A stretch of 64,000 nt of DNA. Source: Stegostoma tigrinum (taxonomy: Eukaryota). A program made the translations under genes and the position numbers. How positions within the stretch are numbered: position 1 is the stretch's first letter; each line of letters begins with the position of its first letter. Where the stretch lies: NCBI RefSeq assembly GCF_030684315.1, contig NC_081354.1, forward strand, positions 53,968,259-54,032,258, read 5' to 3'. Positions 1-64,000 of the stretch are shown one piece after another. The notes beneath the pieces were generated by a model, which saw nothing but the letters and a program-made list of their open reading frames with translations, had not been told where the DNA came from and did not search any database.

Positions 1-760
1 TGTGCCATTTAACACCTGTGGTATGTCCTTCTATTTAATAAGGTCAGATAAGATCAACTCCACTTTCCCGCCTCCTCCTCATCGACATTGACGTCTTGCT
101 GGCTACCAACCCCTGTCTTAAAAATATTTACTGACCCCACCTCCATTTCTCTGTTTAGGAGAGCTCCAAAGACATATGACCCTCTGAAAGAAAAGATTTT
201 CCTCATTTCCATTTTAAGTGGACAACCCTCTATTTTTAAACTGTGTCATCCTAGTTCCAGGCTTTCCCAAAATGGGAAACATCCTTCTGGCATTTACATT
301 ATCAAGTCCCTTCAGGATCATATATATTTCTATACATCACCATTCATTCTTCTAAACTCCAAAAGATTATGGTTAAGCATGTTCAACCTTTCCTCATAAA
401 ATAGACCTCGAAATCCAAGTGTCAATTGAACAAACATTCTCTGAACTATCTCTAACACACTCAAATGCCTTGTGATAGAATGAAAACAAAATATACGTAG
501 TATTCCATTTCAAGTCTCACCAACACCCTGCATAAGAAAGCAAAATATCTCTACTTTTATATTCCATTCCCCGTGCAATAAATTATAGCGTTCCATTTGC
601 CATTCTAATCATTCACCTGCATATTATTTTTTTGTAATTCATGTGCCAGAAAACCCAGACCCCTATAAAGCTCAGAGTTCTGCAAACTACCTCTATGAAA
701 CTAAAATGCTGCTTTTCTATTCCTCTTGTAAAAAGTGCACAAGATCACATTTTGTATGCC
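1..760 (-). mobile_element. Old CR1-like LINE 3' fragment
   Basis: Degenerate similarity by eye to the other CR1 3' fragments in the window. Confidence 0.5.
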
Positions 761-2863
761 ATTGGCCAAAGAAGAAGTATGTCAACTCGGAGCAGTCATA
801 AGAAACATCTATGTTGTTTCTGGTTGCCTCTAAATGCTTGAGTTGATTTTATAAGGACCTGAATTGATGGTCGGTTGAGAAAGTCCCAATGAACCTTCTT
901 ACCCAGAAATTAATTATTGATGTGGCAAGAAGGAAGCAAGTAACTCAAAGGGCCAACTTGCCCAATTATTACTTTGCTCTTCATTTTTCCCACCACCTCC
1001 CAGGAAGGAAAAACTCAGTCCTCCTTTTATAATGGATTTCCAAAGCTATATGGGCCTGGCCAGGTACAAGGCAAGAATACAGCAAGGAATCACTGATTAA
1101 TGAAACTGATAGGCTGGAAAATCTAGAAACAGTGTAACGACAGAGCTGCTGGTTTGCTTATGTGACAAACTCACACTTCCAGTACTTATTCAGAAAGCAC
1201 GATATCACTGCCTTGCAGGTAGTTTCTAACTCTTTGGAAGTTGCCTGTATTGGAATTTATTCATTTTGATCTGATCTTGCTTGTTGTTAATCTTTACTAC
1301 AGCACAGAAGTAATTTATAATGTTGAGACGGTGATGCAATGATAATTCAATGCACTCATAATCTGGTTGGCAATACTCTTGGAATGTGGATTCAAATCCC
1401 ACCACACCAGGAAACATTGACTGTTGTAAAAACCCAGTGGCAGAGGTGGAACCCCTTGAACCCAGCTACAGTTTGCTAAGAGGCTGTGTGCTTTCCTTAC
1501 AGAAGAGAAAGTCGAGTGCTAAGTATGAGAAATACATTTTGTGAAGACAATGCAATGGCCATATTTGTGGCGGGTTACTGACTGTGATATGAAAAACATG
1601 TGAATATGTTGAGGGTAAGTGCAAACATTGATTGTTCAGAAAGGGATGTAAGGAGATGAATTGGGGAGAGTAATGAGTGGAGCTTGAGGTATGCTGCGTA
1701 GAAGAGTGCTGGAGAAGTCAGAGTGTGAAAGTGTTATGGCACTCACCTTTCCTGCTCTGTGTCTGTATTAGCTAGCTTGGCAAGACAGCAGTGTTATGAT
1801 GCTGGTATCTTTGGCTGAAGGAACAAAATGCTAAAAGGCAATGCAGGATGAGGATGCTGCAAGCATCTAGATAGGCTCTGAGTGAGATAACATATTAACA
1901 AGAGAGCAAAGAGCCAGAAAATGCAGTCTGGTCCAGTCCATGAGTTAGGTATGTGTACCTGAGCTGAATAATCCTAGCTGTAGCATTGCAATGCCAGTTG
2001 GCACTGCAGCATTGAAGTGAAGAAGTTTCCTGTAAGTGGATTGGAAATGTGCCATGATGATTCTTAGAGGTTGGCACATGTCAAATGCCAATATCCATTG
2101 ACATGGAATGCATATGACTGGTGCCCATAGGTGTGCCAAGTGATATCGATGTCAAGTTTCTAACGTGGATGTTGTTTAGAGCAAGCGGTGAGCTGAATCA
2201 ACTGGGTACACGTTCTGGTCTCCTTGTAAAGTTTTCCTATGTCTGGCTTGTTTAGCAAGTTTAGTAAGATGGGAGGCTGAATATTAATAAGGTGAGTCGT
2301 GGCATTAACAAGTCTTTTAACATTAATCCTGATCAACTGGCATCTCATTGCTATCCAGTGAGATTCTTGCCATGCCACTTGAGAAAAGCGTAGAAGATGG
2401 AGTGAAATTATCTCAATGTTAGGGTGAGTCTTGCTGCACTCACTACCTAATTTTCCTGCACATCTCACCATGGGCTTCTTTCGCCATCTTTCAGACCCCT
2501 ATACAATTCTTCCCTTTGAGTGAGAATAACAATTCTTGGATCTATTTAGAAGTTACTTAGTTGCTTGCTCGGATCCCTTGGAAAGTGATGTACCAAAATG
2601 TTTTTCTATTCACAAAAAAATGCAATTTAAAATTCCGTAGGAAATCTATACTTAGGGGTCAGCAAAGTAATAGTTGACATTTTTTTGTTCACCACTGAGA
2701 GCAATATGTAGGCCTTTATGTCTAATAATCAAAGGAGACTGAACATGAAAAAGATTTTTATAAAGCTTCAATAAATAGTGTTGACCTTATCAATAAAGAC
2801 AAACTGAGACATTTTGAAACAAGACACCATTTTCATCTTACTCATCCTGAGTACTATTGATTA

Positions 2864-3104
2864 ATTCAGAGATAATAGGAGCTGCAAATGCTGGAGAATC
2901 TGAGATAACAAGGTGTAGAGCTGGATGAGCACAGCAGGCCAAGCAGCATCAGAGGAGCAGGGAGGTTGACGTTTCGGGCCTAGCCCCTTCTTCAGAAAAA
3001 TGTTTTTTTTTCTGAAGAAGGGTCGAGGTCCAAAACGACAGCCTTCCTGCTCCTCTGATGCTGCTTGGCCTGGTGTGTTCATCCAGCTCTACGCCTGTTA
3101 TCTC
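2864..3104. mobile_element. Penelope-derived palindromic mini-element (inverted pseudo-LTRs)
   Basis: Arms 2902-3104 are inverted repeats; same sequence as 28210-28300; flanking direct repeat tactattgatta at 2852-2863 and 3105-3116. Confidence 0.8.
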
Positions 3105-3125
3105 TACTATTGATTATTTGTCCAG

Positions 3126-3134
3126 TTCCTGGAA
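3126..3134 (+). promoter_or_regulatory. STAT (GAS) consensus TTCCTGGAA upstream of FGB, candidate IL-6/acute-phase element
   Basis: Exact TTCNNNGAA match about 300 nt upstream of the TATA box; fibrinogen genes are known IL-6/STAT3 targets. Confidence 0.45.
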
Positions 3135-3338
3135 ACTAACTATCTTTAAGACATGCCAACAGATATGATGCAATACATGGTGAGTTAAGAAAAAGATTTG
3201 ATCTATGTTAGTGAATCAAAAGTTATTCCCAAATCTCTGAATATTTGTCAGTTTCTATGTTGTGATTATTGCACATTGTATGTACCACGTACAATGGTGA
3301 AGTGTTCTGATTGTCGACCAGATTGATTGAAAGGTATT

Positions 3339-3428
3339 GTTAACTATTAACTCATTGATAAAAATTAATCATGTGGCAGCCAATCACTGTCCTCAATTCC
3401 CCAAGTCCAGTGGCTGAAACGTATAAAA
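3339..3428 (+). promoter_or_regulatory. FGB proximal promoter: HNF1 site, CCAAT box, TATA box
   Basis: GTTAACTATTAAC (3339-3351, one mismatch to the HNF1 consensus GTTAATNATTAAC); AGCCAATCA around 3380; TATAAAA 3422-3428, about 90 nt upstream of the ATG. Confidence 0.75.
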
Positions 3429-3512
3429 AAAGAACAATGACCACTTGAGCAAGTCTTTGAGAGAAAAGACATTAGTGGGAAATCAGCAAAGAGAACACGA
3501 TACCTTAGCACC

Positions 3513-3638
3513 ATGAAACTGACTTTGGTGCTTTTGTTCTGCATTTCAGCAGTTCAAGCACGGATGGACGAGTATGATTATGATGAGTTTCCATCAGGTC
3601 AGCCTGAGACACCAGATGCTGCATTGCCAAATACTGGG
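3513..3638 (+). CDS. FGB: FGB exon 1 (signal peptide and most of fibrinopeptide B)
   Basis: ACCATG start; [42 protein letters not shown]; phase-0 donor gtaaga at 3639. Confidence 0.88.
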
Positions 3639-6600
3639 GTAAGAAATGTGAAAAATGTTGTGCTGTATTGACTCTAATGACTTTTCTGCACAATGCACAC
3701 GTTTGTGCTCTTGTATTCTTTTACGAAGTTCAACCATTTATTTTGTTCTAACATTCAGAAATAGGGCCATGTTTATCTTCCATTGTTGATCAAGCTGAAA
3801 TCCACAAACCATATAATAAAGGAGCACTGATAGGCTGCACCGGTGTGATTTAAAATTGCTTGTGTTTTGTGGCTCAGACAACATGATGCTATACGTTTGT
3901 GTGAAGGAGACAAAACTTTTCACGAATACATAATGGCATCTGAAATAATCTGAATTTGATTTTGAGTGTGAAGTCGCTTCCAGATGTAAGTCTCAAATCA
4001 CATGGGATTCTCACTTCTGAAAAGAACACACAATTTTTTAAAAATTGAAGATTTAAAAGTTGCCATGTCTGTAATATTCTTCCATGATAAACAAACATAA
4101 ATGCAGGGTTCAGTCACTCAACTAAATTGAATAATTCCTTCAAACAAGTAGGAATCACATGTGGACACGTTAACCCTTCATGTGCTAGTATCATCCAACT
4201 TAACTCCCACCTAATTTTTTAATGTCAGTAAAAGACTTATCATCCAGCAAGCTAATATTATAAGTTACAGCAACATTATGATGCCAGCCAGAAGATTTCT
4301 CTGTGTACATTTAACTATCTGAGGCTGATTTCTGATTTTCCTTGATAAGGGTAATGGCAGAGTTGGTTGTGTAACTCAGTGCCAGTGATTTGTTTAAGTG
4401 TCAAAGCAAGTGTTCATTTTATATATCAGTTCTGACTCTCAGATTTCTGCTGAATTAAAATTAAACAGTAAGGAGTCAGAAAGGAGAAGTCAGAAAAGTG
4501 GTGCTTTCGTGTAACTCAATGTTATATCCCATTGCCTGAAAAGATAGCACATACTCCACGTGGATACAGACCTGATACTGATGGCGTAAACACTTACAGA
4601 AGACCTCAACCAGTTTACACTGGTGGAAGTACTGGCGGGAGAAGAATGAGATATAGGATCCAGCCCACTCCAAGCACCCAACGATCCAGCAGTGTTGTGG
4701 AGACAGAACAGCCAGAAGCAGGAGGATGCAAACATTTATCTGTAGCTAAGGTAAGGTCCACCGACTTCCAGGATGTAATGTATTGGACTGAATCTTGCCT
4801 ATAGAAAGCCCTACCACTGAGATGGAAGTCCCAAGCTTGAGACTGTGGGTGTTAGGACTGCAGGGCTAACTTTACCGTGGTGGCCAATTAAGTGGCTGCT
4901 GCCAGGATTACCATCTAATCGAGAACAGTAGCCCACCTTTCAAAGCTGGGCCACTTTGCAGAATCTGGCTGCAATGAATTTTCATTGAATCAGCAAAGCC
5001 AATAAAAGGTGTTGGCCCCTCAGCATCAGATTTGAAAAGAATACCAAACCTGAACGTATCTTCCCAAATGGCAGTGAGTAAGAAATGGTCACGTACAGCC
5101 CCGCAGATGGAGCATTCCCTCAACACTGATCTCCTGGGAGTTGTGGCTTTTTTCATTTATATTTCAAATTTTTCACAAAATTTTGAGTTCTTTGCTCCAT
5201 GTTGTGACACTATCCCTTTCTCTCACTCACATCAGCAGTACGTCAGCAGCTCCCCTCCCGCTCTGCCCCCAGGTAACTGGAGAGTATACCAGCCTGTCTT
5301 CTTTAATTGGACAGCTAGTGTACCTTTAGCCATGATTGGTCTCCTGGTCAAAATTTGCATCAGCCATCATGTACTGGTGTGATGCGTAGACAGGAACGAA
5401 AATGGCACATGAGCTGAAGCACAGCATATGTTTGCTTAGTCGGCCTCTGACCTGGAGAGGATATGGTGTTGAAAGCTCATCTTAGAGTTGAATAGGAAAC
5501 AGAGATTGCAAACAATATGATAGATCCTGAGGGAATAACTGCAGAAATGAATTCATTTAGTGGCATGGCAATAGAATTTGTAGGTGATGATGTAGTTTCA
5601 GTCTTTCCAAAAGCAAATGGAAGAAAGTTCAGTTTATCCAAGGATGGACATTGGACAAACAGCCTGACACAGTGGAGACAGCTGGTGGAGGGCTCAACTT
5701 GGCCATTGAGGTGGCCAGGAACTCTGCAGATGTAGATTTGCAAAAAGCTAGATGAAAGCCAATTCATTTAGCTCAGGAGGGTGCTCTACATCATTGCTAA
5801 TGCAATCTCAAAGTCTTTGAGTCTTGGGCTGACCTTGGAACATCATTTACATCTTGTACATCACAGGATACTGTTGGAGACTGATGCCTTGTACACAAAA
5901 TAGTATCAAATTTTGCACAGACCTCAGAGAAAAATGAGGTCCATGCCTCAAAACCTGTAGAATAAAAGAATTTCCCTGGTAGATTGCAAGAACAGTGGTC
6001 TGTGCTAAAAAAAAATGTTCCAACAGGAAGCTAAAGGCCTACAATCTAACTTGTTCATGGCAATTTGCACTGCATCTTGCAAATCTTAGGCAAACCTCCA
6101 CACAGCACTCCTGATTGTGAAGGTTTGGATACCTAGCTTGTCAGACAGATGATGTGTTACCAAAGAAGAAACAAAAAAGGAAAGTGATGATGGAGCCAAC
6201 TCACCAACACCTTGGCAATGCACAAATTATTCTGTTGAAACATTTCCCCAGTGAGGTCACTAAGTCTGCTATCTGTGCTATTGAGGCTGCAGATTGAAAG
6301 ATCTAAGAGGGGCAGGCAGGAAGGATGTTGAGGAATCAAGAAAGTAAGTGTTTTTCCTATCACAGGAGTGACAAATGGGATTTGTGCTTAGAAACCTTTG
6401 GATTTCTGTGTGGAGCTAGTAGCCAGAAGGACTGCAGTTTTGACCAGCCCAGATTCTGAGTGAAAGGCCTCGCCAAAGAAAAGGCCTGAGTCTAGTGAGC
6501 ATTTGGCATCTGGCAATGACCTGAACCTTAAAGTACAGGGAAGTTTGGGACAAGTCAGGCAGAGCGCAGTTTGGGTGAACTCTATCTTGCTTGCTGCTTT

Positions 6601-9600
6601 CTGTGGAGGGGCAACTAACTTGGCCCAAGTATTCAGATTACTAATTACCTGTTGTACCTAATTAAGACCAGGATAATTGAAATCTTTGCATTTGAAAGTT
6701 ATATGAGAGATGCAAAAATTGTGATTCAGTTATTTTTTATCACTTAAGTAAACTGAATGTCAGAGAACAAGTTGAAACGTTATTTTAACTAAAAGCTAAA
6801 ACCTTTTTACTGCATATTACAATTCAGTTTTCCTGATCTTTCTGATATGTTTTCTCATATGCCTTTTCCAATTTCCATTGAAGGGAGTGCTGTGTCCAAC
6901 TGGCTGTGAACTGAGGACTAGCCTTCTGAAGGAGGAAAAGTATACAAAATCAACCATTGATGACTTAACACTCAGAGTTTCAAATCTTACTCGGTCTACA
7001 AACACAATCCATGTTTACATTGAAAATCTAGATCATGAAATGCGGCGGCGACAAACACAGTACACAGGTACAGATTCCCTCTATTTTAGGGAGCAATCCA
7101 TTCTGCTGACATAGGTTTGTTCAACAAATCTAGAAAATAAAGCAGTGTCACAGTACCAATGGAAAGTTTATACAGTTCATAGTAATGCATGTATGTCTCT
7201 GCAGGGAATAATCAAATAGTGAGTTCATACAATGCAGAGCTGGAAGATCGTTTTGCACTGATAAAAGACAAGGTAGAGACCACACTTCCGTCATCTATCC
7301 GCATGATGCGTTCTGTTGTGCAGAGTCTCAAAGCAAAACTGGAAAATCTTAGAAAAGCTGTATTGACACAAAGAGAATTCTGTAAGAGGCCGTGCACTGT
7401 TACTTGTAATATCCCAGTGATAACAGGCAAAGGTAAAGATATCTCATAATATTCGACTCCTTTTTATTGCTATATATCTTCAATTTTTCACTATTAAATG
7501 ATGACTTTGCATACATCTTTATTTTGCAGAATGTAATGACATTTATGAGAAAGGTGGTAGAGTATCTCAAATGTACTTAATCAATCCAGACTCCTTCAAA
7601 GCACCCTACAAAGTTTACTGTGACATGACAACGGCAGAAGGAGGTACTATTTTGTGCTTCATAAAATATTATTTGCTAGAAAATTACTTTAACTTCTGTA
7701 GGTCATTCGTGCTGTGCCTTTTTGATTTGTAACAATGGAAATATTTTCCAGGATGGGCACTGATTCAAAACCGACAGGATGGTACTGTTGACTTTGGCAG
7801 ATCCTGGGATGCCTACAAAAATGGATTCGGTAATATTGCATTTGATATTGGAAAAGGTTTTTGCGATACCCCAGGTGAGTTGGTTAAAATTGTTCATAAA
7901 AATTAACTACTCGAGTGAGCATGGCATAGCTTACTGTAGTGCAATGTCCAGCTTAGTGAAGATTTTCAAGGGAAATCATCTAAAAACGAAGATTCAATTC
8001 CAGTCATTTAAAAAATATTTCTTGCAGTGTAGGCATCACTGGTTACATCAACATTTACTGCCCATCCCTAATTGTTCTGCACACAATTAAGGGTCACAAG
8101 CAGGTAAAGAATGATAGAATTTCCTCCAGAAAGGATATTAGTGAACTAGATGGGTTTTTACAACAATTAGTAGTGGTTTACATGTTCACCATTAGGCTAA
8201 CGTTTATTCTAACTTTTTTTATTAGGTTCAAATTTTACCACTGCCATGGTGGGATTTGAAACCTATCTATGCTTGCAGGATATCAACTTGGGGTTCAGGA
8301 TTATTAGACCAGTGACATTGCTGCTATACCGCTGACTCCTCTTTTGAACACAAATTTGATCATAAATGGCCCTTTTGTCCTGACAACCATACTCAAAAGC
8401 TCGGGAAATTCTGTTTTAATTTCATCGATATGAGTTACTTTACAGAAAATGTTTCTATCAAGTCTTGAGAATATATTAGCTGCTTTCCTACGCTCTTGTC
8501 CACAACTGTTCCATGACCTAGTGAAAGCAAAGAATAATGTACAAAATCAGGCATATATCTATGGTAACTGGCGTTTAAAGTGTGTTTAATCCTTGGTCAA
8601 CTGTGTGGAGTTTCCATATTCTCCCCATGTCTGCCTGAGTTTCCTTTCGGGTTCTCTAGTTTATTCTCACAGTCCAAAGATGTGCAGTTTAGATGAATTT
8701 GCCATGCTAAATTGTCCATAGTGTCCAGGGATGAGCAGAGTAGGTGGATTTGCCATGGGAAATGCAGGGTTGTGTGGGATGCTCTTTGATGGATCAGTTT
8801 GGAACTTGATGTGCCGAATGACCTGCTGCCATGTCGGAGGGATTCTATGTTTGTATGATGATAAATCTATTAATGTTGACACCTAATGCCTGGTTTCACA
8901 AATAACCAGGTGAAAGTAGACCATGTACCCACGTTTACCTGTCATTTCAAATTCTGATCGACATACACCACAACTTTCAGGACTCCTAATTTTCTTTCAT
9001 AATTCCCATCATTTTCATTTTTTCCTTTTTATAGCTTCTCAGAAAATTTATATTTGGAAAAACATCAGATACCTAATACTCTGCCTTTTAAATATATTCA
9101 TGGGACATGGCCATCATGGGACATGGGACCTGGCCGTCATTGGTTTGGCTGTTTACTGATCCCTAATTGTCCTTGAGAAGGCGTTGATGAGCTCTCTTCT
9201 TGAACTATTACAGCTCACAATATTGTTAGGAATGAACTCATAAAGAAGTAGTAGGCACAAATGGTATCTTTATTTTGACGTTAGTATCTGTTGACCTCTT
9301 CTTCAAAGCAGTGCATGACCTTGCAACTATGTCAGAAATATAATGAGTTAATTTGAAATGATAAAAGATTGTTCAAATCCTTTTCAATGCATATGCTTTG
9401 TTTTAACTGTTGTCAGTTTTCTTGCATTCTCTCCTGAAGTTGTTGGTTGCCTCCTATAATGTGTTTTGACAATTTATTTATTTGAAGGAAACGTCACAGT
9501 TGAGATCAATCTTGTTTTTATCTGATATTCTTGCATTTACATTATCCAGTGGAAAACTGCTTGCCCTGTTTTCCCATCCTGAACCCAGGAGGAGCTGCAC

Positions 9601-12247
9601 TAATTTTAATACATATCAAGTTCAACTATCTTCAGCTGAAAGTTGACTAAAGCTAAGATATGATACCAGCAGAACAAGACTTCTCATTCATTTTTAAAAG
9701 TGTAAATATCTATTAGAACCATCTGCCCAACTTCCCTTCTGTCTCGAAGAAAGTCTTGACATCTTTTAGGGATTTAGCTCAATTTTCTGTCATGAAATAT
9801 TATAATTTTTATTGTGCACCATATGACTGTGCTGTAAATGTGGATGCTGCTGGATTAGAAGTCATGGAAGATCTGTCCAGAAGCTAAATTTAGGATATTC
9901 TCATTAGACATCCCCATTTGTACATTTCTCAGGAATGGCCAATGGATTATGAACAAGTGCACAAACCCTGAAAGAATAGGCCAACTGAGATCTTTTAACA
10001 CAGACCAAATCAGCAATTGAAAACTTTCGTTAGAGACTAATATACTTTAATCTTGCTGTCACTCTTTGGGATCAAAGTTGTTCTATTTCTAAACTTTCTT
10101 GCAGGTGAATATTGGCTAGGAAATGATCGAATTAGCCAACTGACAAAACTTAAGCCTACAGAGCTCTTTTTTGAGATGCAAGACTGGGAGAACGAACAAT
10201 TAACAGCCCATTATACCAAATTTAGAGTACAAAATGAGATCAACAATTATCGTCTGTTTATTGATGGCTACTCAGGGACGGCTGGCAATGCACTTATGGA
10301 AGGGGCTAAAATGCTCTTCGGAGTCAATAAGACAATGACAATTCATCAAAACATGATGTTCAGTACATATAATAGAGACAACGATGCATGGTAAGTCTTG
10401 GGGAACAGCCTGTACTTATTCCTTCTGCTATTAGTGTGTTATTTTGAACAGTTTTGCCTGACGCTAAAAGTCTAAGGAACAGATGTTGTCTTTATTATTT
10501 AAATTCAGAAATTTCCTTGCCAGCAATATCCAAAATGTAGGTGTCCCAACAATTTTCTATCAGTTAATTTTATGCACTGGAAGAAGAGTGATCAGCTCCC
10601 ATATCTGTACACCCTGAAATTCCACTTCCATACTTCTTTATCTCACTACCAATCATACCACCTTAAAAATCTTCCTAAATACCCACGCTTTAATGTTACC
10701 TTTGGACACCTTCCATCTTCTTTCCTCAGTATCACCATTCCCCATGTAAACCACCTTGTGATATTTTGGTACTTAACATGTAGTTGGGGTGCAAATTGGC
10801 AAAGTATGGGGTTTAGGGCAGTGCAATTGTGGCATGACTGAGCTGGGAAATCCTTGATTTGGTATTTACAACACTTGTTCGTCCTAAACTTGAACTGGTA
10901 CATGTAGCCACATTGTTTTGATTTAGGTGAAACTATCTGACTGGCCCTTAATTGAGGATTCATTTTTCTGGATTTATTATGAATGGATTAGTGACTCTGA
11001 TAGAATTTGCACAAAATAATTCTATTTGGACATGTTATTTCGTTCCTTAGCAAAGCAAATTTAATGTCTTCGAGTTTAGCAGTGCTTTTTTTTGTTACGA
11101 CTTCAATGTTGGTTTATAGCAGTTGCGTAAAAGCATAGAATGTAGTGTGAGTATCAGACCAAACACATCTGAAACAGACACAGAAAATGCAGGAGGAATT
11201 CAGGCAGTATCTCAGGAGGGAGAAAAGGAAACGATTTTCAAGACTGGTTTGACTCCTCTTCATGACACAAACAGAATCTGCTTTGGAACGTGATTCTGTT
11301 CTCCAGGAAAACTCACTGATTGACCCTCTTGAAAAGTCCAATCCAAGTTGCGCTAGCTACATTTAATATCAATTTTAAAAAATAACCTTGGTAAACATAT
11401 AATTCTAGCATGATGCATCCTTAGAGCTTTAAAATGTTATTTCTTTGACATTTTAAGAAGCCTGTTAAGAATTAGCCTTAATGTAATGTTTGTCCATTTA
11501 TTAGTTGTAACACTTCAAAGCACTTAGCTTGGATTTTTCAGTTTCATTTCAAAGTCTAGACACTGAGGTTCATGGAATTCTGGATAAATCAGAAATATTG
11601 GCTTTAAAATTATGCCACGTAATAGTAACATATAGCTGTTTAAAATCTCCGACGAAATTTAAAATAGACGCGAACTCCCTTAAATAATTCTATATCTCTC
11701 TTTATAAAATCTTATAAAACTATTAGTCGTATAATCTAAAACAGATAGTACATTTGTTTCGGAAAGAGCCAAATCACTAAGCAAGTGTACTGGAAATGCT
11801 GGATTTCAAGTTGCTTCTAAAATGGAATGTGTTTTAAAAGCCGTATTTAATACATCGTCCGTCATAATCCTGCCCTTTTTACTTTCCTTTTCCTAACTGT
11901 AATCTAATGGTAATTTATACTATTTCAATGTATTTTGACACAACTTGGGGATCTGACACTGCTGTAACATTGACAGGGAACCTGGAAACCCAGCCAAACA
12001 ATGTGCCAGGGAAGATGGTGGTGGCTGGTGGTATAATCGTTGTCATTCCGCAAATCCAAATGGGAGATATTACTGGGGCGGACAATATACGAAAGAAATG
12101 GCGAAACATGGCACAGACGACGGAATTGTGTGGATGGACGCAAGAGGGTCGTGGTATTCTATGAAGAAAATGAGCATGAAGGTCCGTCCACAATTCTCAT
12201 CAAGTGGTACACAACAGCAAATAGTTCAAACTTCCCTTGAACACTAA
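3513..12247 (+). CDS. FGB: Fibrinogen beta chain gene, 8 coding exons, 512 aa precursor
   Basis: Exons 3513-3638, 4544-4750, 6884-7067, 7205-7432, 7530-7643, 7752-7874, 10105-10390, 11977-12247 join in frame (1539 nt) at GT-AG sites. Motifs [47 protein letters not shown]. Confidence 0.97.
4544..4750 (+). CDS. FGB: FGB exon 2 (thrombin site, knob B)
   Basis: aag acceptor; IAHTPR|GYRP...[13 protein letters not shown]; donor gtaagg at 4751. Confidence 0.9.
6884..7067 (+). CDS. FGB: FGB exon 3 (disulfide ring, coiled coil)
   Basis: [11 protein letters not shown]...; 184 nt, the typical size of this fibrinogen exon. Confidence 0.95.
7205..7432 (+). CDS. FGB: FGB exon 4
   Basis: [13 protein letters not shown]...[18 protein letters not shown]; 228 nt; cag/gtaaag junctions. 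Confidence 0.95.
7530..7643 (+). CDS. FGB: FGB exon 5
   Basis: [21 protein letters not shown]...[12 protein letters not shown]; 114 nt. Confidence 0.95.
7752..7874 (+). CDS. FGB: FGB exon 6
   Basis: [29 protein letters not shown]...FCDTPG; donor gtgagt. Confidence 0.95.
8590..8850 (+). mobile_element. tRNA-derived SINE (HE1-like), degenerate
   Basis: tgtgtggagtttccatattctcccc core; gggattctatg tail. Confidence 0.65.
10105..10390 (+). CDS. FGB: FGB exon 7
   Basis: [14 protein letters not shown]...[11 protein letters not shown]; 286 nt; donor gtaagt. Confidence 0.96.
11977..12247 (+). CDS. FGB: FGB exon 8 (terminal)
   Basis: [29 protein letters not shown]...[23 protein letters not shown]; TAA at 12245-12247. 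Confidence 0.94.
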
Positions 12248-12283
12248 TGATAGGGTCAAAAGCCCAGAAATGCTTTAAACAAA

Positions 12284-12289
12284 AATAAA
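12284..12289 (+). terminator. Putative FGB polyadenylation signal AATAAA
   Basis: Canonical hexamer 37 nt after the stop codon. Confidence 0.6.
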
Positions 12290-13434
12290 TTTTATGGAGA
12301 TTTCATATTTTTTCTTTAATTTCTAATCTCTCAATGTGCTATTGAGAAGATTAAGGCATGAATATTCAAGTCGAAAATGTTTGTGAATTCCTGAATGTAT
12401 TAAAACATGCAAACCATTCAAACATTGGGCAGATTTTTACTATGGCTATGGGACTTCCATATGGGGACTAAATGAGAGCCCGAGCTCTCTGTTTTAGCTG
12501 TGGGACTGAATCGACAGTTTCCAGCATGTGGCCTCACAATTAACCACTTCCAACTATGGACCAGCAGATCAGGAGTCAACCCATCATCCCCGACTGGATA
12601 CAATCAGAGAGCTGGGAACTAGACTCTTAGCAGTTCTGTCTGGAAAGGTGGGTGCTCATGGAAGCATGTCTGACAAGATAATTTTATAAAGGCTCTGAGA
12701 GACCACCAAGGAAGCCCTTTGGCTGGAATGTTTGGACTAAAGGAGCTACCTTTCCCTCATGTGGCAATGACAGTGAGCCACAGAATCTATGGGACCAATT
12801 GCTCCTGGGTTACCACAGAGGGATGCCTCCAGAAATAATGGGTGGGCCACTCTGTAACAAGAAAATCGTTGGAAAAATCTATTCTATTTGGTCATCCCAT
12901 ATTTAGATCAACTGCTTGCCTCTGCAATTTCATTCTCAAAAGCTTCACTGTGGAGGGAATAAGTCAGGGAGATCTCCTGAAAGGCTTTCTCCTATTCTCT
13001 TACTTCGCCTCCAATTCTATCACCATGGAACCATGGAACCAATATGCCCAATGTCAAAATAATTTGCATTGTTGATTGAGTGTTGAACATGGAATCTTCC
13101 ATTTACAACAGCCCCCATTATAACTGAACCACCAGGCAGGATATGGACAATCTTGGATCTAAGGCCTTTTTTATATTGGCCCAATTTCACTATGCATTAA
13201 TTTTACAAAATTTTACAGTATATGGAACAGGTGTCCAATCTCAAACTATGCAATTCCTTTTAGAAAACTTGTGTTAAAATAATATCATTTTTCAAGCTGC
13301 CACAATTCACTTGTGGGACAAGTAACCAGTTTTGTCTTTTTTTAAATTATTTCATGGTGTGCATGGATCATTGGCTTGTCCAACATTTTTTGCCTGTCTC
13401 AGATTGCCCTTCAACAGTTAATGGTGAGCCACCT

Positions 13435-14200
13435 TACAGTCACAGAGTCATACAACATGGAAACAGAGCCATGGAAACATGAGCCCAACTCATGTGTGCT
13501 GACCAGACATTCCAATATGACTTGGTCTCATTTGCCAGAATTTGTCTCATATTCCTCTAAACCCTTCCTCTACATGTACATATCCGGACACCTTTTAAAT
13601 GTTGTAATTGCACCTGTCTCCACCACTTCCTCTGGCAGATCAATCATACATGCACCGCCTTCTGCATGAAAAAGCTGCCCCTCAAGTCCCTTTTAAATCT
13701 TTCTCCTCCTACCTTAAATCTATGCTCTCTTGTTTTTGATTCTGCCAGCTTCGGGGAAACACCTTAACTATTCATCCTATCCTTGCCCCTCATGATTTTA
13801 TAAACTTCTATAAGGTCACCCTTCAGCCTCCAATACTCCAGGGAAGAAAGGCCCCAGTTTATTTAGCCTGTCCCTATAGCTGAAACCCTCCAGACCCCAC
13901 AACATCCTTGTAAATCTTTTCTGCATCCTCTTAAGTTTAACAACTTCCTTCCTATGGAAGGCTGACCAGAAATGTATGCGGTATTCCAAAAGTGAACTCA
14001 CCAATGTCCTGTACATCCACAACATGACATCCCAACTCCTATTCTCAATGTTATGACTAATGAAGGCAAGCACGCCAAATGCCTTCTTCAGCACTCTGTC
14101 TCCCTGCAACTCTACTTTCAAGGAAATGTCCACCTGCATCACTCGGTCCCTTTGTTTGGCAACTCTCCCAGCAGTCCAACTGGTGTAGGTACATGCACAT
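13435..14200 (-). mobile_element. CR1-clade LINE 3' fragment
   Basis: Peptide KKAFGVLAFI...MYRTLVSSLLEYRIHFW...MQKRFTRML; CR1-type 3' end. Confidence 0.82.
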
Positions 14201-14388
14201 GCTTTTGGGTGGGATTTCCAGGGTTTTGAGGACAATGAAAGGTTGATGGTATAGTTCCAAATCATGGCCGAGGAGACGGGTTGCTATACTATTAGGAAGG
14301 CCTCAGCTCATTGGCTGAGCAACCTGTCAATCTGGATGGTCTATACCCGAAGCAACCAATCTGGTGCACAGAACATCCTGACTAACAG

Positions 14389-15807
14389 AGACAGAAAACT
14401 ACAGATGCTGGAATCCAAGGTGGGCAAACAGGAGAATACAGAAGGTCAGGCAGCTTCTGGATGACAGGAGCAGTCAATGTTTCAGGTTTTACCCTTCTTC
14501 AGGATCAAATGTGGGCAAAGGGGGAGCTGCAGATAAAGGTGGGGGGAATGGGATGGAGGCAGAATAGTGGTGATAGGTGGGCTCTGCTGGTAGATATGAC
14601 CTGGTTGGTCGATGGGAGGGATGAGTCTGGTTGGTAGCTAGAAGGGTCGGTCAGGAAGTGGAATGGAAGGGAGGAGGTGGGGCTCAAAGGGCAGCTGGGG
14701 GATGGGTGGGAAGGTTATTTGAAACTAAAGAATTCAATATTGAATCCTCTGGGCTCCTAGGCAGAAGATGAGGTTGTGTTCCGAGTCGCTGCGACAACTG
14801 GAGGAGGCCAAGGATGGACATGTCAGAGGGAATAGGACAGGGAATTGAAATGTGTGGTGACTGGGAGGTTAGGTTGACCGTTACAAGCCACATGAAGTTT
14901 CTCGGCAAAGCAGTCACCTAGTCTACATTTGATCTTACCGATGTAGAGAAGACCACATTGGGAGCATTGGATGGAGTAGACTAGGTTGGAGGTCCTTGCA
15001 AATCATCATCCAACACTTCCACCAAGTGCATTTACACCCCACCACCTGGAACATCTTCCACTCCCCACCCATCTCTGCCTTCTGCAAGGAACATTCCCTT
15101 TGGCACTCCTTAATTCACGCCACACTCCCCGCCAACTATGCCAACCCTCCCAGTAACTTCCCCTGTAACCATAAAAGCTGCAACACCTGCCCACACACCA
15201 TCTCCTTCATCTCCATTCAGGGCCCAAAACAGTCTTTCCAGTGAGATAGAGCGTCACCTGCATCCCCTCCAACCTAGTCTATTGCATCCGGTTGTCCCAA
15301 TATGGCCTTCACTATATCAGTGAGACCAAACGTAGATGCTTCACCAAACATCTCTGCCTGGCCTGTAATGGCCAACCTAACTTCCTGCTCACTGCCCATT
15401 TCAATTCCCCATTCCACTCTCCATCCGACATATCCATCCTCGGTCTCCTCCAGTGTCATAGCGACTCAGAACTCAAATTTGAAGAACAACACCTTATCTT
15501 GCGCCTGGCCACCCTACAGCCTGGAAGATCCAACACTGAGTTCTCCAATTTCAAATAACCTTGCCACCCATCCCCCACCTCCCCTTCCAGCCCCACCTCC
15601 CCCTTTCCAGCCACCTACCAGATTCATCCCTCCCATGGACCGAACAGGTCATACCTACCACCAGTGTCCACCTATCACCACCATTTATGTGCAGCTTCCC
15701 CTGCCCCCACAGCCCTGAAGATGGGTAATACCCTGAACCATTGACTGTTGCTTTCCCCCAGATGCTGCCTGGCCTGCAGTGTTCTTCCAGTCTCCTGTTT
15801 GTCTATT
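14389..15807. mobile_element. Penelope-like insertion made of two inverted 3' fragments (about 14389-14995 minus, 14996-15807 plus)
   Basis: GIY-YIG-region peptides on both strands (DMSILGLLQ; YISETKR...HFNS...EQHLILRL); terminal repeats at both outer ends. Confidence 0.75.
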
Positions 15808-16349
15808 CTGATTGACAGGTTCATCAGCCAGTGATATTTGTTGATGTTAACTGTCCAGCAAGTGGGCGTGTAGCATGAGCCCACCAGTGATGACTTCAAC
15901 AACTTTCCTCACTTTCATGGTATGAGTATTGGTCACGTGTGGCAAGACTGTGAAGGGGAGTCATCATGATGGCCTTTGGGTGCCTGTCTTGCTTCAAAAT
16001 GATGACAGAGAGATTGTTGCAGCAAAGGGATGACAAGGGAAGAAAACATCATGACATAGTGCTAAGATAGTGGGCATCTAGCCAATATGATGTTTTGGAT
16101 ATGCTCACACACCAACCACATGCTGAGTGAGTATTTAGCCAACTTGATTTCATTATACCTCCCCAGTGAGATGTGGCCTGCAATGTTCTTTTGAAGGCTG
16201 TTAGGTCCATGATGAAGCTTTGGCAAAGCCAAAGTTATGTAGCTGCCTGCTTCTCCTGTGTCTATTTAGAGAAAGGGCGGTGAAACCCCTCTCCTGATAT
16301 TCTGTGCTTCTGTGTCCTCTTATATAGATGGAAATGAATGGCAAACTGA

Positions 16350-17510
16350 AAGATCTCAGAGACAAAAATAGAAATGGCTAGTAAAACTCAGTAGGTATGG
16401 GACCATCTGTGGGAAGAAAGCAGTGTTCACATTTCAAGTCCATACATTCCAGAACTCATAGCAGCTTGGAAGAGGTGGTATTTATGCTGAAGATGAGTTT
16501 GGTCAGAGGGGTGTGGGTGTGGGTGGAGGGACAGGTGAGCAGATGGATGCTGAGAGAGGGAGAGAGGGAGAGAGAGAGAGATATGGCGGGGATTATAGAC
16601 TGCAGGCAAGGCCAGAAGAGAAGTTGAATAAGTAATAATGAGGTGAGAGTAGGAGAGAATGGGTAAGCTGTGCTGAAAGCAAAACAAGTCATGACAGGAC
16701 CAGTGCATCGGGTGGGTAAAAAAAAATAGAAGGATAGAATCATACTGTCAAATTATTGAACTTAAAGTGTGTCCTAGAGGCGACAGGATCCCCAAGTGGA
16801 AAATGAGATGTTGTTCTTCATGCTTGCACTGACGCTCCCTGGAACACTTCAGCAGGCCTGAGGCAAAAGGACTGCTGTGGGAACACAGTGGTGTGTTGAA
16901 GTTGCAGGCAACTGAAAACTCTGGGTCATTTTGTGGACACAGTGTAGGTATTCTGCAAAGCAGTCGCCCAGTCTGCATGTCGTTTCCCCAATGATGAGGA
17001 GAGCACATTGTGAGCAGTGAATGCAGTAGACTAGACTGAGGGAAGTGCAGACGAATCACTGCTTCACCTGGAAGGTATATCTGGGGCGTGGGTTAGTGAG
17101 CAGGGTCGAAGCAAACGGGTTGGTGTTACACCTTCTGCAATTGCATAGAAAAGTACTATGGGGGTGTGGTGGGAGCAGGTGTTATGGATGAAGGAGGAAT
17201 GGACCAGCATGTTCCAGAGGGAATGGTCCCTGCAGGAGGTTGACAAAGGAGAGAGGAGAATATAGGTCTGGTTGTGGCATCCTGTTGGAGGTGGCTAAAG
17301 ATTTTTTGGTTGAGAAAGCTAGTAAGGTGGTAAGTGGGGACCAGAGGGACCCTATCACTGTTATGGGAGGGAAGAAAAGGGACAAGGGATGAAGTGTAGG
17401 AGATGGTTTGGACATGGATGAGGGCCCTGTCAACAGCAGTGCTGGGGAATCCTTGGTTAGGATAAAAGGTAGACATTTATGAGGAACTCCTGTGGAAGGT
17501 GGCATTGTTA
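16350..17510 (-). mobile_element. Degenerate Penelope-like 3' fragment
   Basis: Peptides GFPSTAVDRAL...RVPLVPTYH and EEQHLIFHLG; terminal repeat near 16350-16460. Confidence 0.7.
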
Positions 17511-18636
17511 AGACAGATATTTACAATTTCAGCATGGAAGGACCCATTTATGTAGAAATTGAGGGAGATGTCTTCCTTGATGGCTACTCACTCACTGCTC
17601 TGATATTGCATGTCCAACCTGAAGACCTGATGTTCAGCCACCATCTCTTGGTAAAATGTAGCCACTGCAGAGACTGTACTTGGTTGAGGGGGTGGTAGAA
17701 GTTTTTTTTCTGAAAATCCCAAGTGGGTAAGATCTCTTGCAGAAAGCTGGTCTTCTCCTCCTTTCTCTGTGAGCAGTTTGTCTTCTATACCTCTTTGGCT
17801 GTGAGGGAACCAAAGGGGAGCCAAGATGATTGCTATTGAGAGTGTAGTTAACTGAAGCTGTCAGAGGGCTTTCAGAAACACAGAATGTATTCACAATATT
17901 CAGGCACCATTCTCCACCAACAAGCAATTTTTCAAACTCCTTCAAAAATGCAGGACATTCTCCAATTCTACAGCAGCAAGCCCAGAATCAATTGACATTC
18001 AATTGCCATTGCAGAATCCCTCACTGTCAACATCCTGGGTGTTACCATGAAAAAGAAAGTGCACTGGACCAACCATATAAATGCCGTGGCTACAAGAGCA
18101 CATCAGAGACTGCAAGTTTTGCTGTGGGTAATTCTTCTCCTGTCTCCCCAATGCCTATCATTTATCTACAAGATACATGTCAGGAATGTGATGGAATACT
18201 GCCCATGTGCCTGGATGAATGTACTCCCAATAACACTCAAGAATCTTGACCCACCATTCATGGCAAAGCAACTCACTTGATTGGAACCCCATCCACCACC
18301 TTCAATGTTTACTTTCTTTACCACCAATGCATATTAGCAGCAGTGTGCACCATGTACAAGATGCTCAGCGTATCTCTACCAAAGCTACTTCAATAGCAGC
18401 TTTCAAACTCACACCAGCTATGACCTAAGAGGACAAGGGCAGCAAATATACGTGCACATCACTACCTACATCTCCAATACTAAGATGTGATCTTTTGATT
18501 GGACAACACTTACTGAACAATTCCAATAACACTAACAATTGCATTATCAACCAGTTAAAAATTACAATGTGACTCACTTGCACTTGCTAAAAGCCACATA
18601 TATTTATTCATAGGGCCAGCCCCTTTGGGAAAGGGA

Positions 18637-18985
18637 GGAGGTGATGACCTAGTGGTATTATAGCCGAACTGTTAATCCAGAGACCCAGATAATGTTCCGG
18701 GGAGCTGGGTTCAAATTCCGCCACAGCAGATGGTGGAATTTGAAATCAATAAAATATCCTGTATTAAGAATATAATGATGACTGTGAATCCATTGTCAAA
18801 TGTTGGAAAAAACCGATCTGGTTCAGTAATGTCCTTTAGGGAAGGAAACTGCCATCCTCACCTGGTCTGGCCAAGGTGTGACTCCATATGTTGACTCTGA
18901 ATTTCCCTCTGGGCAATTAGGGATGGGCAATAAATGCTGCCTAGCCGGTGATGTCCTCATCTTGTTAATGAATAAAAGAAAAAAA
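18637..18985 (+). mobile_element. Second tRNA-derived SINE family (SacSINE-like; family name tentative)
   Basis: tagtggt A-box, gggttcaaattcc B-box, ggaaggaaactgccatcct core, gggcaattagggatgggcaataaatg tail; related copies at about 39397-39745(+), 8010-8340(-), 19590-19910(-), 35400-35720(-), 46225-46500(-). Confidence 0.65.
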
Positions 18986-21240
18986 AAATCCAATCCATTA
19001 AGTTGTGTAATGGATAACAGTAGTGACAGCTGGGTCCATGGGAATCCCACTGCTATACCATCTAATGGGGAATAGGTAATTTCATTAAAAATGAAAGTCA
19101 ATTTTGTGAGTTGTTAAGTTCATATGTTTAACAAATACATATACAAGAACCTATCGAATTTGCTATGATTTACCTTTCTCTGCTTTTACATTATTCATTG
19201 ATTCTCTTTTAATTCTAAGTCTCACTCAGTTCAAAGCCATGAATTCTCTCTGTTAGGTTTAAAGTATCACACTCTATTGGATGAGCAGGGTAATTTATTT
19301 GAGTGTCCAAAATGTGTCCAGTGAAGACAGCCATAGATTAGAAGGCACACCTCATGCTAAATGCAACTTATTAGAAGTTGAAAGGGAATTATTTAATGGT
19401 GGGGGGGTGTAGCGCAAAGTTGATCACTGTATCGAATAGATGGCTGATAGGCTTTGGGGAGACAGGAGAAAGGTAAATAATTGAGAGATAAGATCAAGTT
19501 TATGTCCATGGGAATTGATGGCTTTGTTATTGGATCTTTGCACTGGAGATGACAAAAAAAATCAGAAATCTCTGGTTGAACTTTCTTTTATTTCTGCATT
19601 CGATATGGGCATTACAAACAAAGCTAATCTTTCTTCATCATTCCTCAATTCTCTCGAACTGAATCTGGAGCTACATGGAAGTCATACCAGGTAAGGACAG
19701 CAAATTTCCTTCTACAAAGGATATCCGTGAGCCAGATCTTTTTAATGTCAACAAATAATGGTCACCATGACTAGGTTTGGAATCCAAATCCGGAGTTTAC
19801 TCATGAATTGAATTTAAATGTCATGAGTTACTTTAGCGGCACTTGAACCTGTGACCCCTGAATCTGTGCATCCAGATTGCAAGTCCTCTGACAGTACCAA
19901 TATGCCTCTTCACCCCTTGAAGGAGCTGTTGGTTAAAATACTCAAAAGAAGTTTTGAAACTTTGCATACAATTATCTCCACCATAAAATTGATTATTTCT
20001 TCCTGCTATCCTCATTAAACTCTCCGTCTCAGCTGTCCTTATTGATATTTGCATCTAGGCAATGAGTGTTAGATGGTCCTTTTCTATTCTAAGGGACATT
20101 AAATCTAAATAAAAGCTATTTTTCTCCTTGCTTGATCATCAAATATCCCAAATCCTTGCAAATGAAATACTTTTGAAGTGAAGTCAGGGACAATTAGGGA
20201 TGGGCAACAAATCTTACCCTTAACAAGAACATCCACATTCCATGAAAGAATGAATGTGAAACGTGACAGTAGGAAGGTATGAAATGAGGCAATTAATTTG
20301 TATCCAATCAAGGAAAACTGGAATAAGTACTGTCCAAGGCAGTAGGGTAACCCCTTTACTCTTCTTCATAGGAGTGCCATGTAATATAACAGGACAGAAA
20401 GTATCTTGTTTTAATGCATCATCTGAAAGAAAGCACCTCCAACCATGCAACATTCCCTCAGTAATGCACTAGAGTGTTTTCCTGCTATTATGACAAGTCA
20501 AATATAAATCTTCAGGGCATTAGGACAGGCTTATGGTAATGCCATGGATCAGCATCCCACATGGTATAAGTTGCACCGTGTGGGGCTAGATTCAGGTAGA
20601 GCAAAGATGAATCGATAGATAAGATGAAATTGGATTTGATTAACAACAAAAGGCACAGTAGAGAATATATTTTCAATAACATATTAGTAATATTAGAGCC
20701 TGCTATATGTCAGGTTACCATATATTTAGTACTGATGTGCAACAAAACAAAGTTCTAAAGAAGCATTTTTTTAAAAACAGTTCTTGACCTTGCCTTCTCT
20801 TTGACCAGTCTGCCTTGAAACCCAAACTCTTATACGTAGCACAAAACTACATGACAAAAGTGACTCCATAATCTTCTAACTGGGGGGCATGGCTGTTACT
20901 TAGCTGGACTGTAACCTTCACATGACATGCAATTAAGACCAATTCTTTCGCCACTTGCATTATGCCTTCCAGAAGGAGTCAATGAATACTAAGACTAAGG
21001 ATAATCTTTGGTGGTTTTTGATATTGTATCTGTGTCCCTACTGAAACCCTCTAAGTTCATTGCATCAAATTGCTTTTTAGTCTTCAAGGCTTTGTACCAT
21101 TTTGAAGATATGGACCTTGGATGCCCAATTACGAAACTGTTTATATTTGGATATGTATTCTTGATGGTATTTGAATGAAAAATGAATGAATGATGAAGAC
21201 ATTGTTCATGATTATCTGTTAGATGGAAGAAGGTTATCCA

Positions 21241-21246
21241 TTTATT
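21241..21246 (-). terminator. Putative FGA (alpha-E) polyadenylation signal
   Basis: tttatt on + strand = AATAAA on - strand, about 140 nt after the exon 6 stop. Confidence 0.55.
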
Positions 21247-21384
21247 CAATGTTGGTGCAGATCTTTTAACAATTTTTTCAAGTGTTCCGATAGTTCAGAT
21301 GATGTAAAGAGGTCAATTTTTTCGTGCAAGTGAAACATAAAACTTGCAATAACCTTTGAATAACTGACTACAGAAACCGTTTGT

Positions 21385-22085
21385 CTAACTTGTTGGTCGG
21401 ATTTTTGCTCTTACCACCTTAAGGGAGTAGTCGCTACCTTTGAAGGGGACCCATACCACCCCATTTTCTATTTCGTACGGCATGTTGTTACGAGGATCAT
21501 ACAATCCCCCCTGGTAGTAAATTCCATTTAGATTAGCTGACTGACAACTATTGTACCACCAGCCTCCTCCAAAAAATTTTGCACAGTTCTCCTCCCATTT
21601 ATCGTTATCTCTGTCATAAGTACTAAATTTCATATTTGCATGGGAGGTATATTCACTATCTAACGGCAGCCCTGCTACTAATGCATCCCCAGCATTTCCT
21701 CCATAACTGCCAATGTTTAGACGATAGCTTTCTGATTCAGAACTCACAGTTACAGTGTATTCAGCAAATGCCTCATTCCCTGACCAGTCCTCTAGCTCTA
21801 TACGCAAGATGCTTTCCTTCTGTGTGAGTAAATGGAGGACTTCATTTCCCAGCCAGATGTTTCCATGGCCTTGTTTGTCAATGTTACCAAATCCCTGTCT
21901 GTAGTCATCCCAGGATCGGTTAAAGTTAGCTGATCCATTCATTCGCTGCTGAACCAGCACCCAACCACCCAGTTCAGTGCTCTGATCACAGTAAACTGTT
22001 ACAACGTCAGCAGAGCCAGTAGGTTTTATCTTGAATAAACCATTTTCATCACCAGACGCATGCTTTTGCATGATGTCCATGCAAT
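21385..22085 (-). CDS. FGA: FGA exon 6 (alpha-EC globular fibrinogen-related domain)
   Basis: DCMDIMQK...VYCDQSTELGGWVLVQQRMNGS...KWEENCAKFFGGGWWYNSCQSANLNG...YEIENGVVWVPFKGSDYSL; single uninterrupted exon typical of alpha-E. Confidence 0.96.
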
Positions 22086-25000
22086 CTGGAAACAAACATT
22101 AAAAATGCACATTAAATTAGAAAAGGAGAGCATATGAACAGCAGTTTCAGATGGACACAAAGAAAAAAGCTACTGTTAAACATATATTCTATGCAATCTG
22201 ATTGTCAGTATCACAAATTACATTCTCCAGAAGGCTTCTTAGATATTTTTAAAAATATCAAATTCCATACCCAGCATTCATTTAGACATTTATATACCTT
22301 ACACTTTAGCAACCTATGAAATATTAATGTGTTTTTTACCGTGTTTGCAAAACAAGTAACAGACATCAATCAGAAATGCCTATCCATGGAACCATGTATA
22401 ACACAGCTCATTGATTCAATCTGCATATTGACTCTATGGAAAAAAATGCAACAAATTTTAATTTAAATTATAATTAATCATACCTTTCCCAATGTAGCCT
22501 TCAATCTTCTGCACTTTATCAATGTTAAAGCTACGGGCCTGCAAATCCACACGCTCCTCTCCACTTTCATCATCAAAAGGCAAGTTTAGTTTCAAAGTTC
22601 TTTGGGTGGTACTTGAGGATTTTGAAAAGCCCTTAGAATCGTTTGTATTGGTGGACTGATGGCTACAGCTGCTGTTAACAGATTCAGCGTGAGGTGCATT
22701 GTCTTTAGAATTTGTCACCTCTTTGGTTGAAGGGCAGGCATGTTTTCTGTTGTTAGTCATTACAGAATTCTCAAAATGCCCCAAAGTTGAATAATCGGTG
22801 AAATCACTAGAGCTGCTGTTCTTTGTTTGAGCTAAATGAGCAGAAGAGCCTTCACTTGTTTGTTGCAACGGTAATTCTTTAAAATCTGTTTGGCCTGAAT
22901 TGAGGATTGACAAATCAGAAGAAGCAGCTTGATTGACTGCCTTTGTGTCACCATGTTTGGTGAAAGTTTGATTTATGACAACTTTAGAACCAGATACAGA
23001 GTAGTTTGATTTGGTGGAATAAGAACTATATGAAGAAGTTGATTTGACTGAAACATTTATGAAAAGTGGCTCTTCAATCCTATTATCCAGGCTGCCGTGC
23101 TTTAGGGATACATACGTTTTCTCTGTGCTATTTAGTCCATGGGTTAAGGGCACAAAACTACCCTTCATGCTAATTGTATGATTGTCAACACCTTTGATTG
23201 TGGATATAATCTTTGGAGTCATTGGCGCAGAAGTTAAGAATGAATCTTCATAAAAGCCAGTATCTTGTTGTGAATTTGCATGTGGTGCATCATTTTCTAT
23301 GGTAATTAATCTAGTGTGGAGTCTAGTTCTGAATGTAGTTCGTTCCTCAGATTTCTTCATCAAACTCAGTTTGAGCTTATGTATTGGCTTGTCATTCACA
23401 ACCCTGTCCAGTTTTATGCCTGTCATTGATTGGAGGGATTTCTCCATTCGGACATTACTCTCTTTGTTGGCATTGTAAACAACTGACTTTGCGCAAGATC
23501 CTTTGCAAGATTGTATCTTGATGTCAATGTCAACCTACCAAAAAAAAAATTCAAATCAAGCAATGCCAGTCATTAATGGGAAGAATGAAATTTGGGGAGT
23601 TTCTATTTTACTCCTTGCATCACCAAAGCTTTACGGCCATGAAATTTCCAAACAGCAAGTAGATAGTGAAAGGGATAACTGATAATTCTCTTGTATGAAT
23701 TATGTTGCCTAGTCATTACTGGAGGCATACATTGATAAGCAGCACATCAATAAACTATAAAAGGAAAATGTGGACTAACTTTAGATTATTGAATGAAATT
23801 AGTCTTTGGCAGTAGCACAAAAAATGATGGTAGTGAATTAGTAGCCCATTTTACACAATGCCCACTGATTTTTCCCATTAGCTGCCCTCAAGAACAAAGA
23901 GGCCACAGATGCAAAATTAAATGTGAGCAACATGAAACAGATAGTCAATGTAAGGTCTTTACACAGAGACTTGTGAAACAATGGAGTTCACTTCCAAGGT
24001 TAGCAATTGAGACAGAAGCATGTTAACTTTGAGTGGATAAGCGATGAAGGAAATATGGGCCAAGAGATATGAGAACAAGGTGGTGAAATGTGATTGGCAA
24101 TCGGATGGAGGATAATTGCTATTATAAGTTATTGGGCCTATTTTCTCATTTTAATCTTTGGCTCTGATTTTCATAGAATGAGAGTGACTCTGCAAAGCAG
24201 ATGGGACCTAATTCTGAGATTCCCACTCCCTTCCCAATGCCCCCGATTTTCACTGAAGATGGGTAAGAGTGTGGGTGATGATTCTTCACCCAATACTCCC
24301 AAACTGGCCAGCTCCATTGCAAATGATGCACCTCTGAGCACTGTGTAGTTTTAATGGAATTGGACCCACTTTTGATGATTCATGGTTTAACGCCCCTCAG
24401 AGCAGTTATGAACCATAGTCTGGGTTTAGGAGCCTTTTGAAAGGTTCCTTCATGTTCCTACCTTCCACCTAATGGTCCATGTCAAGTCATTGGCTACTAC
24501 TGCCCATCACCCATACCCATGGAACCTTACAGATCCTACGCAAATATTGCAACATGTGCCCCACCCACACCAACCCTTCTAAAATCATTATGATGCTTGG
24601 TTAAAAACTGAAACTCTTATAATAGGATAATCTGAAGTAAGTTTGTCTATACAGGTCCAAAGTGTTGTTGACTTTGACACTTCTGAGGTAATCATTTGTC
24701 TTTTATTCCTCTAATTTTTTTTACCATTGTCTTAATGTTTATTTGCATAAGATTAAGGGATGTCAAGTGCTTAAAGCTTCTGTTATTGATACTTCAATGA
24801 CACATTTGTCAATCAGCTGTTGTTTTCCAGAAATCAATGTTTTTTAAATCAATTTCACTCTTCCGGTGTCACCATATGATTAATTGTTTTTTTCATATAA
24901 TGTACATTGTGGAAATTGGCATGGGAAATATAAGGGGCAAGGAGTGGAATGGAGCATGAGTTGGCATTGAGATAGCATGGGCAGTGAATGGGGACGTGAC

Positions 25001-28000
25001 GGGGCAAGAGCTTGAGTGCCTGAAATGTAACCAAACACCTGGGACAAAGTCTAACAGAACCAAGGCAGATTGTGAAAGAGATAATAACCAGGCTACCCCA
25101 GTACTTAGCAGCTTCCGTTGCCACTTTGGATCTGTTTCTGTGGGTAATGGGCCTGCCACTATTCCATGCCCCTGTCGCTTGGCTGAAACAGGTTGCAAAG
25201 GAGCTTATATACTAGAATTGGGAAATTTCCTAAATTGAGCTATCTGTATTGGTAGTGAAAATCTAAACATTTATGCATTTCTTAGCCAAAATGAAATCAT
25301 GAAACCCAGCTCCAAGAACATCTTATCAAAGGAAGGGAGGACTTTTATGATCCTTGGTACAAACATATTAATCAAATGATCAGGTGTCATCTAAGTTCAA
25401 TATTTTAATTATAAAGACACTGATAACATATATTAAAGATAGTTAATTATAATCTGTTACATCTTGTGCCATTTATGTGTGGGGGATGTGTCAGATTCAG
25501 AAGGAGACCATAGAGGTTTTGAGTGTTTTATGGTCGAAGCTGATGTTATTATTTAACAAGTCAGCTCTCATACTGAACTCTAACTTGATGGATTTTTTTT
25601 ATTTTAATGAAGTGGTCTTCCTTGAAATGTGAGCATGCAATGCCACAGATTTGGATTTAGCAATAAAACGGAAGTCTTTTACACAAAAGAAATGAAGATA
25701 AAATAAAATGAATCAAATTATTTACAATTAAAAAATGTTTAATGTTTTTGAAGCAAGTAGTAAAGATATAATTCTATCACTCCCCGCAGCATACCATAAG
25801 AATACCCAAACATCAGACAGAATGTCTTCTCTAGTTTTCGCTTGAGCTCCTGATGATGAGAATGTGACAGCCTCTTGCATATTTCACCTTGTAACTGAGA
25901 TTTGGGTTTTGACATAACTCCTCCAGGGTTTTGACCAAACACCTCCAATTCACCAACAACTAAGAACTCGACAGAAATGCTAATCTGAAACTAAAAGAAA
26001 ACTGTTTTCTCACCCCAAGCTATGGATGTTTAACCTAAACTCAAAAAACAATTCCAGAATCTGAGAGTGCGATGCATTGCATTGTTTACTTTGTTTGCTT
26101 GAAAATTCTCCCAATGGAAATGGAAGCCGACTGCTCTAAAACTACTTCTCTCAGACTGCATTTTTAAAGAGAAAGTATTATGGCTGAGGAAATACTTGCA
26201 GGTTCTTTCTCGAGGACTATTGACAAGGTGCCATGCAGGAGGCTGCTAAATAAGGTAAGAGCCCATGTTGTTAGGGGCAAGGTACTGGCATGGATAGAGG
26301 GTTGGCTAATTGGCAGAGACAGAAAAGGGGACTTTTTTCAGGATGACAGCTGGTGGCTAGTAAAGTTCTGCAGGGGTCTTATTGGGACCTCAATAATTCG
26401 GTTATACATTAATGATATGCACAAAGTGGCTAAATGCACTTTTGCTAAGTTTGCAGACAACACAAAGATAGGTGGATGGAGAAATAGTGTTGAAGAGGTG
26501 GCAGAGGCTGTAGAGGGACTTGGACAGACTAAGAGATTCCCTGGCCCCAAACACCTCATTTTCACCATGGACGTCCAGTCCCTATACACCTGTATTCCTC
26601 ATGCAGATGGCCTCAAGGCCCTCTGGTTCTTCCTGTCCCACAGGCCCGACCAGTCACCCTCCACTGACACCCTCATTCTGCATAGCCGAACTCATCCTCA
26701 CCCTCAACAACTTCTCTTTGGCTTCATCTCACTTCCTACAGACAAAGGGGGTGGCCAAGGGTAAACGCATGGGTCCTAGCTATGCCTGCCTCTTTGTAGG
26801 TTACGTGGAACAGTCCCTCTTCTGCACCTACACAGGCCCCAAACCCCACCTCTTCCTCCGTTTCATTGATGACTGAATTGGTGCCGCCTCTTGCTCCCAA
26901 GAGGAGCTCAAACAGTTCATCCACTTCACCAACACCTTCCACCCCAACCTCAAGTTCACCTGGGCCATCTCCAACACATCCCTCACCTTCCTGGACCTCT
27001 CTGTCTCCATCTCAGGTAATCAGCTAGAAACTGATGTCCATTTCAAGCCCATTGACTCCCACAGCTACCTAGAATATACCTCCTCCCACCCACCTTCCTG
27101 CAAAAATTCCATCCCCTATTCCCAATTCCTTCGCCTCCACCGCATCTGCTCCCAGGATGAGGCATTCCACTCCCGCACATTCCAGATGTCCACGTTCTTC
27201 AAGGACTGCAACATCCCCCCCACAGTGGTCGAGAACACCCTTGACCGTGTCTCCCGCATTTCCCGCAACACATCCCTCACACCCCGCCCCCAACAAAAAC
27301 CGCCCTAAGAGGATCCCCCTCAACCTCACATACCACCCCAACAACCTCCGGATACAACGTATCATCCTCTGACACTTCTGCCATCTACAATCCAACCCCA
27401 CCACCCAAGACATTTTTCCATCACCACCCTTGTCTGCCTTCCGGAGAGACGACTCTCTCCGCGACTCCCTTGTCTGCTCCACACTCCCCTCCAACCCCAC
27501 CACACCCGGCACCTTCCACTGCAACTGCAGGAAGTGCTACACTTGCCTCCACACCTCCACCCTCACCCCCATCCCAGGCCCCAAGATGACTTTCCATATT
27601 AAGCAGAGGTTCACCTGCACATCTGCCAATGTGGTATACTGCATCCACTGTACCCAGTGTGGCTTTCTCTACATAGGGGAAACCAAGTGGAGGATTGGGG
27701 ACCGCTTTGCAGAACACCTATGCTCGGTTCGCAATAAACAACTGCACCTTCCAGTCACGAACCATTTTAACTCCTCCTCCCATTTCTTAGACAATATGTC
27801 CATCATGGGCCTCCTGCAGTGCCACAATGATGCCACCCAAAGGTTGCAGGAACAGCAACTCATATTCCGCTTGGGAACACTGCAACCCAATGGTATCAAT
27901 GTGGACTTCACAAGCTTCAAAATCTCCCCTTCCCCCATTGCATCCCAAAACCAGCCCAGCTTGTTCCCCGCCTCCCTAACCTGTTCTTCCTCTCACTTAT

Positions 28001-31000
28001 CCCCTCCTCCCACCTCAAGCCACACCTCCATTTCCTACCTACTAACCTCATCTCGCTTCCTTGACCTGCCATCCTCCATGGACTGACCTATCCCCTCCCT
28101 ACCTCCCCACCTATACTCTCCTCTCCACCTATCTTCTTTTCTCTCCATCTTCGGTCCGCCTCCCCCTCTCTCCCTATTTATTCCAGAACCCTCACCCCAT
28201 CCCCCTCTCTGATGAAGGGTCTAGGCCCGAAACGTCAGCTTTTGTGCTCCTGAGATGTTGCTTGGCCTGCTGTGTTCATCCAGCTACCCGCTTTGTTATC
28301 ATGACATTAATAGTTACTGTATTAGGGTTAATATTGTAAATAAAAATGGCAGACTTTGCAACTTTCAGAGTGAAAGCATTGCACTTTCAAAATGAATAAT
28401 AAATAGACCGCAGTGGCTCACGAAGGCAGCTCAGAACTACCTTCTCAAGGGCAATAAGGGACGGGTAATAAGTGCTGGCCAGCCAATGATGTCCACTTCT
28501 CACAAATAAACGAAATAAAAAATTACCTCCAGTCTTGAGACAACCTTGAATTGTTCTAACATGTTATCTTTTAGTATTTTTAACTTGAGACTTTGATCGT
28601 TAGTTTTGTTCTGCAACATGGTAAGCCTGGAATTCAGATGATCCACCAACTGATAATAAGTGTCGCCAAGTCCTAAAAGATGACAAATAAATTCTTCTAT
28701 TTAGTTTTTCATTGGGTTCTGCAAGTACATTTTTTAAATAAATTAGTAATTTGAACTAAATCCAAATGAATGTCGAAGCTGCATTTCCTGAATCTGAATT
28801 AATTGGGAGGGGAATTTTGTAGTTGCACAATCCTCAACGGATGCGCTATTGTGATAATCTGAGTTTGTGATTCAATTTTAATTTGTATGGAAATAAAAGC
28901 TGACACTTTTAAGAAACATGAACAGAGGAACGGCATAGTCACTCAGTGGCACAGAGCCAGGGATCTGGGTTCTATTCCACCCTTGGGCCACTGCCTGTGT
29001 GGAGTTTGCACCTTCTCCCAGTGTCTGTGTGGGTTTCCTCCAGGTGCTTGCAGTTTCCTCCCACACTCCAAAGATATGCAGGCTCGGTGGATTGGCCATG
29101 CTAAATTTCCTGTAGCATTCAGGGATGTGTAGATTAGGTAGGTAATGCGGGATGGGTGGGATGCTTTGAGGGTCAGTATGGACTTGTTGGGCCAAAGGGC
29201 CTGTTTCAACACTGTAGGGATTCTACGTTTCTATAAACCACTCACCACCTATCTTGCTTAGAGTCTGTCTGATTCTGTTGACAGCTTCAGTCGCAGTAAT
29301 ATGGGTATTCTCAAATGCTGTGGAATATATGTCCAACATCTGTCGAATTGCTTGGATCCTGTTATCAGTTTGTTGATTCTCAGTCTTGATTAATCCCTGA
29401 ATTCTACACCCAGATGGACATTTAGAGCCCTATTGAATTTAGGCAAAATTATAAAATATTTTAGTTATTTGCAATGTATAATTTCTCAAAAAAATGAAGT
29501 GACAACTGCATTACTTACCCAGTCACAATTCATACAAATCTGCCATTTCTTCTCTGAACACTGAGTAGATTTAAATTGGTCGCCATTTCCAATGGGTTGA
29601 GGACCCCAAGGTGCAGGGGAAGACTGGGCCTGAATCTTCAATTGTAAGAAATCAATAAAAAGGGAATCCTTTGACATATTCGACACTGATCTACAATCAT
29701 CAACCTGGCATGTTCCTTTGAACAAAGATAACAATGTGTAGAGCTGGATGAACACAGCAGCCAAGCAGCATCAGAGGAGTAGGAAGGCTGACGTTTCAAA
29801 CCTAGATTAGGCCCAAAACATCAGTCTTCCTGCTCCTCTGATGCCGCTTGGCCTGCTGTGTTCATCCAGCTCTACACCTTGTTATCTCAGATTTTCCAGC
29901 ATCAGCAGTTCCTACTATCCCTTGAACAAGGGATAACTTATGTGTGAAAATAACATATTCTCTTCAATAACAGACTCCATTGCTTCACGAAATTTACAAT
30001 CATGATCAGACAGCATTTATGGCCTCACATAATAAAATGCATGAAATTCTTCTAAACATTGGATATATTTTCATGTTTTCACTGTTGAAAACAAGCATTT
30101 AAAAAATCCATGCATTTACAGTAAGAATACAGCACTACAGTAAGAAATAAATAGCTTCACTTCCATTGGGAAAAATTGCAGATAAAGTGGGAGCTTAAAT
30201 CTTTTTGACTAGGTGTCAGAGTGGTAGAGCATGTCACCTTACTGTTGTTCCATCTTTGATTTCAAAAATTTTATAATTTAAAAATTTGAGCATTAAACAT
30301 ACTTCCCATGATGTCATATTAATTTGGAGTGAAGCTACTTGAAGTTATAGTAATAGGCAACTGCCTGACAAACATACTGAATTAAGAGACCAAATTGTAC
30401 AACAGAAGCAAATAAACTCCATGATGGCTAATTTATAATATTAGGAAATAGCAGGTGGGAGTGTCCACTTCCTCCTTTCTTTGATCTTCTGGAGAAGGTT
30501 CAGTCTACCACCTTGGCTTTCTACCAGAATGGAGTAAGAATGCATTTGGAGCCAAGCCAGATTGTTATGAGATGACCTCTGTCTTCTGTCTGTACCTCAG
30601 GACACTTGATATTTCTTTGGAACCTCACTTCCATGTTCTACCCCAATTTTCACATCAATATGGACCCAAAACTACTTGACATGTGTGAAAGTAGCTGTAT
30701 ACATGAAGCCTTAACAACACATGAGATAATAATTGCGTATGTTTTATGCTCACTTCACTGGAGATGATAGTAATGACATCAGAGATTATAATAACCTTTG
30801 ATTGAATATTTTGTTTTCCACGGAGATGATGTCATTATACTCATACGACAAAAACTGATTTTCCTTCAAAGATTGATTCTTATATTTTCCAAACCTACTT
30901 CCTGCTGCAAATCACAATCACAGTGCCCCTACATTCACAAGGACCAATCTGCAAAGGGATATAGCGCCCCATTTCACTTCATTAAATTTACCTAAATCAA

Positions 31001-31267
31001 TACGGATTAATTGCCAACATGTTACAGAAAGACCATTACTTTTGAAGTGTAATGGGATTTGATTTATATCCCACTCTCAATACAGTTCACAACTCCTTCC
31101 TAACTTTGTTATGAAGGAGTTATTAGGTTGGCCTACTCTCAGGATATAAATCAGAGCCGCTGGATCTTCACAATGTATCCTCTGTGTATGACTTATTCAT
31201 AAGGAAAACTTACCCAGTCAACTAACATGAAGCATACAAACAAACCAAAGGCTTGTTTAGCTCTCAT
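21385..31267 (-). CDS. FGA: Fibrinogen alpha chain gene, 6 exons; extended alpha-E form 750 aa (short read-through form 525 aa)
   Basis: Exons 31267-31214, 29635-29519, 29429-29246, 28672-28527, 23534-22484, 22085-21385 join in frame. Motifs KCPSGCRIQGLI and RLE|VDIDIKIQSCKGSC; C-terminal fibrinogen-related domain. Confidence 0.95.
22458..23534 (-). CDS. FGA: FGA exon 5 (alpha-C region); internal donor after 22484 gives alpha-E, read-through stop at 22458
   Basis: VDIDIKIQSCKGSC start; long Ser/Thr-rich ORF; AAAG|gtatga donor. Confidence 0.93.
   Translation of the reverse strand, partial: VDIDIKIQSCKGSCAKSVVYNANKESNVRMEKSLQSMTGIKLDRVVNDKPIHKLKLSLMKKSEERTTFRTRLHTRLITIENDAPHANSQQDTGFYEDSFLTSAPMTPKIISTIKGVDNHTISMKGSFVPLTHGLNSTEKTYVSLKHGSLDNRIEEPLFINVSVKSTSSYSSYSTKSNYSVSGSKVVINQTFTKHGDTKAVNQAASSDLSILNSGQTDFKELPLQQTSEGSSAHLAQTKNSSSSDFTDYSTLGHFENSVMTNNRKHACPSTKEVTNSKDNAPHAESVNSSCSHQSTNTNDSKGFSKSSSTTQRTLKLNLPFDDESGEERVDLQARSFNIDKVQKIEGYIGKGMINYNLN
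26215..26530 (+). mobile_element. CR1 RT fragment abutting the Penelope element
   Basis: DKVPCRRLLNKV...GKVLAWIEGWL...AKFADNTKIGG. Confidence 0.75.
26535..28300 (+). mobile_element. 5'-truncated Penelope-like retroelement (RT, GIY-YIG endonuclease, pseudo-LTR) in FGA intron 4, frameshifted
   Basis: ORF fragments FTMDVQSLYTCIPH, GVAKGKRMGPSYACLFVG, FLRFIDD, VVYCIHCTQCGFLYIGET...RFAEH; C-rich 3' region and terminal repeat with a hammerhead motif. Confidence 0.88.
28209..28238 (+). ncRNA. Minimal hammerhead ribozyme motif in the Penelope pseudo-LTR
   Basis: CTGATGA-A-GGGT CTAG GCCC-GAAA-CG-TC-AG: core boxes CUGAUGA and GAAA, stem II, GUC triplet. Confidence 0.65.
28527..28672 (-). CDS. FGA: FGA exon 4
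   Basis: LGDTYYQLVDHLNSRL...QFKVVSRLE; 146 nt. Confidence 0.93.
28931..29232 (+). mobile_element. tRNA-derived SINE (HE1-like) in FGA intron 3
   Basis: tRNA-like head with gggttcnattcc B-box, tgtgtggagtttgcac core, CR1-like tail cactgtagggattcta. Confidence 0.78.
29246..29429 (-). CDS. FGA: FGA exon 3
   Basis: GSKCPSGCRIQGLIKTENQQTDNRIQAIRQML...; 184 nt; donor gtgagt. Confidence 0.95.
29519..29635 (-). CDS. FGA: FGA exon 2 (fibrinopeptide A / knob region; alternative acceptor at 29629)
   Basis: (IQ)AQSSPAPWGPQPIGNGDQFKSTQCSEKKWQICMNCDW, aligns to human ...R [25 protein letters not shown]; donor gtaagt. Confidence 0.88.
29726..29921. mobile_element. Penelope-derived palindromic mini-element in FGA intron 1
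   Basis: gataacaa..gagctggatgaacacagcag / ctgctgtgttcatccagctc..ttgttatc inverted arms; ttgaacaa on both flanks. Confidence 0.78.
31214..31267 (-). CDS. FGA: FGA exon 1 (signal peptide)
   Basis: MRAKQAFGLFVCFMLVDW, 54 nt ending in W then gtaagt, matching the mammalian FGA exon 1 layout. Confidence 0.82.
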
Positions 31268-31371
31268 CTTTCTAGTTCTGCAGCAAGGCTTTGAGGAAAA
31301 GTCACTTCTCTCTCCCTTACACCAAATTTCAAACCTACAAAATCGTGATCAGTCAGTGTTAGTGGGAAACC

Positions 31372-31409
31372 TGTTTACCTAAATTGTGGAGGCCCTGTTG
31401 ATCATTTAC
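31372..31409 (-). promoter_or_regulatory. FGA promoter: FOXA-like core and HNF1-like site
   Basis: TGTTTAC at 31372-31378; GTTGATCATTTAC at 31397-31409 (2 mismatches to the HNF1 consensus), 105-142 nt upstream of the ATG. Confidence 0.5.
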
Positions 31410-31836
31410 CACCGAGGCCTTTCTGAAATTCTTGGGTTTTTTTTCTGATGCTTTGTTGACGCACCAAAGGTCAATAGATGCTAAAGCCTGTGAAACCTTT
31501 AAGCAACTACAACATGGAATTTCTGTGGCAACTCCACTATGTTTTTAATACAGATGGCTCAACAACAAGTATAGGTAATAGCACTGTGGTATTGTTGCTG
31601 TATGTATAAACCAGAGACCAATGTAATGTTCTGGAAAATTAGGCTTGAAATCCATCATGTGCAATTTGAATTGATAGTAATTTGTAATTAAAAATTCCTT
31701 CACTGTCGTTATCACAATATTCTGCAGTTATCTCCCTAAGGGCATTGTGGGTCACCCCACAGTACCATGGAGTGCAGCAGTTCAAGAGGCAGCTCACCAC
31801 GACTTTCTCAAGGGCAACTGGGGATGGAAAATATAT

Positions 31837-32309
31837 CAGAGATAATAGGAACTGCAGATGCTGGAGAATCTGAGAAAACACGGTGTGGAGCTGGATGGAC
31901 ACAGCAGGCCAAGCAGCATCTTAGGAGCAGGAAAGCTGATGTTTTGGGCCTAGACCCTTCACCAGAAATAGGGGAGGGGAAGGGGATTCTAAAACTCTCT
32001 CATCCTCTATCCATCTTCTATCCACCTCCCCCTCTCTCCCTATTTATTTCAGAACCCCTTTCCCCTCCCCCATTTCTGGTGAAGGCCCGAAACGTCAGCC
32101 TTCCTGCTCCTATGATGCTGCTGTTCATCCAGCTCAACACCTTGCTATCTCAGATTCTCCAGCATCTGCAGCTACTATCATCTCTGAAATATTTTTAACC
32201 CCACTGCAAAGTCTCTTCTAAGGATGCCTACCCTGAAGAAGTTACCCTCCTCCATCGAGACAAACCTCAGGGAATCTCTCTCCCACTGCAACTCTCTCGT
32301 CCTCTATCC
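31837..32309. mobile_element. Penelope inverted pseudo-LTR insertion nested in an older SINE/LINE tail
   Basis: Inverted arms; 13-nt direct repeat atggaaaatatat at 31824-31836 and 32310-32322; the host repeat resumes on either side. Confidence 0.78.
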
Positions 32310-35300
32310 ATGGAAAATATATGCTGACCAGCCAGCAACACTCACGTTCTATGAGTTAACTAAAACAAAAAGTACAAGATGCAGACTGATGTTAGCCTAT
32401 TAGTCAGTGCCATCATGACAATGCTCTTGAATCTGACAGTGTATCATAATCGGTCATATTTCAACCCATAACTGTACAGCCTTACTGGAGAACATTAGAG
32501 ACACAAATGTCCATGCTGTAGAAGAGGATTTTAATATCAACTCACGGGATGTGGACACTCCTGACTTATGCCTTGTAGATAATGGACAAGCTTTGGGGGA
32601 TCAGGAGGTGAATTACTTGATGTTGTACACCTAGCCTCTCAACTACCCTTGTAGACTTTATGTTTATGTGGCAAGTCCACTTGAATTTCTGATTAATGGT
32701 AACCTTGAGGATGTTGATTGTGGGGGATTCAGAGATGATGACACCATTGAATGTCATAGCTCGGCACTTGTGTGGTGTGAATGCTACTTGCCGCTTATAA
32801 TCCCAAGCCTGGATATAGTCATGATCTTGCTACCTTTGAATACGGACTGCTTCAGTATCTGTGGAGTCACACATTGTGCTGAACATTACACAATCATCAG
32901 TGACTATCCCCACTTCTGACCTCATGATGGAGGGGTGGTATTGCTATGCTTACCACTATAAGGTCAACCTTCAGCGTTGAGCCATCACTTGGACCTTTGT
33001 GTGCTTCTGCAGAACACTGCATCTTGGCAGAGGACAGCAGACCGTGAAACTTCTCACCGCACTCATTCCAAGATCTTTTGTGGTTCACCTCTTGTCTTCA
33101 ATGGTGGCAATCTCCTGCTATGCCTGGTTGGTCTCTGTGCACATGTTCTGCTGACCACTCAAACATGCTATCCTCGGCCAGGGTCTGGAGGTGTCACTCT
33201 TACTGATACATTGACACTGGCCACTTTGCGATATTTGGGCATGACAATGCAAAAAGCACACTGGTATATAAAACTTTCAGCTTTGATTGCTGCCATATAT
33301 GATTTCTGCCTGCTTTCATACAGGACCAATATTCTCTAGTTCAGTAACACTTGTTATTGAGTATTGGAGGGCTATATGAATGCAGGGTGCTCTGATGTCT
33401 ACTCCGATAACCCCAACATGGCAAGCTGTACTCCCCAAACATAAATTACCCTGGTGACTTACTCTCTCTGACTCATACGCTGGCCTGCAATGATCAAATG
33501 CCTATCTGAGACTTCTAGTCAAGGGTCATTTATCTGGCTGCACTCTGAATGGTGGGTAGCAAGAGATTAGGTAAAAGAGGCACAGATCCTGCTGGGTTGT
33601 TTGACAATTGTCTCCTGAGGTATTATACGGATCTGTTTAAGCCAGAACATTATGAATAGCTGATACTGATGTCTCTGTAACTATGGCTTGTGAAGCCTTT
33701 CCAACCTTAGCTTTCCAAACTGCACTCCTTCACTAAAAGGAAATTAGACTCCAGTAATCTCTAAACTCTCTAATGGGAGATCCATGATAGACAGTTCCTG
33801 CAGTGTAGGCAATTATTTGGGCAATTCTGACATTAATATGAACCTAACTCCTCTCATTGACATCTCCTCCTGGGATCAGCATTCTTCCAGGTTCTCCCTG
33901 GAAGAACACATTTTGGTTTGACAAGCACCTGCAACTTTTCTGTACTGATTTATTGTTACCTCATAATCCTTCACTAGAGCAATTTTTGTACCAGTCGGCA
34001 CTTTTTAAGCATTTTCTTCTTGTACAGACAATAACAGTTGAACACCCATTCACACAAGAAATACCACAACCATTTCTTTTTCTTGGATTGTGAACATCCA
34101 CAGAGCATTGCCTTCAGGGCCAAGTCATCGGACGTCAGTGACTAAACACAGCAGTATAAAATCAGAAGGATAAAATGTATGAACGAGAAAAGCCCATTTC
34201 ATTAAATGTATTCTTTCTAGCATACATGGTACAATTTGCACATTCAAACACAACAAATATGATGAACAAGATCAGTAACCATAGTAAATATTCAGGAAGA
34301 TAAAATGCCTATATAAGATAATCTGATCCAAAGATTAATTATTACAGCATTATGTTTTGAACCATGGACATTTATATTTTATGAATAGAATTTCCATGAT
34401 TACAAAAGCACAGGAATTACTGTGTTCTGTGGATTTTGTAATGTTTTTCTGTGTTAACGTATCACTGTAGCCTTCAAATTCTATTGCGAAGTAGATACAG
34501 CATCAACTTTTTCTGAGTTAATGAACACAGTGTTTGTTACTTATTTTTCAGAGTTTATTTCACAAATATACTACTGTTTGTGTAAGAAATCAATATGTTT
34601 GGTCTAGACATGCTAATCTGCAAAGATGTCCTTTCAATCTTAAGTGATACCATAAGCTAAATAACTGACTGAACTATTGTCCAAGGCACTCATTAATTTA
34701 CAGACCTTGAGCCTTGCTCCTTCATATAAAAAACAAATCAGGCTTTTTCAGTTTTCTCATGTGTTGATGTAAATCCACTGATGCCACTTTCCCAAAGGGA
34801 AATGTTTGAAGGAAGCTGTGAGGAAGGAATTCTATAGTAAGTGTCTTGCTTTCTGACTCCTCAGATCTTGACTACCATCTACAAGGCACAAGTCAGGAGT
34901 GTGATGGAATACTCCCCACTTGCATGGATGGCTGCAGCTCGAACAACACTCAAGAAGGTTGATATCATGCAAGACAATGCAGCTCGCTTAATTAGAACCA
35001 CATCCACCAACATTCACTCCCTCCTCCACTGACACTCAGTAGCAGCAGTGTGTACTATCCATAAGGCGCACTGCAATAATTCACTATGGCTACCCATTCC
35101 ATGACCACTTCCATCTAGGATGTCAAGTGCAGATAAATATGAACACCACCACTGCAAGTTTCCCTGCAAGCCTCTCATCTTCCTGACTTGGAAATGTATC
35201 ATTGTCACTGGATGGAAATCCTGGAATTCCCTCTGTAAAGATACTGTGGGTCAACTTATAACACATGGACTGCAGCTGTTCAAGAGGGCAGATTTTGCCC

Positions 35301-35719
35301 CCACCTCCTCAAAGACAACTAGAGACAGGCATAGCCAGTGATACCCACATCCCATGTGTAAACAATATCCCTCCTCAAGAAAAAGGACCAAACTCCTTCT
35401 TTAATTAATTCACAGGATGTGGATGTCATTGGCAGGGCCAACATTTATCACTCTTCCCTACGAACCAAATACATTGCTGTGAAGTTGCACATCGGTCAAA
35501 CCAGATAAGGATGGTGGATTTCCTTCCCGAAAGGACATTAATGAACCAGATGGGTTTCTCCAACAACCAGCGATGGTTTTGTGGTCATCAGTAGACTCTT
35601 AATTCCAGACTTTTATTGAAATCAGATTCCACTATCTGCCATGACATGATGTAAGCCCAAATCCCCAGAACAGCACCAGGGTCATGAAATCGATAGTTTA
35701 TTGATAATGCAACTAGGAC

Positions 35720-36950
35720 ATCACTTCCCCTGCACCTTACCTCCCACTGCACACAGTACTCCTGATATGGTCTCATCAATGCCTCTTTTTATTTGCAATT
35801 TGATTAATTGCAAGCACAATTCCTTATTTTTACACTCCTTTCCTGTGGCAATAAACACCAAATTTCCATTACTTTCCTTATCATCTGCTGGAACTGCATG
35901 CTAACTTTCTACAGCTCGTGTACAAACACACCTAAGTTCCTCTGTACTGAAGCATTTTGAAATTTCTTTTCATTTAGGTAACAAGTTACCCCTTTTTAGT
36001 TTAGTGACCAAAATGGAAAATCCTCTCACCTATTTATGTTTAACTTCTCCTGGAGTGGGCCAAATTTTGGCCCATTCACCTAAGCTATCAAATCAATTTG
36101 TAAAATTCTTATGCAGAACAATTTACTTTCCCACCTATTTTTGTGTCATCTGCAAAACTGGCTCTGATATATTCTAACCTGCATCCAAATCATTAATATA
36201 GTGTGTAAATAGTTGGGCCCCAAGGATCAAACCCTCTGGCACCCCACTAGTTCAGTTTGCCAACCAGAAATAAACTTATTTATCCTGACTTTCTGCTTTC
36301 TGTTGGCTAGTCAATCCTCTATCCAAGCTAACATATTACCGTGAACCCCAAGTGATCATACTTTGTGTATTAACTTTTTGTGTGGCACCTTTTTAAATGC
36401 CTTCTGAAAGTCTAGAAACGCCATCTACTGCGCACCCATTGCCCACTTTGTTCATTACATAGAATCCCTTCAGTGTGGAAGCAGGCCATTCAGCCCATTA
36501 AATCCACACCAACCCTCCAAAGAACATCCAGCCCCATCCTCATATATTATTCCTGTAGTCCTCTATTTCCCACAGCTCATCCATCTACCCTGCATATTGC
36601 TTGACGCTGGCCAATTTAGCATGGCCAATCCACCTAAAATTCCCATCTTTAGACTGTGGGAGGGAACTGGAGCACCCAAGGGAAACCCATGCAGACACAG
36701 GGAGAATGTACAAACTCCACACAGACCAGTCACCTGAGGTTGGAATCAAATCCAGACCCCTGGCGATGTGAGGCATCAGCACTAACTGCTGAACCACTGT
36801 GTCACCCATCTTCAAAAAACTCTGGTAAAAGAATCAAACATGATTTCCCCTTCATAAAACCATGCTGACTGCAATGGATTGCACTCTGACTTTCCAAGCT
36901 TCATACTGCTAGTTCCTAATGATGGATTTCAACAATTTCCCAATCATAGA
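35720..36950 (-). mobile_element. Old CR1 RT fragment interrupted by a SINE
   Basis: Reverse-strand remnants of the FAD and DF.KAF.KVP motifs; SINE inserted at about 36459-36808. Confidence 0.6.
36459..36808 (-). mobile_element. tRNA-derived SINE (HE1-like)
   Basis: Same family as 28931, opposite strand. Confidence 0.75.
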
Positions 36951-38248
36951 CAGTTTATCAAGAAGTCATATGTAGTTGGGTGGTATAAAACAGGTAAAAA
37001 TTTCTGCACATCCCTAACAGAAACATGGAGGTTTGGACAAATCAAATCCTCAAAATGATGACCAGAGCTGATTTTCATGAATATCCTTATTGTTAAGGAC
37101 TGCAATTTCCTTTGTTTGCCACATGGGATTGATCAAGTGAATCTATTGGTTTCATTTCTTTTCAATTTGTTTATGGCCTAAACACTTCAATTCAGGCATG
37201 AGATGTTCATATTACTGTCTTTAAAAGATGAGCCACTGAGAGCACGTCTCAATGGTCCATACAGAGTAGTTAAAAAAGACTGGTAAATTAAGTGATCTAA
37301 TTAACATCCCAGACTGACAGGAAAAGAAGTGGCTGTGGCACATCAATGTGTTGAAGGAGAAGGAGATGCCACAACTTTATGTCAGGTAGTAAGGACAGTG
37401 GAGAATAAAAGAAAATAGGAAGAAGGCCTAAACGTTTCCCAAATCAAAACAGCTACTGTGGAGTTAGCTAACACTGTTCTATTAAACAGGTTAGATGCCA
37501 TGCTTCCATTTTTACAGGGAAAAAGAACAAATTAACCTGACAAGGTCAACTCTTGATCATCAATGAAGTGATAAAAGTTGTGACATTATCAAATGGTGCT
37601 TACCCAGCAATGACCTGCTTACTGACATTCAGTTTGGTTTGCTCCAGGGCCGTTTAGCCTCTATGTAATTCAAAGAGCTGAATTACAGAGGCGAGGTGAA
37701 AGTGACCCAGTACTGCGTACTCCCTCTAATTCTTTCTTCAGCACATGGATCTCTAAGTTTTCTGAAAGCAGCAACTTCAGAGACTTGAAACCAATGCATC
37801 GTCTTTCTGACCAACATACGTGGAACCTCAGAATGGCTGTGCAGCTTAGAGAGAGCACTGATGATTGCCTATTACATCAAGGTTCAAAACTAGCCCTAGC
37901 CAACCGGGGTCAATGGGAATCAAAGGGAAATCTGTTTGGAGTTGTAATCAGCACAAAGGAAGATGATTGTTGTTGCTGGAGTTGTTGTAGGTACAGGACA
38001 TCTTTGAAGGAGTTCTGCATTGGAGTGTCCTGGGCAAAATCATCTCAGCTGCTTCTGCAATAAACTTCACACCATCATAAAGTCAAAAATGGGGATGTTC
38101 GCTGATGATTGCATAATATTTAGCACCATTTAAGACCCTTCAGATACAGACACAGTCCATTTCCAAATGCAGCAAGATCTGGACTATATCCAGGCTTAGA
38201 TTGGTAAGGAACAAGTAACATTCACTGCCACACAATTACCAGATAATG

Positions 38249-38453
38249 ACAAAAATAGAAATTGCTGAAAAAGCTCAGCAGGTCTGGCAGCATCTGCACA
38301 GAAAAATCAGAGGTAATGTTCTGGGGCCATTGATACTTCCTCAAAATGTTAATTTTGATTTCTCATCAGAGATGCAGCCAGACCATCTGAGGTTTTCCAC
38401 CAATTTTTGACTTTGTTTCTGATTTACAGCATCCACAGATCTTTCTATTTGTG
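38249..38453. mobile_element. Second-family Penelope hairpin nested in a LINE fragment
   Basis: Same family as 44322; flanks ccagataatg / ccagacaatg. Confidence 0.68.
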
Positions 38454-38727
38454 CCAGACAATGCCCATCTCCAAACACAGAGAACCTATCCATCGTCTCT
38501 TGACATACAATGAGGCTACCAACACTGAATTCCCCGCTATCAACATGCTGGAAATTACCAATGTCCAATAGCTGAAATGGCCCAGCCGTATAAATATTGT
38601 GAGGGCAAGAGCAAGCTAGGGGCTAAGAATTCTGCAGTTACCAACTCAATTTCTCACACAAAGAAGGTCGTCCACTATCTGAAAAAAACAAGTCGAGACT
38701 GTGTTGGAATACATTTTTTTTCATTTT

Positions 38728-39020
38728 CATAGAATCCCTACAGTGTGGAAACATTCCCTTGGGCCCAACAAGTCCACACCACCCCTCAGAGCATCCCACC
38801 CAGACCCATCTCCCTTTAACCCACCTAATGTACACCTCCCTGAACACCACAGGCAATTTAGCATAGCCAATCCACCTACCCTGCTCATCTTTGGACTGTG
38901 GGAGGACACCGGAGCACCCGGGGGAAACCCGCGCAGACACGGGGAGAAGGTGCAAACTCCACACAGACAGTCGCCCGAGGGTGGAATTAAACCCGGGTCT
39001 CTGGCGCTGTGAGGCAACAG
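38728..39020 (-). mobile_element. tRNA-derived SINE (HE1-like), CpG-rich younger copy
   Basis: Same family; CpGs retained. Confidence 0.78.
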
Positions 39021-39396
39021 CGATGACAACAAAATAAGCAATTTCTCGTTACTCAAGGACACGGCCCTTCAGCTGCCACCTCATTGACTGTTAATCCTTC
39101 ACCATTTAATTCTAGCTAGTCCCATAGGCTAGTATTACAAGAAATGTTGTTGACAGCATATCTACCTAAAGAAGGTCCTTGCAGAACCTAGAGCCAGCTA
39201 TAGGTATCTCCTGCAACTGACTCCTTCTCATGAGCATTTAGAAATTGGCAAGAAATGCTGATTCAGCCAGCAATTCTTGCATCCTGTGAATGAAAAGAAA
39301 AATGGAAGGAAGTTGGTGGTGTTGAGTCAATGGCCTGGAGGAGATGGCATGCAGCAGTCAGGCAAATACAACCTCTGCAGTAGTTGCTCACCAGGG

Positions 39397-39745
39397 GAGA
39401 GGATGGCCTCGTGACATTGTTGCTGGACTGTTAATTCGGAGACCCAGGTAATGTTCTAGTCTGCTGTGTTTGAATCCCACCATGGCAGATGTTAGAAACT
39501 GAATTCAATAAAGAATCACAAATTAGAGTCGAGTGATGACCATGAATCCATTGTCGATTGCCAGAAAATTCCATCTGGTTCACTCATGTCCTTCAGGGAA
39601 GGAAACTGCCATCCTTACCTGGTCTGGCCTACATGTGGCTCCATAACCACAGCAATGTGGTTGACTCTTAACCACCTTCTGGGCAATTAGGGATGGGCAA
39701 TAAATATTAGCCTGGATATAAATGCCCTCATCCTCCAACTGAATT
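39397..39745 (+). mobile_element. Second tRNA-derived SINE family copy
   Basis: Aligns by eye with 18637-18985. Confidence 0.65.
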
Positions 39746-40761
39746 TAGAAGAAAACCTTGTTTCCGACACTGGGGCAGATGGACTATTGTGGACTTTCCA
39801 TAGGAGGAAATACTCATTGTTACTGTGTAATAAAGGGTACTAAAGGGGTACACTGAATTACTGCAAACATGGAGAGGGACAACAAGAGAACCATGGATAT
39901 GTAGATTCATTGCACCATCAACTATCAATATTCTATAATAACTATTATACTATAATTACTATTATTTTTAGCTAAATTCATTCATTCACTCATACATTTA
40001 TGGGTCAGGGAATGCCACCATTGCCAAGGACTTTTGCCCATCTACCTGCTCTCATACCACAAATCTATCAAGATTCCAGCAAGATGATCTGTTCAGCACA
40101 AACGCGCAGAGGCTCAAGTGACAATTCACATTTATGTGCTGCAGCTAAGGGGTGAGACCTGCCACATAGCTGTACAATTGTGTGGAACCATGTATGTTCA
40201 AGCTGCTCCTGAATATGCACACATCATGCATGAATCGCACCTTTAGATTCAAAGATATTGAAGCATCCTCTCCCTGTCTGCTTTGCGTATCAGGCTGGCA
40301 TTACTTACGGTTTAGGAGTTCCTCGAACTGCGAAGAGGTGGCCCAGTCTGGGTGTGGTGTTGAGAGGTGATGATTTGGAATGTAAAAGAGCCAGCCATGG
40401 ACATAGCCAGGATACCTGTCTGACCATATCAAATTGTGATGAAGGTGCTGGTAAAGGAATCTTGGAACAAGATCTTAGTGGAGGTTTACTGAGCACAATG
40501 GGGCATTGACATGGTCAGGAGTCTGAGAATTGGGTTGTATGATGTGAAATGTGTGAGCATGGTCAAAGGTAATGGTGTACCTCAGAGAATACTCACAGAA
40601 TGTGAAAGCTGTGTTGAAAACACCCATTTTTGTGTTCTACACCAGTCCCAGCTCTTCTCTCTCACTCATCTGATCCAGATCATTCTTCGGTTATCAGGAG
40701 CACGAGGGAATATCCAAGGAGGCAGCATCACCTCTAGCTAATCCACTCTGCCAACTCCCAC

Positions 40762-41397
40762 ATGTGACGATGCTGTCACTTTGAAAGATTATTTTGTCAG
40801 TTTTTTTGAAGAGAGTTTGTACAGATGTACAAAACTGGCTACTGAAGACAGCTTAAGTAAACAGCTCATGAGGCCTTTGGGTTTTTTTTAACAGCCTGAA
40901 TGGGTGTGGCCAGCTCTCACCGATCCAGATTTCTGGGTTTCGTGTTTTTTTCAGTCGCATCAGAAGCTGTTTAGGATCTCAGATGAGTTGGCAGCTTCAG
41001 TAAGTGACTACTAGCTGCTATTTCCTCTGAAATTTCTCTTGATGTTTTTTCCTCCTGGATTGCAGAACTGCACATAAGAATCTGTGTCTGAATTTGCCTT
41101 TTTGCCAAAGGTGTGTTTATGGGATGTTACTATTTTGGAACAGTTACTTAGTAGTACATAATGTATCTATTATTTGGTTAAGTTTTCCAATGGCTATGTT
41201 TTTCTAAATTCCTGCTTCTTTTGTTTGTATTTTAACTGTAGTGTTTAAATACATTGTGTTTTGCTTAACTTCGAATAATTTGACCAGCTGCATCAGATCT
41301 AGAAAAAGCACTTCTTATATATCTTTAATATAAGAAAATGTTAAGGTCTAGGCTATCTCCTTAAAATATTTTGAGGAGGTCTGGTCTGGTCCATAAT
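40762..41397. mobile_element. Possible solo LTR
   Basis: About 635-nt T-rich block bounded by tgtgac...ccataata with caca/gaca flanks; no coding sequence; weak call. Confidence 0.3.
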
Positions 41398-41586
41398 AGA
41401 CACAAGCACATTAAAAGGATGCTACACCCAGTGCGAGTTGGTGGTACCACCTCAGAGTGAAGAAGTGGGTATATGAGTCATGGATATCTGGGCAAAGGCT
41501 TCTTCAGAGATTTAGAGGAGAGTCACAATTGGTAAGGAATATAGAACCTTCAGAGTCACCTTTTGTGGCGCAGTATTTACTGTAAC

Positions 41587-41592
41587 TTTATT
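41587..41592 (-). terminator. Putative FGG polyadenylation signal
   Basis: First canonical AATAAA I found on the - strand downstream of the stop (about 400 nt). Confidence 0.4.
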
Positions 41593-41992
41593 GATAAAAG
41601 CACCCAAAGAAATTACAAAATTGCTAGACATAGGAAAAGTGCAGGTGAATCAGCTAATAAAGATAAATGGAAACGATTCAAGGATTTGGTGCTTCTCAGG
41701 TACAGGATGTCCTCTAAGGAAACAAAATTATCAATTCAGGGAATCTGGGTTAAAAGTAACTCATGCCTTCATTCGCACTAGACACACATGACAACAGAGT
41801 TGTGGTAATCAAAAGAGCGAAGTTAGGGTTTTGCATTGGAATCGGTCCTTTACTGTGGTCTCTGTCAGTTTGGCGTTAGCATATGGCAAGTTCATTTCTG
41901 TTTTGAACTTTTACAGCTTAAAAACATTCACAATATAATGAACTGGAAGTCAAATTATATGAATGCATTGGTGATGATTTTGTTTGAATTAA

Positions 41993-42171
41993 TTAGTAAT
42001 CGCCTCTTCGTGATTCAGACTGCTCTATCTGTCCCATCCTTTGTAATTCATTGTATTTTGTTGCTGGGATGATTTTCATTGTGGTCTCTTTCAGGGAGTA
42101 CCAGCGACTGTGCCACGTTGCCCAAATAATACCATTGTCAAACCCATAGTCCGATGCTGTGTAATTGCCAC
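41993..42171 (-). CDS. FGG: FGG exon 9 (terminal)
   Basis: [59 protein letters not shown]. Confidence 0.93.
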
Positions 42172-45100
42172 CTGAAACAAAGGCAAATAAATTTTATTTC
42201 ATTGCAGTGGGAATGTCACGAAAACACAGTGAATCACAAAATATCGCTCTGGTTTTCTTTCCACCATTTCTCCTCAGAAAGTGCGAATCATTTATAGAAA
42301 GTAACCAAATCAATTCAAAAAGAATTCAGGAAAAACATTTCTGCCCAGAGAGCGGCCAGGATTGAAACCACCATGTAGAGGAAATTAGCATAAATATACT
42401 TGAGTGGTTTTGGGACTGGAGTAGAGAGATGTTGAATCACAATTGATCCTTCCCACTTTCCATCCCCTTCATAAGCAGCAGAAATCTGGGCTGATTTGTC
42501 CCCTCCAATCTCATAACTATTCACTTCAGTTGTGACACTCACTTCTGTCCTGGCTGAGGTCAGTCCCTGACACACATGGGAGACTGAATGGTAGAAATTC
42601 CTCTTGTGCACATTTGCACAGTTCATGAAGGTGGTGGCTTAGGGCCAACCTTCTCTCAAAGTGGTGAAATAAATCTGGACGTTTTTCACCTCCTCCCCAA
42701 GGTTTGGCCTGGATTGCTGAGAGTGATTTTCAGCAGCGATCTGCCTGTTCTCACTTCCAAATGAACAGGTGGGCTCGAGAATTTGAAGGTGCTCCTTAGT
42801 TGACCCCATTGATTGCCAAGGCCCACTTTGACTAATTGAACAGATTGTCTACCTCCTGCCACCAGGGTGCTGTTTAATTCAGCAAATTGCAAATAAAGTC
42901 CCTGACTACAATTTTAGTGTATAAATAGGCATGTTTTTTTTTGTGTACACTCTGCCCATTTGTACCACAGGTTTAGTGGCTGAAAATTGGCCAGTAACGA
43001 GCTAAGGAAATTATTCAAGCAATTTCTGTGAGAGCGTTTGTCCTGGGCACCAATAAAAAAAATTCATCCTGCTGCGAGGCACCTCCCACCTTGCATCCTT
43101 GGATCACTTCTCCTGTCAGGAATGACAAATGCACAAACAATTCGAATCTCTATCCTAACCACAACTGCCGAGCAGCAGGCAAGTGCCTGTTTGTGTACCC
43201 TTCTGCTAGATGGGCTATAAGCTTCTCCACAGGAGTTGGGAGGTCATGTTGCAGTTGTATAGGATATTGGTTAGGACAGTTCTGGAATAGTGCGTGCAAT
43301 TCCGCTCTCCCTACTAAAGGAAAGATGTTGTTAAACTAGAAAGGATTCAGAAAAGATTTATGAGGATGTTGCCAAGGTTGGGTTGTTTGGCCTATATGGA
43401 GAGGCTGAATAGGATGGGGCTATTTTCTCTGGAATGTCATAGGCTGAGGGGTGACCTTACAGAGGTTTATAAAATCATGAGGGGTATGGCTTGGGTGAAT
43501 AGCCAAGGTCTTTTCCTTGGGGTTGGGGGTCCAAAACTAGAGGGCATAAGTTTAAGATGAAGGGGGAAAGATTTAAAAGAGGCCTAAGGGGCAACATTCT
43601 CACACAGAGGGTGGTGCGTGTAAGGGATGAACTGCCAGCAGAAGTAATGAAGGCTGGTACAATTACAACATTTAAAAGGCATTTGTTTGAGCATATGAAT
43701 AGGAAGGGTTTAGAGGGATTTGGGCAAAATGCTGGCAAATGGTACAGGATTAATTTAGGACATCTGGTCAGCATGGACAAGTTGGACCAAAGAGTCTGTT
43801 TCCATGCTGTACAGCTCTATGTCTCTACGATTTTTGCGGTTACCATCCTTTGCTGTTAACTTTACAAATGCTTATAACAGAATATGTCTTGTTGTTAATT
43901 TTGTTCCTTCAGGTTCATGTAGGAATAGTATAAGGACCCTCATTTAATGCTCTGCCTGCGAACCAAAAGTGTGCATTGATTGCAATCACAGATTATCTGT
44001 AATTCAGAATTCAACCAAAGAGCTTCAACTGGGGCACATAGTTGCTGTATTGTACAGACTGCCAGGATATGAGTGCGATATGCCAATAAGCCTCTGTCTG
44101 TTCCTTTCCCGAACAAAACAGTGGCAATGGCACAACATTTTAATGAAAAGTTGTTGACCTGAAATATTAGCTCAGTTTCCCTCTTTGCCAACACTGCCTG
44201 ACTATTTCCAGCATTTTCTGGTCCTATTTCAGATTTCCATCGTCTGCAGTGTTCTGCTTTAGCAGTTTATTTCTTTAGCCTCTGTAATGAATTGCTGTTT
44301 GGTCAATTTCATAGGAAATGTTCAGCAGGTCTGGCAGCATCTGTGAAGGAGAAAACAGAGTTAACATTTTGGGTCCAGTGACTCTTCCTCAGAACGTTAA
44401 CTCTGTTTTCTCCTTCACAGATGCTGCCAGACCTGCTGAGCTTTTCCAGCAACTTTGTTTTTGTTCCTGATTTACAGCATCCGCAGTTCTTTTGGTTTTC
44501 ATAGGAAATGTGTTTGAGCATTGTTCACAAAAATATACAGTGGATGAGAAGTTTTACCTTTGTGATATATGCCATTAAGATTTCCTGCATGACATTTGTT
44601 CATCCACCAGCCGCTTTGATCTTGTTCAGCACAGTTGCCTTCATACTTATCATTATCAAAGTCACTTGTGCTAAACTGCATAAAGTTGTGTGATGTATAG
44701 AATCTATCACTGGGATCATCTCCAAAGTCAAAACCAGCAAAGGCATCTCCAGCATCTCCTCCCAGGAACATGCCATAACGCAATCGATATTTGTCCTCCT
44801 CACTTCCCACTTTAAAATCCAAATATTTAGCATGTCTGGAGGGAAAGAGAAATTAGTCAACACTCATCCAATGCAGTAACAATCCTTTGCCCTTCTGTAG
44901 TATAAACATAGCAGAATCAAGCTTCACACCCCAGGCATCAATAGCCCACTACATATTTGGTGCAGTGAGGAGCTGAAAGGATACATGTGCTGTGAAAATG
45001 TAAACGCAAAGTTGAAAGGCCTGCATCTAATAGGACTCTCAGCCAGTTGACTTTTGCACTGGAAAAATTGGATCTTCTGGGAAAAAGATGTTCCAGACCA

Positions 45101-48100
45101 AAGATGGGCAGGTTCGGTGGATTGGCCATGGTAAATGTGGGGATAGGGTAGGGGTCTCGGTCTGGGTTTGGAAGGCCAGTACATACTTGATGGGCTTAAT
45201 GGCTTCTTTTTGCACAGTATGGATTCTAAGATTCTATGAAAATGAGAACTCACTGTTCAAAGTGTGTGGTATTCTTAATTCTGTGATAATGTCTCTGTGT
45301 TGTTCTCAGAGATGGTAAGGGTATTTAATCTGGCAGTGTGTGAGCAATCTACCTCTTCCCCACCTTCAGTCTGTGATCGGACTTTCAGTCCAGCCATTGA
45401 TATTTGAGACTTTTGTGTGGCCAATGAGCCCAAAAGCAGGTAAGGCTTTTAAGACTCTGAGAAAATGACAAGTAAACCTCTGCAAGCTGTTTGTAATATT
45501 CTAGAGTCAGAAGTCACACGACACCAGGTTATAGTGCAACAAGTTTATTTGGAATCATGCAAGCTTTCGCAGCGCAGAGCTCCAAAATAAACTGATTCCA
45601 AATAAACCTGTTGCACTGTAACCTGGTGTCATGTGACTTTGTCCACCCTAGTCCAACACCAGCACCTCTACATAATAACGCAGAGGTGATATTCCAGAGG
45701 TGACGGTGGGTACAGGTGGGGAATTCTTGTTTAAAGACCTTCAGTACCTGATGGAGGTACCCAGCATCTCCCAGAAGGGAGAGGAGTTGTGGAGAGTTAA
45801 ACTGTCCCATTGTTACCCACACTGCTCCTCTCTCCCCAAATGTGGCTTTTCTCTGGCCTTGATGGCTCCTTGACCTGAAGCTCAGGCAGTTGCTGTAATC
45901 CCTGGTCTCTGATTGGCTAGTAACTGTTGGTGGGTGGAATTTTCATCTGTGGTGCCTTTGATTCAGAGAAGGTCTGCCAGTCACTAAAAAAAATTCCAGC
46001 ACAACAATTTATACCTAGTGGGAACACACAGCGAAGAAAATGCAGGTCTCTCACTGGCTAACAGGCAAGACCACCCCACCACTTCCATTTAGAGTCTGCT
46101 CATTGCGCAGTTTTTCAACGCTATTGAATTGGTAACGGGTCTGCTCATTGTTGCACTGAAGCAAAGTGAGAACGGCAGACAAAGCTGAGGCACATCACAC
46201 TTATGCCATTCAACTGCCATTTTAAAAAAATTCAATCATAGGATGTAGGCACCACTGGCTAGGTCAACATTTATTGCCAATCCCTAATTGCCCAGAGGGC
46301 AGTTGAGAGCCAACCATATTGCTGTGGGCCAGACTGAGTAAGGATGGCACTAAAGTGCATTGGTAAGCCAGATGAGTTTTTCATGACAATCAACAATAGC
46401 TTAATGGGCACCATTGTACAATTAATTCCACTTTTTTTTTGAAATCAAATTCCATCATCGGCTGTGGCAGGATTTGGACCAGGCTTCCCAGAACATTACC
46501 TATTGCCTTCCCTGAGAGGAAGAGACCATCTCCCCTTAATGTTCAATGATGTTACCATTACTGAATCCTGCACTATCAATTCCCTGGGCATTACCATTGA
46601 CCAGAAAATTAACTGGACTGGGCAAATAAGTACTTCAAGAGCAGGGGCAGTGGATGAGATTCCTACTATGTGCAACTCACTTCCTGATTGTTCAACATCT
46701 GTGCACCATCTACAAGGCAGAAGTCAGAAGTGTGATAGAATACTCCCATTTGCCTGGTTGAGTGCAGCTCGACCAACACTATTGGAGCTCAGCATGAGCC
46801 CAATATAAGCAGCCTGCTTGGTTGGCTCCACAATCACCAACATCCACTCCCCCCAACATCAATGAATATTGGCATCAGTGTGTACCATCTATGAGATGCT
46901 TTGCAGCAACTCGCCAAGGCTGCTTTGACACCACTTTCCAAACCCATGATTTCTACTAGGAGAAGGGCAGCTGATGCATGGAAATATTACTACCTGCAAG
47001 TTTCCCTCTCAGTGACTCACTATACTGACTCAGAAATATGCTGTTTTTACTGTCACTGGGTCAAAACATTGGAGTTCTCTTCCCAGCAGCATTATGAGCA
47101 TACAAAAGCAACAGCTGTCCCAGAAATAGCTGATCAGCAACCTCTCAAGGGCAATATGATCTGACTGAGCTAGCAACACTCATTGCCCATGAAAGATTTT
47201 TAAAAATATATCATAGTATTTATATTCAGACTATTGTATTGGTGCTGTGGATTGTTGATGTATTTGAGTGGAGGATGCTAGAGGGCAGAAGAGAAAGTAA
47301 CAGTTGGAGTGATCTCTTGTCACTTGCAATGAGCTGTTAATGTGATTGACAGTGCAGTTCTGGAAAAGGCCCAAGAGAGCCAAGTTGATTAAAGAATGAT
47401 AACATGAGAATGGACCAGACAGAAGGAGTTCAGACTGAGAGTAACCTCAACTCAAGCCAGTGAAATAAAATTGTATAGCAGTTTCAACAATGCTAAAAAA
47501 TCCACAAAAAAACCCACAATATTTGGCACTTCAACAAATGATTGTTACGTTTAACTACTATTGTTGAGTGAGTTTTTTTTAATCCTTATGAATTGTACCA
47601 GGTATTTTTTTTTGCTTGCAACGATAAATCAATGATTACCTCCGTTGACCTGACCAGTCCACCAGGTCTATTTGGAGTACAAGCTGTTTATTGGTCTGTG
47701 TAGTTAGTAAATGTATTTTCTCATTCCCAATCCAGAACTCTGCGTTCCCACCAGGTGACAAGTATCCAAACCCTTCCTTATATGGAATCCAGTTTCTGTT
47801 AAATTTCACACTGCCGTCAAGTCGCTGAAAAAAATTAGAGAAGCATTGCCTGATCATGCCTTGCACCAAATTGAGAAAGGTTTGTTTGTCAATAACATCA
47901 ACATGGTGTGACATACCCTTTGGATCACTGTCCAGCCTCTCCCTAATTCATCAATCTCACAATAAACTAGGAACTGCTGCCGAGCTTTCTCTGGTTTGAT
48001 GTAGTACAGGCCACTTGTTGTAGCACCTTTGTCAGCAATCTCTTGACAGTCTGAATAGGATCAGATTACAGAGCTTGTAACTGAACCACATTTAGTGTAA

Positions 48101-51100
48101 CATTTTGTCAAACAGCTCAATTTTTCAGAGTTGGAACACTCCGAAATTAATCATTGTTAATAAGCCTACCAACTTATCATTAACATAATATAACTGAGGT
48201 GCTTCAAAGAACTATTATCAGAAAATATTTAACCTTATGTCACACGTAGAAATTTTAGGCCAAAGAGGTCATTAAAAGTATGTGTTTAAAAAGGAAACAA
48301 AAAAGTAAGATAGTGAGGAAATTTCAGGGCTTAGAACTGAAAGCACAATGATCAATAATTAGATTAGATTACCTACAGTGTAGAAACATGCCCTTTGGCC
48401 CAATAAGTCCACACTACCCCTTGAAGCATCTCACCCCCCTATACACTATGGGCAATTTAGCATGGAGAATCCACCTAGACTGCACATCTTTGGACTGTGG
48501 GAAGAAACTGGAACACCCAGAGAAAACCCACACAGACACAGGGAGAATGTGCAAACTCTGCACAGACAGTTGCCTGAGGCTGGAATTGAACCCAGGTCCC
48601 TGATGCTGTGAGGCTGCAGTGCTAACTACTGAACCACTGTGCCACCCCATAATATGGCAAAGGAAATTGGGAATTCAAAAGAGGACGGAACTGGAGGAAT
48701 GCAGAATTCTCAGGTTACAGGACTGGAGGAGATAAAGGAAGGTGAGACCATGATTTGACTTGCGCACAAAGATGAAAATTTTAAACTTTAACCATATGCT
48801 GAAAGTAGAACCAAGTTATGTTGGTGAGTCAACTGATAGTGAATAAAAGGGATTTGTTGAAAGTTAAGATGACAAAACTTTAAACTACCCAACTGAAGAG
48901 AGTCACTATTGAACAGGGGATGCTAACCTTGCCCTGTGATTTCATTTATTTGAACAGTGTCACGGCATGGCTCACTGCACCTGTCCTGAAGTTGTTGGGT
49001 TATCCTCTTTAAATCAATGATAATTTCATTGTTCGATACTAAAAGCTGTTCCAAATCTCTGTAGAAAAATAAAAGACCACTGCATGATCATCTCTCGAAA
49101 AAAAACAATAAAATTAACAATAATGACAGGATCTTAACAAATCAAAACAAAAATTGAAATTTAGATAAAATTAAAAGACGGGTTATCATTTCTGACAGAC
49201 TTTTGGTAGAACTCTTTCATGCCTTTCTGAATCCTGGAAATGGAAGTTAATTCTTGAAGCGAGCATTGAGAGCTTGCAGGGAGCTCTGGTTGAAAAATTC
49301 TTGCTTGGCTTTTTGATTTTCCATTCGTTATCAGCATCAGACCTCATTGGGCTTGCCCATTTTGACAATCCACCTCAGGATCTTCTCAGTTTAGACAGGT
49401 TTGGAGTCAGATGGGGAAGAGCCTAATCATTCCATTTGTTTCAGAGCCATAATGTCCATGTCATTGAGGCCCACAGCTCAGAAAATAGAAAGGCTCTTTG
49501 GTCCATCAAGTCTGTGCCAATCAAAAGCAACCAGCAAACTATGTGCTTTACTGAACACTTCTCAATATGACGTGCATACCCTCGTAAAACTAAAAAACTG
49601 TAATATAGTTTGGCTCTGAATGGTTTAAATTATACAAGCTCAGTGGGATATAAGTTTCTAGCTTTAGAATGTAAATCGGTTAAGACTGCACACAGACAAC
49701 TTTACCTGATGGGTGCCCCTGTGAGGCTGCCTTAGATCTGCTGGTTTCCAGATGTGGCAGTGCCAGTGTTGGACTGGAACGGACAAGGTCTCCAGATGGT
49801 CACAGGCTGTACCTATCCCAGAGGATACTTAAGGGACCCCTCACAAAAACATTGATGTACTGACTCTGTTGTAATTGCCTGCAAAGTTTAAACTACCATG
49901 TACAATTCCCGGTTTCTTGAAACATATAGAAAAGAATCTCTGATGTTGACTTAGAAACATTGAAATAAGAAGCAGGTGTAGGCCATTTGGTCCACAGAGT
50001 CATTTCTGCTGTTTAAAATGATCATGGTTGATCCTCTATCTCAACGTCATCCTCCCACTCTATCCACATGCCCCTTGACACCTTTAATGTCTAGAAATCT
50101 ATTTCTTTCTTGAATATGTTCACTGACTTTGTCGCTACAGTCATCTGTGGTAGAAAATTCCACCAGCCTCCAAGTTAGGAGATTTCTCCTCATCTCTGGT
50201 CGACATTGTCTACTTTGTATCTTGAGACCATACAAGGACACCCAAGTCCAATCTATCACTAATTAAATAACACTCCACTGTGTCTTTTCCGACTGAAGTG
50301 GACAACTTCATATTTATACACATTGTACTGCATCTGTCATGTGTTTGCGCTCACCCAACTTGTCTAATTTACCACCAAACCTCTTTGCATCTTCTACCAC
50401 TGACTTTTCTGTCATCTGCGAACTTGAAAATAATCTACTTGGTTGTCTCACCCAAATCATTGACTTTTGTTGAATAGCTGGGCCCCAATCACTGATCCCT
50501 GCAGGCTATCGATTGTAAAAGCCTTCCACTACAAAGCTGACCCATTACTTCCTACTCTTTGTGTTCTCACTGCTAACCATTTCCTAATGCATGACAGTAT
50601 ATTACCACCGATCCACTATGCTTTGACTTCACACATACCCTCTAATGTCAAACTTTCCAAAAAGCCAAACACACTACATCCAAGGAGTTTTCCTCATCTA
50701 TCCTACTAGTTATGTCCTCAAATAGGTTTCTTAAATATGATTTCCCCTCGATAGGCCTATGTTGGTTTTCTGTAATATGACTGGTAAGAAGACAGTGAGA
50801 AAAGAGCTCAGTCTGAGACTGGTACAGTTAAGAAGAGGATTAAGTCAAATAGTCAGGGCAGGCAGGAACAAAGCAGAAAACGAGGTAGGGCTGATATATT
50901 AAACAACATTTATTTCAATGCAAGATGCCTAACAGGTAAGGCAGATGAACACAGGGCATGGCTAGAAACATGGGACTGTGATATCATAGCAATTAGGGAA
51001 ACATGGCTCAGGGATGGACAGGCCTGGCAGGTAAATGTTCCAGGGTATAGATACTATAGGAAGGATAGAACGGGGGACAAAAGAGGAGGGTAAGTGGCGT

Positions 51101-54100
51101 TTTTGATTAGGGATAACATTACAGCTGTACATATGGAACATATTCCTGGGAATACAGCTAGGGAAATTATTTGGGTGGAACTGAGAGATAAGAAAGGCTT
51201 AATCAGCTAATTGGGATTGTACTATAGACCCCCACCCCCAATAGTCAGCGGAAAATTGAGAAACAAATTTGTAAGGAGATCTCAATTAGCTGAAGAATAA
51301 TAGACTGGTTACTGTAGGTGATTTTAACTTTCCAAACACAGACTGGGATTGCCATTGTGTTAAAGGCTTGGATGGAGATGAATTTATTAAGTGTGTACAA
51401 TAAAATTTTCTGATTCAGTATGGGGATTACCTATGAGAGAAGGTGCAAAACTTGACCTACTCTTGGGAAATAAGGCAGGGTGGACGACTGTAGTGTCATT
51501 GGGGGAGCACTTTGGGATCTGTGACCATAATTCTATTTGTTTTAAAATAATGATTGAAAAGGATAGACTGTTTCTGAAAGTTAAAGTTCTAAATTGGAGA
51601 AATGCAATTTTTGACAGTATTAGGCAAGAACCTTCAAAACTTAATTGGGGCAGATGCTCGCAGGTAAAAGGACAGCTGGAAAATGGGAAGCCTTCAGAAA
51701 AGAGATAACGAGAGCCGAGAGACAGTATGTTCCTGTTAGAGTGAAGGTCAAAGCTGGTAGGTGCAGGGAATGCTGGATGACCAGACAAATTGAGGTTTTG
51801 GTTAAAAATAAGAAGGAAGAATATGTCAGGCATAGACAGCAGAGGTTGAGTCAATTCCCAGAAGAGTACAGGGGCAGTAGGAGTATACTTGAGAGGGAAA
51901 TCAAATGATCGACAGAGCTAAGCAATCCCACAAGCGACAGATCAGATATAAGCTCTGCAGTCCTGCTACGCTCGGAAGTGAATGGTAGTGGACATTAAAC
52001 AATTCACTGGAGAAGGAGGCTCCACAAATATCCCCATCTCAGTGATGGAAGAACCCAGCATATCAGTGCAAAAGATAAGGCTGAAGCACTCGCTGCAATC
52101 TTCAGCCAGAAGTGCCCTGTGGATGATCAACCTCGGGCTCCTCCGTTGGTCCTCAGTATTGCAGATACCAGTCTTTAGCCAATTCAATTTACTCCACATG
52201 ATATCAAAAACCAGTTGGTGACACTGGATACTGCAAAGGCTATGGGCACCAACAACATTCAGGCAATAGTACTGAAGGCTTGGGCTCCAGAACCTGCCAC
52301 GGCCCTATCCCTGGGAGCCATCAACAGTACTATCAAGCAGCACCTGCTCAGCAATAACCTGCTCAGTGACACCCAGTTTGGGTTCCGCCAGAGCCACTCA
52401 GCTCCTGACCTCATTCCAACCTTGGTGAGGTGAGAGTGACAGCCCTCTATATCAAGTTCACAATGGATCAAGAATGGTATCAAGAAGCCCAAGCAAAACT
52501 GAGTCAATAGGAATCAGGCGATAAACCTCTCTGCTGGTTGGAGCCATACCCAACACTAAGGAAGATGGTTGTGATTGTTGGAGGTCAGTCATCTCAGGTC
52601 CAGGGCATCTCTGCAAGAGTTCCACAGGCTGGAGTTCTGGGCCCAACCATCTTCAGTTGTTTCATCAATGGTCTTTCGTCCATCATAAGGTCAGAAGTGG
52701 AGATGTTCACTAGTGATTGCACAATATTCAGCACCATTCGTGACTCCTCAGATACTGAAGTAGTTTGTGTCCACATGTAGCAAGATCTGGACAATATCTA
52801 GGCTTGGGCTGACAAGTGGCAAGTAACACACAACTCAAATGCCAGGCAATGATCACCTCCAATATGAGACAATTTAATCATTGCCTCTTGACATTCAATG
52901 GTATTACCAGATTGAATGTTCAATATCAACATCCTAGGTATACCATTGACCTGACTAGCCGTATAAATACTATACCCATACCTAAGTACAGGTAAGAGGC
53001 TTATAATCCTTCGTAGATTACCTCTCTTTCTGACTCTCCCAGAGCCTGTCCACCATCTATAAATTAGGAATATGATGAGATACTCACTACTTGCCTGGAT
53101 GGGTGCAGCTCTAATAATACTCAAGAAGCTTGACAACATCCAGGGCAAAGTAGCCGCTTGATTGGCAACACATCCACAAGCATTCACTCCCTCCACCTCT
53201 GACACTCAGTAGCAGCAGTGTGTACTACCTACAAGATGCACTGCAGTAATTCACCAAAGATCCTCAGACAGCACCTTCCAAACCCACAATCACTACCACT
53301 TTGCATGACTGAGCACTGTGACAGTGAGGAAAGAGTCTGGAGTCTGCAGCCTCATCCAGTTCATGAGCTCTGTGTGTGTCCATGAGCACACAGGTGTCTA
53401 TAACAGCATGACAATGAACGTTACCAGTACTGCCGGGAGTACACTGTTAAAGGATGGAAGTGTCCTACAAGTGGATTGGAAATGTGCTTTAAGAGTTCTT
53501 AGAGGCTGACACATATCAGATGCCAATGCCTGTGGACATGATGTACATTTCACTGGTGCCCATGGGATGTGCCCTGGGGTGTTGTTCCCCAGTGTCCAAT
53601 GTCAATTCACTGGGAGCAAGCAGGGAGCTGAATCCTCCACATGCTTGCTCTGGTTTCCATGTCAAGTTTTCCTGATGTTGAGCCTGATTAGTGAATTTGT
53701 AACATGGAAGTGTGGAAATTAACGAGACAAGATTAATAAGATATTTAATAAGTATTAATTGCCATCAGTTGGCAATTTGCCACTGCTTAGTCAGAATCTT
53801 GCTAGACCACTTGTGGCAAGTATAAAAGATGGAGTGAGGTGATCTCGACATGACCATAGGCCTCGCTAGACTCATTGCCTGATTCTATAACACATCTTGC
53901 CATGGGGTACATTGCTCATATCTCGGTCAGAATCTGCCCAATGCCAGCCATTTCACCATCACTGCCTGCACATGTTTGTGTCATATAATTAAATGCATTA
54001 ACTAGTGTTGCATTGTTTCCTTTTTTTGAGTTTATTTGAAGGAATCTAGATATGGTTATCTACAATGATATTGTGATTGGCTGTGAACAATTTTTCTACA

Positions 54101-56365
54101 CTCCCTATTGGCCTTTGTATTGAACATTTGTTATCCATCCAATGTTACAAGAACACCGTGCCCTCTACTGGCCACCTAGAGTCATACAGCACGGAAACCA
54201 ATCCTTTCCAACTTGCGCATGCTGTCCAAGTTTCCCACTAAACCAGACCCGCTTGGTCGATATCCCTCTAAACCTTTCCTATTTAGATGCACGTCCAAAT
54301 ACCTTTCAAAGTTTGTAACTGTATTTGCATCTAACACTTCTGGCAGTTCGTTCAACACATGAATCACCCTCTGTGTGAAAATGTTGCCCTCAAGGCCCTT
54401 TAAATTTTTCCCCTCTCACCTTAAATTTATGCGTTTTAGTTTTAAACTCCCCTACCCTCCTCACCCCTCAACTGCCTACACTCCAGGGAAACAAGTTCCA
54501 ACATATCCAGCCTCTCTTTATAACTGAAGCCGTCCACTCCTGGTAACACCCTTGTAAACCTTTTCTGCACCATTTCCAACGTATTAAAAGACTTCCAACA
54601 GCAGGGTGACCCAAACTGTATACGGTACTCCAAAAGTGGCCTCATTAATGTCCTGTACAGCCGTAACATGATATCACACTCCCATTGCCAGTACTCTGGC
54701 CAATGAAAGCAAATGTGCCAAGTGCCTTCTTCACCACCCTGACTATCTGCAACACCACTTTTAAGGAACTATGTAACTGAACTCCTAGGTCTCACTGTTC
54801 AACAACACTCCCCAAGGCCCTACCATTAAATGTATATGTCCTGCCTTTGTTCATCTTACCAAAATGTAACAGCTAAATTTATCTAATCTGAGACATGCTT
54901 AAATAAAATCTGTGACTATACAGCTCCTGAACCATTTCAGTTAACGAACTATTAAACATCAGTGCAGTGCCTAAACTAGGAAGTGGCAATTAAAATATTT
55001 AATTCAACATCAAATCAATTACAGAAAGTAAACTATAATCAGGAAAAGAACAATTAGCCTATAAAAGCAACAAGAAAGCAAAGTTTTTTTTATTTCCCAA
55101 GCTTCATTTCTACTCATAAGAAATTAGGTTTCACATTAATAAAAAATATTTTTCAGCACCAGACATGTTGTTATGCAATAATTGCAATGTCCTGTTAGTG
55201 ATTTTAGTTCATGTATCTCTGGACTTCAGCATATTTAGACCACACAATAGTTTTGAATGGGTGGCCAGATGTGTTGCTTTCATATTCTCAACATTTTTGG
55301 TGCAGTAAGGCATCTCAGACAGTGGCTTCCACATTTTCACATTTAACTGCACGTATGGGGGCAGGGGACTTAGCCATCCATTTCCAACATGTTATTCATA
55401 TCACAAAATCTGGTCCAAAATAAATGTACCCTCTTTAGAAGCATAAATCAACACATGGTAAATAACTCTGCTTCTCTTTTTAAAAAGTACTGTATTTTAT
55501 TATAATCTGTTTTCATTTCAGGCTTATAGCTTTTGTAGTTTGCTATTCTTATCAATGGGAAAGTGACAATTTACAAGATAGAGTCACCTTTAAGATGTTT
55601 ATCAACACATAAAGAAAACAAATCTGATTTCCTGATCTCTCCATTTCAAGAACTTTGTAACTTTGTCCCTACCGTAGCTCCTGATCTCTGTCTTCGGTGG
55701 TCCTTTCAAACCTGAGAATCTCTGCTTCTATTTCGCGGGTCCTTTGAATGTATACATCTTCAAAATATAAGAATACAGGAAAAAAATCAACTTAGTGGGA
55801 GGGTCAATGTGATTGTTTTTAAATATGTAGCTTGCTGTTTCAGCTTATGTATTAAATTACTACAGAAACGTTACCTGGCAATTGTTTCTGAATGATAAGA
55901 TTGGACTGCTCAATGGTCTCGGTCTTATTTTTTGTTAAACTATTCTTATATTGAATGTCACGCAAATCCTTTTCAATTGTCCCAAGTGAGTCATCAACAG
56001 TTGTTTGATACGTTTGAAAAAATTCAGCAACTCCACAAGTTGTGGGGCAGAATTCTCCCTAAATTGCCATGGCAGAGAGAAATTTCAGCAATGTTATATT
56101 TCCGACTAGAGAGCCACATTACTAATAATTGCAAGGGACTCAGTATGACAAATCATACTTACAAATCTGGCATCTAAGATACAGCAGGATTCACCTAATA
56201 TAAACTGTAATAAAAGAAAAAAACAGAATGTCATCATATGTTCACAACAGTAAGACCAAACGTTTGTTAAAGCCTATCCATAAATTCACTTACAGCTTTA
56301 GCAGATGAAAATGCAAGTAGCAAAACTTGCAGGAAAGGTAAAACTTTTCCCTTTGCTCCTGACAT
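41993..56365 (-). CDS. FGG: Fibrinogen gamma chain gene, 9 coding exons, 429 aa precursor
   Basis: Exons 56365-56294, 56204-56163, 56058-55875, 55757-55673, 49058-48928, 48050-47917, 47824-47640, 44835-44558, 42171-41993 join in frame (1290 nt). Motifs [31 protein letters not shown]. Confidence 0.97.
43195..43830 (+). mobile_element. CR1-clade LINE 3' fragment (FGG intron 8)
   Basis: [30 protein letters not shown]; [15 protein letters not shown]. Confidence 0.82.
44322..44496. mobile_element. Second-family Penelope-derived hairpin in FGG intron 8
   Basis: Inverted arms gcaggtctggcagcatctgtgaaggagaaaacagagttaac / gttaactctgttttctccttcacagatgctgccagacctgc; 15-nt direct repeat tttcataggaaatgt at 44307-44321 and 44497-44511. 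Confidence 0.8.
44558..44835 (-). CDS. FGG: FGG exon 8
   Basis: [18 protein letters not shown]...[18 protein letters not shown]...[25 protein letters not shown]; 278 nt. Confidence 0.96.
45511..45670. mobile_element. Third-family inverted-repeat mini-element (probably Penelope-derived)
   Basis: Arms 45511-45557 and 45593-45639 are reverse complements. Confidence 0.6.
47640..47824 (-). CDS. FGG: FGG exon 7
   Basis: [40 protein letters not shown]; 185 nt. Confidence 0.96.
47917..48050 (-). CDS. FGG: FGG exon 6
   Basis: [45 protein letters not shown]; 134 nt. Confidence 0.96.
48360..48648 (-). mobile_element. tRNA-derived SINE (HE1-like)
   Basis: Head ggggtggcacagtggttcagtagttagcactgc on the - strand; (tctaa)n tail. 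Confidence 0.78.
48928..49058 (-). CDS. FGG: FGG exon 5
   Basis: [13 protein letters not shown]...[18 protein letters not shown]; 131 nt. Confidence 0.94.
49955..50775 (-). mobile_element. Old CR1-like LINE fragment
   Basis: 3' end resembles the other CR1 tails; FAD-motif remnant near 50410. Confidence 0.55.
50830..51905 (+). mobile_element. CR1 ORF2 apurinic-endonuclease-region fragment (degenerate)
   Basis: Translates to ETWL, GDFNFP and [12 protein letters not shown]...CDHNSI motifs with stops and frameshifts. Confidence 0.75.
51906..53300 (+). mobile_element. Degenerate LINE (CR1/L2 group) RT fragment, second family
   Basis: [38 protein letters not shown] motifs; related copies near 17985-18470, 32550-32935, 34840-35360, 37900-38710, 46500-47190. 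Confidence 0.72.
54178..54885 (-). mobile_element. CR1-clade LINE 3' fragment (FGG intron 4)
   Basis: [22 protein letters not shown]...[10 protein letters not shown]. Confidence 0.8.
55673..55757 (-). CDS. FGG: FGG exon 4
   Basis: [29 protein letters not shown]; phase 1 to phase 2, fits both neighbours. Confidence 0.88.
55875..56058 (-). CDS. FGG: FGG exon 3
   Basis: [22 protein letters not shown]...; 184 nt. Confidence 0.95.
56163..56204 (-). CDS. FGG: FGG exon 2
   Basis: [14 protein letters not shown] (human YVATRDNCCILDERF). Confidence 0.93.
56294..56365 (-). CDS. FGG: FGG exon 1 (signal peptide)
   Basis: [24 protein letters not shown]; donor gtaagt. Confidence 0.88.
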
Positions 56366-56788
56366 GGTATGATGGAAGAAAAGTAGGTCCCAAATCACTG
56401 TGCAAGATGAATGAACTGACTGCAGGAGAGCAGCTTTATCTATTGACTCCCTGAGCTAACAGTTCACAATGATTGCCAAAGAGACATAGACCTAGAACAC
56501 ACAGTCGATCGGGTCATAACCTCTGACTCACACATGCTGTTGCAAATAATTAGGCAAGCGGAAGTATGTGTCAAAACGGACCACTAAATTTTTATTTCCA
56601 CTTTGCTTCGTATAGAATTGAAATGCAGTAACATATTCAAGCTGCCAGCTAAATTAGGGTGGTTCACAACTTTAGGGCAAAATCCATAACATTGCTGTGA
56701 AAAGAAGTTTAACATTAAGTGATGTTCAGTGGCAGTACCCAAAGTTGGAAGACACACCGAACCAAAAAGTGGGAACAGGTGAACAGGT

Positions 56789-57955
56789 CAAAGAAACAAA
56801 GAAACAAAGAAACCTACAGCACAGGGACAGGCCCTTCGGCCCCCTAAGCCTGCGCTGATCAAGATCCTCTGTCTAACCTGTCATCTATTTTCTAACAGTC
56901 TGTGTCCATTTGCTCCCTGCCCATCCATGTACTGTCCAAATATATCTTAAAAGACGCTAACGTGTCTGGATCTACCACCTCCGCTGGCAACGCATTCCAA
57001 GCACCCACCACCCTCTGTGTAAAGAACTTTCCACGCATATCTCCCTTAAACTTTCCTCCTCTCACTTTGAACTCATGGCCCCTAGTAATTGAGTCCCCCA
57101 CTCTGGGAAAAAGCTTTTTGCTATCCACCCTGTCTATACCCCTCATGATTTTGTAGACCTCAATCAGGTCCCCCCTCAATCTCCATCTTTCTAATGAAAA
57201 TAATCCTAATCTACTCAACCTTTCTTCATAGCTAGCACCCTCCATACCAGGCAACATCCTGGTGAACCTCCTCTGCGCCCTCTCTAAAGCATCCACATCC
57301 TTTTGGTAATGTGGTGACCAGAACTTCAAACAGTACTCCAAATGTGGCCGAACCAAAGTCCTATACAATTGCAACATGACCTGCCAACTCTTGTAGTCAA
57401 TACCCTGCCCAATGAAGGAAAGCATGCCATATGCCTTCTTGACCACCCTATTGACCTGCGTTGTCACCTTCAGGGAACAGTGGACCTGAACACCCAGAGC
57501 TCTCTGTTCATCAATTTTCCCTAGGACTTTTCCATTTACTGTATAATTCGCCCTTGAATTTGATCTTCCAAAATGCATCACCTCGCATTTGCCCACATTG
57601 AACTCCATCTGCCATTTATCTGCCCAACTCTTCAGTCTATCTATATTCTGCTGTAATCTCTCACAGTCCCCTTCACTATCAGCTTCTCCACCAATCTTAG
57701 TGTCATCAGCAAACTTGCTGATCAGACCACCTACACCTTCCTCCAGATCATTTACATATATCACAAACAATAGTGGTCCCAGCACAGATACCTGTGGAAC
57801 ACCACTGGTCACAGGTCTCCAATTTGAGAAACGCCCTTCTACTAGTACTCTCTATCTCCTATTGCATAGCCAGTTTTTTATCCATCTAGCTAGCACACCC
57901 TGGACCCCAAGTGACTTCACTTTCTCCATCAGCCTGCCATGGGGAACCTTATCAA
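56789..57955 (-). mobile_element. Young 5'-truncated CR1-clade LINE (HER1-like) with an open RT C-terminal ORF
   Basis: 306-aa ORF SGVPQVSVLGPLLF...KFADDTKIGG...LVRPHLEYC...RLRGDLIEVYK; 3' microsatellite tail (caaagaaa)x3 at about 56789-56813. Confidence 0.92.
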
Positions 57956-58084
57956 ATGTCGAACAAACCAAGCCTGAATGGGGATCAGAAATGATGGAGA
58001 CTGGGCTATGGTAATAGCAAATGGGAATGATGGAACTAGGGAGTGCTGAGGATCAGGAGATGGCTAAACTGGGCAGTGGAGACG

Positions 58085-58420
58085 ATAGAGACTGGATGAT
58101 CGAGGCTGACGGAGAGAAGCAGGTGACAGGGAGTGGGGGTGATGGGGAGAATGAGGGCACAGGGAGAGGGGTTGATGGGGAATGGGGGTGATGAGGGTTA
58201 AGAAGGAAGGGGAGAGGAGGACACAGGGAGAGGTGGGACAGGCGAGTGGGGAGAAGAGGGAGAGAGGGGGCACAGTGAGTGGGGGTGATGGGTAGTGGGG
58301 ATGGGGAGGGGGGGATGGGGAGAGGAATGGGGAGAGAAGGCGATGGGGTGAGTAGGCGAAGGAGTGTAACAGACATGGCCAATAGTAGGGGTGCGGAATG
58401 TTAGGGGTGGAGAGACACGG
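58085..58420 (+). repeat. G/A-rich low-complexity tract
   Basis: Multiple GGGG runs and (ggga/gaggg)-like repeats. Confidence 0.7.
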
Positions 58421-58848
58421 TGATGGGAACCAAGAGGGACGAGGAGTGGCAGCAATGGCGAGCAGTTGTGATGGAGACTGGCCATTAATTGGTTGGTGGT
58501 CTAAATAAACATTATAAAGAGATGTAAATTCAAAGCTGACTGATTGGACCATGGAGATGCAGCAAGCACTGTTCACTGTCAATCTCAGTCAGTTTATGAA
58601 ACTCAGACCAAGCCTCTAGACAAACTTTGACACAGTTCTTCTGCTTGTACAGAATAGACTCCCATGAGTAAATATGTGCAGTTTATGGCAACACTAAGAC
58701 TGATTAATTTAAATTCTTTCCCAGTGAAATTATTATCACAGTCAGGTCTTTTTTTCAGTAAATTCTGTCAAAAAGCACAATCACGTCTAATTTCGGAAAC
58801 AGATTGGGTATAATTGGCAGGCTGCCTCCTATTGACAGGAACGTGTTA

Positions 58849-59079
58849 GAGAAAACGGGCACTGCAGATGCTGGAGAATCCGAGATAACAAAGTGTGGAG
58901 CTGGATGAACACAGCAGGCCAAGCAGCATTTTAGGAGCACAAAAGCTGACGTTTCGGGCCTAGACCCTTCGTCAGAAAAGCTTTTCTGACGAAGGGTCTA
59001 GGCCCACAACGCCAGCTTTTGTGCTCCTAAGATGCTGCTTGGCCTGCTGCGTTCATCCAGCTCCACACTTTGTTATCCA
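58849..59079. mobile_element. Penelope-derived near-perfect palindrome (97-nt arms)
   Basis: 58884-58980 is the near-exact reverse complement of 58981-59077, centred on cagaaaag|cttttctg; flanks aggaacgtgtta / aggaaggtgtta. Confidence 0.85.
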
Positions 59080-60440
59080 AGGAAGGTGTTATTTGATTCG
59101 GTCTGCCAGTCACTAGGATGTATAGCCTACATACCTGGCAATACATCAACACTGAAATTCAAATACCACATTATTCATTTGTAATGCAAGCAGAACAACT
59201 TTTTTGACTTGACGACAGCATCAAGGTGCTGTTGAACATCGTAGGCTTCCTGCAATGCAACGGCACGAGGTGGTGAATTTTGCCTGTTGCTCAAACTTCT
59301 GTGATACCCTTCCCTCTCAGGATAGCCTGAGGTTGGCACGGTACTTTTCTGGGCAAAAATTGAAGGCCATCAGACTCTTTATGAGTTAATGCAACATACA
59401 GTGAGTAAGGATTTGAACACGGTCACCACTATTCTATGGGACATCTTTGTTAGCTCTAATTTCAACATCAGTCTAACAGAATGAGTATAGGGCTAGGGCC
59501 CCGTTCATGAAGTTACCAAAAAAGGTTGATCTTGCAATGCCTGGAACAGTAGGAATCAAAACACATGTGTTGACAAGTGAATGTAGCCTTGCTGGAGATG
59601 GGAATAGAGAATGCGTTGGCAGATTTTACAACTAATATGTTAAGTAATAGGAGCTTATTTGATCAGTCCACTTCAACAGGAAATCTGAGCACAGGATGGA
59701 ATTTACGAAGGTCTGTAAAGAATTTCTCTGATGCAGACATAAATTCAAATATCTCAAATATGTCATCCACATAACAGAAATGTGCTAGGAGTAGGAGATT
59801 GATTGCCATTCTATTGAAGGTGCGTTTTCATGACAATGTCAGCAAGAGCTGGGCTTAGAGGGAATCCTGTAGCAATGTCATCTATTTGAGCATTTGGAAG
59901 TGAACTCAACTGCGCGAGCTGCTAAATTGATGAACTCAGTGAAACTAGTCTGCACCCTATCTGTGTTGAGGAAGTGATGGATGCAGGTATAGTTACAATG
60001 TTTAGAAGACATTTAGATAAGTACATGAATAAGAAAAGTTTGGATGGAATTCTGAGGAAAGGTCACTGGACTCGAAACGTTAATTCCGATTTTTTCTTCA
60101 CAGATGCTGCCAGACCTGCTGAGCTTTTCCAGCAACTTCTGTTTTTGGACCCTAGCACCATCTGAGCATAGGCCTGGTTATTCTGTCCCTTTAGTCTCAG
60201 ATGGAGGATTCTCATCCATCCTTCATTTCAAGATAGCGGCAGAGTGCAGTGCAGCATATGGGCTCCTGCCCGGATCTCATCTGCTGTGTCCGCTTTTACT
60301 TCGTTCACAGCTTTCTTTGTCCTACTTCAATCTACTTACCTTCTGCAGAGAGAGCAGTGGCTTCTTGGTGCCCAGTGCACATGAGGCAAAGTCCTTCCAG
60401 ATGGTGGCAGTCGAGGGAGTTGACTTTACTGTGGTGGTGC

Positions 60441-61040
60441 TCGAGCCCAGCATGGGGGTGGGGGGGAGATCGAGCCCAGTGTGGTGGGGGGAGATTGAAG
60501 CCCAGTATTGGGGATGGGGAGATTGAGCATGGCATGGGGGGGGCGGTGATCAAGCCCAGCGAGGAGGGGGGCAGGGAGATTGAGCCCAGCATGGGGTGGG
60601 GAGGAGATTGAGCTCAGTGTTGGGGGTGAAGACTGAGCCCAGTGTTGGGTTGGGGGGGTGGTGATCGAGCCCAGCATGGGGGGGGAGATTGAGCACTGTG
60701 CGGGGTGGGGAGATCGAGCTCAGTGTTGGGGGGGAAGATTGAGCCCAGTATGGGGTGGGGGGGAGGAGATTGCGTTCAGTGTTGGGGGGGGTGGGGAAGA
60801 TTGAGCCCTGTGTGGGGTGGGATGATTGAGCCCAGCGTGAGGTGAGGGGGGAGGAGATTGAGCTTAGAGATGGGGGGGAGGTTTGAGCCCAGTGTGGGGA
60901 GTGGGTGGAGATTGAGCCCAGCATGGGGTGGGGGGGTAGGAGATTGAGCTCAGTGGTGGGGGGGAAATTGAGCCCAGTGTAGGGGGGAGATTGAGCCTAG
61001 CGTGGGGGAGATTGTGCCCAGCACTGGGGGGTGGGGGGGT
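60441..61040 (+). repeat. G-rich minisatellite, about 22 units of 21-31 nt, core GAGATTGAGCCCAG followed by a G run
   Basis: Units counted directly from the sequence. Confidence 0.9.
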
Positions 61041-62129
61041 GCGAGATGGCTGGCCGGGAGGGAGCACGGGGGAAAGGGAGCCTAAGGTCTCCAGCATCTG
61101 TGGCAATGTCAAGCGGGGAGAACGAGACCTTGTGGGGAGTGTGAGCCCAACATGGCTAAGTACTTACGAAGGGCCTATCATGTTGAACTTTTAACTTTAC
61201 GTCTTTTAACTTTATACTTAGAAAGACTTTAATGTTTAATTTTTAACATTATTTCCTTATTTTTCTACTTTGTGCATACGTTTTTGTACTTAGACGTGTT
61301 TGTACCTAAAACGGGGCTGGGAACTGCCACGTTGTACGTTTTTCACAGTATTCCTGTATCCCGTACTTGAGTACACATGACAATAAAATCTAATTCTAAC
61401 TCTTCTAATTCATTTCGAGTCATAGTCATAGAGTCATGCAGCACAGAAACAGAACTTTTGGTCCAGCCAGTCCAGAATCCCAAACTAAACTAGTCCCACC
61501 CATTTTCACTTGGCCTATTTCCCTCCAAACATTTCTTATTCATGTACTTATCTAAATTTATTTTAAACATTGTAACAGTACCTGCATCCACTACTTTCTC
61601 AAGAAGTTCAGGATTTTTTAAAATTTGCTTTTATATCATATTAGTTTTAGTTTTACATTATTTGTGCTCTCACTTCCTGCAGATTCACCAGAGTAACATG
61701 GGTTTCCAGAAGAGAAAAATGATTGTGAAAAACAGGGTGAGATCCAAGCAACACGCCCAATGAGGTTGTGCTATCTTGTTGTGTCACAGCAGAATGCTGT
61801 CACTGTAGATTTGGGTACATTGGTACTTCCATCTGAGCAGCAACCCCAGCTGCCCCAATCTATTCTCTCATTCACTTTCCTGCCCAATGCTGCTAACCTT
61901 ACCAAACATAACCATGCCTGCAATACTGAACCTTTTAACACTGCCAGTAGATTAGTTCTTACAACTGAAAGTTACAGCTTAAATTCCAAAGTTCCCAGCC
62001 TTAAGCGAGGTTACAACAACCAGTTAGAGCATAATTAATCAAAGAAGCAGCTCATGCCAGTTCGTCTGTAAGTGGGACAGCTAGACCTTCTGTATTAGAA
62101 GCATATAAATGCAACTAGCTAACCCTACA

Positions 62130-62780
62130 CTCAAGATCAGAGGGACCTTAATGTACGAGTCCGCAAATTTCTGAAGACAGTAAAGCAGGTAAATAATGCA
62201 TTTGGAATGTTTGCCTTTAATAAATGATGTACAGGGTACATAAGGTTGATCCAAACAGTATAAATTGCTGGGCAGGTACTGTGTGTATCTTGGTCACCAT
62301 ATTGTAGGAAGGATGTGAATGAATCAGAGAGACTGCAGGGAAGATTTACCAGAACGCTGCATGGGGCCTGAGCAAGACAGAAGATTGGATAAGCTGGGGT
62401 TATTTTCTTTGGAGCAGTGAAGTCTGAGTGGGGTCTGACAGCTTTGTATAAGGTTATAAGGGACACGGACAGAGTGGATAGGAAGATATATTTTCCATTG
62501 ATAGAGGGGTCAATAACCAGGGACATAGATTTAAGGTAAAAGAATGTCAAGAGGGGAGATAAGGAGAATGGTTTTTCCTGGCAGAGTGGTGGGAGATTTG
62601 AACTCCATGTCTGAAAGGGCAGTTGAGCTTGTAATGTTAAAGAAATATTCAGATATTCACTTGCATTTTTGTAGCTTCCAGGGAAATGGGCCAAACGTTA
62701 GAAATGGGCTCAGTGTGGTCAGATCGTTGACTAGGCCAAATATGATAGCCCCCTTCAGTGCTGCAAACGAGTCCATAAGC
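62130..62780 (+). mobile_element. Old CR1-like LINE 3' fragment
   Basis: tggtcaccatattgtaggaaggatgtg...gaagatttaccagaa, similar to the 3' part of the CR1 RT. Confidence 0.6.
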
Positions 62781-64000
62781 CTATTTGCTTTTACCAGGTA
62801 ATTGTGAGTTATAAAATTGTTGAAAATGACCAATTCTGTCACAGTGAAACCATGGTGTGCCACCAGATGGTCATTCTTATCATCTGCAATGCCACGGTTC
62901 GTCAAGTTGTCAATCCTTCAAAATGGTGCTTTCCGCCTTTTCCTAACTTTGGCAGGCTCCTTATTTTTTTATTTGGTGGGCACTAGCCAACTGAAAGGCT
63001 CAGGCTAGAGCCTTAAAGACATTCCAAATCCTACCTTGGTTGCACACTCCTCTCAGTCTGCCTCATATTCAGGACTGCCTGCTCTGATGTTAAGTTTCTC
63101 TAGGTTGCAAAAAAATCAGGGAGTTTTGTCATTGAGGATGCCACTTTCAAAGTGCTATATCTGTATGAACTGGCCAATCTATTTAAAACAAAATGAAGAG
63201 GTTTGCCACTGCCCCTGGCTTCTAGGATTGCTGTTGGCCCAGGCATATTCAATAATAAGGTTCTTCTTGGGTCTAAAATGGGTGTCAACTGATGACCAGA
63301 CTGAAAATCTACTGAAATTTAATCAACGCCTTACGTGGTAAGGATTTAATTAGAAATGGTGTCATTGTATCTCAAAAAGTATTGACCTGGAGCAGGCTGC
63401 TGCTTCAAATGGTGATGATGGATTTCTTTAACTAGATGGATTAGAGAAGTAGCGGCTGTCTCCCATGCTAAAATGAAGGCTCAGAGCATAGTTGATCAAA
63501 GTGTTTAAAAAAATCACAAAGAATCTTGACATAGTTGATAACAAGAAACAGTCCCTGTTTGAAGAAGCATATTTGTACATAATGTACAAGCTGACTTGCT
63601 GTCGTCATATGACTGCTGTATCTGCTCTAGCTTGCTTTCACTTTATTGTTGGCAGCCTATACTTAACATTAGGAGTCGGATGCTGATACTGAGAAAATTT
63701 TGAGCTCTAAGGGAGCTAGCTGCTGTTAAAGAAAATTGTTAAAAATGCATTCTGCAACCTTGGCATGTTGGTTGAGTAAGATTGACTGTAAAGTTTCTAT
63801 TTTCTGCTGCTGTGAAAATGAAAGGTGATATGAAAAAGCACTGGATTTTCTTTCTGCTTTCACTGGTAGTACTATGAAATAGTTCCAGATAAATAAAAAG
63901 ACTGAATAAACAACAGTAACAGCCATGTACTTAGTGCTATAGAAAGAGTGCTGCAAGCTGTACTGTAACCTAAACCTCACTCAATAGTAGAGAACACCGA

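Follow-up and report, generated by a model that had tools for sequence, protein, structure and literature searches.

Cartilaginous fishes have two fibrinogen alpha-chain genes as a general feature. The one in the 64,000-nt stretch of zebra shark (Stegostoma tigrinum) DNA analysed here, the window, is in our view fairly likely to be a sub-functionalised, knob-less alphaE gene whose product would enter clots as an acceptor only. The two genes, the split of domains between them, the distribution of the thrombin-site motif, and the conserved cysteines, coiled coil and alphaEC domain are established from genomic DNA and gene models. The short copy (S; exons 1-5, no alphaEC) would provide the thrombin site and knob A and build the clot, and the window gene (E), between FGB and FGG, would encode the extended alphaE chain only. 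Rather than build clots, the E copy probably modifies them or serves as the carrier of a cell-binding domain. Public databases already contain annotations for both genes; what is new here is a lineage-wide knob-less alphaE paralogue. A literature search with most subscription journals outside its scope found no report of a cartilaginous-fish FGA pair or of the knob loss.

The extended FGA gene of the window

In the assembly, exon 2 of the window FGA (minus strand) reads PW-GPQP, the tryptophan being encoded by TGG (29608-29606) and the glutamine by CAA (29599-29597). The exon translates as IQAQSSPAPWGPQPIGNGDQFKSTQCSEKKWQICMNCDW (29635-29519, minus strand), and the stretch around the lost site is ...SSPAPWGPQPIG...ICMNCDW. 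The earlier note on this DNA had reported W-G-P-Q in place of R-G-P-R in an intact gene of six canonically spliced exons, and we found the same. All exons have AG/GT ends (Table 1), and the spliced translation is an exact match to the 750-aa database protein P0123 (isoform X1). The note had also stated that the mature chain has no Arg ahead of CPSGC. Within the first 80 residues Arg indeed occurs only at position 2, in the signal peptide, and at position 66, after CPSGC. An alternative exon 2 in the window was dismissed, as no RGPR occurs there in six frames.

The gene is an FGA by its rings and its place. The CPSGC and CKGSC rings are 116 apart with a coiled coil between them, PF08702 scores above cut-off, and the gene (21385-31267, minus strand) lies between FGB (plus strand, from 3513) and FGG (minus strand, past 42000). 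It is of the alphaE type, with a C-terminal alphaEC domain encoded by a single exon. The best PDB match of this exon 6 is 1FZD, human fibrinogen-420 alphaEC (E 8.6e-93), and gamma chains follow at 1e-58. A polymerising Aalpha chain has a P1 Arg and a Gly-x-Arg knob A; the short paralogue carries both and the window gene has W-GPQ. The frame breaks and loss of constraint of a pseudogene were not seen: the 750-codon frame is open and conservation equals that of the clotting copy.

Table 1. Features of the window, in window coordinates
Feature	Position	Strand	Remarks
FGB thrombin site and knob B, PR/GYRP	4556..4573	+	FGB ATG at 3513
FGA-E exon 6, alphaEC fibrinogen-related domain	21385..22085	-	coding 22085-21386, stop to 21385; sole alphaE-type exon found in genome
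FGA-E exon 5, CKGSC ring and alphaC-position spacer, 8 N-glycan sequons	22484..23534	-	
FGA-E exon 4, coiled coil	28527..28672	-	
FGA-E exon 3, CPSGC ring and coiled-coil start	29246..29429	-	154/184 nt identical to paralogue
FGA-E exon 2, degenerate thrombin site/knob A; 2 conserved Cys and 1 extra	29519..29635	-	acceptor AAG, CAG in short paralogue; skipped in database model P0002
W-G-P-Q codons TGG GGT CCT CAA	29597..29608	-	short paralogue R/G-P-R = CGG GGT CCT CGA
FGA-E exon 1, signal peptide	31214..31267	-	conserved across alphaE orthologues
FGG stretches carrying hole-a motifs	42122..44630	-	

The short paralogue and the motif across vertebrates

A search of the genome with exons 3 and 2 found one more FGA copy (G000:C1:53956533-53956902), about 11.4 kb to the left of the window; the C60 match of the same search (E 3.6) was dismissed as chance. 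The short FGA (G000:C1:53957323-53951225) has 5 exons and a 527-aa product (P0018), a short alpha chain with PR/GPRP. Its exon 2 reads TVLQPR/GPRPVG, with the codons CCT CGG GGT CCT CGA where the window has CCT TGG GGT CCT CAA. A paralogue in the same genome has CGG and CGA at the two changed codons, which supports the CpG-type origin proposed earlier for both. A second FGA elsewhere, which the same author had considered, therefore exists. The statement that the cluster holds none is correct within the 64 kb and breaks down about 11.4 kb past the left edge.

The short FGA and FGB are head-to-head, with an ATG-ATG distance of 14.4 kb, and the gene order is S, FGB, E, FGG. Pfam Fib_alpha gave 5 matches in 4 genes, namely FGB (twice), FGG and the two FGA. 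No exon 6 was found within about 21 kb downstream of the short FGA. Exon 6 had 19 matches in the genome: the window's own is 100% identical, and the remaining 18 are 36-52% identical. The extended chain has its own gene, as in a lamprey-type second alpha gene. The human type, in which alphaE arises by splicing of the common-chain gene, does not describe this locus, the knob-bearing short chain being a separate gene without exon 6.

We compared E copies from 21 cartilaginous-fish species with 16 S sequences, both copies being available in 13 species. The knob region was not included in either of the word-index queries that supplied this set. Counted over gene models, with related species that are not independent, R-G-x-R was kept in 16/16 S sequences and in the E copies of 3/21 species. 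In bony vertebrates R-G-x-R is present in all 133 chains whose exon 2 is complete. This set had 140 rows with the ring, from which 7 were dropped (1 beta chain and 6 truncated or exon-2-skipping models); 7 more rows had no ring match.

The E copies have lost the motif in many ways. The site is W-GPQ in the zebra shark, R-DPQ in 2 Chiloscyllium, R-SLQ in Mustelus, C-PPQ in Pristiophorus, R-GPQ in Carcharodon, Cetorhinus and Pristis, H-GPR and H-GPQ in Scyliorhinus, H-GPQ/H-GPK in 3 skates, G-GAQ/G-RAQ in 4 rays, and S-HSQ in Narcine, where the alignment is uncertain. Among the elasmobranch E copies the knob Arg3 is gone in 17/20 and the P1 Arg in 12/20, and a usable knob is absent in 18/20. The E tree (18 rows) has at least 5 changes at P1 and at least 4 at knob position 3. 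The Fisher value for this pattern is too strong, the species being related. Assembly error in the zebra shark is unlikely, because in 17 other shark and ray orthologues the motif is likewise gone, through different substitutions. By this comparison, what is common to the E copies is the loss of the knob and no new cleavage site; the E chains of some species may still be cleaved.

The earlier note had suggested that this lineage clots without A:a bonds, or uses another protease that cuts after Trp. The starting point was sound, in that the window contains a single FGA, placed between FGB and FGG, and this gene is without the motif. Two observations argue against the first suggestion, the conservation of R-G-x-R in 16/16 S copies, the zebra shark's PR/GPRP lying only 11 kb away, and the retention of the hole-a motifs of FGG, which should correspond to gamma Q329/D330/H340/D364. 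As for the protease, orthologues have W, H, C, G, S or R at P1, with none common to the E copies, and a cut after Trp would expose GPQ, not GPR. An expressed paralogue supplying GPR had been named beforehand as an observation that would overturn the suggestion, and such a paralogue is present, at the gene level. At this level clotting without knob A in the lineage is refuted, and we give this reading, in either form, almost no credence. The knob B of FGB reads GYRP, where mammals have GHRP. The zebra shark presumably has thrombin; a search of the genome for the thrombin light-chain family gave no match, and the controls were equally silent. These results are a warning to annotators: in cartilaginous fishes the FGA flanked by FGB and FGG, for which 'fibrinogen alpha chain' is a frequent label, probably does not encode the chain that clots.

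Some other alpha chains in the survey were also unusual. P0214, a 375-aa alpha-like representative that is closest to eel FGA (48%), lacks R-G-x-R ahead of the ring and is perhaps another knob-less duplicate. The short FGA of Chiloscyllium punctatum and Hemiscyllium (P0049, P0051) lacks the first exon-2 Cys and sits on a long branch (0.82), and the central disulfide knot may be altered in bamboo and epaulette sharks. Sturgeon short and long alpha models (P0053, P0055) differ in exon 2, have RGPR in both, and look like separate genes.

Probable gene conversion and the origin of the pair

The E copies with RGPR are those of Heptranchias, Heterodontus and the chimaera. In Heptranchias E and S have identities of 1.00/1.00 in exons 2/3 and 0.84/0.62 in exons 4/5a. 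The values for Heterodontus are 0.89/0.82 and 0.38/0.44, respectively, and exon-2 identity in the other 10 elasmobranch E/S pairs is 0.25-0.57. Recent gene conversion fits this homogenisation of exons 2-3 in the two sharks; the Heptranchias case is possibly an annotation chimera. The chimaera, with E and S 0.56 identical in exon 2 and 0.90 in exon 3, may simply retain the ancestral state of the motif. In the zebra shark dS between E and S is 0.29 in exon 3 and 0.63-0.67 in exons 4-5, consistent with an older conversion in exon 3. Since three E copies keep the motif, knob-lessness is not essential to alphaE.

The elasmobranch E copies form one clade, with support of 86/95 and 92/93 in two trees. 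All cartilaginous FGA copies group together against bony FGA (100/100 unrooted, 94/91 with cyclostome outgroups), and the two chimaera copies pair with each other or come close to it. The AU test did not reject a clade of E and the bony chains (p-AU 0.2), and gene conversion blurs the tree. A duplication within cartilaginous fishes is possible, and so is an older, lamprey-like pair blurred by conversion.

The shark pair resembles the lamprey's alpha-1 and second alpha (alpha') chains in having short and extended chains on separate genes. Pan and Doolittle reportedly described such separate genes in lamprey in 1992. The second lamprey chain probably keeps its thrombin site, whereas the E copy of sharks and rays mostly does not. 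We found lamprey and hagfish alpha-1-like chains, with RGPR present and the C-terminal domain absent; none of the best 150 of the 232 matches could be identified as the second lamprey alpha chain.

The alphaE chain is kept across vertebrates. Like the alphaE chain of human, tetrapod and teleost fibrinogen-420, shark alphaE has its C-terminal fibrinogen-related domain in one exon. Unlike the human chain, it is made by a separate gene, has lost knob A and has gained a sequon-rich spacer. In the accessible part of PMC8984085, human alphaE is a splice form of the single FGA. The exon 2 and knob A of human alphaE are therefore those of the common chain. With exon 2 common to both chains in bony vertebrates, selection on the alphaE knob is not separately readable there. 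In elasmobranchs alphaE is on its own gene, its knob is lost in 18/20 and its coil and alphaEC are kept, so that it is a natural knob-less chain. The pattern suggests that it is the C-terminal domain, not a part in polymerisation, for which alphaE has been conserved.

Constraint on the E copy and its possible role

Does the window gene still have a function? The coil has a mean identity over 9 elasmobranchs of 0.66 in E and 0.62 in S, and alphaEC reaches 0.79. Full-length E models exist in 21/21 species across sharks, rays and the chimaera; their alphaEC domains are 69-85% identical, and the ring spacing of 116 and both exon-2 Cys are kept in 21/21. The zebra-shark copy also shows wear. About 13-15 codons have been lost in frame (23345-23316, minus strand), removing a YPKFWEE-type stretch present in all 13 other aligned rows, and there is an unpaired extra Cys. 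The E/S dN/dS in the zebra shark is 0.58, averaged over both lineages. This wear and the lost active motif could be read as decay of a duplicate without present function. The full-length models, the conserved alphaEC and the fact that this is the genome's sole alphaE exon speak against it, and we regard such decay as very improbable. As judged by these features, the E gene is not dead.

The E chain could instead act outside the hexamer, secreted alone or without exon 2, carrying alphaEC as an immune or matrix ligand. Database models skip exon 2 in the zebra shark (P0002, for the window gene), Mustelus, Scyliorhinus torazame and Mobula birostris, and the exon-2 acceptor of the window gene (29660-29636, minus strand) has a weak AAG in place of the CAG found in the short paralogue. 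For Amblyraja there are 230-aa models that consist of the alphaEC domain only. Against a place in the hexamer, chains as predicted by the database models that leave out exon 2 or exons 3-4 would be incapable of normal assembly. However, exon-2 skipping also occurs in two bony-vertebrate models, and the exon-2 Cys and ring spacing are invariant and the coil is as conserved as the clotting copy's. We consider a role outside the hexamer improbable. The Amblyraja models (P0333, P0336, P0337) possibly reflect a duplicated exon 6.

We return to the reading of E as a sub-functionalised acceptor chain. Once polymerisation duty had been removed from E, its CpG-bearing Arg codons would have decayed. The knob Arg3 would have gone first, probably early in sharks and rays and mostly to Gln, and the P1 Arg would then have been lost several times, with gene conversion occasionally restoring the motif. 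We infer that E is secreted and assembles with beta and gamma into a hexamer, a minor fibrinogen-420-like molecule. The Arg of knob A is required for hole a. In PMC9278297, as far as its accessible part goes, A:a bonds drive protofibril formation and GPRP imitates knob A. An E fibrinogen with holes and knob B, and no knob A, would join fibrin as an acceptor-only unit. It would bring alphaEC on a glycosylated spacer, and would cap protofibrils or slow them to a degree set by its abundance. AlphaEC is a ligand of leukocyte integrins, according to a title cited in PMC8984085.

Comparable changes are known as alleles. Human dysfibrinogenaemia (Aalpha R16C/H, R19 variants, exon-2 skipping) and zebrafish AalphaE R28C and delta19-56 affect the same positions, with identical C and H substitutions, and they too place an uncleavable or knob-less chain alongside a normal one. 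They differ in being disease or engineered alleles of one gene, whereas in 18/20 elasmobranchs the change has become fixed, in a paralogue that is itself conserved. The available part of PMC7826895 describes zebrafish Aalpha R28C as thrombin-resistant, and reports that AalphaE R28C (uncleavable) or an exon-2-skipped chain dominantly lengthens occlusion time; edits made close to that Arg codon also led to skipping of exon 2.

Of two ways to read these data, neutral loss following sub-functionalisation is the simpler and a selected brake the bolder. In the latter the knob-less state would itself be maintained, with alphaE as an inherent dominant modulator, capping protofibrils and adjusting the thickness of fibres or the rate of clotting. 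In its favour are the absence of a usable knob from 18/20 elasmobranchs, even though conversion is able to bring it back, the dominance of both zebrafish chains (PMC7826895, in the part available) and a glycan-rich spacer that is conserved in kind. N-glycan sequons per 100 aa of spacer number 2.19 in E (18 rows), 0.43 in S (14) and 0.03 in bony long forms (80), and the spacer is 364 aa long in 7/18 E rows. However, the substitutions differ by lineage and most (W, H, C, Q) are CpG decay products, which fits relaxed selection, and RGPR persists in two sharks and the chimaera. Braking by a minor chain would also be weak; human fibrinogen-420, a splice form, makes up about 1% in adults in what is accessible of PMC8984085. 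We hold a selected brake to be possible, with the balance against it. The fuller proposal is that sharks and rays evolved a dedicated, gene-encoded dominant fibrin modulator, a knob-less, glycan-rich alphaE that uses its holes and knob B to enter fibres, where it caps protofibrils and presents leukocyte-binding alphaEC; we offer it just as tentatively. If it is true, fibrinogen-420 function has been uncoupled from polymerisation in nature.

Other observations concern the non-coding parts of the window. Read-through of exon 5 past its donor (22484-22461, minus strand) meets a stop after 8 further codons and could thereby yield a short form that lacks both the knob and alphaEC; such a form is absent from all 3 database isoforms. 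Intron 1 contains a short palindromic repeat element (29726-29887). Reverse-transcriptase fragments, LINE-like as judged by eye, lie in intron 4 (26100-28300) and near the right end of the window (56895-57851).
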